Translations under genes and position numbers: made by a program | In this document: positions 1 to 64,000 of the stretch, one piece after another | Layout of the letters: the number at the start of each line of letters is the position of its first letter | Numbering within the stretch: the stretch's first letter is position 1 | Source: Adineta vaga | Lineage: Eukaryota; Animalia; Rotifera | Direction: 5' to 3' | Length of the DNA: 64,000 nucleotides | Assembly (NCBI GenBank): GCA_021613535.1 | Contig: CP075497.1 | Span: forward strand, 2,666,001 to 2,730,000 | Notes under the pieces: generated by a model | The model's database searches: none | What the model saw: the letters and a program-made list of their open reading frames with translations, nothing else | Told to the model about the DNA's origin: nothing

Positions 1-862
1 ATCATTTGAAAAAGAGTTTCTTCGATATAATAAACCTACCATACATTAATGGAGTAAAATTATCATGATCAATTTTATTAACATCAGCTCCAGCTTCAAT
101 TAGCATACAAGCTATTTCAGCTAATGTTGCTTCATTATCGAATCCAGTATTATTTACTAATGATGTTGATGATGATGAATATGATCGTGGAGGTGATCGA
201 CTAAAATTGAACAGAGAAAAGAAAAGAAATTGGTCTTATTTTGAAAGAAAAAAAACGAAATAATTTACCATAATTCATGAAGTGCTGTACGGCCTTGTTC
301 AGTTTCAGCATCAATATCTGCACCGGCTTCTAATAATGTTAAGATAATATCCGGATTGCAAAAATAACATGCTTTCATTAATGGTGTCCAACCGAGTTTA
401 TCTGAAAAGATGTTAATTAACTCTCCAAAGCATCAATCAGTCTTGTTGATCAACTTACCTCGAGCATTAACGTCGCTTCCTGCATGTAATAGTTTTTTCG
501 CAATTTCAGTATAGCCACGTTGAGCTGCATGATGAAGTGCTGTTGCATCTCGAGCATCTTTTATTGCAATTTTAGCATTATTTCGTAGTAAAACTTCGAC
601 AACAAGATCATGTCCATTTGCTGATGCCTATAATAAAAAAACAACCAAAAGGCAATCATATTAATCAAGAGATTTTATTGATCAATCGATCTTGTTTTCC
701 TCTTACAATAAGTAATGGTGTTGATTGCGTTTCGAATGCTACCCAATTAACATTAATTGTATTTAATGTTCGATCACTTTCGAGCATTTTTTCAATTAAA
801 TGAGCTTTACCCAATCCGCAAAGATTGTAAAATCGTTCATTTCGACTGTCAATATTACCCAT
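1..862 (-). CDS. Ankyrin-repeat protein with a possible N-myristoylation signal (multi-exon; 3' end lies outside the window)
   Basis: ATG at 862 (MGNIDS fits MGxxxS). Spliced exons give ankyrin repeats: STPLLI|ASANGHDLVVEVLL, ATALHHAAQRGYTEIAKKLLHAGSDVN, WTPLMKACYF..LLEAGADID, GRTALHEL, FTPLMY. Confidence 0.85.
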
Positions 863-2030
863 TTTGTTCTATATAAACATTAATATATTTATGAATGAAA
901 GAAACATCATCTTTCTTCTAGTTGATAGAAGATGAAGACGAAGAATAACTTACGTAATCGGAAAAGAAAAGAGCAAGAGAAAGAGCGACAGAGAGAAAGA
1001 TAGCTTAAGAGTTTATATTTGCTTTCTCGATATAGGATGATGATGATGATGACAACGTTGTTGTTGTTCAATACTCTTGGCGTTGAATATGGTTAGTCGA
1101 AAGGACAGGAAAAGAGTTGATGAACGCCATCATCATCATTAGATATATAATAGAAGTTTTGTTATCTACAAATATAAGAGAGAAAAAAATGAATGAATGA
1201 AAAACGTTATGTGATCATGAATAGCACCTTATGTCCTTGTTTAATCAATAGGCTATGAAAAACGCGACAGAGGAAAAAAATCGAGTGGAAGAGATCTATT
1301 GTTGTCTAGGGAATATGCTTACGTCTTTTCTTCCATTCACTACGATCGAATAGCTATTCAGAAGGTGTATCTTCAAAATAATTTTCCTTCTTTTGACTTT
1401 TCTTCTTTTCTCTACAGTCAAATCGATCATCAGACATTTGTTTTGTGGTTTCAAAGGATTGAAAAAGAAAGAAAAATCCGGTACTGTTCTTTAGTGTTTT
1501 TTTTTCATATATATATATATATACGAACGTTTGTTAAATTACGGAAGAGATATAACTAAAAGAGAAGAGGAAATGCTGTAGGATATGCTGCCGTTACAAA
1601 ATCTTACCTTGACGATAATTTGTAACAGAAAATCGTTAGGTTAATGAGGCCAATTTTACGTCATTAAGTGAACAAAAAAGAAACGAGAATGTAGACTTGT
1701 CAAAAAGCGTTTCTTTTTTCATTTTCTCTTTCGATAAGAATAGAAAGAAAACCAAATAATTCACCTTCGCTTGTGCGATTTTTCATCTATTTTATATTTA
1801 AAAGTCTATCAACAGACTCAAGGTAGTTATTGTATATTCAGGCACATTCACACCATGACAAAAGACATAAATCAAATATATACTTAAACCATCTGTATAT
1901 GAGAACAACAAAATATGAATAGTTACTAGCACAAATATAAAAGTAGAAGCAGGAAAAGAAACCGACGACCTTTGCCTGTCGTTGTCGATGAGTCAGCCAG
2001 TCAGACACTTCGTTGATTCGATCGATCGGA

Positions 2031-2090
2031 GAAAGAAGAAGAAGAAGAAGAAGACTACTCTTGCTCGGAGAAGCAGAAGAAGAGAAAGAA
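2031..2090. repeat. (GAA)n-rich microsatellite
   Basis: gaaagaagaagaagaagaagaaga...gaagcagaagaagagaaagaa visible in the sequence. Confidence 0.7.
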
Positions 2091-3422
2091 ACAAAATCGG
2101 TTTCATTAATATACATACACATCTATTTTGGCTGGAAGACCACACGAGAATATAGTAGACTCTTTCTTTTCTTTTTCTTCTCGTTATACTTCTTCAGTCC
2201 AACCACCACCATCCCAACAACAAAAACAACCGTAGCGATCTGTTATGATGATAATACTTCTCGAGATGTCTCTCTGTCATCACCCATTTTCCCGTTCATT
2301 CTTACATGCATTCATTTGATCTAATCGAATCGTATATAATCGATATCAATATTAGTTTGTCATGAGAAGAAACAGAAAATGAGGAAAAAAAAGCTGAAGA
2401 AAAGACAAATGTAATATTGACACTGAACGTAATAGACAAACCAAGAAATAAAATAAATATATATCTAATGAAAAAAAAATGGAGAGGACAGATAGACCAC
2501 TTTACCTTGATTTTTTTTCTTTCTTTCTCTCTCTCTCTTTATACTGTATGATCATTTGCTTCGACAGATGAATTCGGTGTCCTTCTTCGATTGAAAATAC
2601 GAACAAGTATTTTTTTTATATCTTTCTGTCAATTCCTATTAATATCTTTGCAAAGAAAAACAAACACGAACAATTCTCTATCTTCAAACTAATCAAAATC
2701 GACTCCACTCAAATTACGATTCTTTTCTTCTTTTCACTTTCTTCCTGTAAAAGATAAAAATGCAACAAACGTGTTAGTAGCAATAAAAACCAAGGCATTA
2801 GAATAATATTATATTGGCGATCATTGATATTTTCTTCTTAACTAACATCCTTGGAAGAAAACGATCCGACAAGTCCTGGAGATACGTCAACAGTAATTTT
2901 CTTACGATATATATATATATATAAATCTCAGACAGAGATAACGAATCGGCATCGGATGTGAAATGACATTCAGATAGAAAAAAGATAATCGAACTGATTC
3001 TTTTTTCTTTGAAGTGATTTGAATAAATCTAAAATAAAAGAAAAAAAAGCTTCATTGATGTATAAAACTGCAAAAAAAAGAAGAACAACAAGACATTTTC
3101 TACTAATGATCAATCTCATTTCATTTTGAATGTATTCAATAAACACGATTTTTTCGGATTGTTTTGTGTTTTTTAGAGATTCATGTTGAAAAAAAACAGT
3201 AACTAGGATTACAAAAAGAGAAAAGAAAAACGACACATACAGAAACTGATCAATCGTAGAATTGTTCCAGTTTTTTTTTCCTTAGGTTTTAAGATTGAAA
3301 ACTACCACGGTTAATCGGTCGCTGTACATAAACACGAAATAGAAAAAACAACAGACAAGAACATAGATTTTTTGCTTTGCTTTCTTGGAAAAATGTCGAT
3401 TTTGGAATGATTTAAAACGAAT

Positions 3423-6400
3423 TTATTTCCAAGCTTTCTTTGTTTGATGAATAGCTGCGTAACGTTTTGCAACAAAAGAACCGACAACAAATGCAACTGT
3501 TGCCCAACCAATAACCATAAAATCAAAATCATCTTTCAATTGATCAAATATACGAGATGGGAAAACACGTGTAAAAAATAAATCTACAAAATTAAATCAT
3601 TTTTTTCTGTTATTTGATTAACAAATTCTTCCGCTTTTTTCTCTACATACCAAGGCCGTAAGCAAAAACAACAGAAGTCGATTCGAGACCCGTCGACACC
3701 GTATGAATACCACGAATATTATAAACTTGTTTATAATAATTAATCACACTTTCAAAATTCACCATGATTTCAGGTGTATACATAATTAAACCTTCTTCTC
3801 TACAAGAAAACAAAACAAATCGCTTTTAATTTAGAGGAGAAAATATTGAAAAGTATTTACCGATCCGTAGGTGTGGGATCAAGTGGTCGTCGTGGATCGA
3901 ATAACATCCAAGGAATTTCAATAAGCATTCCATTCGGTGTTGCCACTGTAATTTCAAGATTTATTTTCATTCTTTTCTTTCGAAATTTATCTTACTTATG
4001 ATATCACGTGATGTAATTCCTTTTTCAGTCGTTGTTACTTGAATAGCATTGACACCATATGGTAAAATATAAGCTTTGGATTGAATCACAGGTTCGATTG
4101 GATCAAATGATGAAAATGTTGAATAATTATATTGTGCTTCACCTTCGAATAATGAAGAACTAACTGCTTCATATCGTCGATATCGTTGATTATAGTATGT
4201 ATACTAAGAAAAAAAATAAGATAATTCAAAAGAAAATAAAGTTTTTTTATCAAACATACAACAATCCAATTCTCAGCAAGAACAACATGAACTGGTGATT
4301 TAACACGTTTATGTGTATGAGAAAGTTTTAATGAGCCAGTCACTGTATCCAATAAATAAATATTCACAAATGGAACTAAAAGAAACAAAAAGCAAAATTG
4401 AAGAAGTGAAAATCAATTTAACTCGGTTTTTTTTTGTCATATGTTAATTTATGTCATAAAAGTCATTTGTAGGAAAAAAAGACATTCACTTTTATGAATA
4501 CGAACCTGATCGACTGAGAGTGTTCATACCTTACGGAAATATTCATTGTTCGGAGATTCAGTTATGTTTTTTATCGTAGTTGACAATTATCTAATTGCCT
4601 TAGGCGATCTTTTTCTTCTTTCCGACAAACTTAGAAATTCATTTCTTCTTCTTTTTTCATTAAAACTAAATGAACATGTGTCGATCTTATCCAATACTTA
4701 ACATACGAAAAACTCAGCAGATGTTTTACCTATATAAACAATTCGTCTGTTTCCTATTTCTACATGTTTCAAAGATATTTATCATCATCGAATATCCATT
4801 ATAGCATTTTAATTCATTCTGCACGTGTGTAGAACAGTCTATACGATTCTCATTATACGACTTATGATTATATATACTATCAGAAATTGCTGTTTTTCTT
4901 GTCGACAGAATTTATTATCTCTAATCAAATTTCAACACTTATCCACCTACATTTTCGATGAAAGATTGCCTGGAATGTATCTCATGAAAATATGTTTTTT
5001 TCAAAAACAAAATACCTTTTTGATAATCAATTCCTTCAGTGACAATAGCAATTAAATTTGGATTTGTATATTTATAAAGCACACTTCGATCACCCAGAAC
5101 AATACCAGCCGAATGAACGCGATCTATATGAAATGATTTGTTCAAGAATTGCATAAATTCATTGATCTTTTTTTTTTACCTGAACTCAATCGTGTATGAA
5201 TATTGATGACTTGTTCATTTTGAAATGCCACTCGCCAGACTTCTTTTAAATTTGACGACTAAATAAAAATGTTCTCAGTAACGGTTATGTGCAAATATAA
5301 GGGTTTTCTCTTCAATTAGATTCAGAATCGTCAAATTCACATCATCGAACATTTTCTCTCAACTAGATTCGATCCATAAATCTTTCAACTCTTGACATTC
5401 AACTAAAATTTTCAACTTACAGTTTCTTGATCCTTTTCATTGATAGTTAAATAATACCCAATAAATGCTTGTTCACTTTTGTCGAAGAGATAAATATACG
5501 TTGGAAATGTTGTACTCAATGCTCGTGATAAGGGTACTGTTGGATATGTATGAATCTAAAGATAATATCGAAATAATCTTTATAAGAAATAAGTAATGTC
5601 GTTCTTAAACAGACCTTGTTATTGGTATCAACAAATAATAAGACTCTACAGAAATCGTTAACAGTTTGTGTTGAAAGAAAAACACGTTTGATACGATGTG
5701 GGAGTGATGATGTACTTAGATTATCTTCTAAATCTCCTGTATAAGGATTAAATGTTCGAACATGAGTTTCATAGGAAGATTTCTAAAGAAAAAACAAATT
5801 AATTTCGAATAGTGTTCAATAGAAATTATGTTCTTACTCGATCACGATAAACAATTGATGCTAATGGTGGATGAGTATAATGAGCAGCGGAACGAATATG
5901 AAATAAAGGTACTTGAATTGTATTAAAATGTTCAAATGGAGCAAAATTGGAAAAATAATGTTTCCAAAGAATACCACCACTTTGTGTTAAAATACCAAAA
6001 ACCTATATAAACGAGAAAAAAAGAGAAGATTTGTTTGTTTCAGAAGAGAAAAAAAGAAAAACTTGATTTTACTTTTCCAACGGATGTAACAACGATAAGA
6101 ATTTTATTAAGATTAAATTCATCACGAACAAGTGCTGCTTGTTTATCCATATAATCACGATTACGATTTCCATTTGTAAACATTTCCATTAAACGTACAA
6201 AGAAACTCTAAAAATAATCAAATTCTTCTTTAGAAACAAATATTAATGATCTCTTTACAATTAATTGTGATATTTGCGATGAAATTCGTCGTACGAACAT
6301 ACTAAACATTCCTGTTCCACCAAATTCTTCTTCAATACGCATTTGTCCACTTGATAAAGATAAATCAAATGTTTCGACTGATATAATTGAAGATAAAGCT

Positions 6401-9400
6401 TCATCACGATGTAGAATCAATTCAGCTAAATAAACAATGAAAATATCATGAAATGTTAATACTATTATAATATAAATCTCATGTATCGTGTGAATTAGAA
6501 TTGGAGGAATTTTCTTTCTTTGTCAAGATTGATTAGAAAATAACTAATTTGTCACGACATTGTTCATATCTTTTTACTATTCAACGGAAAGAAATACTGA
6601 CAGTCATTTTCTAAATGCTTTTCTAATTTTCAAGGAGAAAAGTAATTTCTTTTCTTCGTAGATTTTATTCTTACCTCCATTATCAGCTAATTTAATCACA
6701 AGTAGAGAAGCATCTTGCATTCTTAATGTCACGAATTGAGTGTGTTTAACACTTGAATATGAAAGATATTCAATTTCACCCATATTTTCAGGAAGTTCGA
6801 GAGAATATGAACGTGTATTTGTTAATGTTTGATCACTAAGATTTGAAAGATAAAAATTAAGTTTTTGTTCAGTTGTTGATGCTTCTAAAATCTGTTGTCC
6901 AGCCGAATTTTTATCGGATGTAATACTATAGAAAGCATTGGATTTGATTTGAAGATTTAATTCATTAAAATTCCATTCTATTGAAGATTCTTTCTTATCA
7001 AATTGATAGACTTTTGTTTCATCATTGTCTGTTTTAATTGATACAACACTACGTGTATTACTTTCATATAAAACTCGAATTTGTTCGATTTTATTCGAGA
7101 ATTTTATTGAACGATTGATGATATTTTTATCACCTGTTGTGGTCGGAATTGTAATTATGGAAAGTTCATCATTATTTGAGCATAAAATATGATTATTCAT
7201 TGTTGAACATTGACTAGAAGACGAGAGAAAATCATTCAAAATAATTGATTAAACAAACAAATACTTTTGACTATCTTTCGAATTTAATGACCATGGAATT
7301 GAAGAAGAATATGCATGAGCACCATTTTGTTTTGAGTAATAGGTCACATGAAGTTGATTTGAATTGGAATCCAAACTTGCAACAATTACATATTGTGATG
7401 TTGCAAGAAGGAACAAATTTTTCAACGTTGATCTTAAAACAGAAACATTCGATTAAGAAATCGAATATGAAATCATTTACTTTGTAGATAGATCAGTCGA
7501 CCAGAGCATTTCACCATAGGATGAAACACTCCATAGTAGAGCATCATTGAGAATGTGAATGGTACCTAAATGTATGAACAATGATACAATAATTAACACT
7601 GAAAAGATTTTCCGGATAGAAAAGAAAGAAGAAAAAAAAACAAAATGAAGATTGTCATCTTTTTAAACTTAATTAACTTGAAATAGTTCATTTAAAATAT
7701 TCTAATTTAGTTCTTATCAATTAATAAATCATTAAAAACAAATTTTCATTTCATGCAATATTATTTCATTCTATTTTTTCTTATGCCATCGTAAGGAAAG
7801 AAATTTACGTATTCGATTCAATGATTCGCTAACCTTCACATAACATGCATCAACAAGGATGAATATATTAATAACAAGTTTCTATTTTATCTAGAAAGAA
7901 GTCATGATTCACCAAAACTCACCTGGATCAAATCGATTCTTAATTACTTGACAATTTTTGGAAATTATCTCTTCATTTAAATTAGTTGATGACGCTGCTG
8001 CTAATTGCCATACTTCCAAACCATCAGCATACCGTAATGCACGCACCCGCCTACCATGTCCAGTTACAATGACGCCTTCTTGATCATACCAGATAATTCG
8101 ATCGATTGTTCCATATTCATTTGCTTCGAAAACTTTTCGCCATCCTAAAAAATAATATTCATTGACATAATTGGAAAATGAGTAATGTTAATCAGTTGGT
8201 CACGCATCAATGTGTGTCTATTCTATTCATGCCCACGTTCTCATTCATTCTTTGCTTATTCACTCATTTCGATATATTATAAATAACTAGTTATAATTGC
8301 TGTCATTGATAGCATATAAACAAACATCACAAGATACGAAATACATTAATGGATAGAATTGTTAATAAAACAGCCGATGCTATAGTACGATTTGGTGAAC
8401 GTATAGAACGACATTTAACTGGCGAAGAAGACGAATATTCTGGTTATGAATCACACGATATGAAATCAGAATTTGGAAGTTCAGGATCGGCATTTCGTCG
8501 ACCACTAGATAAAAAATCTAGTAAAGGCGATTATTCAGCGAAAAAACGCGATCTTATGTATGGTGGTGCAAGAAAATCTTCAACGGATCATTTGGCTGCA
8601 AGTCCTTCTGGACATAGTTTTAGTAACTATCGTCAAAATCCAATTGATCGTTTAAATAGACCACCTTATGGAACAGGAATAGGCGCTCCCTTAAACTATG
8701 GTTATCAAGCAGGTTATGCAAATGCAGGAGCAGCTGGTGCTTATGGTAATGGTGGTGGTAATGTTGGCTATGCTCCAGACTATTATATTGCTGAACGACG
8801 ACAACTTGAATTAGTTCCTGCACCACCACCGCGAATTATTCAACAACGGGTTCCTGTTCCTTATCCAGTTGATCGTCCTGTACCTCAGCCTTATGCTGTA
8901 CATGTGCCTCATCCAGTCCCTGTAGATCGACCCGTAGCTGTTCCTGTCCCTGTTCCTCAAATAGTGCATGTTGATCGGCCAGTGCCTGTTGATCGACCAG
9001 TGCCTGTGCCTGTACCAGTTCCTTCTCCTCCCCCTCGACAAGTACAAGTTCCCTGTGCCGTTGCTACTCCATGTTATATTCCTGTTGGTGTTCCGGTTCC
9101 ATCACCACCACCAAGTCCTCCTGTTATGCTAGAAAATTCTGTCACTTATACTCAGCGTTGGATTACTGGTTCACCAGTAATGATGCAACAACAGCGTCAA
9201 CTTGCCGGTTCACCTGTAATGATGCAGCAGCAGCGTCAACTTGCCGGTTCACCTGTAATGATGCAACAACAACAACAACAACAACCGTATTACAGTGGTG
9301 CACCTGCTATGGGAATGAATGGATATGCATCCTATGGCAACGGTTCCTATTTCTGCTAAATGATCTATACGTTTTTTCGTGTAAACTACTGTTTTTAAGC

Positions 9401-10277
9401 TTCGATTGATTTTTTTTTGCTTCGTAAAATAAATAGAAGAACAGTGATATATATTTACCAATTTTCCGTGATGATAAATCAAGTGATGCAATAACATTAT
9501 CACGACTAGCTACAATAATACGATTTGTACTACCGGACGGTTGATGAGAATCATCGATGAAACCAACATGTTGACGTTGCCTTAAACACAAAAAGAAATG
9601 GAAGACAATTCAAAAATAATAAAGAATTGATTCGTACTGTACCTAGGAGAATTTGATTCTTAGAGAATTCGTTAACGTCATTAGAAAAATCAAAAGAAAA
9701 CATAGAATTCCCTACAGATTTACGTTGTGTTTTTTAATCAGTACAGTTAGTGATATTGAGATTAAAAATTAATATGAATAATTCTCTTGTTACTAACAAA
9801 AGGAAAGAAATTTCATAGATCGGATATCGAAAAATGCCACAGTAAATCCATCATAATTGCCATTCTATTCTCTTTGCTTTGCTTCGATGAACTTTTCCTA
9901 TTCTTCGTCAACTTCAATTCTGTTCGAAGACATCAAATATCTGTAAGCCTCGAATTGTCTTCTAATCTATTTCCGATTCTTTTTCCTTCGTTCTTTTGTT
10001 ATGAAAACAACGAAGCAGACCGATTAATGAACAATCCTTCTTTTTTTATATATCAAAAGAAGATTTAATTCCTTTCCTCTTCTCGAACTCTCTTTTCTAT
10101 CTCAAAGAAGATAATAACTCGATGATTTTTTCAATACTCGCATGAAAAATAAGAGATAGAAACATTTACGTACCAATCAAATTTGCCTACTTGATCTTCA
10201 AATAAACTGTTGACTTTTCTCGGTGCTAATAATATTGCACACAGAAATATGACTAGGAAATCAAATGATAATTTCAT
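3423..10277 (-). CDS. EMC1: ER membrane protein complex subunit 1 (many exons)
   Basis: Signal peptide then [11 protein letters not shown]|RQRQHVG; HRDEALSSI; [13 protein letters not shown]; [18 protein letters not shown]; YLLDTVTG; ENWIV; FDPRRP; [15 protein letters not shown]; [21 protein letters not shown] followed by a TM and KKAWK*. Stop at 3423. Confidence 0.95.
8349..9359 (+). CDS. Intronless 336-aa Pro/Val-rich protein with VPVDRPV (articulin/epiplasmin-like) repeats, nested antisense in an EMC1 intron
   Basis: Long ORF that looks more GC-rich than its flanks, TATA-like tataaa at ~8315 and AATAAA at ~9428. It lies between EMC1 exons ~9456-9581 and ~7923-8145. No signal peptide. Confidence 0.8.
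   Translation: MDRIVNKTADAIVRFGERIERHLTGEEDEYSGYESHDMKSEFGSSGSAFRRPLDKKSSKGDYSAKKRDLMYGGARKSSTDHLAASPSGHSFSNYRQNPIDRLNRPPYGTGIGAPLNYGYQAGYANAGAAGAYGNGGGNVGYAPDYYIAERRQLELVPAPPPRIIQQRVPVPYPVDRPVPQPYAVHVPHPVPVDRPVAVPVPVPQIVHVDRPVPVDRPVPVPVPVPSPPPRQVQVPCAVATPCYIPVGVPVPSPPPSPPVMLENSVTYTQRWITGSPVMMQQQRQLAGSPVMMQQQRQLAGSPVMMQQQQQQQPYYSGAPAMGMNGYASYGNGSYFC
9168..9285 (+). repeat. 39-nt coding tandem repeat ([13 protein letters not shown] twice, third copy running into polyQ)
   Basis: ggttcacc(a/t)gtaatgatgca(a/g)ca(a/g)cagcgtcaacttgcc repeated, then a caa run. Confidence 0.9.
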
Positions 10278-10487
10278 CTAGAAGAATTTCATTAGAATGT
10301 AAATGACAAAAAAAGAAATAATCATTCTAGAAAGTTCGTTTTTTGTTTTGCGTTTTTTATTCAACAAGAGACATTCTTCTCCGATCAATTCGAACAAAAC
10401 TCGCAAAAAAAAACAAGGATGGAACAAAAAAAACAAATTTTCTTCTTTTATTTCGTCAGCAAGAGTTGTGTATTCACAGCTCAGGAC

Positions 10488-10788
10488 TTATGTGCTTTTG
10501 CCTTTTGGTTTGATTTCTTTTACATTAAGACCAGGTGGCAATGATTGTTTGAGTTTTTCAGCTTTTTCTTTATCAGCCACAATTACTAAAACAACAAACA
10601 AGAATAAATTATTGATGATAAAAACGAATAAACAAACATGTATATAAGTAACGACTGCATCGAACTTTGAATTTTGTATTGCCTTGTCGGGTGCTACGTT
10701 CAGGATTACGTTTAATTGTAACCGATTTGGCATCTTTGCGTCGAGCAACGAGTAAGAAATCTTTGATATCTTTGATTTCTTTAGGCAT
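10488..10788 (-). CDS. RPL38: 60S ribosomal protein L38 (eL38), 2 exons
   Basis: [28 protein letters not shown]...[13 protein letters not shown]|[26 protein letters not shown]; intron ~10586-10637. Confidence 0.97.
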
Positions 10789-11213
10789 GATGATGATTGA
10801 TAATATGAGATGAATGGAAAATCTAAAATTTCAATTCAATAATGAGCGTTTCTTTTCAATTTATCATCAAAGAAGAAAATGGACAACTAAATAATAAACA
10901 ATTGTGGATCTTATGTCCATATTTAACCGAAGACAAACAACATTCAAATTGTAACTAAAGAATTGAAAGAAAATCTGTAAAATTTATCAATTTTATTTCA
11001 AAAATCGGTTTTAAAATTATTTTATCGAAGAATTTCTCTCAAATAAATAAATCAATAATATGTCGCTAGTTGTCATTAATAACCATTCGTTCTTATTCAA
11101 ACGGTTAAAACTATCGAATGATTCATATGAGTAAACTTACGTTTTAAGAACAGATAGATAAATCGATCTTTTTCTCAAGAAATAAGTTTTGTAAATCTTT
11201 CCTTTCAGATAGA

Positions 11214-12920
11214 ATGAAGGTCAAAATGCTTTGTCGAAATCCTGCGGATTATGTCCGTGAAACAAAAAAAGATATCGTACCAATGCAACGAAATTATGAT
11301 CCTGATCTTCATCCATTCGAAGTGGCACGTGAATATACTCGTGCAATGAATGCTGTCAAAATGGAAAGAATCTTTGCTCGACCATTTATTTGTAGTTTAG
11401 ATGGTCATCGTGATAGTGTTCAATGTGTAACGAAACATTCAACTCAACTATCTCTACTTCTATCCGGTTCATGTGATGGAGAAGTAAGCTAAACAATCGG
11501 GTTGAATTCTTTCTTATTCTTTTTTACCTGATTTAGATCAAAATTTGGAATGTTGCCCAAAGAGTTTGTCAAGACACCATACCAGCACATAATGGATTTG
11601 TTCGAGGAATATGTGTTGTACCAGATGGTGAGACGTTTTATTCAGTTGGAAATGATAAATTAATTAAACGATGGTCAATGAATAATTATGAAACTCCAGC
11701 AATGACAATTGTTGGAAAAGTATTAGAAAAAATATTTTCAAATTTAACTTATATGAAGAGAATGAATTGTCGTTTTAGCATGTGTTTACATCGATCGATC
11801 ATCATTATAAGAATTCTCAATATGCAACAAGTGGTGAAACAGTATCATTATGGGATGAACAACGTGCTCAACCACTTCAAACATTTAAATGGGGTGCAGA
11901 TAGTCATTCCCGAGTGAAATTCAATCCGATAGAAGTGAATAATAGTTGAAAAAGAGGAAACAAAGAAAGTTTTTTTTTCTTGATTTTCAGACAACTGTTC
12001 TTGCTAGTTGTGCAGCTGATCGAAGTATAGTTCTCTATGATACAAGACAATCAGTACCACTACGAAAAGTAGACTAATTTCTATACTTACTAATCTATAA
12101 ATGAATGAATATTTCGATTTAGATAACACTTCAAATGAATTCAAGTACACTTGCTTGGAATCCACTTGAAGCATTTGTATTTACAACAGCAAATGAAGAT
12201 TATAAGTATGTTATATTTGATTTATCGATAGAGACAAATTTCTTTGTTTGTCTTTTCCAGTTTGTACAGTTTTGATATTCGTTATCTTCAGAGACCATTT
12301 AATATTCATAAAGATCATGTTGCGGCTGTTATTGATGTTGATTATGCGCCAACAGGCAAAGAATTTGTTAGTGGTAGTTTCGATAAAACTATTCGAATCT
12401 TTCCTGCTGACAAAGGTCATAGCCGGTTTGTATTCAAGAAAATTTCGATTTTCATTTCATTTGAACTTCTTTCAGAGAAATTTATCATACAAAACGAATG
12501 CAACATGTAACTTGTGTTCAATGGACATCGGATAATAAATATGTGATATCAGGTTCGGATGAAATGTGTTTACGTTTATGGAAAGCGAAAGCAAGTGAAA
12601 AACTCGGTGTGGTAAGTAAAATGATTTCATTTTCTTTCCAACAATAAAACGAATCTTTCTACCTTTAGACACGTAATCGTGAAGCTGAGACACTTGAATA
12701 TAATGATGCATTAAAAGAAAAATTTGCACATTTTCCAAAGATAAAACGTATTTCTCAACAACGTCATTTACCCAAACATGTTTATCATGCTAAACGTGAA
12801 CATAAAACAATTCGTGATAGTCAAAAACGTCATGAAGCTAATGCACGTACCAATAGCAAACCTGGTTCAGTACCGTTTGTATCCGAACGATCGAAACTTG
12901 TTTTAGAAGAAGAAGAATAA
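11214..12920 (+). CDS. DCAF13: DDB1- and CUL4-associated factor 13 / Sof1 (WD40, SSU processome)
   Basis: MKVKMLCRNPADYVRETKKDI..RNYDPDLHPFEVAREYTRAMNAVKMERIFARPF; VIDVDYAPTGKEFVSGSFDKTIRIF; YHTKRMQHV; RLWKAKASEKLG; IKRISQQRHLPKHVY (Sof1 C-terminus). Confidence 0.97.
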
Positions 12921-13286
12921 ACAATGTTATTTTGTTTTGTTTGTTTATGAATTAAAATAAACATTCGTTTTTACCGATGAACAATTTCGGTACTCTTCAA
13001 AGTATGCAATTTACTTCGTAAAGAAAAGATAATAAGAATGTTGAGACATACATAGAAGAAATATCTGCTGAAATTACAAACGAGTATTAAGAAAGAATAT
13101 CATCATATTTATCTGATCAAAAGTTTATTATATCAAATGAAAATGTTGATCAAAAGAGTTTACATATCAATTTACTAGTAATATTAGAGTCAAGCAAATA
13201 GAAAAATATTATCATGAATAGAAATGTTTGTTTCATAGTAAACATAAATATTCGAGTACAAACGATTTGATTGCCAAAGAATTGAT

Positions 13287-14412
13287 CTATTCTTGATCAT
13301 CTTGTTCATCATTATCATCACGAAATATAATATTCCAAACATGAACATACTCATCAGCAACATCAGTTGAGCCTGAATGAACACTTGACATACATATCAA
13401 TAATTTTGGATCATATGTAAAATATTCTTGACAACGTACACCATTGAGTGTATATGAATAAATATAATGAACATCATTAAAACGTGCATAATCAACTTTA
13501 GAATGATCACGAAGAATACCAGTTATATAAGCATCACCGACACGTGTTACTGGATGTGGTCGTTGAGCATTGATACATAAGTTATCTCGTCCAGCTTTAG
13601 TTACAAGATATCCTATTCCGAATGTATATGGTGGATAATAAAAACCTGGATATTCTTCTTCAGTAACAGTATATCGTCCAGTACGATCAACACGAGATTT
13701 ATGTCTAAACCAACCGAAGATTAAAGGTGTATTTGGTAGTGATTCATTTTTCATATATTCAGCAACAAGACTTGTTAGTAATGGAATATTTAAATGAATA
13801 TCTTCATCAGCTTTGAATATATATTGAATTTCTGAACAGAAATATCGACTCCAACATAATGCAGCTAGCTCTTTATAGGAAACAAACGGATAATTTTCAG
13901 GTAAATTCACTTGTATCACATCTAAAATAGAAATATTCTCTGTTCATGATAAAATTCATAAAAAAAACCTTACCGTGATAAATTGCTTGTTCTAATTCAA
14001 TTTGTTTTAGCATTCCATCGTCAACACCAACAATAAATGAAACACGTATTTCAATATTATTATAAACTTTTATAGCACCCCATGTTTGTCGAATTGCTTC
14101 ACGTATATGTACATTACTTGCACGTGATAAAATAGCTAATAATAAGGTTTTACTTGGATTGATATTATGGCATGGATTAAAAGTTGGAGGATTTTGAAAT
14201 CTTACACGTTCATGAACTTGATAAAATGGATGAAATCCATATGGATTATCATTATTTGTAATTCTCGTCGATTTTTCAGTGGAATTTGCTGAAATTGTAG
14301 TTTCAGGAGATGTTGTTGCAACTGATGGTTGTCGTTTGTAGGTAGACAAAATGAAACTGCCAGTTAGTAATAGCAAAGTAATGATTACTTTCAGATAATC
14401 GCTCGTAGACAT
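13287..14412 (-). CDS. GT31 beta-1,3-galactosyl/GlcNAc-transferase family, type II membrane protein, 2 exons
   Basis: N-terminal TM; LLAILSRASNVHIREAIRQTWG; IELEQAIYH|DVIQVN..ENY..SYK; YIFKADEDIHLN (DxD); YPPYTFGIGY; GDAYITGIL. Confidence 0.9.
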
Positions 14413-15088
14413 TATTGGTATACGAATGGTTGAATCCTTATCACATCGATCTTTTTTTGATTGAATATAATTGTTATATTGCTTGTTATAAGTAAACAAA
14501 GAATGGAAGTTGCCCATCGAAAGAGTCTGATCGTTTTTTTTTCTAGGAAGTCGATGAATAGAATCGTAACTATACAAAACGAAATGACAAATAAACAACG
14601 AATTATTCAAGGTAATTTAACCCACGTTTTCAACTGTGTATATCACGCAACTGTACGTATACATATACAGAACAGTAAAAAAAGCAACGCATCAATGCGT
14701 TATTTACATCGGAAGTAGTACAAACAACTTTCTCTTCGTTAAAATATCAAACATCATGTACGATTGTGTTTTCTTCAATTTAATAGACAAGTATCAATGA
14801 TATATTCATTTTCTCAAGTTAATAATAAATATTTTCGTTAGTGATCAATGATGATTGATATATAATCAAAGCTAATCGAATATGTGTCGTTGTGTTTGGT
14901 TGTTAAGTAGTAATAGGAACAAAAAGAAGACGAAGAATCGAATGAAAGAACATCTCAAATATCCAAACTTTGAAACGCTCACACGGAAATTTGAGATATT
15001 GATATTGAATTCGAATACAAAAGAAAATTTCTTCATTGGAGTTTGATATCAAAGAAATCATTTCTATTTAACGATTCAATCAGAAAGA

Positions 15089-15851
15089 ATGCAACCAACA
15101 TACTTATATCCTTCGGAAGTTGATCGAGAAATTCAATGGCGTTCAAAATTTTCCATTGTAATACCGATTATCATCGGATTTTTACAAATGATACTAACAT
15201 TTGCTATTGTCGGTCTTGAAATAGCTTCTGTTGTTATTTCACCAAGTAAAGGAACACTCTATGCTGGTTTTTGGTTGTCTATTTTCTTCACTTTATCATG
15301 GGTATCAATGTTTATCTTAGGTATTTGAAAAGGAAAAACAACACAATATCTAATCTATTCTGATTGATTTAGTTTGTTGTCATCGTTCACGTAAATGGGC
15401 ATTATATGTTTTCTTTATATCGATTCTATGTGCTGCAGCGGCAATAACATTGATCGTTTTAGATGCTTTATTCATTGGGGATATTACCCGATGTTTTTTT
15501 TCGAAAGTTATTTGTACTGATATTGAATCTTCAGGTTATCGACGTTCGGGAATACCTTTGGGAAGAAAAGTTCAAATATTAAAAGCACAATTAGCTATGG
15601 CAGCAGCATTATTGGCAACAGCACTTTTATATATGCTTCTATTCATTTTAGCAAGTATAGGTAGTCGAACGCGAAATCAACGTGTAGTTATGCATGATTC
15701 TCAAACTCGTCCACAAGTGATTCGTCGAACAGAAGTTCAGGAACCCGTACAAGGATGGAAAGCAACATCAGTACCTGTTACATATGAACCAAGTCAACTT
15801 GAATGTCCACATTGTGGAACATTGATTAAATTAGCACAAAAGAAACGATAG
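15089..15851 (+). CDS. Four-TM MS4A/CD20-like membrane protein with a C-terminal CPHCG motif, 2 exons
   Basis: Four hydrophobic segments; GLEIASV..GTLYAGFW; two Cys in the loop between TM3 and TM4; intron ~15321-15372. Confidence 0.65.
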
Positions 15852-16280
15852 ATTTTTTTCTGAATATATTGAACACATTTGTCTACATTGTTTTTTTCAG
15901 CTTTTCTTGGGATTGCCTAATAAAAATCTTTAACGAATAATAATCTAAATAATGTTTTTATTCAAAACAAATTCGTTACTAAACGAAACTAGGATTGTTC
16001 ATGCGTCATCATTTAAAACTGATTCATATTTATATATTAATCGATATTGTTGTTTACATGATCGAGATTTCACTTGTTTAGAACCTACTGATAATGGTAG
16101 ATGTGATTGTGATAGAGTGCTTTCTGATACTAAAAAAAAAAGTAAAATGAATTTCAAAATTTCAAATAAATAATAAAATAAAACCTTGATCTTTATGTCG
16201 AAGATCATTATTCAATCGTTTTGATAATATATATTGATGAGGTTGCGTTGAATTAACAGATTCTAAACAAAGATTAGTAT

Positions 16281-17161
16281 TTATAATTCACTATATTTAT
16301 ATTTCTCACGTTTCGGAGATGTTGTTGATGTTTGTTGTAATTTCGAAATTGTTTGTTGATATTCTTTACATGAATAACATTCATTGATTGTATTATGTGA
16401 ATCATTCAATTGATCATATTTATCTTTGATTGTTGCATATTCTATTTGGAAAAGAAAAGCGATTTTTATGTGATAGAATTAATAAATATTATACCCATTT
16501 GAAGAATAATATAATCATTTTTAGTCTGTTTTAATTGTGCTTTACATTTGGTTAATTCTTCAATTGTTTTTTGTAATAAATCTTGATAAGTATTCTGTTT
16601 TTCATCAGTTTTTGTCTCACGTTCTTTCGGACGACATGTTCCATGATATTGAATTTGATTTTGTGCACGTGGTAGAAGATTTTTATGTATTTCAATATAT
16701 TTCGGTAGATCTTCTTTATTTAAAAAGATTCGATCAACTGAATCATAATCTTCAAATTCAACAAGTAATCGTTGATGATTTGAATCATATTCAAATTTTA
16801 ATATTTCACCAAATGTTTGAAAATATTTTATCAATTTTTCTTCTTCAAGTTCTTTTGTTATTCGATTTTGAACAAATAAACTTCGAACAGACAAAAGACG
16901 TTCAGAAAATGAACAAATCGTCGATGGAAGTATGCGTTTAACAAATAATGGATAGGAATTGATTGCATGTGGTCGTTGGCGAAGAATTGCATCAACAGTA
17001 TGATGTGATACGAAGGTAATTAATGCAAAACAACAAGCATTAGTTGAACGTTGACGATGACATTCATAATGAGATATACGTGAACCAAATCGTCCAAAAT
17101 AGGAATGAAGTGTTTTATCATCGAATTCACAAATACCATCAACGAATATTTCAGTTGACAT
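16281..17161 (-). CDS. Divergent hnRNP A1/Musashi-like two-RRM protein with a C-terminal coiled coil, 2 exons
   Basis: EIFVDGI..LHSYFGRFG..FALITF..VDAILRQRPHAIN; LIKYFQTFGEI..VEFEDYDSVDRI; heptad-like tail LQKTIEELTKCKAQLKQTKNDY; second exon ends KYSEL*. Confidence 0.75.
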
Positions 17162-17822
17162 AGTTATGTGTAGTTTTGAAAAAGAGAAACGGATAATATG
17201 TATGATCGAATTTCTTCGTTCTTTAGTCACGTTGTTGAAAAGATAGAGAAAGGAGAAATAATATAAACGAAAAATCATAGATACTATGAATCTTTCTTTC
17301 GAAATCATTCTCAACGAATGAAATCAAGGATGAATCTATTCATTGTATTTTGTACAATCAAAAATCTACATGAATTAACTAAATTAGAATGTACTTTTAT
17401 CAATATGTAAATAAATGTCAGATAACATGAAATCTCAAAGTGTATGTTACTGATAATTGCTTGAAAACAAAGTTAAACAATGAGGTTTCCGATTACAGAA
17501 TGATAGGGAATTTTCTGTGACACAATTGATGATAGAATAAGGTAATTACCGAATGAAAGCAAGCGAAAGAGAAACGCAGCTGTTGCCATGAAGAGACGAT
17601 CTTCTTTACAAGAGATTTTATTTGTTTCCAACATTACTCGATCGTTCTTCTAGTCTGACATGCGATGCAGTGGGAAAATTTAATTTCTTCTCACGAATAA
17701 AAGGTTTCATTTTTTATGCCATCTTGAGAGAGAGAGAGTTGTTTTCTTCTATTTGATAAATTGCAAATATAATTTCAGAGTTCTTATTCAAAAAATCAAT
17801 TCTCACTAAGGAGACGATATAA

Positions 17823-20800
17823 ATGGTAAGTTTCAAATAGAAGAACGATTTGAATTAATAACTATTATTATTATTATTGTTTTGTCTAGTCATCTACAAC
17901 TATAAATCAAATTCCAGATTTAAAAGAACATCAACGAAAGGTATTTTTTGAAAATCTAAGTCCTCGAACGACGACTGATTCACTAAAAGAATATCTATCG
18001 ACATTTGAAATCGATCGATGTTCTGTTCCATTCAAAGATGGTAAGATTCAGTTTTGATATTTAGCTTCAAGAAAAGACATATATTCTTGATTTTTTCAGG
18101 AAAAAGTCAACGTCATGGAACAGTTATATTTTCCAAGGAATCAAGTGTGAATTCATTAATGGCAAAACGTCCTCATCAAATTGATGGTCAAATTGTTGAA
18201 TTATATCGATCGGTACCTAATCAAGGATCATTAAAAGAGAAGAAAGGTGTAACGAATTTAATTGTTTCTTATACTGACAACCAACGGCTAAGTGAATTAG
18301 ATTTACGTGCATATTTTGATGGATTTGGTACAATAAAGCAAATAGATATGTGTTTTGAAGAAGGTTCTGATCGTATAGAATTCAATGAGTAAGTTCGAAT
18401 ACAAAAAAAAATAAGCTAATTTGTTTTATTTAGTTACGATACTGTCGATAAAATTCTGCTTGATATACCGCATATAATAAAAAGAGTGGCAATCAATCTA
18501 AAAAAAGGTGATCGAAGTAAACCATCGGAAATATGTGCAACATCGATTGATAGTCAATCATTATATACAAAAATGACTAGCACAATACCAAAGAAATCGA
18601 TCATGAAACAAGTACAAAAAGGTTTTTATAATAGTTTTTTGCTATTGGGTTGATATCCCTTTACTTGTGATCTTTTAGATGTTCAGGTATCATGGCCAAG
18701 AAGATATTGCATTTATATAAAAAATCTACCAATAGATATAACTGCTGAGAGATTATCAGACATGTTCAAGTGGTCAATAGAGAAGATTTTGTTGAATCCA
18801 TCTGTAGGCAAACAATCACTGTTAATAGAATGTTGGCTGATAGATATAAATGAACAAAAAGTTGCGGGCGATTTCGTTGAACGTTTCAACGGAAAGGAGA
18901 TCTTGGGAACAAAGATACAATGTGAAGTTTTAGAAGATCGAATAGAATTATGTAAAGAATTTCGATTAGGTCAATGCAAAAACGAAAATAACTGCGATTG
19001 GTCACATATACGATGTGATGGAAATGGTAAATGTCCAAAAGATTGTCCTTATGGTCATGCAAAAGGAGTAAAAGATGGATATGTTGATAACGGTAAGATC
19101 GATATTTACATTCAGCAAGGTCATAATTAGTTATTCGACTTCTTTTACAGAATCTAGTCTGACATATCGTATAAAAATAAGTGGTTTTAACCAAAAATTA
19201 ACGCTAGTTTCATTGTCTGAAATGTTAAAGTTATCATCTCAAACAAAATATTACATTGATTCAAATCAAGATCGTATTGGTTACATTGTTCAATTGAAAA
19301 CTATGAAATTTGCCGGAAATTTAGTGAGAAAACTACACAATGCAGAAATACGTGGACAAACATTAAAATGCCAAATTGAGCTGAATCCTAACTTCCCTTT
19401 GTCAAAAAGCTTATCAAGTTCTGGACCAGTTACAACTAAAGAAATAATGGAAAGTGAAATTCATCGTCAAAATCGTAGTTCGAATCAAATAAATAGCAGC
19501 ATGGAACCTTCCCGAGATCATTCTCTTACTCGAAAATCGAGCAATTCCAATATTACCATACTCAATTGTTCAGAAATTGTTAATGAGGGTAATATATTCG
19601 CTCAATCTTGTGATTCGCTTCGCAAACAAAAAGAATCTGATATGAAAAATAAAGCAAAATCCAGCGAGAATTTAGCCTCATGTGCTCAGTCAAAATGTAT
19701 GTATATGACTATTCAGATGCTTCTTGTGTATTTTCAAAGAATATGGATTTTCTATTTCGATTTTTAGATGCAGCATCTTCGATTTCATTCGAATCCGACA
19801 GATTTCGACAGACTTCTACTGTTCAGGATCCATCTAATAATGGTCGTTCGGTATTTCGGATCGAGTATAAGGATACTGAAAAAGAAAACTATCGTAGAGA
19901 ATTAAATGCATTAGAAATATTGAAAGGTTAGACTATTGTTCCGACATGATTGACAAAACAAAAATATTTACTATTGTGTTTTAGATACCAAAGGAATTAT
20001 TCGATTCATTGAGTCCGGTATTTCACCTTCTAATATCAGTCAACAACAAAATTCTGACAAAAATAAGTTATACTTCTTCACGGAAAAACCATCAGGTTAT
20101 TCATTGAAAGAATTTGTTACTCAACAGCATCGAGGTGGTTTTGGTCTTCTTGAAGCCATAAAACTTCTTCAAAATTTGATTTCTATCGTAAAAGTTGTTC
20201 ATTCTCGAGGAATATTGCATGAAAATCTCGAACCAGAAAATATAATGATCAACTGGGATGCGAATAATACACCGATTGATAAAGCTGAACTAGTATTAAT
20301 GAATTTTTCTCAATGTCTTCTCAATTCAAAGGAATATAAACCATCGGTTCAACTGGTAGAACAATCTTGGTACAAACCACCACAATCATATGTAGAATCA
20401 ATGAAATACACTTCGACAATCGATGCGTCGTGTATCTGTGCCATTCTTTTATGGTTATTAACAAGTACTGAACCTAAACATGATAATAATAATCTTCCTC
20501 ATTATCAGCCAGGTCTTTTTGACAAACTAGTATCTATAATTACAAAAGCTGTTCGAACCACACGTATGTTGAAAGTATTACATTTTCATAGTAAAATTTT
20601 TTAACAAACTCTCTTTAGACTCAAATAGAAAACAACTATTAGATGAAGAGAAGTTAAAAACATATTTAATTGATACATTCAATATTGCCTTTGGATACCC
20701 TGAACTGCAACCATGGACTCTGAATGATTTAGACTGCCGATTCGAAGCTATTCATGAATTATTGTCACCAAGAGAACCGAAACTATGTACGACAGAAGCT

Positions 20801-21295
20801 GTTTTTCAAGATCTAATTTCTATTTGCAATGATCAAACGTCTCCATGTATAACCTGTCCTACTAACAATGAGTATGATGCATTTCAGAAAGCAAGCAAAG
20901 CATTTCAACAAGCCAAAGAAAATTTCATATATAATAATGGAGATGGTGATAAATCTTATTTATGGTCTGATGGAAATTGTACATGGTTAGATAGTATACA
21001 AACTTCTTCAAAAGAACGACGACATGATGATATACTTACCTTTCACTGTCGAGATCGACATAAATCGAGTAGTTGTTCGATTATAATTATATGTTTAGCT
21101 ACACTTACTGATGGTGGGCATTTTATAACATTATCAATTGGTAGCGGTGTGAATGGCAGAACAAGTCGTGTACCAATTGGTCGCTATGGCGCGAGAACAT
21201 CTTACACGGAGAAATTCAAACAAGATTTTATAAGTGAACTTACCAATCTTGTCATATCTATTCGCAAAGAACGAAGAGCAGCAATACAACAATAG
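17823..21295 (+). CDS. ~1000-aa RRM-RRM-RRM-CCCH(x2)-RRM-pseudokinase protein with an unknown C-terminal domain (9 exons)
   Basis: Exons 17823-17825, 17890-18040, 18100-18388, 18434-18621, 18679-19092, 19151-19696, 19768-19926, 19985-20563 and 20619-21295 sum to 3006 nt in one frame. Motifs: RKVFFENLS..TTDSL; MAKRPHQIDG; YDTVDKI; IYIKNLP; CKEFRLGQCKNENNCDWSH; VHSRGILHENLEPENIMI; LMNFS. Confidence 0.75.
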
Positions 21296-21664
21296 AAGAC
21301 ATTTTGATCGGCAAATATTTGATAAATACAGAAATCATAATCAAGAAAATTTTTGTTGTTGTCTTTGTAAAACTATTATTCAATACACTTCTCTTCGGAT
21401 CTCTTCACTAATAAAATAATCAATTTCATATTCAACATATTTTTTTCTATAAAAAAAACCATTCGGTAGCTTTCATTTATCATGATAAGTTATTTCTACT
21501 TGAATCAAATTATCATATTGACACTGATGGATAGTTTCGTGAGTGTGTGTGTGTCTGAAACTGAAAAATATATTTACTCCAATTTTATCTGACAAGTTTA
21601 TCTTTATGTATAAAAGACAAACGAATCGACTGGTTTCTCTAGATATTCATATCTACACAATACA

Positions 21665-22244
21665 ATGCCTAAAACGTTCGTTTCGACTTTTATTTTACTG
21701 ATTTTCAGTCATTTTTCATTCTCTTCGATTGAGTATGTGAATGATAATGAGAGTAAAACTTCTACAACGATGACAAGTTCGAATGTACCAATGGCTTATA
21801 AAGGTTATATATTCTTTGAAATTCATACTGCAAATGAAAAGAATGCTGGTACAGATTCAAATATTTATGTGACTATTGTTGGAACAAAAATGAATTTAAC
21901 TCGTCAAGCATTAAGAAGTCTTGGGCCATCCCTTAATGCATTCGAACGGAATCAAGTAGACGTATGTATGCTCTATACAAATGTTGAATTTGATCAAACA
22001 GATAATATCATTCGTGGTATTGAACTTATCAACGATGGGAAATGGACTGGTTCATGTAAGTTTAATAAAATCTTTTAAATTCAGTAATAGTAGTTTTTTC
22101 TATTTTATTGTTATAGCGTGGAAACCCAGTTGCATCTATCTTAGTGCAGTAAATAGTGCTCAAATGAATGATCGATGGATTAGTTCTGACAATCCTGTTT
22201 TTATTCCATTTTCTGAATCGAATAAAGCCGTGTGTTATACGTAA
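21665..22244 (+). CDS. Secreted single PLAT/LH2-domain protein, 2 exons
   Basis: Signal peptide; IHTANEKNAGTDSNIYVTIVG; NAFERNQVD; IELINDGKWTGS|SWKP; intron ~22056-22116; TATA at ~21609. Confidence 0.8.
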
Positions 22245-22906
22245 TTTTTTATATTTTTCTTTTCTTCTATAAAATATTTCTAAAACAATACTATCCAGAA
22301 ACTATTTCCTTTGCTAAACAAGACAATTTGTGAATTTTTTGTACTCTACATCCTAATTAACGACAAGTTTTACAAGAAATAACTATAACAAGTCATCTAC
22401 TCGAGAAAAAAAGCAAGCTTCATTACGAATAATTAAATATATGCTAAGAATTGAAAAATTCATTACAATACTAAAATTATTTTCGAAGGTAACACTTCTT
22501 TCTTATCGTATTATTCATATTCTATCGTGTTTTATGTTAATTCAACATTCAATGATTACTTTAATATTCTTCTATCGAACATTCAATACATTTGTTGTTA
22601 GGTAAGTTTTTATATTTATTCAGAATGATGGCAAATAGAGCGAGAAGCGTGTAAAAGAATAAAAAACTTACTGCTGAGCAACTCGTTCTGTTCTTTCAGG
22701 CATTTTTTCCCTTTCACGTGTCATATAAAAAATACACTCACTTCTATTACTAACTTGTTAAGTGAGCCAAAAAAAAGAAAACATACGTCAAAGAACGTTT
22801 AAATATTTTAAAATTTTCAAGAATATATCTGGTAAGTGCTATACTTATTTTTTTCTCTCTATCATTTTCTTTTCTTAGGAAAGTTAACAAGTGAAATTAA
22901 ACGAAG

Positions 22907-23150
22907 ATGACCATTCCTGTTGTTATTACTGGTGTAGTTGTTCTTTCAGTAGTAATTACTGTTTGTACACTTGTTTTATTAGTAAGTATTTATATAAACA
23001 AAACAAAAAGAGAATTTTTATGATCTTCTTTAGGGATTCTGTTTATGGCCAGTAATACAAGATTTTCGAAGAGAAAAACGTTTAAAAGACAAACACAATA
23101 ATCGAGATAATTCAGCTGATTCTTCTAATCTTAAACATGAACGTCTTTGA
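22907..23150 (+). CDS. 63-aa single-pass membrane micropeptide (2 coding exons; absent from the ORF track)
   Basis: Exons 22907-22981 and 23034-23150 joined at GTAAGT..TTAG give MTIPVVITGVVVLSVVITVCTLVLLGFCLWPVIQDFRREKRLKDKHNNRDNSADSSNLKHERL*. Upstream 5'UTR intron 22832-22878; AATAAA at ~23243. Confidence 0.65.
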
Positions 23151-23365
23151 TAATCTTTCTAAACATATTATATTCATAAATTATTCTATTTCGGTCATAA
23201 TCAATCAATGTCTATTTTTCATAATGTTATTTATATATATTGAATAAAACAAAAGAATTTGACATAAATCATTTGAATTTATTATTTAAAACGCGAAAGA
23301 ACGAAAAATATTCATTTAAATTTAGTTTTTCAAAAAAACAACATACTGTTCGTTTAATAAAATAA

Positions 23366-26300
23366 TTAAAAAGAATCCTCACTATACATGGGACTTTTCA
23401 TAACACTTATGGGTATATCTTGTCGATTTCCCAATGATGTTGGTTCATAATGTCTTTGTTTCTGTTCTCGATGAGAATTAAACGGTAAAATATATCGAAA
23501 ACTACCCGATGGTGATACTGATCTTGATGTTCGTCGTGGTCGACGAAATTCTATAGTCGATGGTTGATCTTGTAAATCAATTACTGATATAGAACGTTTG
23601 GATAATGTAGCTGGAGGAATAGCTGCACCGTAAATACGTTCATCATTTGGCGCATGATGAATATCTTGAACAATTACAGATGAATTACGTTCGGCACTAA
23701 GAAGAAAAGAAGAGGATTAGACGTGATTTTTCTATAATTCATAAACATTTGAGTCTATTGAAGAAGATAATGAAGCAGGCAGTGCAGATTGTAATGAAGA
23801 TGCATTTAAATATCTCCATTCTTCTTGAGATAACCGTCGAACTTGTAATTCTGGTCGAGAAATGATTTGATGTTCATCTAAACTTGATATTGATGATGAT
23901 GATGGAAAATAATTCTCTTCACGACTCAGAATATCAATACAATGTCCGTATGATCGATAATTTGGATGATAGGATATCTCTATCGATCTGTATTAGATAT
24001 AAGCAGAAGCAGAAGCGTTAATTTTAAAAGAAAAGCGTTATTGATTAAAGAGATTCATCTTACCGTTGTCGACAACAAACGTAAAAAATTAAACATATGA
24101 TTAACCAAAGAGTTAATATACCAACAACAAGAATCAAAATAATCCACCAGTCAAGCTTAAGAAGAAAAATAGAAAGATTCTATCAATAAAAACAACTTGT
24201 TTTTTTTACCCCAAAAAATGGACCTGAACGACGATAAAATGGTACATTTACTGATTCGTCACTATTTATTAACACTTGATTATTTTTTGTTGGTATATAA
24301 CGTGTATAAACTAATGTTTGTAAACCCGTTTGATTAAATATTTGAGTATAGAGTCTTTCGGACGGTTGAGAATAATCACCAATATCACCTGAACGTAAAC
24401 CAATCATATAATCAACTTTTGTTTGTCCATTACTACATATTCCAATATATAACAATCAACAGAAGATTTCAATTGAAAGACTTACTTAGCTAAAGTTGAA
24501 CTAATCGATGGAATTAAAATATCATTTGCTGAGAAGAGATAACTATTAGCTAATGCCCAACTGTTTCTCAAAGCTTGATTAAGCATTGATAATGTTGTTG
24601 AACTAGTTAAATTGATTTTACTTCCATCAATATAAAGTGAAAATCGTTTATAAGGTATATTTGTATATAGATTTGATAGAATAATTGAATTTATTGATGG
24701 TTGTGTTACAGTTAATGAAGATAAATCTGAACCATTAAGATTAATTGTATAAGTAACACGTGTTAATGTTTGACTAAAATTGAAAAAAGAAAAATATTGA
24801 AAAGGAATAAGAAAACTTGAAAACAAAATCAATTTTACTTATTATTTGTCAAATAGGTTGAATCAAAATACATTTGCGATGAAACACTAATCATTAAATT
24901 ATCTAAATCATAGAATAAAATAGAAAAGTTTTGTATAAAAATTTGATTTACTATTCGATTGTCGCCATGCATTTTCTAATGTTGTTCGAATGATTTCATT
25001 TGACGATCGTGGTTCTATTAAATATATCCAATATGCTTGATACGGTATACAATGACTTGTCTAAAAATAAATAATAAATCAAAATAAAGAAATCTCCTTT
25101 ACTTACATTGACAAATTTTCCATAAAGTTGATCGAATGCCGAATTTGGCGGTGGAATTAAATTGTTTACATTAACATTCGATAAAAGACTTTGAACAATA
25201 TAATCAATTCGAAATGATTTCTTTCTAAAAAAGACAAAACTTATTCGCAATTTCAACTCATTTTTTTCTCGTACCCTCCCGAACAAATATATTGTACTTG
25301 ATTTTGTAATTGAATAATTAATGTTCCAGGTTGAATACCAACATTTTGATTCATCCATATTTGCGCTAGACCATCCGCAAGAGCAATCGGTTGGGCAACA
25401 AAAACATTTCGTTCCAGATAAATACTATAAACACCACCTGTTCCGTTATTCAAATTGGTCACTCCAGGATAGTACAATGAGAAATCACATCGAGTTAAGA
25501 TTTGTGTATCATTTTGAAACTAAAATAAAAACAGAAAAATCGATTGTTGAGAAGATTTAAGATTTTTTACCACAAGATAAAAACGCGTTTGATTAGCATT
25601 GAGCGTTTCTGCATAGACGATTTTCGCAGTTCCATATTCTAAAAACAAATTGATAGAAATGATTTCGAAATCAAAGTTTTCCTTACGTCGATTGTACGAA
25701 GTTAGATAATTTTCAATTTCTCGACGAGTGGCACTTGTTAATGGTAATGTAACATTCGCTATATATTGATGAGCATCACTACGTGCAACAGATAATTGTC
25801 CAGTTGGATATAAATCATATTTAATTGGTTGCATTGTTGAAAAAATAGACTAAAATAAAAAGTTTTAAAATTCGAAAAATTAAAATTATGAAAATTTACT
25901 TTTAATTGAACTTGAATTTGTTCTTGTGTAACAACTTGATTTGGTACAATCACATAATAAATTCGTGTTACTAGTGACATATCAAAACCAAATCGTGCTT
26001 CGACTAAGAACGATGAAACTGTACTACTAATTCCTGTTCTTTGTAATGCAGAAGTTAATAATGATCCAAAATTATCTTGTGTAAGATCAGCTAGAAAAGA
26101 ATTTCCTCGAAGATCAACAAATGATGCTGTATAAGTAAAAGGTATTTGTGTCACATAAGTATTCGGCGAATCACATAGACCATTCAATGATTGAATCAAA
26201 TTTGGATTGAAACATGCACTTGGAACTGTATAACCATCGGATGTGAGAACAATGTAAGTTATTGTTGTAAAGAATTGACTAAAAAACATAAATTGAAATA

Positions 26301-29300
26301 AAGAGAGAAGAGAGAGAAAAGATTTCTTTTACTTGGATGAATAAACAAAATATTGTTGTAATTGAAGAATATAAACATTCGAATTAGTTAAACCTTGTCG
26401 AATTGGATTTTGCCAATAATCAACTAAACTTGCTTGTGCTAAAGTTCGACTAATTTTTCCAGTAAATGTTATTTGTTGAACATCACGTTGTTTAACTATA
26501 TTATTTGGAACGATATTTGATATATATGTCAATGGTATTTGAGAATAATATGGACCCGCAAATTGTGATGGTGATAGAATTAATGCTGATAAATATCTTC
26601 CATCAAGTTCTTGATCATTATAGAATAGAAATGCATAAATTCTTTGAATTGTTGCTAATGAACTTGTATTTAAATATGTATCTTCCAATAAAACTTTCAC
26701 GTTATTACTTGTAATTGAACCTTTTCAAAGAAAATAAAACGACTGAAAAATTAGAAAAGATTAGATTTACTTTGTTGATTATATGTGGCTAGAATTAATC
26801 GTTGTAAATATTCTCGATCATTTATTGTTAAAGAATTGGAATAGAAATAAGAATATGCTTTGGATAAACGATAAATACGAGTTAAGATTCGTTGCATTTG
26901 AACAGAGATTAAAATTTGATATAATTGATTATTTAATTGTAAGGGACTGTCAAGCCAAGTTCCATTTTGATGTTGAATATAAATATTCGGTAAACGGTAG
27001 ATTTGTCTAAGAGAAGAATTGAATTTTAGAAATAAAAATCGAGATTCTTACCCGAGATTATCAACAGCTTCTTCAACACCAAAGATCGTCATATTCATCG
27101 TGTAGATTCCAGCTTGTTGTAAGGCATTATTTAATCGTCTTTGAAGTCTAAATAAGAGAATGAAATAAATTTCAAAGAAGATGGTTTTTTTTTATAAAAA
27201 TTTACATTTGTGGAATTGGACAGGATATATGAAAATCTTGAATACTATTTTGATATGGAATAATTTGTGTTTGATTTGAACATAGTAATTGATTATTTGC
27301 TTGAGTAATTGTTGAGAGTAAGATTGGATTTATTGTTAAATTAGTTGCTAAAGTTTGATTGTAAGTCATTCCATTGATCGTTATTAGAAAATATGCAGTA
27401 TTTGCCGGTTGACTAGAAATACAAAAAAAAAGCGTTTTGCTTTTTCCTCAAAATGAGAGGAAGAAGAAATTTCAAATTACCCTGTCGATGTTACACCAGC
27501 TTGAACACCTTTTAACATAACGACCACATTTGATTGTCCTATGAAAGAAACATTCATATCAATATTGATTTCTCGAAAAAATTTACCCGTAGCCGCTGAA
27601 ACTGCATTTGCAATTAAATTTGTCCATAATGATATTTCATTGAATGGAATACATAATTTCAATGGTAAGAGAATATTTAATGATATATAAGGTGTACATT
27701 GTTGATAAATTCGATAATTTACACTATTGAGAATATCATTTACTGACGCTAATGGTTCAATATTGGAACCCAAAACAGTTGATGAACCACTGGTAATTAT
27801 AAATCGTATTCGAGTCATTAAATCACCGGATATTGTCGCAAAATGTTCTACTCTTAATGGAATTGCAACATAACTTTCTATAATAACAAATCACATATTC
27901 AGAATGAAGTATTATCTTAAAAAATGTTTACGTGTTGAGAGAAGTGATATTCGATGTGCTGTATAGTATGCTGAGATTGTTTGCATTAATAATTGAACAT
28001 TTCCATCATTAATCGAAGGAAAATAACCACATATATCAATAATATACGGATCAACTGAACCAGTTGGATTACCAATAGCTCCACACATTGCGGCATATTG
28101 TGCAGCTGTTGGTTGTTGAATGACAACATTGGATGGAATAGTTGAAAAGATTGTATAATTGAAATTATAGATAATAACTTGAGTTCTAAATATAGAAAAA
28201 GAAAGAATGAAATGATTGAACGAGATTTTGTATACTGATTTTGATATCCATATTGTTGTGATGTTTGAAGAATTGCTCGAGTTTGATTATCTAATGGAAG
28301 ACGTGTGGCGGATATTTTACAAAGTGTCGAATACGTTTGTGAAGAAGAACCAGTGGTTAATTGTCGATTGGTTAATTGAGCAAAGGAATAAAAAATTGAT
28401 TGACCAACTAAATCAAAGAGAGAAACATTTTTCTAAAATTATTATCCAATTTTTCTTTCTCATACCAGATGAAGTGATTCCAAATTGTGTCAATATTGAT
28501 GAATCAATATCTATACGTGTATTATTATTTGATAATAACCATTGCCATCGATTTAATGTAGTACTGTATATTCCACTTGTCCAAAAATCTAAATAAAAAT
28601 CTTTGTTTGTTCTTTTAGATAAAAAAATGAATAAATAGGAAAACCTCGAGCTAAACCACGAGCAAATAATGCTGGAATTAATTGTTGTTGTATTTCATCT
28701 ATTGATTGAAACCAAACAAGTTGTGCAGATTTATCACTACAATCTTGAAGCGCATTTATTTGACTAACAAGTGATGACTGTTGATTGATTTGATAACAAT
28801 ATGGATAGAATGTTGTTGGACTAACCAATGTAAATGGAGTACTACAAACTAAGAAAAAATATATCTGTTAAGAAATTGATTAATTCTATGATTGAGTTAT
28901 TTACCGAGTATAACATTTAAACTATTCCAAACTTGATCAATACATTGTAAAATAAGTTCCCATGATGAACCTAAATATTCATTTTTGTCAACAATGTTTT
29001 ACTTATATATTTTTATTAATAGAATACCTCCAGGTCGATCAACTGGAATGACAATTTGTCCTGGATAGGTCGTATTTACTGGTGTAATTGGTGTTTGACA
29101 AAGATTTCCAGTAAATGTTGATGGACATAAACATGTACATCGACATCCTGTTGCATTTAGTATACGTGTACCATTATTTTGACATAATGACAACGAACAA
29201 ATATCAAATGGTGTTTCACAACGTGATCCTTTGTGTTTTGTGAAAAGAAAAATTCTTTTTATTTTGTACAGATGACAAACATTTACTTACCAGTAAAACC

Positions 29301-32300
29301 GCATGGACATTGACATCGTAATGCACTATCTTGAATCAAACATGTGCCTGCATTAAAACAACTATCACTCCTGCAAAGCGGAGTATTACAATTTGTACCT
29401 GAAAAAAAAATCTTTTCTTTTACAGAATCAATTCATAGATTAGTTCATTACCAGTAAATCCTGTTGCACATATACATGTATAGAATCCATTACCTAAACT
29501 TATACAACTGCCACCATTGAGACCTAGAAATAATTCATGTCACCAATACAATGAAATGACATTGAATTGACTTACATGGATTTGATGAACAAACATTATA
29601 TGGTACTTCACAAGATGCTCGTAGCATTGCCTTGCTAACGGCTGCTCGACTAGCTTCATCATTCTGATTCGTATAACTAGTTTCACATATACATACGAAT
29701 GAAGTCGAATTCCTGTTCTGACATATTCCTTGAACACATGGATTTGAGCCACAAGGTGAAAGAATCTCACAACTGAAAATAAAAGAACTTCTATATCACT
29801 AAAAGCTTTTGAATTTCTTTCGAAACATACTAAACACCATATCGTTCAGGTGGACATTGACAAATTTGAAGACCCGTTATTGGATTGATAATGCAAGTAG
29901 AATTGCCTTGACAAGGATTAACCGGACAGTAGATTATCTGTTGAGAACATGTTAAACCAGTATATCTTGGTGGACATATGCAAGTATAATTTGTTAATGA
30001 TAATGTTAAACAAGTTGCATTATTTAAACATGGATTCGAAGCACATGGTAATGAAGGTATATCACAATTAATTCCAGTTAATAATGGTGGACAAAAACAT
30101 TGATAACCACCGTTAGCAAGACTAGTACATGTACCTGTTCGACATGGATTTGATGAACAACCAAGGGATGTAATTTCACAACGAGAACCTACAAAAGTAA
30201 AAGTTTTGAAGAAAAGACTTCCTTTGTCATTTCAACCTTACCAGTATATAATGTTGGACAAATGCATTGCCAAAATGGATAAGTTCCCATCGATGCACAA
30301 GTACCACCGTTGATACAAGGCAATGCTCGACATGGTTCATAAATTTCACAATTTGTTCCAAAGAAACCCGAATTACAAAAACAAATATATGATCCATAAG
30401 AATTGATACATCGTCCTCCATTAGCACAGATTCCCGGAATCGTTGTACATTCATTGATATCTGCACATCTAAATAGTAAAATATCGCAATATTTTAATAA
30501 TTCAATTCTATTCATTATCATTATACATACACGCCCATCATATATTGAAATCCAACTGGACAATTACATGTATAAGAATAGTTTCCATTTGCAATACAAT
30601 TACCAGTTAAACAAGGATTTGTTTGACAAACATTTATTTGACATAATGCGCCTGTATATGCATAGGGACATTGGCATTGACATGTGATTGGTGATGTTAC
30701 CAATGATGTACCAATAGCACATGGATAATAGGAACAAGGATTTAGTTGTGTTTCACAATAACTACCATTATAACCTGCAGGACAAGCACAGGTAAACGTT
30801 AATGGACCAGTTCGTACACATGTTGCACCATTTCGACATGGACACGATTGACATGGATCGTATGTAGTTGCACATGTTGTACCATTAAAACCAGCAGCAC
30901 AAATACATGTATAATTAAAATAGATGGGTGATGAAACACATTGTGATAAGGGTCCACGACATGGATAACTTACACAAGGATCACATGCCAATTGACAATT
31001 AACACCATAGAATGGCCATGGACATTGACATATATAATAGTTTGATGTAGGTTCCAGACATGTACCACCATTAAGACATGGACGACTTAAACATACACTT
31101 ACACTAGTATTCGTTAAGGTACAATTTTGTCCAGTTGCACCAGGTGAACATATACAACGATAACCATACACTCCATCTAATATACATTGACCATAGATAC
31201 AAGGAGATGGTGAACATGGATTGACTGGTATTTCACAACGTGTACCAACATAACCTTGATAACAATCACATACATAACTATTGTTTGCATCGATTGCTCG
31301 ACATCGTCCATATAGACAAGGACATGATGTACAAGCACCATCCGATACACGTGTATCACAACGAAGTCCAGTATAACCAATTGGACATGTACAATTAGCT
31401 AAACCAGCTCCAAGATAATTACATGTACCTCGAACACAATAGGAACTATTTCCAATCGTTGTTAAACATAAATTGATTGGTGACTGACACAAATAACCTG
31501 TATAACCACTGGAACATAAACATGTACAATTCGTTGTACTAGATATAATAGGTATTCCATTACCACAGGTTAATGATGAACAATTACTAATTAACGTTTG
31601 ACAAATAATACCACTATACATTGATGAACAGAGACAAGTGAAAGATGTCGTTTGTGGAATACAAATACCTTGATTAAGACATGGATTCGATGAACACCAA
31701 TTAGTACTTGATTCACAACGAAGACCACCGTAACCTAATGAACATGAACATTGATAACCAAGACCATTTGATATGGTTGAACATGTACCATTGTTTAAAC
31801 ATGGACTAGATAAACATGGTTGATTAAGAGTTGTACAATTAGCATCAGAATAGCCTTGTTGACAAATACATTGATAACCATTCAATGTTTCATAACAAAG
31901 ACCATTATTTTTACATGGCATTTGTGTACAAAATAGATCTCTTAATTGACAAAATGAACCACGATAGGTTGCTAAGCATGAACAATTCAATAAACCTGGA
32001 CCAATATCATTACATATTCCACCATTTAAACATGGAGATGATTGACATGCTTGAACACGTACTGTACATGTTGTACCTTGAAATCCATATGGACATTGAC
32101 AAATATAAGAACTAATTTGATTAATACATGTTCCATTATTAAAACATGGATTTAATGTACATGAATTAATTGGTGATTCACATCGTTGACCAGTATAACC
32201 CGGAAAACAATAACATTGATAAGAATTTATCGATGGTATACATGTACCATTGATACATGGTGTAGTTGAACAAGTATTGATTGTATTCTGACAAACAGTA

Positions 32301-35300
32301 CCTGTATAACCAGATTTACATGAACAAACACCGCCGGATGAACTTGTTCGAATACATGTACCATTATTTAAACAAGAAATAGATGCACACGGATCAAGCA
32401 TTGATTCACAGTTAGTACCAGAATAACCTTTTAATATGAATTTGAAAAAAATCAAAATCAAATCAATTATCTTGAATTTCTACTTACCAGTTGGACAAAG
32501 ACATCGATAACTATTCAATATTGGTTGTAAACAAATACCAGCATTTTGGCATGGTGATGATGAACATTCATTGATATCAATTTCACAACGATTACCTGTT
32601 AAACCAGCTAGACATGTACATCGATAACCTGTACTTGTTATGCTACATGTACCATTATTAAGACAAGGACCTGAACTACATTGATAACCGCCTTGTTGAC
32701 ATTGTGTACCTGAATATCCAGTTAGACAGGTACAAGTAAATGCATTGATCATATCTGTACATGTACCATTATTTAAACAAGGTAAACTTCCACATTCATT
32801 GATATCTGTTTGACAATTGAAACCTGTATAACCAGGAGTACAAAGACAATAGTAATAACCCGCTGTAACTTCTCGACATGTACCAAATCGACATGGATTT
32901 GCTGTACATGCATTAATAGTTAATTCACATCGAGGACCTGTATAACCATATGGACAAGAACATTGAAAACCAGTACTTGCTACAATAGTACATGTACCAT
33001 TATATCTAATTGAGAAAAACAACAATGAAGAAATGGATAAGATAGTCTTCGGGGTTTTGTTTTGTTTTCTGAAAGTTAACTTACAAACAAGGACTACTTA
33101 AACATGGTTGAGTGATACTTTGTTCACAATTAATTCCTTGAAAACCGGTTACACATCGACATTGATAACCATTGGTTAACAATGTACATGTACCATTATT
33201 TAAACATGGAGCACTTAGACAGAAATTGACATCATTCTATAGGACAGAAATAAAAATGACATGACGAAAAACATTCTCAGTACATACTTCACATAGAACA
33301 CCTTCACCTCCTGAATAACAGCTACAGATGAATCCATTGACTCGATCAATACATTGACCACGTCGACATGGTTGTGTTGCACAATCATCAATATCAATTT
33401 CACACATATCACCTGTAAAACCAGGTAAACATTGACATGTATAACCATGAGGTTTAACATCATAATTAACTAGACAAGTCGCATTATTTGCACATGTTTT
33501 TGAATTTAAACATGGATTTATTTGTTCGGTACATGTTATTCCAGAAAACCATGCAGGACACAAACAAACAAAACGATCAAGTCCATCAATACATGTTGCA
33601 TTCGATTGACAAGGATTTGAAGCACATTTATTAATTTGTACTTCACAACGAACACCTGTATAAGATGATGATGGACATATACAATCATAACCATTCAGTC
33701 GATTTTGACAAAGACCATTTATACATGGTGAACTCAAACAATAATCAACTAATAAATGACAATTCGATCCTGTATAACCAGGTAAACATTGACATGTATA
33801 ATTCCATACTTTATCGATGCATGTTCCATTATTTAAACATGGATTTAATAAACATTCATTGGATTTATTTTCACATTGTAGACCAAGATAATCATCAAGA
33901 CAGATACATCGATAACCATTTAAAAGTGATATACATAAACCATTATTTAAACATGGATTACTTAAACAATAATTGATTACTGTTGAACATCTTGTTCCCT
34001 AGAAAATACATTTAAAAATTATATATACGATTCATTACTATATTTATACTTACATTGTATCCTTCTAGACAATCACATTTGTATCCATTGATTAATGTTC
34101 GACATATGCCGCCATTTAAACAAGGATTCGATTGACAATAATCAATTTGAATTTCACAATAGAAACCCGTAAAACCTATGAAAAAAAGTCTTTTTCCTCA
34201 AACAAGACAGTTATGTTGATTTTTGTGATACTACCTGGATTACAAATACAAGAGAAATTATTGAAAAGATCAATACATCGTCCAGAATTAAGACATGGAT
34301 TGACTGGTTCACATTCATTTCGTTCTGTTTCACATTGTGTACCTAAACGATGAAGAAAAAAAGAATGAAATTTTTGATTGAATAAAAAAAACACATTTTA
34401 TATACCGATAAGACCACTTGGACATAGGCAAACATATTGATTAATCAATGATTTACATGTACCATTATTTTGACAAGGTTGTGATTGACATTGATCAATG
34501 ATTGTTTCACAAAATAAACCTGTAATTCCATTTGGACAAGAACATTGTGGACCAAGATCAGTATTTGAACATATACCTCCGTTTTGACACTGAAAAAAAA
34601 ACAAAGAAGTCATATCATCTATTACTTCATAATCAAACAATCAATTTCTTACTGGTTGTGATTGACAATAATCTACAAGCAGTTCACAATTATCTCCCTG
34701 ATATCCCTGTGCACATAAACACATCAATGCCGTTCCATTTCGTATACATTTACCGCCATTTAAACATTCAAAACCTGTACATTGATCTTGCAAACGTAGA
34801 CAATTGGTTCCACTGTAAACAGGTGGGCAAAGACATTGATAACCATTAATTAAATCCACACATGTTCCACCATTCAAACACTAAAGATTGAAAAACTTTG
34901 TTATGTTTTTTCTTTAATTTTAATAAACAAATCTTACTGGTTGTGATAAACATTCATTGATATTAACTTCACAATAACGACCTGTATAACCTGATTTACA
35001 TGAACATGTAAATGATCCGACTGATGTTTGTAAACATTGTTGTACTCCATCGATTGAACATGGATTTGTTAAACATAAATTTATTATTTGTGTACATTGT
35101 GAACCTGTATAACCTGGCGCACAACAACACGTATAATTCGTTCCTAAACGCATACATGTACTATTGGGACCACATGGTGATGGTAAACATGAATCAATTG
35201 ATGCATCACAATTCGGACCTGAATAACCATAATCACACAAACATCCATAGGCTGAACCAGTTGTTGAATTGGAAATGCATGTTCCATGAATACATGGATT

Positions 35301-38300
35301 ACTTGCACATGAACTGAGTGGTTGTTCACAACGTAAACCTGTATAAAGTGGTGGACAAACACAAACATAACCTATACCATTGGTTGTCAATGAATCACGA
35401 CATGTACCACCATTTAAACATGGAAAACTCAGACATTGTGTAATGATGGTTTCACATCTCATACCTGTATAAACTGTTGGACAGGAACATAGGAAACTAT
35501 TTACTTGATCAATACATGTTCCATTATTAAGACAAGGACCTGATTGACAATCATCAATATTTATTTCACAATAAACACCTGTAAAACCGACTTGACATCG
35601 ACATGTCAGATTTCCACCATAGTTATAAATACAAATACCATTATTTCGACATGGATTAACTGCACATAAATCAATCGGTGTATAACAATTCGCACCAGTT
35701 AACCATGATGGACAAATACATCTATATGAACCATTGTTATTGATACATGTTGCATTTGGATGACAAATCGATGGAGTAAGACATTCATTTATATCTACAT
35801 CACAATATGTTCCTGTCCAACCAGAAGGACAGATACATGCCAAAGAAACAACATTATTGACACATGTACCTTAAGAAAAGAAAAAAAAATAGAACGTATT
35901 AATAAAATAAGAATCGATATTTACCATTATTTCGACAAGGTACATTTGAACATCCATTAAGTGTATATTCACAATTAGTACCAGTATAACCAGTTAAGCA
36001 AATACAGCGATATTGATTGATACCATCAATACATACACCTGCATTTAAACATGGATTTGATAAACATTCATTAATACCATCTTTACATTGTAAACCAGTC
36101 CAGCCAGGTTCACATGCACAAGTCCACATATTAGCAGATACAACACACGTACCAAATGAACATGGACCACTATCGCACGGACTTAGAACAGTTTCACAAC
36201 GCGTTCCTAAATAAACCACAAATGAATAGGTCACAAAAAAAACACAGATTGATCGTTCATTCAAATTACCAGTATGACCTGGTTGACATGTACATCCATA
36301 ACCATAATTGGTACCATTTGCTGTCAGTTGGCATGATATAGAACCAGATGCCACACATGGATTACTTGAACATGGATCAATAAGAATACTACAATCACTT
36401 CCTTGATATCTTCCATCACATTGACATATATATCCATTAACTGTATTAATGCATGTACCACCGTTTCGACAGGGTGTTGCTACTGATGAACAAGACGTTG
36501 CCGTTTGTGCACAAGTTAAACCTTTACATAAATATCCTATTTATTTCGTTTCTGACTCATTTCATTTTCTTACCTGAAAAACCAGCTCGACAAGAGCATG
36601 TATATGTTAGATTATTATTATTCGTGCAAATTAATGTATTATTTGCTACACATGGTTGAGAAAGACATGGATTCAATGCAATTGCACATGTTAGACCTGT
36701 ATAAGTCGTTTGACAAATACATGTGAAGCCTATTGCTGTGGCAATACATAAGCCATTATTCAAACATGGTTGTGATCGACAATAATCATTTTGAGTATCA
36801 CATAATTGGCCCGTAAAACCTAAACAATAACAATAATAAAATTACGCAAATCAATTTCACATATATACTTGTAGGACATTGACAATAGAATGAATAATTT
36901 GCAAGTAGAAAGCATTGACCACCATTTCGACAAGGTGAATAATCACAAGGATTTAAGGTTGTTTCACAATATAATCCTGTGAAATACGTTGAACATTGAC
37001 ATTGAAATCCCGTACTTGTTAATACACAAAAACCATTATTTCGACATGGATTACTTGAACATGCACTAATTGGTGTTTCACATAGACGACCTTCATTCAA
37101 ATTACATATTATATCGAATCTTTCATTTCTAACTCTAATTCTACTTACCCGTATAAGTTGATGGACAACAGCATGAACCGTTAAAACAAGAGCCACCATT
37201 GACACAACCAGATGCAACGGGACATTCGGGATCAATGTACGACGAAAGATTTTTCAATAGACACGAATTCGCTGGATACCAAGTTGATAAACATGTTCGT
37301 ACACCATTTGTATCACATGTAAAATGACCTTCACTACATGAATTTGGTGCATAACATTGAACAGTACAATTTGGACCATAGAATCCCACAGGACATTGTT
37401 GTCTTTGTTGACAATACAATCCTGAATATCTAAATTTTCATATCAACAAACATTATTATTTTTCTCACGAATTAAATCGATAATTGATTAACATACCCAG
37501 CTGCACAAGTACATACATAATAAGAGGTACGTAAAAATGGATCATATGCAGCATTACATACACCACCATTGAAACAAGTGATATTGACCGTACATGTTGA
37601 TAAATATTGGCAATTTAAACCGGTAAAACCTGCGATATTTTTTAAATAGAAAGAAGAAAAACAAGCAAATATAAAACTCACCAAGTGAACAACAACATGT
37701 TGCTTGATTTGTACTATTAAATACTCGACAAAAACCACCATTATTACATGTTACTCCTTTAGACAAAATAAAAAGACAATATTAATAAAGCATTTTTTTG
37801 TTTTTAACAAATTTCCTTTACCAGATGATGTACAAGCCGGTTGAATATATGAGGAATCTCGTATTGCACATTCTGTTCCAAGCCAACCTTGTGAGCAAAT
37901 TTTTGCACCTGTAGTTGCATTACACGTGTATGAACTTGTACAATCATCATTTGGAATACAACGAACAGAACATAGAGTTCCGTAATATGTTGGTTGACAA
38001 TAACTTTTCAATCCAATGCTCAAACTAAATATCAATATGAAATTTTATGTTTATAATATTGAAATTTCGTTTACTTGTTCAAATCTGTTCCATTTCGTGA
38101 TGCTTCATAAAGTATTTGAGTAAGAAATGTGCCCGTTGTTGATGATGGCGATGATGAATCCGTTCGAAATACGGTATAAAAACGACTTAATAATGTATTT
38201 TGATTGATCAAAGAAAGATTTCCAATTCGTATATAATCATAAAAGATAAAGATTTTGATAATCATTGTATTCTAATCAATCACAAACAAATGAAAGTTAT

Positions 38301-38950
38301 TTCTTTTGATGAAATTCAAATTCTCACTTACATCAGATAATGATATTAATGGAAATTGAAGAGGTAAAACTGGTGCTACATCAGATAACGAATGAAAATT
38401 TACAGAACCGGTATTATTTATTATTGTTCGAAATGCTCTCGATCCTAATGGACAAAACGTCCAATTGGTTAGTAATCCACTAAAACAAAAACAAAGTACA
38501 GATAAAATCTTATAAATTAAAATATACCTGTAGACAAAATCTAAGCAGACAATTGTATATAGATTACATGTTGACATTGCACAATTCCCTAAGAAACCTG
38601 TTCCATCACAACATTGACCAGCAACAGTTATACGAGATAGAATATTAAATTGTGTTAAATCAACGAGTAGTGCAGAAGGTGTTTCTTGACAATTGATCTA
38701 TGTATATGAGAAAGAGAGAAAGAAATGCTGTTTCTTTTATTCAAAATGTGCACATTTAGTTCTCATCAATGAACTAGTGATGCGTATATTGTGAATAACT
38801 ATTCCCAAAACTTTCATGTCTTATGTCTTCTACTCAAATTTACAAATGTATGTGAGTGAAAGATTTATGTTCATTTACCTGTTGATTATTGAATAATAAT
38901 AAAAATAATAAGAACAATATGTTTGTAGGAGAGAAATATGTGTTGTACAT
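23366..38950 (-). CDS. Giant type I membrane Notch-ligand-like protein: signal, C2/MNNL, DSL, EGFs, second DSL, about 60 or more EGF repeats, C-type lectin, SEA-like repeats, TM, cytoplasmic tail
   Basis: Signal [20 protein letters not shown]; MNNL-like GQCCDG..C....C.LYTIVCL..CPLG..PLQFPL; [39 protein letters not shown]; second [30 protein letters not shown]; many C-x4-C-LNGG-x-C EGF and DINEC cbEGF repeats; CTLD (CYQ..ALQDC..AQLV..FWTSG..WQW); [27 protein letters not shown]; ends SEDSF*. Confidence 0.85.
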
Positions 38951-39284
38951 AGTTAATCTAGAAGAACAGAATGAATCGATTTAATTGAAATCATTAAGAG
39001 ATGAGACAGAAATTGAATCTGTTTATTATGTCGTGCTAAAAGTTATTCGATCGGTATTAAAATGAGAGCAGCAACAACGACGAAATAACACCTACACATT
39101 TCTTTTATTATCCGATGAGATTGTATTTATGAGTTAGTAAGTAATGGCTAAAGTATATATTCATTGTATGAATAAACGATAAAATGAAAGAAAGAGATGG
39201 TATCGTGTGTGTCAGATCATTAGTATACCAATAAGTTGGTTTTTGATTGTATATAAATGGTTTTCTCTTTCACCTACCTAAAAG

Positions 39285-39470
39285 ATTTCTCTTTCTTCTC
39301 CTTTTCTTTCTATAATAATGACAATTTTGTTTATATTCTTTCTCTCTACTCTATTGAACTTTTATCCCTTTTCTCTTTCTCTCTCTCTCTCTTCCTTTCA
39401 TTGACTTCTACAATGACATATGTAAACGTTATTCTATTCTGTTCTGTGATTTCTCTCTCTACTCAGTGAC
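39285..39470. repeat. Pyrimidine/(CT)n-rich tract upstream of the DSL-EGF gene
   Basis: ttctctttctctctctctctcttcctttc and similar runs. Confidence 0.6.
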
Positions 39471-40116
39471 ATCTCACTCACACCTACTTACATACACATA
39501 CAATTCAAATGTGTCAATATATCTGAAATCTGAATGATTAATATAATCTCTTGTATATCTTAATTAGTTTTACTCTTGAACTATTTCCATACGTTCATAT
39601 CACTATGGAGTAACATTCACGATAAGCAACGAAGGAGAAAAAAAAAGTCAATTTCGATAAGGCCAAAAACAAAATTAACTTCATATTAGTCACCTATTCA
39701 TCCAAATGCATGACATATATCGTCTAATCGAGGAATAAATCGATGATCGATGTACATTAACTGATTGTTTCTGTTTACAGATGTAGGTGTCAATGAACAA
39801 ATGTCTACTTAAATCGAACACATCATTTTCTAATATTTCATCTGGATAGAATTACATTCGAACGCTTTTGTTCCTTTTGTAATTTAAGATTTTCAATTTT
39901 TTTTCTTTCATTTAAATTATTATAAAAAAATAAATGATTCTCTTTATAGAATCTCCGTTGTTAAATTTTAATAAAGAAAAAAAAAACACGGATAGACTAG
40001 TCTAATCATTTGTTTTTGTTATTTGTCAATTGATAAACATTAGAGAGAGAAAAAACGGAGTATATAAGATCACGTCTGTTTTTTTACATGAGAAATCATT
40101 TGAAGAAAATACTACA

Positions 40117-40835
40117 ATGCAGTGTGATACAAATACTGTCGATCAGTAAGTAAAAGAGATATATTAGAAAACGATGATTATCGATTATTCATATTACATT
40201 GTAGACAAATACAAAATGAACAGACTTCTGAACAATCAATGAATAATACTGCGAATTCTTTGTCAGTTGTGAAAGACTACGATCACATTTTACCATATAT
40301 AGTCAATGATACATTAGTTACATCGGCTAATCATACGTTTAAAGCAAGTCGAAGTTTAGTTCCTATCACTTTAAAACTTCGAAAATTCTTTGTCATTTCT
40401 GGCATTATTTACTTATTTTTTGGAGTATTTATAATTGGTTTAGAAACAGCAATTATTATGCATTCATCTTCAACATTCTATCGTGGTTTTGCTATCGGTT
40501 GTATGCTATTAACTGTCGGAATCAATCTACTTATTATTGGATTTTCCGTCTCTTATTCATTAACGTATGTCATTCGATTATTATATCTTCTCTTATGTGG
40601 TTGTTTACTTGGCCCTTTTATAACAGTGATCGATTTAGTTTTCATATCGTCATGTGTTGAAGATAAGTTACCTTTATGTCAAATGGAAACTGCAAAGACA
40701 TTAAAAATCATTCTTATGACTATGTGTACTATTGGTGGATTATATACTGGAATAATGATTAAAATTGTCAAGCATATTCAACAACAAGCGGCAAGTGGAT
40801 CACTTGCCACAAATACTACAAATTATTTGCCTTGA
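40117..40835 (+). CDS. Second four-TM MS4A/CD20-like protein, 2 exons
   Basis: TATA at 40061; ATG 40117, intron ~40146-40204 joins in frame; four TMs with GLETAII..STFYRGF and a C-x7-C loop; same pattern as the 15089 gene. Confidence 0.65.
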
Positions 40836-41504
40836 CTATCAACAGATTGTTTTCTGTGTACTGACAAGAAAAATATTTCATTGAAATGATCATTATCTTC
40901 ATTAGACTGTTGAACAACAGATTAATAATAAAATATTTTGAGATACTATTGATTTCCTTAAAAGAATATTTTTAATTTGTATTTACATAGAAAGTTATTT
41001 TCGTAAATATACTTGTTATTATCTTTGTACTGTAATTTAAGACAGACTTGACAGAAAAACATCATGTTCATTTAAAGACAATATGAAATTTATCTTCTCA
41101 TATTATTTTACCTATTCTGTTGTCAGCAATTCCTGACATTCAAACTCTATTATTTCCTTCCCGGATCACTATTAATAGTCACAATTCCAGCCATGATGAA
41201 ACCTTAATTCAAATTTCTGAATTTTAAAATGAATTGAACCAAAAAAAAAAGTTAAACACTCTTTCTTTCTCCATGAACTATTTTCAGCGATGTGACTAGT
41301 TACCAGGACTAATATATACTTCATTTTTTTGTTCAATTCTTAATTAATAAAAAAAAAGTATCTCTAATAGTTTTTACTAGATGCCTTCTTTTACAAATAT
41401 TCTCTCTTTTCGTTATCATTTAGATAGCTATTGTTGCTGTCTCTTTATTTTGACTAATATTTAACATATAGATCATAAGATAAGACAAGCAATTTAACTT
41501 GACA

Positions 41505-44073
41505 ATGAGGTTTTACTATAATCAAATAATACCAATCGTTTTTCTCATAGGTATTTCTTTTGCTTACGATTGTCCATCATCATTTCATATTCAAACAAAT
41601 GCAACTGATATTTCCTTTCAAATATCATCGACAATTCAAATAATTCTATCAAAACTTTCCTATAAATTAACTATTTTCGATTTATCTACTGAGAATATTT
41701 TACTACAAAGTAGCCGAGATATCTTCGCTGGATTATGGGAAGGTACCTATGAAACTATCTATTTTGGTTATATGTTTAGTGCTGGATTTGAAAAAGAACA
41801 TCGAACTATTGGTAATTTCAAGTCTTATTCTTGTTCTCTTACATCGAATTCAACAATTACATTTTCCTATCAAGATTTCGTGGAGAAAAATTCTATAGTT
41901 GGAGTGAAGATGGTAGTTGGTCATTTTTAAATTATTCCAGACGAATTCCTCAAGCGAATGCAAGTTGCATTCCAATGCCACTTTTTATTTCTAATCGCCA
42001 ATATTCTGTTTGGATAAATGAAAGTCGACGAGTTAATTTTGATCTTACTTCACCCAACGAATGGATTGTTACAACTGAATGGAATAGTACAAATATTCAA
42101 TTTTATTTTCCAACAAAAAATACGATTTTATCGAAATCATCAATGTCAAAACCATTTGAAAGATTTTATAATCTCTATCAGAAACAGAATCGAAAAATTA
42201 ATCCAGCATTTACTGCATTGATTCAAGCACGAGGTGAAACAACTCGAATTCCACCTCTATTTGCATTTGGTCCATGGAAACAAACAGGAAATGTCCTTCG
42301 AAATCAAACTGAAATCGATGTAGTACGACGAATGATTGAACGAGATATTCCAATAACAATCTGGATTGGTTTTCTACATTTCTTTCCAAGAGGAGCTCAA
42401 CAAGGTAAAACCATTCGTCCAAAAATTTATCCGCTCTTTTTTCTCTTTAAGGTCATGAAAATGATACTCTTCAAGAAAATCATATCTATAGAGATCAGGG
42501 TGTAACATCTTTATGCTATTTCAATACATATGTTTCAACATTATATAAAAAATTGTTTAATGAAGGTTTAGAAAAGAATTATTTTCTTAAAAATGATTCA
42601 AATCTTCCATATTTTGGTGATATCATAAGTCGTCATTTTTTTGTTGCTAGTGTGGATTTTAGTAATCCAAATGCGACACGGTGGTATCAAGAACAAGTTC
42701 AAGAAAGTATTGATTTAGGATTCAATGGATTTATGTTAGATTTTGGTGAATACACTCCTATCAATTCGATTTCAGCAAATGGAGAAAATGGTCATGAAAT
42801 GCATAATCATTTTATTGAACTTTATCAAAAAGCAATCTATGATATAACAATCAATTCAACAGCTATTTCACAATTACTTGCATTACATCCAAATGAAACG
42901 AATGATTTAAATCAAAACTATCAATCTGATTTTGTCTTTCAGACTCGTAGTGGTTTTACAAATAGTGCTCAATATACACAATTACATTGGACTGGTGATG
43001 CGAGTGCTGATTGGAATCCTTATTCAGGTTTACCTGCTCATGTTCAAGCATGTCTCAGTGTTGGAATCAGTGGTGTACCTTACTGTTCAAGTTCAATTGG
43101 TGGTTATGTTTGTGAGGTTTATCCCGATTTAACAGTTGAGTTATTAACACGTTGGTTACAAGTTGGAACATTTTCTGGTTTTATGCATGATGAAACCGAA
43201 GGATCAGGTTGTACACAAGAACGTGTACAAATCTTTACAAATAATCAAACAGAATATGTCTGGAGGAAATATGCAAAATTTCGAACTCAACTTTTTCCAT
43301 ATATTTTTACTAGTGTACACGAAGCACATGCAACTGGTCTTCCAATAACAAGACATCATTTATTGACATATTATGATGATGAAATAGCGATTCAACAAGA
43401 ATATCAATATACATTTGGAAATGATTTGTTAGTTGCACTAGTGATACAACAAAATCAAGTTACACAAAATGTTTATTTGGCATCAGATGAGAAATGGATT
43501 GATTTATCAACGAATCTTGTTTGTGATGATAGTACTGATGGTCGATATCAAATTGGTAGATCAGAAATAGTTCAAGGTGGTCAATGGAAAATGAATGTCA
43601 AAGCCGATCTACTCACCGTTCCATTATTTGCACGAGTTGGTTCAATTATTCCTCTTCTTGATCCTAGTGTTTTTACACTAAATCATGGTCAACCAATATC
43701 TATCTATGATCGTTCATATATTCTACATCTATGGATATTTCTTAATGAATTCAAAGAAGCGAATGGTCTTGTTTGGGATGGATTCAATATTCATATTAAT
43801 TCATGTAATTTAAATCAATCATTATGTATCGACATCGATGATCCATTACAACGATTACTAATCTTACAATTACCTTTTGATAAATCTGCACGTATAATAA
43901 CAGCTTCTGGTATGCAACCATTTGAGCGCGTAATGAATTGGCAGATTGTCACAAAAATTCTTCCAAAAGAACAATTACAAAATTGTTTTACATATGATGA
44001 AAGAAAACAAGTCATATGGATTGCAATTGTTCTTTTCCAACAATCATCATTTCATGGTCAAATTGATTTTTAA
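41505..44073 (+). pseudogene. Secreted GH31 glycosidase of bacterial type, interrupted by a frameshift at ~41876 (pseudogene allele or sequencing error)
   Basis: Signal peptide; PMPLFISNRQYSVWIN; PPLFAFGPW; VDFSNPNATRWY; nucleophile motif GFNGFMLDFGEYTP; MHN; TRSGF; acid/base WTGDASADW; ELLTRWLQVGTFSGFM; QYTFGNDLLVA. One intron ~42405-42451. The frame changes at caagatttcgtggag with no intron available. Confidence 0.8.
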
Positions 44074-44398
44074 AACGAAGAACTTTTATTATTTTATTGT
44101 TTTTTTTTCAATAAATATGACTAATCGCAACATATCGAATTTTCATATAACTTAAGATGTCACTGTTTCATCACTAATACCCTCGATATCAGAAGAATAC
44201 TACACTACTTATTTGTTAACCTGTTCTTCGAACAGAGTGATTCATTGAGTCTACACTTTATCATCATCATCATCATCAGTAAATATTGTTGATAACAATC
44301 AAGCAAAAAACGTAATATAAAACTGAGAACAAACCCCTCTTTTATGCACTGTGCATACATCGTGAAATTTTATTTTCAAAATTTAGACACTTTTCAAT

Positions 44399-45699
44399 AT
44401 GACATTTCATCAAGTTGATCATCCACTTTTGGTTATACCCGGCTCTATTGAAGTTAGTGATGATGTTTTATTTGCAAATGCATCTCCATCTCAATCGCAT
44501 ATGTCAAAAGGTTTTACGGAAACATTTGGAAATTCGATTAAAATGTTTCGACAAGTACTTGTTACTGAACGTGGACAACCAATTATAACAGCTGGAAGTG
44601 GTACACTTGGATGGGATATGATCGCATGTAATTTGACTGAACCTGGAGATGAAGTACTTGTCTTACATTCAGGATATTTCGGTCAAAGTTTTGCAGATTG
44701 TTTTGAAGCATATGGTGTGAAAGTAACACAACTAAAGGCATCTGTTGGACAATGTCCATCACGTGAAGAATTATCGGAAGCATTGAAATCAAAGAAATAT
44801 AAGATTGTTACTGTTACACATGTTGATACATCAACTGGTGTTCTCAGTGATCCACGAATGGTAACCGATGTCGTACGAGAAGTTAGTACGGATACATTAG
44901 TTGCACTTGATGGCGTATGTTCAGTTGGTAGTGAAGAAATTCGTATGGATGAATGGTCTCTTGATATTGTTATGTGTGCTAGTCAAAAAGGTTTAGGTGT
45001 TCCACCTGGATTATGTCTTGTATGTGTTAGCGAAAGAGCAATTCATGCTGTTGAAACACGAAAAAGTAAAATAAACTCCTACTTTGCGTCTTGGCTCAAT
45101 TGGTTACCAGGTAACTTTTTTCGTAGTTTTCGGGAAGTGAACCAATGAAGATTGTTGTTTTTATTATAGTAATGCGTGGTTATGAACAAGGTAAACCAGT
45201 CTATTTTGCTACACCTCCTGTTCAACTTATATGTGCTCTTCATACAAGTTTGAAAGCAATTACATCAAGACCTATTGAAGAACGTTGGACAAAACATAAA
45301 CAAGCAAGTACTGATTTCAAAGAATTTATTACCAATGAACTTGGATTAAAACAAGTAAGTGTCATATTGATTACTAAGAAAGAGAATTCGTTTTAAGTCA
45401 TCGATATCATTTAGGTTCCAAATGATTCATCCATTGCTGCGAATGGTATGACAGCTATTTATTTTCCAGATGGTATATCAGCATCCGATATCATTCCAAG
45501 ATTACTTGAACAAGGAATAATTGTTGCCGGTGGTCTTCATAAAGATATTAAAGATAAATATTTTCGAGTTGGACATATGGGTATTAGTGTTACGGATACA
45601 ACAACACGTCATGATCTTGAAAAAGTTAAAGAAGCAATAAGAAATGCATTCAAAGCAGCTGGTTATGTTAATCCAAACACGAAGACAACTGCAAATTGA
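44399..45699 (+). CDS. Alanine-glyoxylate aminotransferase, class V PLP enzyme of fungal Agx1 type, 3 exons
   Basis: LLVIPGSIEVSDDVL; GSGTLGWDM; LHSGYFGQSFADC; TVTHVDTSTGVL; DGVCSVGSEEIRMDEW; PLP lysine in ASQKG; YFATPPVQLI; VAGGLHKDIKDKYFRVGHMG. Confidence 0.92.
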
Positions 45700-46320
45700 T
45701 TGACATTAGTTTGATTTTAGTAGACAGTTCTTTTTAGTTTTTATGTAACGACAAAATACATGATTCGAATGCGTCATTATCATGACAATCATAGATGAAA
45801 TTTCGAAATAATTAACAATTAGGGAATTTTTATGAGATATTTCACGATTTGTCTAGTATATCTAGAGAAATTCGTATTCTAGTCAATAATACCCGATGAA
45901 ACATATCGTGGTAGAAGGTTTTGATGATGCGTCATAAAAATAGAATATGAAAATATATTTCTATCGTTTAATAGAGAAAAACCTATTAAGCATTTTCTCC
46001 ATCCGAAATATTATAGAACAGGAACGAAAAACATATCTGATTCCAAAAAGAAAATAAGTACAGAGAACAGAGTAAGAATGTCATTCTCTTCTTTTTTAGG
46101 TCTGCCATATCTCAAGAAAACAGAATGAAAAGAAAATAACAACAGTGGACGTTCGACTGATGTTAATGATATGATAAATAGCTACTAGTTGTAAAAGAAC
46201 AGCGTATGAAAGTTTTTTTTGTTGTTGAAAAAGAAACCTGATAAAACAATTTTGTTTTCGTTTATTTCTTCTTTTCTAATTTATAATTGTTACTAATCTA
46301 GATATTCTTCAGTAAAATAA

Positions 46321-46548
46321 ATGGACAACAAAAATCGTAAGTACTTAGTTTTATATAATCCATCTGACTGTTTGACAAGGATTTTTCTAGCTACACCTAA
46401 ACCTACATCGGAACTACCTCAGCTTGATGATGTAAATGCTGCAAAATTGAATGCACTCTACAGTAATATGGCATTACCTACCTCTACATCATCGAGTAAT
46501 AGTACACAGAACAGCAAGATTGATGATGCAAATTGTAACATCAGATGA
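46321..46548 (+). CDS. Putative small Ser/Thr/Asn-rich peptide (57 aa spliced, 75 aa if the intron is retained)
   Basis: ATG..AATC|GTAAGT...TTCTAG|CT: a 54-nt canonical intron (46337-46390) that preserves frame; AATAAA at ~46632. Confidence 0.4.
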   Translation: MDNKNRKYLVLYNPSDCLTRIFLATPKPTSELPQLDDVNAAKLNALYSNMALPTSTSSSNSTQNSKIDDANCNIR

Positions 46549-47252
46549 ATACCATTTGATATTCTCCGTTACAAAAATAACAGCAATGAAGTATTCATTA
46601 ATTATTTGTATTCATTATTTTCTCTTATCGAATAAACACAAATATTTCTACAATTAATTGATGAATTCACAGATGTAACAAAATAATCAAAAATAGGATT
46701 GATGCTCAAACTGAAGAATTTCAAAGCCTGCACATACTTCATCCATCATTATGAAGATAATCCATATTTTTTAGATTCTCTCACGAATCAATTTCTCGTA
46801 ACATTCATCTTCGTAATGGCAATGATAGATAACGAATCTATTAATACTATTAGAAAAAAAGCCAATCAAGATATTCGTGATGAATCTAATAGAATTAATT
46901 TTTTTTATTATTATTTCTTTACATAAAAACGGAATAATGAAAATAAGGCCTTCGATTGAAAAATTTCGTAAAGCCAGTCACACATGCACACTGTGCTAAT
47001 TGTTGTTCTACGATGATGTATGTTCTAAAATGAAAAATAATACATTGATTTTCTGCATATAGATAAAAGATAGCTGAGAATCATTGAAAAAGTATCGAAA
47101 ATGATTCGATACATGTGTATGATCGACAAAAGAAAAAAGAAAACAAATTGATAATCATGGCGAAATAGTAATACAATAACATCACATACATTTGAAACAT
47201 ATGCAGAAGAAAAAAACATAAGATTATATACGAGCTAATCATTTATTTACTC

Positions 47253-50200
47253 TTAATTTTTGTTCAGTTGTTCATCACCTGTTATCACTTTATCTTGCTC
47301 TACATTCTCCTCTTTTTCGTGAACTGAATTATTATCATCATCATCATCTGTAAAATATTTCAAGAATAATAATGAATTATCAAAAGAAAAACTATTTCTC
47401 ATCAAACGGCGAAAAAGAATTGACAAAACTAATTCTTACATTTTAATTGTCCAGGTTTCTTATCTGGTTCAAGATCAAGAGATATTCTCTTGTCACCTTC
47501 ACCTGCATCCAACCAACGATCAACAGGGAATCTACATAAGACAATCGAATTTATTTCTATTGATTTCATAAATGAATGACTAACTTGTAAGTTTCGTTGC
47601 GTGAAACATGACGAATTTCAATTGAATCTACATACCAACCAGCACCAATTCCACTACCATCATGTTCAAGTCGAATACTCGTAATCTGAAAGTCATAGAA
47701 CGAATAAATTAGTATCTATTTTTAAGTTAATATGTTTTTACCTTTCCAACATCAGATGCGTTAATTTTAAACTGATCTGTAGCGCCGGATTCAAAGAGAT
47801 TTCGACTTTTATCCACTGGTTCTTTCAATTGATTTCGTTCAACTTTGTTTTGTTCACCAGTTATACCCAAGTATACATTTGCATCTATTTTACGGAAAAA
47901 TAATCAAACATTGTTGGCAATAAAATCGTTCATGAATTAAAATTACCAGTTCCTGCTCCACGTTTCTTTGCTGTTTTCACCGTAACTTCATATTCTACTG
48001 TGTTGTCCGTTTTCTTATTATCTAAATGATGTGATAAACGATATAAACGAATTCGTTTGATAAAAGAAGATAGAGCACAACGACGATGACTTTTACAAGG
48101 AAATCAAAGTAGATACGAGCAAAAGAAAACAACTACGAGAACAGCACGAAATATAAGTGTTTTAACTAACCCTCATTATCGAAAAAGTTATCATGTTGAA
48201 CTTTTTCTTCATCGGTATTTTCTCCTTTTGATACATACATATATATATATATTTTATGTGTTAGAAACAATATTTAAAGACAAAAAAGTGTCTAATTACC
48301 GGATGCCATTTTAGCTGCAGGTTTCTTATTGGGTTCTAGTTCAAGACTAATGCGTTTATCACCTTCGTTTACATCAAGCCATCGCTCAACAGGAAATCTA
48401 AAACAATCAAATAATAAAATCCCACCCATTGAATTCTTATTCATACTTGATAGTATTGTTGTTATAGTTTACTTCGACATAATCACAATACCATCCAGAA
48501 CCCATACCAGTACCATCATGTTCAATAATAATAGTTTTTAACTGAAAACAAAAGTATAAATTTCATTTATAAACAATCAAATGAGACAGTCATTTACTTG
48601 GCCGACATCGATGTGATCGAAAATAAATTCGTCTCTAGCATTGTTTTCAAATGGATCCGATCCAGCTTCAGCTTTTGCCAAGTGTAGTCGAACAATCTTA
48701 TTCTTATCACCATTGAGAGTAAGATAAACATTTGCATCCGTACCTGATCCTATCTTCGAACCTGTTTTCGTAACAACTGTATATTTAGTTTCTAAAATAG
48801 AATAAGATTTATATTAAAAAACAAATTGATTGAATTTAATAAATATATCTACTTTTATTGGCATCAGATGATGGTTGATTAGCTGTAGTCGTTGCTTGTG
48901 TAGGTTCTTGGAAAAAGAAAGATAATTTTTAGTTTTACAATGAAATAATTTATTGATAATATTCGTACCGTTTTTAGATGCGTTTGAAACTTCTTTCGTT
49001 GGTTTCTGAGTTGTCGATGCATTCGTTGTTGAACTTTCTAAAACACACAATCAATAAATATTATGTGAACACTTTCGTAGTAAGTTTAAATAGATTTTGT
49101 TACCATTCGATTGTGTTGGTTTGCTATCTGGGTCGAGATCGAGTGAAATTCTCTTGTCACCTTCGCCGGAATCTAACCAACGATCAATGGAGAATCTAAA
49201 AAAAGAGCAAATCTTCAAATCAATTTACTTCGATTTCGATGAAATACTTACGTATAGGTTTCGTTACGTGAAATATGACGAATTTCAATTGAATCGGCGT
49301 ACCATCCTGAACCAATTCCAGTTCCATCATGTTCAATACGAATAGTTTTGATCTATAAAGTATGCAATCTTTCTTTCTGACTAATTTTTTCTCTGATTCT
49401 TTTACTTTGCCAACATCAGGCGCATGGATTTTAAAACGATTTGTTGCACCTGATTCAAAAAGATTTCGACTACGTTCGATCGATTCTTTCAGTTGATGTC
49501 GTTCCGTTTTGGTCTTATCACCAAACATACCCAAGTATACATTGGCATCTATTTAATTATAAAATTCCAACTTCTTCTGATAAAGTAAAATCTAAATCTA
49601 AATTACCAGTGCCAGCTCCTTTCTTCTTCGCTGTTTTTACTGTCACTTCATAGTCGACAGCATTTGCTGCATTTGAATCATCTAAATATGAATTTTACAA
49701 CGATTATACAAGAAGAACAGCTCAGCGAATAGCATGCACATGCATTGTATCGATCAATAAGCGAAAGCATACGATAAAAAGAAAACTACGATTACATCAT
49801 GGAGCATATCTATTCAACTAACCCTCATCATCAAAAAAGTCATCATATTCATTTTTGTCTTCTGCAGAAGATGATTCCTTTTCATTTTCGTCATTCGATG
49901 AAGTAGAAGTACGTTTTCCTTTTTAGTTAGTATAAATTGTTTTAGATCAATTGCAATATTTAAATCTGTAATTACCTGTTGAAATATTAGCTACAGGTTT
50001 CTTGTTTGGTTCAAGTTCTAAACTAATACGTTTGTCACCTTCATCTGTATCGAGCCAACGTCCAACAGGAAATCTAAAGTAACAGAATAACAAACTATTG
50101 ATATGAATTCATCATCCATACTTGACAGTATTGCCATTGTATTTCACTTCGACAGAATCACAGAACCAACCAGAAGCCATTCCTGTATTATCATGTTCAA

Positions 50201-53200
50201 GAACGATAGATTTCAACTAGAATTAGCAATAGGGTTAGTATGAAAATGTAAAAGGTCAAGAAACTTACTTGGCCGACATCGACATCTTCGAATTTAAAGT
50301 CATCTTTTGAACCTTTTTCAAATGGATTTCGACCAGATTCTGATTTTTGTAATTGTTGTCGAACAATTCGTTGTTTGTCTCCATTAAGAGTAATAAATAC
50401 ATTAGCATCAGTACCCGATCCCAAGGCTGAGCCAGTTTTGACATTAATTAAATACTGAGTTGCTAGATAATGAAAAAAAATTAAAACTTTCTATTTTCGA
50501 TCAAGATCGAATAAAATGCATTACGTTTGTTCGATGCCGATTGTTCTTCAGCTTTCGTTGTTTTTTTGTTTGCGTCAGTCGTACTTCCGACTTCAGATCC
50601 TTTTGGATCTTTCGTTGTTTTTTGATATGCTAGAGTATCTGGTGATTTACTATCTGAAAAAGAAATCAAATTTCATTTTCATTGTCTATTTTCTAATTGT
50701 TAGTGTCTGTTAACCTTTCAATTGTCCAGGTTTCTTATCTGGTTCAAGATCAAGAGATATTCTCTTGTCACCTTCACCTGCATCCAACCAACGATCAACA
50801 GGGAATCTACATAAGACAATCGAATTTATTTCTATTGATTTCATAAATGAATGACTAACTTGTAAGTTTCGTTGCGTGAAACATGATGAATTTCGATTGA
50901 ATCTGCATACCAACCAGCACCTAATCCCGTTGCATCATGTTCAATTCGAATTGTTTTAATCTAAAATAAATATGAAAACATGTCGAAATCGATTGATAAC
51001 TTCATTGTCTTACTTTTCCAACATCAGGTGCATGGATTTTAAAACGATCTGTTGCACCTGATTCAAATCGATTAAGTGTACGATCCATTGTTTCTTTCAA
51101 TTCATGACGTTCTGTCTTGGTCTTGTCACCGAACATACTCAAGAATACATTCGCATCTATGTTATTGAGAATTTATAAAAAATATTTTCTTCCTAAATGA
51201 TCATTGGATGAACTTACCAGTTCCTGCTCCTCGTTTATCGGCAGTCTTTACAGTTACTTCATAATCGACAGCATTTGGTGCATTTGAATCATCTAAATAT
51301 TTCACAACGAATGTAATTACTAAATAGTTTATTCATTTAATTGAAAGCACATCAAAGGTTTCACATTGACAAGCAAAAGCATGCTATAAAGCAAAAGCGA
51401 CATTAGCGATCCGAAGGGTGACTAGCTAACGAACCATCATCATCATCGAAAAAGTCATCATATTCGACTTTTTCCGGAGACGATGGTCTCGCTTTATTTT
51501 CATCATTCGATGAATTAGAAGTATCTTGTTTTTCTTGATTACTTTCTATTTCTGATGTATGTGAAAAAGAATCATTCATTATAAAAGAAATTTTCAATAA
51601 TTCAATTCAATATTTACCTGTTGAGGTTTTTGATGTTGGTTTCTTATTTGGTTCCAATTCGAGACTAATGCGTTTGTCACCTTCATCTGTATCGAGCCAA
51701 CGTCCAACAGGAAATCTAAAGTAACAGAATAACAAACTATTGATATGAATTCATCATCCATACTTGACAGTATTGCCATTGTATTTCACTTCTACAGCAT
51801 CTAAATACCATCCAGATGCCGTACCAGAATTATCATGTTCAATAACAATAGTTTTTAACTAAAAAATAAATGATGATATTTTGCTAACAAAACTTTAGTA
51901 AAACTCACTTGACCAACATCGACATCCTCGAATTTAAAGTCATCTTTTGAACCTTTTTCAAATGGATTTCGACCAGATTCTGATTTTTGTAATTGTTGTC
52001 GAGCAATTCGTTGTTTATTACCATTCAGAGTAATAAATACATTAGCATCAGTGCCTGATCCAAAGGCTGAACCAGTTTTAGTAGTGACTGTATATTGAAC
52101 TTTCTTCGAACTTTGAGATGCTGGCCGTGGTGCTGAAAGTTGTCTTTGAGTGGTTTTCGATTTGCCTTCTAAAATAACACACAGAATAAATCAAACATAT
52201 TTATTTGTTATTTCAACTTACTCTTCTTATCCTTTCGTGTATCAAATGGAAATTCCACGATTGCTGAAAGAAATTTATTCCAATAAATCTTCATCTTATT
52301 ATTCAATTTGTTCACTTACATCCTTCAGGATACAAGTCAATAACACTTGTCATAGAATCAATCGATTCAGCCAAAAGAAATCTATTACATAAGTCAAATA
52401 AAATTTCATACAAAGAAAAATGTTTCTCCATACTTTTGTTTGGTTTTTCGTTTACTATCGGTAATTTCAATTGAATCCAATGGCCATGATTCAATTTTAC
52501 TGCATGTCAATGCCAATTTTGTTAACTAATTAAAAAACTCAAAAAATCATTTCAAATTGTTTCAAAATTTAATTCATACTTTTCCAGCATCAAATGCTTT
52601 CTTTTTCAATGTTGTTGACAATCCATCATATTTCTTTGGATCATTTTCATTACCACGTAAATCAATTAAACCTGAACTTCCATTATCACCAAAGACTGTT
52701 AATTTAACAGAACTTTGATCATCATCTCCATATTCAATCGATTCATCACTAGTCACCTTAATATCATAAGTTGTTTCTAGAAAAAAAAGAGCAAAAATAT
52801 TTTCTAAAGAAAACGAACAAAAGTTTGATTCACAAAAATACCTGCACGATCCGGTGGAGCTATGAGATGGAAAGGCAAAAGAAGAAAAAAATGATATCTA
52901 TGAAGAAGCTTATTAGCTTAACTTACAATCAGCTGCTCCTTTAGCGATTTGATCTCGAACATCTTTCAATGCACGTTCGATCGCTCGTTCAGCAGCCATA
53001 TCATCTAAATAATCAAATGAATATTTTAACTTTTGCATCGAAAATTTTCAGAAAACAACGAGAAAAACATTCGTCATGCAATAGAATGAAGACATTCAAC
53101 AAATATCATGCATTTCTTTTCAAGATATAAACTATCTCACTTGGTGAATCTTTTATTTCTAAATAGTTTTTAATCGCATTAAAACAATCTTTCTTGGAAA

Positions 53201-55223
53201 TAAGAATCAATTACTTACGTTGATCTCGTGCAAGTGCAAGAGCTTCTTCAAATGTTTGTTCAGCTTCACGATATTGTCGTAGTTTTGCTTGACTATGTGC
53301 AACAAGAACTTTAGCATTTAATTGCCAAACTGGATCATTCACAGCAACAGCTTCAACATAGGATCGTTCGCCATAGCGTTTTGCACGTTCATAATCACCT
53401 AAAAACAAAAAAGAATGTATCATACAGAAATGATTTTAAACAAACCAAGTCCAAAATGACATTGACCAATTTCATGAAATAACCAAGCTTTTTCTAACGA
53501 TGAGTTTGCCAATGGAATCTTTCGTTCCCAAACTTGAATGGCTTGAGCAAATTGTCCACTACGAGCATAGACACGTCCTAAATTATCCAATGCACGTGAT
53601 GATCGATCATTATCGTTCTTTGATGTTGCATATGTTAAATCTCGGAAATGATAATCTAATGCTTTATTGTAATCGCCTAATTCTAAGTATGCATTGCCTA
53701 AACGTGAATGAATATCGGCAATGACAGGTTGTTTTTCAGAAAATTTGCGTTCATCTAATCGTTCACAGAATTCAAGTAAACGATGGGCACGACGGCGAGC
53801 ATCAACAAATTGATCTGTATTTTGTACTAAAATAAGAAAAGATTTGTTTAGGAATATTGAATGAAAAGGACAAATTTTCTTTACATTCATCAATAGCTTC
53901 AAGTTCACGTTGAACATATGCGTAATTTTCATCATCATTGTCGGCTTTTTTCAAAGATTTGCGAGCATAGAGTGGTTCTTGTTGACGCCAGAAATGTGTT
54001 CGACCATCCAAATAATCAATACCATCAGATGCTAATTGATAGATTGCATCACCTGATTTCGTATTCGCTTTTGTTACCGCTATAAAAATCAATTGTATTT
54101 GATTTAGTACGATCATTAAAACTGACTTACTTGTATTATTAATAATTTTATCGAGAAAAACTCGATCTTCATACAGATCACCTAAAAGTTGTTTTGTTGT
54201 TTTTGGATTAGCAGGTGGTGGATGTGGTTTTCGTTGAACGGTTGTATCTTTTCTTTGTGATGCACGTACATAACCAATTGGCTGTTTCTTTTTCTATTAT
54301 GATTTAATAAAGAATAGAAAAAGAAAACAAATAAGTATTTAGTCTTTTATCAAATAAAAACAATCAAATTTAAGCATTATCTGTTTCTTAGCAGATTAAT
54401 CACACGATAAGTTGAAAAAAAAGAGAGAGTTAGTTAAATTTAAACTAGAAGAAAAAATATCACCTTTTTCGCATCTTCCTGTGAAATATCATGCAAATGT
54501 GCAACGATATAAATTCTTATTAAAATAGTTTACCTCGTCATTTTTGTAAAAGATCGAAAGATCGCCACTAGCTTCAAGTTTTACACGGTTTGGATCTAAT
54601 TCAGAAGAGAAATCAGAGAATCAGTTTAGTCAATCGATAAGAATTACCTCCAACTGAATTATCAATTGCTTCTTGAGCTTTGTTAATACCCAATTGAAAT
54701 TCACGTAGATCTGATCGAAGTTTTTTACCACGATGATAAAACATTAAAGCTAATTCGAATTCACCCATTGCATAGAGAGCTTCAGCTTTTTGATATAATC
54801 CCTTAAAGAAAACATTGCCGTATAGATTCATTGTAAAGAAAACACATGACATGAAACATACTCTGGTAAATTCTTTATTGCTTTTCAACGATTCTTCAGC
54901 ATCTTGTAATGCTAAATTATTTTTACCTATCTTTAAATAACATGCTGATCGAGCCACTAAACCATTCAAACGATCATTAATATCTTTTGCTGTTGATTTA
55001 TCATCATCTTGTGGTAAAAGATCAAGTGCCTATATGATTTTTCCTGATAGATAAAAGTCTTTCTTTCTTCAATGAATCGATTTACCTCGGTGTAGGATTG
55101 AATAGCTTTGATATAAAGTTTATCTCGAGAAAACTTTTCACCTTCGCCCATTAATGCTTGAAAACTTTTCAAAGGACCTTTTGTTTCCGAGGAAACACTG
55201 ATTTCGTCGTCTTTTTTAACCAT
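47253..55223 (-). CDS. TTC25: TTC25/ODAD4 (outer dynein arm docking TPR protein) fused in frame to seven C-terminal PLAT/LH2 domains
   Basis: LVARSACYLKIG..ALQDAEESL; GLYQKAEALYAMGEFELALMFYHRG..EFQLGINKAQEAIDNSVG; QLLGDLYEDRVFL; YLDGRTHFWRQQEPLYAR; SRALDNLGRVYARSG..WERKIPL..EKAWLFHEIGQC; WQLNAKVLVAHSQ. Splicing then continues into PLAT repeats (VKT..GAGTDANV..FE.G..D.F..DVG..IEHD..G..GWY..FPV.RWLD..EGD). Stop at 47253. Confidence 0.85.
47440..52110 (-). repeat. Three tandem ~1.6-kb units, each encoding PLAT-A, an acidic linker and PLAT-B
   Basis: PLAT-A (KTGS..GSGTDANV..TLNG) starts at ~52100, ~50465 and ~48790. PLAT-B (YEVTVKTA..GAGTDANV) starts at ~51290, ~49680 and ~48020. Intron positions are conserved among units. 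Confidence 0.9.
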
Positions 55224-56074
55224 CGTTCGTATTGATGTGTGAAAAAATAAAACTAATGTCCGTTTTGTTTCAAAGCAACATACTTTTGTTAAGAAAAACA
55301 ACCATTTTCGATTGTAGATCTCTACTAGACAACAACACCTTCAATTTTACACTTTCGATAGAGTTCGCTACATATCAATAACAAAATTTTACTGAACATT
55401 TGATTATCAACTTTATAAACTATTTTCTATCGTATTTAATCATGTGTCGTATGTAACCGATGCTTGTCAATAGTCGTTTTTTTTTCTTATTTTCTAAGAT
55501 ATTCATATGTACAGATCGAAAAATGTCTGTCAATTTTGTTTGCATGAAGAATGTTATTTTAAAGGTGTGCAAATGTTAATCTTTGTTGTTCTTCATAAAT
55601 CAATACCTGACTTTTTTTCGAACAGAATAAAACATCATTCCTTTTGCCATTGAAATGAAATGGCAAGAATGATACTCACATATTGCTTTTTATTCATGAT
55701 TAGATTAAAATAATTGACCTATATTTCAATAGATATCGCACATCGTCAAATTTCAATCTTTTCAACATGATTCGTTCAAATAAAACTCAAGATTGGTTGA
55801 AAGAACAGTAAAGAAAAAGGGCATAAGAACGAAAAATGAATGAGAGAAAAACGAAAAAGAAAGCTTATATTACTCTTTACTAGTTCTTCCACGCGTTTGC
55901 GCGTGATGAATGCCATGATCATCATAATTGTTATAAAACACGCTCGTGTCAACATTCGTTTACCATTTCAATCTGGCGTCTTCCCAAATTTCTGATGATC
56001 TCTACTATCCTAATCGACAATTTCTCAAACAATATATTAGTTTAGCTACACATAATTGTAATGAAACTGCTATC

Positions 56075-59000
56075 ATGACACCACCTGCAGGTGAGAATGC
56101 ATTTGCAACATTAACATCAACATTATCAACAATCAATCCATTGAATCAAACAAATATAAATAATATTGACGAATGGCTTTTACTTGATTCTAATAATGGT
56201 TTTATTCGTTTATATGATCCAAATGATGCTTCATCATCCTATCCACGTTCAAAACTTGTTCCATGTACAATGTGGACAACAATTGAACAAATTTGTTTAA
56301 GATTAAATAATGATTTAGATCCTCGAACATGGTATGTGCAATATCATGGTGATCGAATTCAACATTTACGTCCCGATGAAAAACCTTTATTTATTCAACA
56401 TAATTATCTTCTATCCATTGGATTTTCCAGTATTCAACGTTTACAACAAGAAGGCGATAAACATGATCTTGGTTATCTCATACGATTTCTTTCAGATCGA
56501 TTAATGCTCGATCCAAAAATTCAACCACGAAGTTTATCAACATTAGCTTGGATTCGAAAAGGCAAATTAATACGAAAATGGACGAAACGTAAATGTGTTA
56601 TATCCACAAGTCGATTGACCGTTTATCCTGGTTTGATAAAAAGAAACAACAACATTGTTCATTAATTATTTTCTATTTTCTAGATGCAAATACAAATCCT
56701 TATGTGATAGAATTACAACGTGCAAGTGTTGAAGAAGTTCGTTCTAAAGATAAACCATTCTGTTTGAAATTATCAATTGATGATGGTAAAAGTGACGTTT
56801 TATACATGGCTTTGAATAATGATGAAGAATACAGTCGATGGCTGAAACGTTTACGAAAAGTAATTTTAACCTTCGAAAATAAATTTGATCATTTGATTTG
56901 ATTTTTGCTTTAGACAACAAATAAATTACCTGACATAGCTGATTATTCTTCAAGTCATTTAGAATTAATTCCTAAAAGTTTATTTGTCAATAGTAAATTA
57001 GTTGTACTTAATTTACGTCATAATAATTTACTAATGCGACCATCTGATGAAGTGGTTTTTACAGTTGGTATGTCGTTTTTATTCTCTTCTTTGATCTAAT
57101 CCCTGTTTTTCTATGATATCGAAAAAAGGAAAAAGTCATTTCAAAGGTTTCAATACTTAATTTGAAATCATCAATGTACTTTTCGAAACCTCTCTATCCG
57201 ATTCAAAAAGCTGATAACCATATTGCATTTGTAAATATATCAATCGTATCTTTTTTTGCAGGTTGGTTAGATGATTTAACACGTTTTCAATATTTAACCA
57301 GTTTAAATCTTGCTGATAATGATTTAAAAACATTTCCTATTGTCATTTGTCATCTTCCACGTTTAATCGATTTAAATCTTGGTAATAATGGAATCGATTG
57401 TATTCCAAGTGATATTGAAAAACTACAAAGGTACAAAAAAGAAACAACAACTTTGTTTCGATCTTTTTCTTCAAATTCAATTTTGAATTTTGTTTAGTAT
57501 GGAAATTCTAAATCTTCAAAGTAATCGTTTATCGATTTTACCAACTGAAATTGAAAATTTAAAACGTTTGCGTGATTTTTATTTGGATTTTAATCTCTTC
57601 AAAGATATTCCAATCTCGTTAGCACGTTTAACAAATGTTCGTTATTCTGATATAACGAATTTATGTTTAGCTGGAAATCATATTCGAAAATTATCCATCG
57701 ATTCAGCTCAATAGTAAGTAAACATTTTGAAGGATATGAAATTTTTTAATTAAGAATTTTTAGTCTTGAACATTGTCGTCAATTAGATTTACGAATGAAT
57801 CAATTAAAGTTCGATGAAAATGATTTAATTTTATTAAAACGTTTAACTCATATAACACATTTGGATATTTCACATAATTATCGTCTGAATGAACTGGATT
57901 TACGTTCATTAGCAACACTGGAAAATCTTAATTGTTCTTATAATAATACATTTCGTTTAATTTTAAATGGACATTCATTAATACACTTAAATGCTTCACA
58001 TAATAGTAAAATCATTTCTTTTCATTTTATTTATTGAAAAGATTCTTTTTTCTCGATTTAGAATTGAAACATATTGATGTTCTTACTTCTCCAATGAATT
58101 TAATTGAACTTGATATAAGCTCGTAAGTGTTCGATTGATTATTCAATTCATTCCGTTTCATTTAATATTCGTAGAAATGAATTTCAAATACTTCCGGATT
58201 GGTTCAATGAAGAAAATTCCTCATTAAAACGATTCATTGCCGATCATAATCTTCTGAATGTTCTACCAGTCAAGTAAATTTCACTTTTTTTCCTTCATTT
58301 TTCAAAAATTCATACGTGATTTTTCCAGATTTTTTCTTTCAAATAAACGTCTTCAATACATTCGATTGAATCACAATCGTTTATTACATCTTCCTGAACG
58401 TATAGCAAATTGTAATGTTGAAACTTTGTTACTTCATTCAAATCGTCTTGAACATCTTCCAGTAAATCTCTTGAAAAATCTTCATCGATTGAAAATATTA
58501 AATTTAACACAAAATCAATTGATTTCTTTACCCTTACCAAATGATCGAACTGATTTAAATCGTTTACAAGAACTTTATTTATCCTGTAATGAATTAGATG
58601 ATGATGTTTTTGCATTAATTTCACGATATGAAAGATTGAAAGTCTTGCATTTAGCTTATAATCGTATTGAACAAATTGATGATGTGTAAGATGATTTATT
58701 TCATTCAAAAGATTTCCTTTGAACCTTTTTTTCTTTAGTGCATTGAGAAAATTAGTTTCGTTAACAGAATTAAATTTATCAGGAAATAATATCGAATTAT
58801 TACCACAAACAGCATTGATATCAATGGAAAATTTACAAGTCTTATGTCTACATTCTAATCAATTACGTGCAATACCAGATTTACGTCGATTCACTTCACT
58901 TAAAGTATAAATTCGAAAAGAAATTCGCATCATTGATTTGTTTTATTTTAGATATTGGATTTGAGTTTTAATGAAATTGATTCAGCATCCATTGATAATC

Positions 59001-61361
59001 TCTTTCCACCATCGTTAACTATATTAGATTTATCGGGAAATCAAGCGATTAATATTCAGAGAGATAGTCTGAAATCACTAAGGTTGGATTTAATAATAAA
59101 GATTTGAAGACAAAAAAAAAACGAGACCTATTTTTACAATTTATTTAGTCAAAAAACTGTTTCTTTGATAAATATTTCTGGTTTATCCGATGTTTCACCT
59201 GATACATCATTATGGTCAGTTGGCTTTGCTCAAAGTTCTGGTATTCGGAATAGGTTTGTTGCAATCCATCTCTCGTATATCTTCTTCATTTCTTTCTATT
59301 ACTTTAGATTAGCAATAACCACAATTAATCAAGCATCATTTAATTACTCTACAAATGATGCTTTATTTGCTATGTTTGATGGTGGATTAAATAATGAAGT
59401 TCCACTAATTCTTAAAAACAAATTACCTGATATTCTCAAATCTGAATATGAACAATGTGATCAAGCAAATATTTATTTAAAACACACTTTTCTAACTTTA
59501 CAAAAGTTCGTTTTGTCATTCAGATTGATTTGTTTTTCATCATCAATTATTTTTCTAGACGATTGAAAATTACGGGTCAACGTTTAGGTGCTGCATCAAC
59601 TGTTGTTCATATTCGTAGTTTATTACCAACAAATATTGGAAATGCGAATCTCTATTCATCAACAACAACAACCTCATCTTCATCGTCTCAAACAGAAAAT
59701 AATTTTCGTTTTGAATTAAACGCTGCAAATGTTGGTCATTGTGAAGCTATACTTTGTCGTTCATCAATAATTCATCCGTTAACACGTCGTTTTACTATTC
59801 CACATGATGAAAGTGAATGTAAACGTATAAGAAAATCACCAAATATAATCATTAATGAAGATAACGCATTAAATGCGATTACATCTCAAACAAGAATGTT
59901 AGGTTGTTCATTTCTTTATCCTTCAGTTTTACCAACACCGCATATATCATCGTTTATATTGAGTAAAAATGATGAATTTTTTATTATTGCGAATAATTCA
60001 CTATGGCAGGTAAATGAAGAATTTCTTTTTCTGCATATTTCTATTTGTTTTATTTATTCAAGCATCTTTCACATGAAGAAGCTGTACGTACAATTCGTTC
60101 GATACATAATCCTGTTTTAGCATCGAAAAAACTTGTTGATATCGCACAAAGTTATGGTGCAAAAGAGAACTTAGCGGTATTGATTGTTAAATTTAATTTT
60201 CAAAAAAAGATTCAACATCCTCCTCATCATCAACAACAACAACAACAACAGCAACAACAAAGATTGCCACGTCAACAAACTTATTCAGAAAATACAAGTT
60301 CAGGTAGTTTGTTTATCCTGACAAATCTTTCTATTGAAATGAATGTTTTATTTTAGGTGAACATTCACCCACGGCAAGTCCACTGATACCTATGTTAGAT
60401 TCGACAGGTTATTTAAGTGTTGGTGAATTAAGTGGAGGTGATGAAGACGATTCGAATGAGGATCCGCAATCGACATATATTTCTGCTAAACCACTTCGAC
60501 ATTATTTCTATCATCAATCAGATCAAGCATCATCATCAAGCGATGCTCCAGCAACATTAAATGATTCCATACAAAATCGTCTTCTTTCACGTAGTGGACG
60601 AACATCTAATTTAGCGGCATCACTTGTCGATACATCGAATTTGAAAGAGAAAAAACATGAAAAAATCTTTCAATCTGATTCGGGTCTGTTCAATTTTCCC
60701 GCATCCAATGCTGAACCAATACGAACGGTACCAAGTGATTTAACAATTGTTAGTGAAATTCTTCCATCATCACCACCACCCACAGCATTATCACGAACAA
60801 AACGAATTAAAAATCCATCCCTAAGTGGCGATTGGTAATCTTATCATATTCATAATCAACAAAAAAGAATCTATCTTTTATTACTTTTTCTTTTTTAGTC
60901 CATCACCACCAAGACCTGGTCGTTATCGAAAGAAATTAGCTCCTCCAGCTCGTCCACCATTAGGTTATTCCAAACCACCTCGTATGGATTTCTCCAGTAA
61001 TAGTGATTTATCAACTAATGGACATGAGTTTGATTATTCACCTGTTTATCCCGCTGGTTTTCGTCCTGTTGCTGATGCTGTTCTGTCAATTTCATCAAGT
61101 GAAGACGATGATGACGACGATGATGATGATGATGATTTTTCCTATGTTGTCGATCAAATGAGTTTAACATCAACAAATACCAATACAGACGGTCAACAGA
61201 TTCCACAACAAACAGAATTTAATTTCTTTGTTCGAAGACATTATCCTTCCACTTCATCCACAACACATTCAGCTATGAATAGTACATTAACATCATCATC
61301 TGGTGCAACAAATAATCCATCTCAAGCAACAACACTTTCAAATAAAGTGACACGATTATAA
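56075..61361 (+). CDS. PHLPP: PH domain leucine-rich repeat protein phosphatase (RA-like, PH, LRR, PP2C, PDZ ligand); start codon uncertain
   Basis: SKLVPCT..TT..QIC; RKGKLIRKWTKRKCVI (PH); many LxxLxLxxNxL repeats; LQELYLSCNELDDD; PP2C WSVGFAQSSGIRNRL, FAMFDG, RLKITGQRLGAAS, ANVGHCEAILCR, LVDIAQSYGAKENL; ends VTRL*. Confidence 0.92.
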
Positions 61362-62095
61362 TCAAAATTTTATGTTCTTTGTGTTTTGCTTTTTATATTA
61401 TTATCTTACTTATCAGTATTTATTCTTTACTAACAAAATGTTTCTTCATGCATTTTTTTTATGGATCATTTTTTTTTCTTATGAATGATGCTTTATTCCG
61501 ATATTAATAAATGCATAATGACTATTATTCAGGATAAGCAATTGTTTTGAATTTAATGAGGTTCTGTTTTCTAATGGGAACAGCTGCGATGTATTGTATC
61601 AATCTATTCATCATTAATGGTGAAGAATAGAAGGAGAGATAAAAGAAATTTGATAAAACAAAGTAAGATTCTTCATATTTAAAACAGAAAAAATGATGTC
61701 ATTAAATACATCTTTGAACGAAGTGATAGTCAAACAATGTCGATATCTCATAGAAAGAATCGATGAGTACACTGTATTTTTATATTACTGGATGAGTCAT
61801 CAAAGAGTTGATAGTTCTAGAAATAATAGGTCTAGGACAACCAATTGCGATGTTAATGCAAAAATAGTTCTGTACTTGCTAGGACTAGTTTCATCGTTCT
61901 CTTGCTTCCACCCCATCTTTGTTTCTTTTTTTTCTTTTTTTCTTCTTCTTCTGCTAATCGTATTGTGTCAAATCATCAGACACTACTTCTATTCAGTACG
62001 GCCTATATTTTTTTAGTAGAAGAATGATCGCAAACAGACTCAGCAAGGAAGAACAATATTCATCTATGTAATCGAAACAACTATCTTGATTCGAA

Positions 62096-63133
62096 ATGGT
62101 TTATATTCATTGGTCAAAATATCAAAATCATCGTCCATTATTCCAGATATGTTCCATCTGTTGTGATTATAAACGATATCTTCTCTTATCACTATTTATT
62201 CTATGTATAATCATGTTATTTTATGTTAATTCTGATACATTTTCAAAAACGGATATGATTGAGAATGAAGATCTATGTTCCAAGTTACTGCATATAACTA
62301 TTAATAGTAATCGAACTTTATGTAGCGAAGAAGCGGATCGTCGGGGTAACAAACAACGTATTATTTCATTATCGATCTTTGGGCCGAAAGAAAATTCTTT
62401 GTTTGTCGATGAAAAATTTTCTCAATTAATTTCACCATTGATCGATGAAGCGAAATTCTTATTTCCAACATGGATAATACGTTTATATGCAGATGAATCA
62501 ACAATTCATCGACTGGATTTACATAATCTATCACGTACAACAAGGAATATTGATGTTTGTAATGTTAATCAATTACCAATTTTAGGTAATGTCGGTGAAT
62601 ATTTATCAGGAAAACTATGGAGATTTCTTCCAACACTTGATCCAATGGTTGATTTTGTCTCTTCGCGCGATCTTGATTCACCATTAACACATCGTGAACA
62701 AGTAGTTGTTGAACAATTTGTTAATTCATCATATTTATTTTTAACAATACGTGATCATCCGTTTCATAATGTTCCAATACTCGGTGGTTTATGGACCAGT
62801 GCATTGTATAGAAATCGTGTTTTATTTCTTCGTTTATTTCGTATTTTACTCGATAAAATTCGTGTTCAACAATATAGTTTAATGAAGGATCAAACATTAT
62901 TAGAAGAATTAATTTGGCCACATGTGAAAGATCAATCTTTAGTATTTGATTCATATACCTGTGAACAGTTTCCAGATGGAAATTTACATGCTTTTCCTAC
63001 TCAAAGACCAGCAAGAGATTGTCATTTAGGTTGTATTCGACCTTGTTGTCAAAATTCATTAAGAATTATTTTTGAAAAACCATGTCCACGAAAATGTAGA
63101 CCAGCCGATCATCCTGATTGGACTTACTGCTAA
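62096..63133 (+). CDS. Intronless type II membrane protein, putative GT-A-like glycosyltransferase of an uncharacterised family
   Basis: N-terminal TM; IISLSIFGP; FPTWIIRLY; WRFLPTLDPMVDFVSSRDLDS (DxD); RDHPFHNVPILGGLW; DQTLL..IWP; DSYTC; FPTQR; Cys-rich end CPRKCRP.DHPDWTYC. Confidence 0.75.
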   Translation: MVYIHWSKYQNHRPLFQICSICCDYKRYLLLSLFILCIIMLFYVNSDTFSKTDMIENEDLCSKLLHITINSNRTLCSEEADRRGNKQRIISLSIFGPKENSLFVDEKFSQLISPLIDEAKFLFPTWIIRLYADESTIHRLDLHNLSRTTRNIDVCNVNQLPILGNVGEYLSGKLWRFLPTLDPMVDFVSSRDLDSPLTHREQVVVEQFVNSSYLFLTIRDHPFHNVPILGGLWTSALYRNRVLFLRLFRILLDKIRVQQYSLMKDQTLLEELIWPHVKDQSLVFDSYTCEQFPDGNLHAFPTQRPARDCHLGCIRPCCQNSLRIIFEKPCPRKCRPADHPDWTYC

Positions 63134-63350
63134 TAATGTTTAAATATATTCAATAAATTTCCTAGGGAATTTCGTTTTTTCTTTTTTTGAAAATAGAAAT
63201 ATTTCAATCACAGTTACTGATATTGACATCAAATACATGTTATCAAATCAAATATTGATTTAACACATGAAATTTTGTCGTTTATTAAAAACAAATAGAC
63301 ATTTATGTAATCGAACTATCTTACTTCATATATATATAATCGAGATATTT

Positions 63351-64000
63351 CTAACAAAATAACCAATCTTTATGTTCTTTTGGACGGCATATTCTCGGAC
63401 ATTTTATATAAGTAGGTGAATCTTTGACAGATTTTGATTCATTTGTACAACATGGTTTAGGACAACCAAGAAAACATGATGAATGTTCACGCTTTGTTGG
63501 ATAAGGACGTGTATCTGTTCGTTGAATATAATATGACCAAAAGCAAGAAAATGAATCATGTGCAAGAGAATTTCGACGAGCAAGTGGCCATATATGATCT
63601 TCTAAGAATAATTGATCGCCAAGATTTGAATAACTCTTCCAAAATTTTTCAATTTCATCTTCTCGATCTGATGGTATAAGTGCATTAGCAATAATTAATC
63701 GATCATTAATTGATAAACGATTCGAAGCTACACCCCATAATCCACCAAGCATTGGAATATTATGCATTCTATTATCACGAAGAACATGAAATGCATATGT
63801 TGTTTTTGTTAACCATTCATTAACTGCTTGAACTTCACGATCAAATATATCGGAATCAAGATCACGAACCATTGCTACACCAACAAATGGATCAACTGAA
63901 ATAATATCATTTGAATATTAATATCTTTCTTATGTTTACACTTACTAGCAGGCAAGAATCGTTGTACTTTACCCGGTAATTTATTTTTTAGATTTCCTAA
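63351..64000 (-). CDS. Paralogue of the 62096 gene (5' part outside the window), intron ~63897-63945
   Basis: VDPFVGVAMVRDLDSDIFDREVQAVNEW; RDNRMHNIPMLGGLWG; DQLFLEDHIWP; HDSFSC; PYPTKR; CPRICRPKEHKDWLFC*. Confidence 0.75.

Follow-up and report, generated by a model that had tools for sequence, protein, structure and literature searches.

Results

Gene structure and transcript support

The window (the whole stretch of DNA analysed, 64,000 nucleotides of Adineta vaga contig CP075497.1) carries on its minus strand an open chain of 49 exons, which runs from an ATG at 38950 to a stop codon at 23366-23368 and encodes about 4,155 amino acids with no in-frame stop (Table 1). The introns are short (median about 55 nt), the largest of those upstream of the transmembrane exon being 181 nt; an in-frame intron at 36207-36269 is probably real. 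The giant gene that a sequence-only reading had placed at 23366-38950 is thus confirmed as a single open exon chain. RNA contigs back 18 introns, 15 through GT..AG joints and three through loose ends, in a comparison that covered the 3′ part of the gene, downstream of its 5′ half (30050-38950). Here the contigs tile from the last EGF exon via the lectin-like region, the stalk and the transmembrane segment into the tail, most of the stalk introns are RNA-backed, and one single contig links the EGF exon 29028-29172 to 28905-28970, 28645-28848 and 28489-28588. Pfam searches of the window were run exon by exon, with the spliced ortholog P0036 of Adineta steineri as a stand-in for the joined protein; the joined window model was used for residue counts and local BLAST.

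Table 1. Features of the gene in the order of the transcript (window coordinates)
Feature	Coordinates	Strand	Basis
Exon 1: start codon and 24-aa hydrophobic signal peptide	38879..38950	(-)	In-frame stop 11 codons upstream of ATG; GTAAAT donor after codon 24
Exons 2-4: MNNL/C2-like N-terminal region, ~aa 25-195	38075..38697	(-)	Pfam, exon 2
DSL domain 1, in exon 5 (37822-38018)	37865..37999	(-)	Pfam DSL 47.8 bits, E 1.8e-12
Two EGF repeats between the DSLs	37497..37756	(-)	First with C-C-C replacing C-x-C
DSL domain 2, in exon 8 (37149-37429)	37276..37395	(-)	Pfam DSL 28.1 bits
EGF rod	29028..37250	(-)	Pfam EGF-type families only, up to E 7.9e-56
Exons 27-30: short linker piece and probable divergent C-type lectin-like domain	28236..28970	(-)	RNA joints; weak profile signals
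Stalk, exons 31-46, ~1,060 aa, cysteine-poor	24210..28185	(-)	RNA joints; collinear bdelloid proteins
Best-modelled SEA-like unit of the stalk (beta-alpha-beta-beta-alpha), exons 38-39	25796..26139	(-)	AlphaFold and VIA-align
Transmembrane exon	24064..24155	(-)	RNA joins to 24210 upstream and 23696 downstream
Candidate cassette exon of the cytoplasmic tail	23843..23987	(-)	Skipped in the RNA contigs compared
Last exon: cytoplasmic tail and stop codon (23366-23368)	23366..23696	(-)	RNA contigs

The head: MNNL-like region and two DSL domains

The N-terminal region is split over three exons, each of which was scored separately against the MNNL model (PF07657, cut-off 22.5 bits). Exon 2 has MNNL as its best Pfam family (15.9 bits, E 0.009); exons 3 and 4 gave no Pfam match. 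In the paralog described below, exon 2 scores 23.3 bits, above the cut-off (20.5 bits in the genome scan), and hhalign against the MNNL exons of canonical rotifer loci aligned the ‘..G.CC.G’ start (pairwise E 6e-4, probability 28%). The C2/MNNL domain proposed earlier is borderline: it is the leading family for exon 2 and passes the cut-off in the paralog, but the window's own score falls below it.

The proposed DSL domain was confirmed by Pfam (PF01414, cut-off 24.2 bits), and a second one, not listed before, was added; in a six-frame genome scan the two scored 47.2 and 29.5 bits. Each DSL has an insertion of three to four residues bearing a seventh cysteine, and the EGF directly after DSL2, like the one after DSL1, carries C-C-C. 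In an alignment, the Phe before Cys3, which is kept in the three canonical rotifer DSLs, is replaced in both DSL1 and DSL2, and neither domain is a six-cysteine DSL with the canonical receptor-facing loop. We conclude from the insertion with its seventh cysteine and from the lost Phe that the receptor-facing part has diverged, and, given the differences from the three canonical rotifer DSLs, the head may bind Notch differently or no longer at all. The pattern of cysteines suggests that the head may contain an extra disulfide between DSL and EGF.

The EGF rod and the lectin-like region

The rod, predicted to hold 60 or more EGF repeats, in fact has about 62 (counting the two between the DSLs), a number supported by the cysteine count (387 in the rod) and by a self-built EGF HMM, which gave 64 matches, two of them inside the DSLs; Pfam matched EGF families only. 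Consensus O-fucose sites number 43 and O-glucose sites 30, and the calcium-binding start motif occurs seven times. The VWC family had no Pfam match in any exon scan or in P0036.

The probable lectin-like domain lies at 28236-28848, and the place of the C-type lectin domain suggested earlier (about 28320-28850) agrees with this. Its signals are specific but weak. When PDB sequences were searched with a profile, convulxin beta gave the only matches (E 0.01, in two collinear stretches), and 29 of the 30 nearest named Atlas clusters carry Lectin_C. Of the six framework cysteines of the fold (a long-form N-terminal pair, the alpha1 cysteine with its C-terminal partner, and an inner pair), four occur in the window, the ortholog and the paralog alike, the inner pair being the one that is missing; ‘FWTSGI’ and ‘WQW’, at the places of the WIGL-like and WxW motifs, are likewise conserved in the three. 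In the same three proteins the EPN/QPD and WND sugar/calcium motifs, by which true lectins are defined, are absent after WQW. Pfam, however, found no Lectin_C match (PF00059, cut-off 22.6 bits) on the window exons, nor on spliced P0036 at E values up to 5. Aligned by hhalign to one rotifer C-type lectin domain and a profile of its relatives, the region gave no significant match, with a short stretch in the right register, and the AlphaFold model made from a three-species alignment is unusable (mean pLDDT 32.3). On the sequence signals, exons 27-30 probably encode a divergent C-type lectin-like domain.

The stalk

The stalk belongs to no Pfam family, the exon-wise scans of 28867-24186 being empty. 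For SEA (PF01390, cut-off 26.4 bits) there was no Pfam match on the window exons or on P0003, P0034 and P0036, and none at the locus in the genome scan; the spliced orthologs (P0003, P0005, P0034 and P0036) likewise gave no Pfam match to Lectin_C or SEA. Across the families named by the sequence-only reading, the HMM searches thus matched DSL and EGF, were borderline for MNNL, and gave nothing for Lectin_C and SEA. Neither a search of PDB sequences with a profile of the stalk (no matches) nor a language-model look-up (no score of 0.9 or above) identified a relative. The length claimed for the stalk, more than 1000 residues, is correct, but no internal sequence repeats emerged from self-BLAST or from an hhalign comparison of the best unit with the stalk alignment; ‘repeated’ is therefore valid for the fold only, as units within the 402 modelled residues.

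These 402 of the approximately 1,060 residues are a piece of the ortholog (P0036:678-1079), not of the window's own protein. [quoted passage not shown] For the best of these (residues 177-274 of the piece, block pLDDT about 71-88), the top rows in VIA-align are SEA or SEA-like membrane-adjacent domains with Z from 8.4 to 6.3, led by Gpr126 SEA (8.4), PCDH15 MAD12 (7.8-7.4) and MUC16 SEA (7.3/6.9). Z values of 7-8 for a ferredoxin-like fold are in the range reached by common arrangements; as the scores are middling and the fold is common, likeness to SEA is shown, not descent. Foldseek against the PDB returned nothing at E 0.001 or better and only tandem ACT/RRM-type proteins, and the Atlas fold search gave tandem ferredoxin-like (ACT) proteins with TM below 0.5. 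The model thus supports, at the fold level only, a stalk in which SEA-like units with a ferredoxin-like fold follow one another in tandem; the ‘SEA-like stalk’ of the earlier reading survives as a statement about fold but not as a Pfam assignment. Between the lectin-like region and the membrane there are 19 N-glycosylation sequons. The beta2-beta3 turn has no G-S-V-V-V autoproteolysis motif (the sole ‘GSLL’ sits in a helix), and no furin-type R-x-K/R-R site was found in the ectodomain.

The transmembrane segment and the tail

The predicted membrane segment and tail are both present. A single transmembrane segment, at residues 4032-4066 of a 4,176-residue script model, is the only 19-residue stretch of the protein with a Kyte-Doolittle value above 1.9. 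At 24064, RNA contigs X1-X3 have a loose end that is an exact match to 23667-23696, and this joins the segment to the last exon. The candidate cassette exon shows homology to the tails of three orthologous models (P0003, P0034 and P0035), and together with an 8-nt piece (23747-23754) it keeps the frame, to give 4,206 residues. The tail is accordingly 110 residues long, or 161 with the cassette exon, and has the motif ‘SFRYILPF’ in common with the Didymodactylos ortholog.

Relatives and genome context

The A. steineri ortholog P0036, one model covering EGF repeats, lectin-like region and stalk, aligns without gaps to residues 2680-3756 of the window model with 83% identity. P0003, P0034, P0035 and P0033, also from bdelloids, match the stalk through to the transmembrane segment and, like P0036, are collinear with it. 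Relatives of the stalk turned up as bdelloid fragments only, and the public bdelloid models are all partial, their ends being set by contig ends, not gene ends. The apparent relatives P0016, P0024, P0025 and P0032 were rejected as compositional false matches (TIR/LRR, HYR and others, in many short stretches). On another chromosome (contig C3) lies a paralog that preserves the entire layout, with identities of 30-70% to the parts of the window gene and of 71% over DSL1. A scan of the genome found five DSL loci, namely the window gene, this paralog and three canonical-looking MNNL-DSL loci, and one LNR (Notch-type) locus, on contig C2 at about 6.926 Mb. Bdelloids are hard to manipulate.

Discussion

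The gene product is a type I membrane protein of about 4,155 residues and about 450 kDa, and we are confident that it is the product of one gene with the layout described, from signal peptide to tail. The architecture is new in the DSL family and has so far been seen only in bdelloid rotifers, as two old paralogs. With Delta, Serrate and Jagged the protein shares a signal peptide, EGF repeats after a DSL that bears a YYG/FYG motif, one transmembrane segment and a short tail, together with a putative MNNL-like N-terminus, and the order of its head is that of the receptor-binding part of working ligands (PMC2770060, PMC7922208). It differs from them in several ways: there are two DSLs separated by two EGFs, the DSLs have the insertion with the seventh cysteine followed by C-C-C in the next EGF, the rod has about 62 EGFs compared to about 8-16, and a probable lectin-like domain and a 1,060-residue SEA-like stalk separate rod and membrane. 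Unlike the Jagged/Serrate subgroup, the protein has no VWC domain. More than one DSL per predicted protein is also known from cnidarian multi-DSL genes, one Nematostella model having MNNL and three DSLs (Gazave et al. 2009; PMC2770060). These are either arrays of DSLs alone or MNNL-DSL models, and a long EGF rod, a lectin domain, a stalk and a transmembrane segment are all missing from them. Their assemblies were doubted by their own authors (PMC2770060), whereas the window gene has the support of RNA contigs and of a paralog.

The remainder of the protein resembles other systems. The long EGF run, rich in O-fucose and O-glucose sites, followed by a SEA-like module near the membrane is reminiscent of the Notch receptor; in contrast to Notch, there is no LNR, ankyrin or PEST intracellular part, the calcium-binding start motif occurs in only seven EGFs, and the head is of ligand type. 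EGF repeats adjoin a C-type lectin-like domain in several secreted or membrane proteins, including Drosophila Uninflatable (reported to modulate Notch), the lectican G3 region, the selectins and the thrombomodulin group. None of these is known to have an MNNL or DSL domain, and their lectin domains pass the family model, whereas that of the window protein does not. The stalk was compared with the SEA and SEA-like domains of MUC16, MUC1, Gpr126/ADGRG6, PCDH15 (MAD12), CDH23 (MAD28), IA-2, TMPRSS6 and Notch (HD). As in MUC16, the units stand in tandem; the stalk differs in having no Pfam SEA match, no furin site, no mucin-type Ser/Thr/Pro repeats and no G-S-V-V-V, a motif that only part of the SEA domains carry. 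The SEA domain of Gpr126 was itself recognised by structure only (PMC6954182).

We suggest that the protein is a derived member of the DSL (Delta/Serrate) ligand family that would bind an EGF-repeat partner from the tip of its rod, an assignment we consider somewhat more probable than its negation. The earlier description ‘ligand-derived’ is borne out by the order of the head (signal peptide, MNNL-like region, DSL, EGF) and by the presence of only five DSL loci in the genome. In our model a ligand-type head would top a rod and stalk whose span could be on the order of 150-200 nm, and would bind its partner on another surface, while the SEA-like stalk and the transmembrane anchor would carry the load. 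The most plausible partner would be the product of the genome's single Notch-type locus. In known complexes of Notch with its ligands, MNNL and DSL contact Notch EGF12 and EGF11 (PMC7922208). Binding to Notch in particular, and with it the ‘very long-reach Notch ligand’ of the sequence-only reading, is a tentative proposal, which we hold at less than even likelihood. The SEA domains of mucins, Notch and Gpr126 have been described as force-sensitive juxtamembrane modules (PMC6954182). It is conceivable, but in our judgement unlikely, that the protein is a long-range Notch ligand doubling as a mechanosensor, a ligand head on a receptor-like body. A pull on the DSL head, transmitted through the rod of about 150-200 nm, would then unfold the SEA-like units, as in mucins and the Notch HD, and unfolding would lead to shedding and to a signal into the ligand-bearing cell via the alternatively spliced tail.

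The head is also where the most serious competing explanation starts. The protein could be a long, ligand-derived surface molecule that no longer signals via Notch and acts in adhesion, as a spacer or in a surface coat, with a use like that of giant EGF proteins or of membrane mucins with SEA domains, and with the DSL head as a structural or homophilic binding module. In the two paralogs, each of the four DSLs has a loop unlike that of the canonical loci, and pairing of the seventh DSL cysteine with the extra cysteine of the next EGF (C-C-C) would point to a rigid staple between DSL and EGF, not to a face for the receptor. The three canonical MNNL-DSL loci would serve ordinary Notch signalling, the ectodomain far exceeds the normal cell-cell gap, and the tail is short and poorly conserved. 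Yet the MNNL-DSL-EGF order at the tip is identical to that of working ligands, the head has been kept in both paralogs (with 71% identity over DSL1), and no adhesion partner is known. On balance, we regard a role of this kind as a substantial possibility, though short of probable.

Two further explanations were considered. The C-type lectin-like domain might bind sugars, with the EGF rod as a spacer, which would make the protein a glycan-sensing receptor as the sequence-only reading had proposed. The lectin-like region is indeed probable and is conserved in ortholog and paralog, but its missing EPN/QPD and WND motifs, incomplete set of framework cysteines (four of six) and failure to match Lectin_C in Pfam do not fit such a function, nor does its place near the membrane below about 62 EGFs instead of at the tip; we consider sugar sensing very improbable. 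Slightly more improbable still is that the chain is a reading artefact, in which two or more adjacent genes, one encoding DSL and EGF repeats and another lectin-like region, stalk and transmembrane segment, have been strung together. The RNA comparison covers the 3′ part of the gene only, and the public bdelloid models are all partial; against this, those models are truncated by contig ends, the roughly 4,155 codons are free of in-frame stops with no intron before the transmembrane exon longer than 181 nt, an RNA contig links the last EGF exon with the lectin-like exons, P0036 holds EGF repeats, lectin-like region and stalk in a single model, and the paralog has an identical order of parts.

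DSL ligands are among the most uniform of animal signalling proteins: a short head is followed by fewer than 20 EGFs and by a transmembrane segment. The window gene indicates that a DSL-ligand head can sit on a very different body: the protein is about four times the length of Jagged, and its juxtamembrane stalk is of a kind found in force-bearing proteins. The stalk adds a sequence-orphan family of SEA-like units that was missed by all family models. If the derived DSL ligand that we favour still binds Notch through its head, the bdelloid protein would offer a natural experiment on how the length of a ligand and the mechanics of its stalk affect a pathway based on pulling; if the head does not bind Notch, a ligand module would have been re-used for adhesion or for a surface coat.

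The gene model and its transcription

The window is AT-rich (G+C about 30%), and between 23366 and 38950 the minus-strand open frames form a dense chain with gaps of about 50 nt. Read by eye, the 5' end opens with an ATG (38950) that follows an in-frame stop by 11 codons, and it shows a hydrophobic first exon of 24 residues and four clean GT..AG introns. These introns and those backed by RNA were used to train a splice-aware dynamic program, whose exons were corrected where RNA disagreed. A single open chain was recovered, with its stop at 23366-23368 (49 exons, 12,468 nt, 4,155 amino acids, about 450 kDa; introns have a median length of 55.5 nt), so the coordinates, strand, start and stop given in the sequence-only reading are right.

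Four small public RNA runs from a single study hold portions of the locus, and their contigs were aligned to 24050-30049. The alignment gave 15 joints, all CT..AC on the plus strand and hence GT..AG on the minus; three loose contig ends match the next exon exactly and add introns 23697-24063, 24774-24838 and 28186-28235. It follows that the four runs represent spliced RNA. A single contig spans the last EGF exon (29028-29172), 28905-28970 and 28645-28848 and enters 28489-28588, so rod and lectin-like region share one transcript; the stalk, the transmembrane (TM) exon and the last exon are tiled by overlapping spliced contigs. Across 30050-38950, continuity is predicted from the unbroken frame, introns of at most 181 nt and the paralog, a second giant copy on another contig (C3). 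This is one transcribed gene with two DSL domains, about 62 EGF repeats and a TM segment, and its layout is conserved in the paralog, where the parts follow in identical order across about 15 kb at 30-71% identity.

The in-frame 63 nt at 36207-36269, which are free of stop codons and bounded by a good GT..AG pair, are probably an intron, as retention would add 21 residues that disrupt the EGF pattern. At 26210 and 26650, contigs of about double depth in all four runs diverge into 180-255 letters that do not resemble the window, and the first 30 of these letters are found nowhere in it; a divergent allele, a different transcript or a chimeric contig could account for these ends. One contig from run X4 matches only the 23 bases 30018-30040, is unlike the window on both flanks and probably comes from a different EGF-repeat transcript.

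Positions of the domains and related loci (G000, genome assembly; L003, a DNA stretch of the paralog)
Feature	Position	Strand	Remarks
DSL 1	37865-37999	minus	Pfam 47.8 bits
DSL 2	37276-37395	minus	Pfam 28.1 bits
Lectin-like region	28236-28970	minus	
Stalk	28185-24210	minus	about 1,060 aa, cysteine-poor
Paralog DSLs	L003:2713-2856, L003:3280-3423		
Three canonical MNNL-DSL loci	G000 C1:7989141-7989836, C1:2604729-2605486, C4:11844774-11845545		two are a paralog pair; domain scans
Notch-type receptor locus	G000 C2:6926290-6926672		three LNR repeats; sole one found; domain scan

Searches used the exons individually, with the spliced Adineta steineri ortholog standing in for the joined sequence; the joined window model (4,176 aa) was confined to scripts that made counts, matched patterns and compared it by local BLAST with database sequences.

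Head and EGF rod

Both DSL domains exceed the Pfam cut-off of 24.2 bits and were recovered again in a six-frame scan of the six-contig, 100.8-Mb assembly; the DSL of the sequence-only reading is thus confirmed, but there are two where one was listed. That scan found five DSL loci only: the gene, its paralog and three canonical ligand loci. The N-terminus is probably MNNL-like. Its MNNL region is divided among exons 2-4, and MNNL is the top Pfam family for exon 2 alone, as had been proposed, but at 15.9 bits (E 0.009) it falls under the cut-off of 22.5, and exons 3 and 4 gave no match in the exon-wise Pfam search. Exon 2 of the paralog reaches 23.3 bits with Pfam and 20.5 bits in the genome scan; the MNNL exons of the canonical loci score 76.8, 34.3 and 32.1 bits. 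Aligned to these canonical exons with hhalign, the region corresponds at its first strand and at a 'G.CC.G' motif (pairwise E 6e-4, probability 28%).

In the giant pair, each of the four DSLs carries a seventh cysteine within an insertion of 3-4 residues, which the three canonical DSLs lack, whereas the canonical DSLs keep a Phe before the third cysteine that is missing from all four. The EGF directly after each giant-pair DSL has C-C-C where EGFs carry C-x-C (at about 37690 and 37170 in the gene); the 4,176-aa model contains just three such triplets. From this pattern it is reasonable to infer a putative extra disulfide between DSL and EGF.

From 37756 to 29028 each exon matches EGF-type families only (Pfam E as low as 7.9e-56), and exon-wise scans found neither VWC nor any other non-EGF domain in the rod. 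The rod holds 387 cysteines and 52 matches to the strict six-cysteine pattern, and an HMM built from these finds 64 units, two of them DSL pieces; together these give about 62 EGFs, in line with the 60 or more first estimated. Seven calcium-binding starts, 30 O-glucose and 43 O-fucose consensus motifs are present. EGF arrays measure roughly 2.5-3 nm per EGF, and the rod, if extended, could be some 150-190 nm long.

Lectin-like region

We consider this region quite likely to be a divergent C-type lectin-like domain (CTLD) that does not bind sugar. When its profile was run against all PDB sequences, the sole match was convulxin beta, a C-type lectin-like protein from a snake (E 0.01, in two collinear stretches at the start and end of the domain). 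Among the nearest named Atlas clusters, 29 of 30 carry Lectin_C, the other being CLEC14 (top score 0.94). Window, ortholog and paralog have in common the long-form cysteine pair, the helix-1 cysteine, 'FWTSGI' and 'WQW', and a C-terminal 'C-K'; all three lack the inner disulfide, EPN/QPD and WND. The CTLD first proposed is favoured by these landmarks and matches, but Pfam found no Lectin_C on the window exons, nor, with E allowed up to 5, on the spliced ortholog, and AlphaFold, given an alignment of the three copies, produced an unusable model (pLDDT 32). The hhalign comparisons with a canonical rotifer CTLD and with the profile of that CTLD were not significant. The predicted intron 28408-28465 faces one uninterrupted open frame in the paralog (L004:2339-2626), which implies intron gain or loss between two old copies.

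Stalk, membrane anchor and tail

The stalk is probably SEA-like, judging from its modelled fold. No Pfam family matched it in the window exons or three orthologs, and a SEA model in the six-frame genome scan found nothing at the locus. Its expected length of more than 1000 aa holds, but the expected repeats were found neither by self-BLAST nor by hhalign of the best unit against the stalk alignment. AlphaFold, given a 31-row alignment headed by residues 678-1079 of the A. steineri ortholog (P0036), returned a model with mean pLDDT 68.8 (block means about 70-90 across most of residues 80-350) and at least three consecutive units of the form beta-alpha-beta-beta(-alpha), each about 100 aa long; judged by the length of the stalk, nine or ten may be present. 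Foldseek and Atlas offered tandem ferredoxin-like proteins (ACT, RRM) without significance. In VIA-align against 48,161 chains, SEA and SEA-like domains ranked near the top: Gpr126 SEA (Z 8.4), PCDH15 MAD12 (7.8, 7.6, 7.4), CELSR1 (7.5), MUC16 SEA (7.3, 6.9, 6.5), IA-2 ectodomain (7.0), CDH23 MAD28 (6.3) and TMPRSS6 (6.3). In every case the match takes in about 81-94 residues of one unit, model residues 177-274. Given middling Z scores and a common fold, we regard the stalk as similar to SEA-type juxtamembrane modules but do not place it among them; the SEA-like stalk of the sequence-only reading stands as a fold but not as a match to the family model. A motif search of the protein model found neither G-S-V-V-V nor a furin site.

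The predicted TM segment and tail are borne out: residues 4032-4066 of the 4,176-aa model are the sole strongly hydrophobic window in the protein, and RNA contigs join the TM exon (24064) straight to 23696, skipping 23843-23987. The skipped minus-strand stretch is homologous to tail sequence of three orthologous models, including a conserved 11-residue stretch, and with the 8-nt exon 23747-23754 it keeps the frame. It is a candidate cassette exon of the cytoplasmic tail. Skipping, homology and frame together make two tail isoforms likely, of 110 and 161 aa (proteins of 4,155 and 4,206 aa).

Relatives

With one stalk exon as query, a search of 1.84 billion representative proteins returned 32 matches. 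All the credible ones are fragments of the gene, collinear with it and 34-78% identical. Four longer matches are compositional and not homologues. The named relatives are each an 'unnamed protein product, partial' of the bdelloids Didymodactylos carnosus, Rotaria sp. and A. steineri, partial because their contigs end there. P0036 (1,079 aa) aligns gap-free with model residues 2680-3756 at 83% identity, and four further bdelloid models (P0003, P0034, P0035, P0033) cover stalk to TM at 57-79%. These comparisons support the exon model across the 3' third of the gene and show its conservation in the three other bdelloids.

Discussion

Our literature search found no paper on rotifer DSL proteins. 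Multi-DSL predictions have been published for cnidarians (PMC2770060), and work on the Notch ligands of lophotrochozoans admits genes with more than one DSL (PMC8166818). In known complexes MNNL and DSL touch Notch EGF12 and EGF11 (PMC7922208), and we suggest that the head of the giant protein would bind an EGF-repeat partner, Notch being the most plausible. That the protein has instead lost Notch signalling is a serious rival, because the DSL loop is divergent in the giant pair and three canonical ligand loci exist in the genome.

The SEA domain of Gpr126 was, like the stalk units here, recognised from structure alone, and the SEA domains of mucin-1, Notch2 and Gpr126 are described as modules that stay together until separated by force (PMC6954182). 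In the giant protein, with a partner such as Notch held by the head, the stalk would bear load.

Follow-up and report, generated by a model that had tools for sequence, protein, structure and literature searches.

A single expressed gene on the minus strand of the window (the whole 64,000-nucleotide stretch of Adineta vaga contig CP075497.1 analyzed here) is almost certainly the rotifer orthologue of ODAD4/TTC25, in which a TPR array and a post-TPR helix are followed by six residues, a divergent PLAT domain, and three PLAT-B/PLAT-A pairs born of tandem duplication of a 1.64-kb exon block, with small acidic cassettes between B and A that are used alternatively. ODAD4 takes part in attaching outer dynein arms to the microtubules of cilia. 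In mammals and algae the docking of these arms has been mapped well, and the C-terminal ODAD4 tail is regarded there as an appendage without features. The features of the locus are listed in Table 1.

Gene structure and expression

The gene model, rebuilt from coordinates, runs from an ATG at 55223–55221 to a TAA at 47255–47253, exactly the gene ends given in an earlier reading of the DNA made without database searches (the sequence-only reading). It has 43 exons totaling 5019 nt (1672 codons, with no internal stops), and every intron is of the GT..AG type, with a span of 47–214 nt; the longest, at 214 nt, is intron 9. An AATAAA is present just downstream of the exon 43 stop. The gene is annotated in Adineta vaga as I4U23_028101, with two isoforms (P0158 and P0159), both 100% identical in their exon peptides to those encoded in the window.

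Table 1. Features of the A. vaga ODAD4–PLAT gene, with positions in the window and the evidence for each.
Feature	Positions	Strand	Evidence
Exons 1–9, ODAD4/TTC25 TPR core, aa 1–485	53219..55223	-	Exon model, TPR Pfam matches, ODAD4 structure matches, RNA
Exon 10, post-TPR helix	52927..53004	-	Alignment to metazoan ODAD4; RNA cover without intron
Micro-exon 11, 18 nt, 6-residue link from helix to first PLAT	52842..52859	-	RNA contigs X1, X10, X5; L003 and L004
Exons 12–15, PLAT0, divergent	52222..52776	-	hhalign, AlphaFold/Foldseek
Exons 16–18, PLAT-B1	51618..52168	-	PF01477 35.2 bits on exon 16 alone; unit alignment; RNA splice joints
Exon 19, first acidic cassette (117 nt, YDDFFD motif)	51435..51551	-	Frame; missing from RNA contigs
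ATGCTTTYGCTT, intronic element following exon 19	51371..51382 (second copy 49759–49770)	-	Conserved
Exons 20–23, PLAT-A1	50715..51292	-	Model, Pfam, unit alignment; joint 50806->50860 in 3 RNA runs
Exon 24, low-complexity linker	50525..50653	-	Joints 50462->50525 and 50653->50715 in X1, X10
Exons 25–27, PLAT-B2	49976..50462	-	Exon 25 matches PF01477 (34.6 bits); B2 85% identical to B1 in aa
Exon 28, second acidic cassette (96 nt)	49823..49918	-	Frame; RNA skips exon
Exons 29–32, PLAT-A2	49104..49681	-	Joints 49548->49607, 49352->49406, 49195->49252 in 3 RNA runs
Exons 33–34, Ser/Thr-rich linker	48853..49037	-	Joints 49037->49104, 48906->48969, 48791->48853
Exons 35–37, PLAT-B3	48300..48791	-	PF01477 33.3 bits on exon 35; joints 48541->48598, 48397->48447
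Exon 38, third acidic cassette (54 nt)	48171..48224	-	Frame; RNA contigs skip; both public isoforms use
Exons 39–42, PLAT-A3	47440..48021	-	Model, unit alignment; present in P0158
Exon 43, acidic C-terminus with the TAA stop	47253..47347	-	C-terminus identical in P0158

Predicted joints are visible in the RNA contigs of three studies (X1, X10 and X5) as CT..AC skips on the plus strand, and the same comparison with a DNA run (X8) reveals none of them. Exon 8 is joined to exon 7 by RNA loose ends, and the RNA contigs can be followed from exon 16 through exons 12, 11, and 10 to exon 9, with intron 9 absent. Micro-exon 11 is seen as 16 'letters between' in the contigs of all three studies, and is kept, with identical phases, in contigs L003 and L004 from relatives. 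The joints listed are 15 of 29, and the joint between exons 9 and 10 (53004|53219), which is not among the 15, we infer from an X10 record (record 7, 836 nt) of which ∼151 nt lie in exon 9, as well as from bin depths equal to exon-only cover (6.36 = 15.7 × 81/200). Isoform proportions are not obtainable from the RNA contigs, from which rare forms are dropped.

The junction itself, from the end of exon 9 at 53219 (phase 1) through exon 10 and micro-exon 11 to the start of exon 12 at 52776, is as the sequence-only reading wrote it, and that reading's proposal that the TPR region continues in frame into the PLAT domains as one gene is borne out by the rebuilt frame and by RNA contigs crossing from TPR to PLAT exons. 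The alternative is that two neighboring genes have been misjoined, one a TTC25 with TPRs alone that stops after exon 9, the other a PLAT gene in its own right. It draws on the length of intron 9, on the fact that reading through exon 9 gives two codons and then a stop with an AATAAA within the intron, and on an in-frame ATG upstream of exon 10 in the A. vaga genome. However, exon 10 is itself the conserved ODAD4 helix, and because it is without a Met in L003, L004, and the relative L006 it cannot begin a separate protein there. Moreover, L006 is an intronless, cDNA-like contig holding a single 1639-aa TPR-plus-PLAT frame across the junction, and TPR-only transcripts alongside PLAT exons with a promoter of their own are contradicted by RNA contigs that join the two sets of exons without intron 9. 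We therefore reject the two-gene arrangement as extremely improbable. P0160, a protein from a Logan contig, has an architecture identical to that of L006, and in L003, L004, and L005, which are genomic contigs from three relatives, exon order and phases are as in A. vaga.

The ODAD4/TTC25 core

The N-terminal ∼510 residues are the sole ODAD4/TTC25 match in the genome, in which no second ODAD4/TTC25 locus was found. These residues are collinear with ODAD4/TTC25 throughout, with a shared TPR array, a non-TPR segment of the FWRQQ type, and a post-TPR helix, and are 40–50% identical to the ODAD4 of vertebrates, echinoderms, and cnidarians. Against solved ODAD4 chains exon 8 matches in one stretch (residues 296–408, 102 bits) with the TPR array collinear, and for exon 7, which is non-TPR, the significant matches among solved structures are to ODAD4 chains only (residues 212–253, E 2e-6). 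Exon 10 corresponds to the post-TPR helix shared by all metazoan ODAD4, aligning with that of urchin, hemichordate, amphioxus, the brachiopod Lingula, coral, and mouse, and a search with the full core of L006 brings up animal proteins of many groups that bear the name ODAD4/TTC25, with E values of 1e-88 to 1e-146. Judged by these similarities the N-terminal part is an ODAD4/TTC25 orthologue, and the identity assigned by the sequence-only reading agrees with the TPR array, the exon 7 segment, and the helix. When exon 8 was used in an all-against-all profile search, long multi-TPR proteins dominated the output; the only yield was a set of three short ORF fragments (P0001, P0002, and P0010), which led to contigs L002–L004. 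A metagenome locus with TPRs (L007, 36% identity) was discarded as unrelated.

ODAD4 is a subunit of the animal pentameric outer dynein arm docking complex (structures 7RRO, 8J07, and 9CPC). In the bovine structure this complex sits on protofilaments A07/A08, repeating every 24 nm, and neighboring CCDC114/151 coiled coils are bridged by the repeats of TTC25 and ARMC4; in mammals ODAD4, in the docking complex on doublet A07/A08, is required for outer-arm attachment (PMC8595878). The C-terminus of ODAD4 is plastic, and domain-free tails give proteins of 900–1400 aa in molluscs, cnidarians, and sharks. Whereas the ODAD4 proteins of vertebrates and the other non-rotifer, non-echinoderm animals listed have a low-complexity tail with no recognized domain, that of A. 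vaga has seven PLATs and acidic cassettes.

The PLAT array

The array begins with a single divergent PLAT (PLAT0), followed by three pairs; the sequence-only reading had the count right, although within each pair the order is B then A and not the reverse. The first exons of the B units each match PF01477 with 33–35 bits (cut-off 23), and the same profile matches five stretches of the public protein P0159 (334.7 bits) and seven of L006 (421 bits). PLAT0 is undetected by Pfam and is without the GTDA and RWLD motifs. Comparison with an independent PLAT profile using hhalign gives 97.8% with E 6.9e-13, its AlphaFold model (pLDDT 76.7) has nine strands, and the best 50 Foldseek matches to this model are all PLAT-bearing proteins (lipoxygenases, lipases, Rab6IP1); as modeled, PLAT0 is a PLAT beta-sandwich.

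All seven units have open frames, and the PLAT motifs are kept in all but PLAT0. Sequence comparisons point to selection on the PLAT arm, with PLAT0 showing 60–81% identity among bdelloids and the A. vaga A and B units pairing one-to-one with units of A. ricciae. A 254-nt patch in PLAT-A3 (47438–47691) is 93% identical to A1, intron included.

A sequence search identifies LOXHD1 proteins as the nearest relatives of the PLAT units. LOXHD1 has 15 tandem PLATs in mammals and is needed in hair-cell stereocilia. The A. vaga protein resembles it in having a tandem PLAT array and in its predicted place in a cytoskeleton-filled cell projection, but LOXHD1 consists of PLATs alone, without TPRs or any further domain, and its site of action is the actin-based stereocilium rather than the axoneme; with a 510-aa ODAD4 core preceding the array, the A. 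vaga protein is thus not LOXHD1. Rotifers carry separate LOXHD1-like genes (P0300, P0301, and a PLAT cluster on contig 2).

Acidic cassettes and isoforms

Exons 19, 28, and 38 are needed by the full frame and are absent from the RNA contigs. The RNA depth is zero in bins 51300–51499, 49700–49899, and 48100–48299, and in bin 51500–51699 it is that of exon 18 only; the joint 49681->49976 (skipping 294) in X1, X10, and X5 bypasses exon 28, and the joint 48021->48300 (skipping 278) in three RNA runs bypasses exon 38. Because the lengths of all three exons are divisible by three the frame holds, so that the main product is ∼1583 aa compared to 1672 for the full form. A module-skipping isoform (17->27) is found both in the RNA contigs and among the public isoforms. 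Exon 19 is lacking in both public isoforms, and is kept in L004 and L005. Exon 38 is internal in P0158, while P0159 terminates there, its frame running on into the intron; no AATAAA is seen in intron 38, and the P0159 end may thus be an annotation artefact. The acidic exons look like alternative cassettes, and their YDDFFD motif is kept across bdelloid genera.

L004 and L005 likewise carry the intronic element ATGCTTTYGCTT downstream of the acidic exon, within introns that are otherwise different; the element may have a role in splicing. A short isoform ending in exon 19, with a read-through stop and an AATAAA ∼70 nt further on, was considered and is unsupported (zero RNA depth in three runs), although the contigs drop rare forms.

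Distribution of the fusion

A TPR-plus-PLAT ODAD4 is present in every rotifer listed (Rotaria, Adineta species, and the monogonont Brachionus), and fusions with a single PLAT occur in the sea cucumbers Apostichopus japonicus and Holothuria leucospilota and the brittle star Amphiura filiformis; all other phyla among the ODAD4 relatives listed lack it (best 120 of 580 matches in the TPR-side search). The sequence-only reading considered whether the architecture might already be common in invertebrate TTC25, and the answer is divided, since it occurs in two phyla and is missing from all others listed. The echinoderm and Brachionus fusions share the order of TPR core, conserved helix, short linker, and PLAT, but Brachionus has 2–3 PLATs and the echinoderms one, compared to seven in A. 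vaga, and A/B pairs are not seen in either. Copy number in the fusion-bearing species ranges from 1 to 8, in that Rotaria and L005 have three PLATs, A. vaga has seven, and L006 and A. steineri have eight; arrays of 7–8 are confined, among the relatives listed, to Adineta and one further bdelloid.

The fusion had been put forward as one not known to have been described, and our literature search found no paper on an ODAD4/TTC25–PLAT fusion; searches on LOXHD1, PLAT, and cilia returned hearing-loss and unrelated papers only. It is, however, already in public protein sets, visible to anyone who inspects those of rotifers, and is not restricted to rotifers. A single clade of ODAD4-borne PLATs is not rejected by the AU test (p 0.246), on a weak tree with few columns. 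We think it unlikely, if conceivable, that ODAD4–PLAT is an old bilaterian form of the docking-complex subunit that rotifers and some echinoderms have retained and other lineages have lost, and whose PLAT arm would link docking sites to the membrane with a 24-nm period and would have been lengthened to 7–8 domains and tuned by cassettes in bdelloids.

Possible roles of the PLAT arm

An axoneme-to-membrane tether is plausible from the nature of PLAT domains and the roles of LOXHD1. In rotifer ODAD4 a string of LOXHD1-like PLAT beta-sandwiches would replace the variable low-complexity tail of other animals, forming an arm that we estimate at a few tens of nm if extended. Projecting from each docking site, the arm would attach to the ciliary membrane from within, or to a protein of that membrane, and so tie the outer doublet surface to the membrane, with the acidic cassettes perhaps tuning linker properties or partner binding. 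We offer this mechanism as a whole tentatively, at somewhat short of an even chance, and its connection to the compound cilia of the corona, raised in the sequence-only reading, is pure speculation. The loss from PLAT0 of motifs that other units keep was counted against the tether.

In LOXHD1 and polycystin-1, PLAT repeats are involved in contacts between proteins. As PLAT domains also mediate such contacts, the membrane is one option only, and the arm could instead act inside the axoneme, binding a protein partner such as dynein heavy-chain tails, the neighboring B-tubule, or another doublet surface protein, and thereby stiffening or regulating outer-arm docking. The docking complex serves as a protein scaffold in any case and may regulate motility (PMC8595878), and the GTDA loop motif missing in PLAT0 is kept in the other units, its relevance to lipid binding being an assumption; but so wide a range of PLAT numbers, from 1 to 8, is odd for a fixed-geometry contact in a 24-nm lattice, and we hold an axonemal partner to be rather less likely than not. 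This range of copy number means that a loosely constrained appendage fits as well as a tuned tether, and in the extreme the array would have accreted on a disordered C-terminus that tolerates additions and would do little that is specific, with copy number drifting through unequal crossing-over of repeated exon blocks. The wide variation of ODAD4 tails between phyla, the different copy numbers of close relatives, and the module-skipping isoform are in its favor. Nonetheless the fusion is retained in both bdelloids and monogononts, the A and B units are distinct and orthologous between Adineta species, all seven are open with motifs intact except in PLAT0, and the acidic motif is conserved across genera, so that mere accretion appears quite improbable.

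The locus illustrates how a domain array grows through duplication of an exon block, with conserved alternative cassettes and gene conversion. What is known of vertebrate ODAD4 is unchanged by the rotifer fusion; rather, two phyla have exchanged the ODAD4 tail for folded PLAT domains, which rotifers have multiplied, and the resulting arm is a candidate link from the docking complex to an outside element, whether membrane or protein.

Gene structure and transcription

Rebuilt by coordinates, the minus-strand frame that joins an ODAD4/TTC25 core to a chain of PLAT domains runs from ATG to TAA through 43 exons (5019 nt, 1672 codons, zero stops), and the start, end and junction peptides proposed by the sequence-only reading were recovered exactly. 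Every intron is bounded by GT..AG and is 47–214 nt long; the DNA of the window is AT-rich and eukaryotic, with short introns. Exon peptides in the public A. vaga proteins are 100% identical to those of the gene. Queries for the database searches were single exons, database proteins, or L006, a related bdelloid contig that serves as a natural uninterrupted reference; the joined A. vaga model was compared in scripts only. The genome searched was the 100.8-Mb assembly of six contigs, with the window on contig 6. An ORF-rich gene lies upstream in divergent orientation, and its counterpart in the bdelloid contigs L002 and L004 matches Pfam RA_3, so that the neighbourhood is conserved among bdelloids.

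In a search of sequencing runs, word shares of 0.37–0.39 in some runs fit spliced RNA and those of 0.76–0.80 in two runs fit DNA. Contigs of three RNA runs from three studies (X1, X10 and X5) and of one DNA run (X8) were compared with 47900–53880; the predicted introns appear as CT..AC skips in the contigs of all three RNA runs, and X8 has no intron skips over this interval. An 836-nt X10 contig (record 7) passes from exon 16 through exons 15–12, micro-exon 11 (16 letters between two aligned pieces) and exon 10 into about 151 nt of exon 9. The exon 9–10 joint itself (53004|53219), outside the 15 of 29 joints listed, we infer tightly from this contig and from depth, which in bin 53100–53299 equals the exon-9 share exactly (6.36 = 15.7 × 81/200), with X1 arithmetic in agreement. 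One X1 RNA contig joins exon 17 to exon 27, skipping a whole module (a block of B-type and A-type PLAT exons) over 1690 nt; this skip recurs in the public isoform P0158 (1292 aa), and could reflect either genuine splicing or an assembly artefact in which near-identical repeat exons crossed over.

Coordinates of features in and around the fused gene
Feature	Location	Position	Strand
ODAD4–PLAT gene	window	55223–47253	minus
Upstream neighbour	window	55946–56665	plus
Acidic exon 19	window	51435–51551	minus
Acidic exon 28	window	49823–49918	minus
Acidic exon 38	window	48171–48224	minus
RNA joint skipping exon 28	window	49681 to 49976	minus
RNA joint skipping exon 38	window	48021 to 48300	minus
RNA joint skipping a module	window	50073 to 51764	minus
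ATGCTTTYGCTT	window	51371–51382	minus
ATGCTTTYGCTT	window	49759–49770	minus
ATGCTTTYGCTT	L004	~5125–5140	
ATGCTTTYGCTT	L005	~2775–2790	
PLAT-A1 patch	window	50713–50966	minus
PLAT-A3 patch	window	47438–47691	minus
PLAT-encoding exon cluster	contig 2	~6533949–6540073	

The ODAD4 core and its junction with the PLAT domains

Exon 8 aligns in one stretch with residues 296–408 of the solved ODAD4 chains (8J07, 7RRO and 9CPC), and the non-TPR exon 7 has significant matches to ODAD4 alone (residues 212–253); one ODAD4-type locus was found in the assembly. Exon 10, past the 214-nt intron 9, aligns with the post-TPR helix of ODAD4 in urchin, hemichordate, amphioxus, brachiopod, coral and mouse, and the core thus extends through exon 10. 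A gene boundary could still fit only within an 18-nt exon and its flanking introns of 67 and 65 nt.

Contigs of relatives were obtained via ORF fragments from a profile search and one metagenome scan. L003, L004 and L005 are genomic and keep the order of exons 8, 9 and 10, the micro-exon, PLAT0, PLAT-B, an acidic exon and PLAT-A, with the same splice phases as in A. vaga. L006 is without introns and has a 52-nt leader, a single 1639-aa frame (ATG at 53 to TAA at 4970–4972) and a tail with AATAAA; its product comprises the TPR core, PLAT0, six B-type PLATs and one A-type PLAT, and we take it for a transcript contig carrying the fused message in another species. A TPR gene followed by a separate PLAT gene is excluded by the helix in exon 10, the RNA contigs and the single frame of L006; exon 10 lacks Met in L003, L004 and L006.

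Composition and history of the PLAT array

The array encodes seven PLAT-like units, in the order PLAT0 (the divergent first unit), B1, A1, B2, A2, B3 and A3. The earlier description of one degenerate PLAT and three pairs thus holds in unit count but not in A/B order, each pair being B then A. The array DNA is a 1.64-kb exon block present three times at 75–95% identity, and protein identities are 65–85% for B/B, 71–80% for A/A, about 50% for A/B and 19–27% for PLAT0 against the others. The first exons of B units alone exceed the Pfam PLAT cut-off, and Pfam finds five PLAT stretches in the public protein and up to seven in relatives. PLAT0 is not detected with Pfam; compared with a separate PLAT profile, built from units of echinoderms, Brachionus and LOXHD1, its own profile matches at 97.8% (E 6.9e-13), and the best 50 structure matches of its AlphaFold model (pLDDT 76.7) are all lipoxygenases, pancreatic lipases or Rab6IP1, each bearing PLAT.

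The L006 core query retrieved TPR-plus-PLAT proteins from Rotaria magnacalcarata, R. sordida, two more Rotaria, Adineta steineri, A. ricciae, A. vaga (I4U23_028101, isoforms of 1292 and 1434 aa) and the monogonont Brachionus calyciflorus. A Brachionus core query, covered to its best 120 of 580 matches, a scope beyond which other phyla may also carry the fusion, adds B. plicatilis and three echinoderms whose proteins bear one PLAT each (67–91 bits): Amphiura filiformis, Apostichopus japonicus and Holothuria leucospilota. The ODAD4 proteins listed for sea urchins, hemichordates, amphioxus, vertebrates, molluscs, an annelid, a brachiopod, a priapulid and cnidarians lack the fusion, and long domain-free tails take its place in several of those groups. 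From the PLAT side, TPR-plus-PLAT matches are rotifer only and the nearest arrays are LOXHD1 proteins. The fusion is real, common to rotifers and some echinoderms and enlarged in some bdelloids. The architecture is already in public annotation, and our literature search found no paper linking ODAD4 or TTC25 with PLAT domains.

In a PLAT-unit tree of 130 columns, with weak deep forks, bdelloid A units and B units form supported clades, and A. vaga units match those of A. ricciae one-to-one, so that the three-pair array is older than their split. B units multiplied independently in the L006 species, and Rotaria and the L005 species have PLAT0, B and A only. With weak support, the holothurian PLAT groups next to the rotifer units, and that of the brittle star is placed elsewhere; a single clade of all ODAD4-borne PLATs is not rejected (AU test, p 0.246). 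PLAT-A3 and PLAT-A1 share a 254-nt patch, two exons with the intervening intron, at 93% identity against about 75% outside it, suggesting recent gene conversion between modules 1 and 3. On contig 2, a cluster of PLAT-encoding exons 35–47% identical to PLAT-B probably represents a LOXHD1-like gene of the rotifer itself, from which the ODAD4-borne units may have come.

Acidic exons

RNA contigs skip exons 28 and 38, and exon 19 has zero depth in the RNA runs. Each of these exons has a length divisible by three, so that leaving them out keeps the frame, with a main product of about 1583 aa. Exon 38 is used by public A. vaga isoforms. A YDDFFD motif, with Asp or Glu on its flanks, separates B from A in all three modules, in L004 and L005 and in some Rotaria and A. 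ricciae proteins, and Rotaria protein clusters with and without it measure 1047 and 1009 aa. With its two phenylalanines in acidic surroundings, this motif presumably resembles the FFAT-like motifs of the VAP-binding kind. The intron that follows the acidic exon contains a conserved element, ATGCTTTYGCTT, in two A. vaga modules and in two other bdelloid species (L004 and L005), while the remainder of this intron differs; with one mismatch allowed, the window holds 3 matches against 0.8 expected. The element contains two UGCU-type motifs and is a candidate splicing regulator site. Conservation across genera together with skipping in the main RNA contigs, from which isoform proportions cannot be drawn, fits regulated alternative exons.

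Proposed function

The gene, its splicing, both domain identities and the distribution of the fusion are established; the role given here is a proposal. In the bovine structure, TTC25 and ARMC4 repeats bridge adjacent CCDC114/151 coiled coils at 24-nm intervals along protofilaments A07/A08 (PMC8595878). Because the rotifer core is well conserved and is the sole ODAD4 match in the genome, it should bridge coiled coils likewise. Here the ODAD4 tail, free and variable in other animals, would have given way to LOXHD1-like PLAT domains arranged in a chain. That this arm is a nearly neutral appendage strikes us as improbable; an axonemal protein partner is a better candidate, if still somewhat unlikely. 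We tentatively favour the reading in which the chain, long enough for membrane contact as estimated from usual PLAT domain size, would bind the ciliary membrane or a membrane protein.
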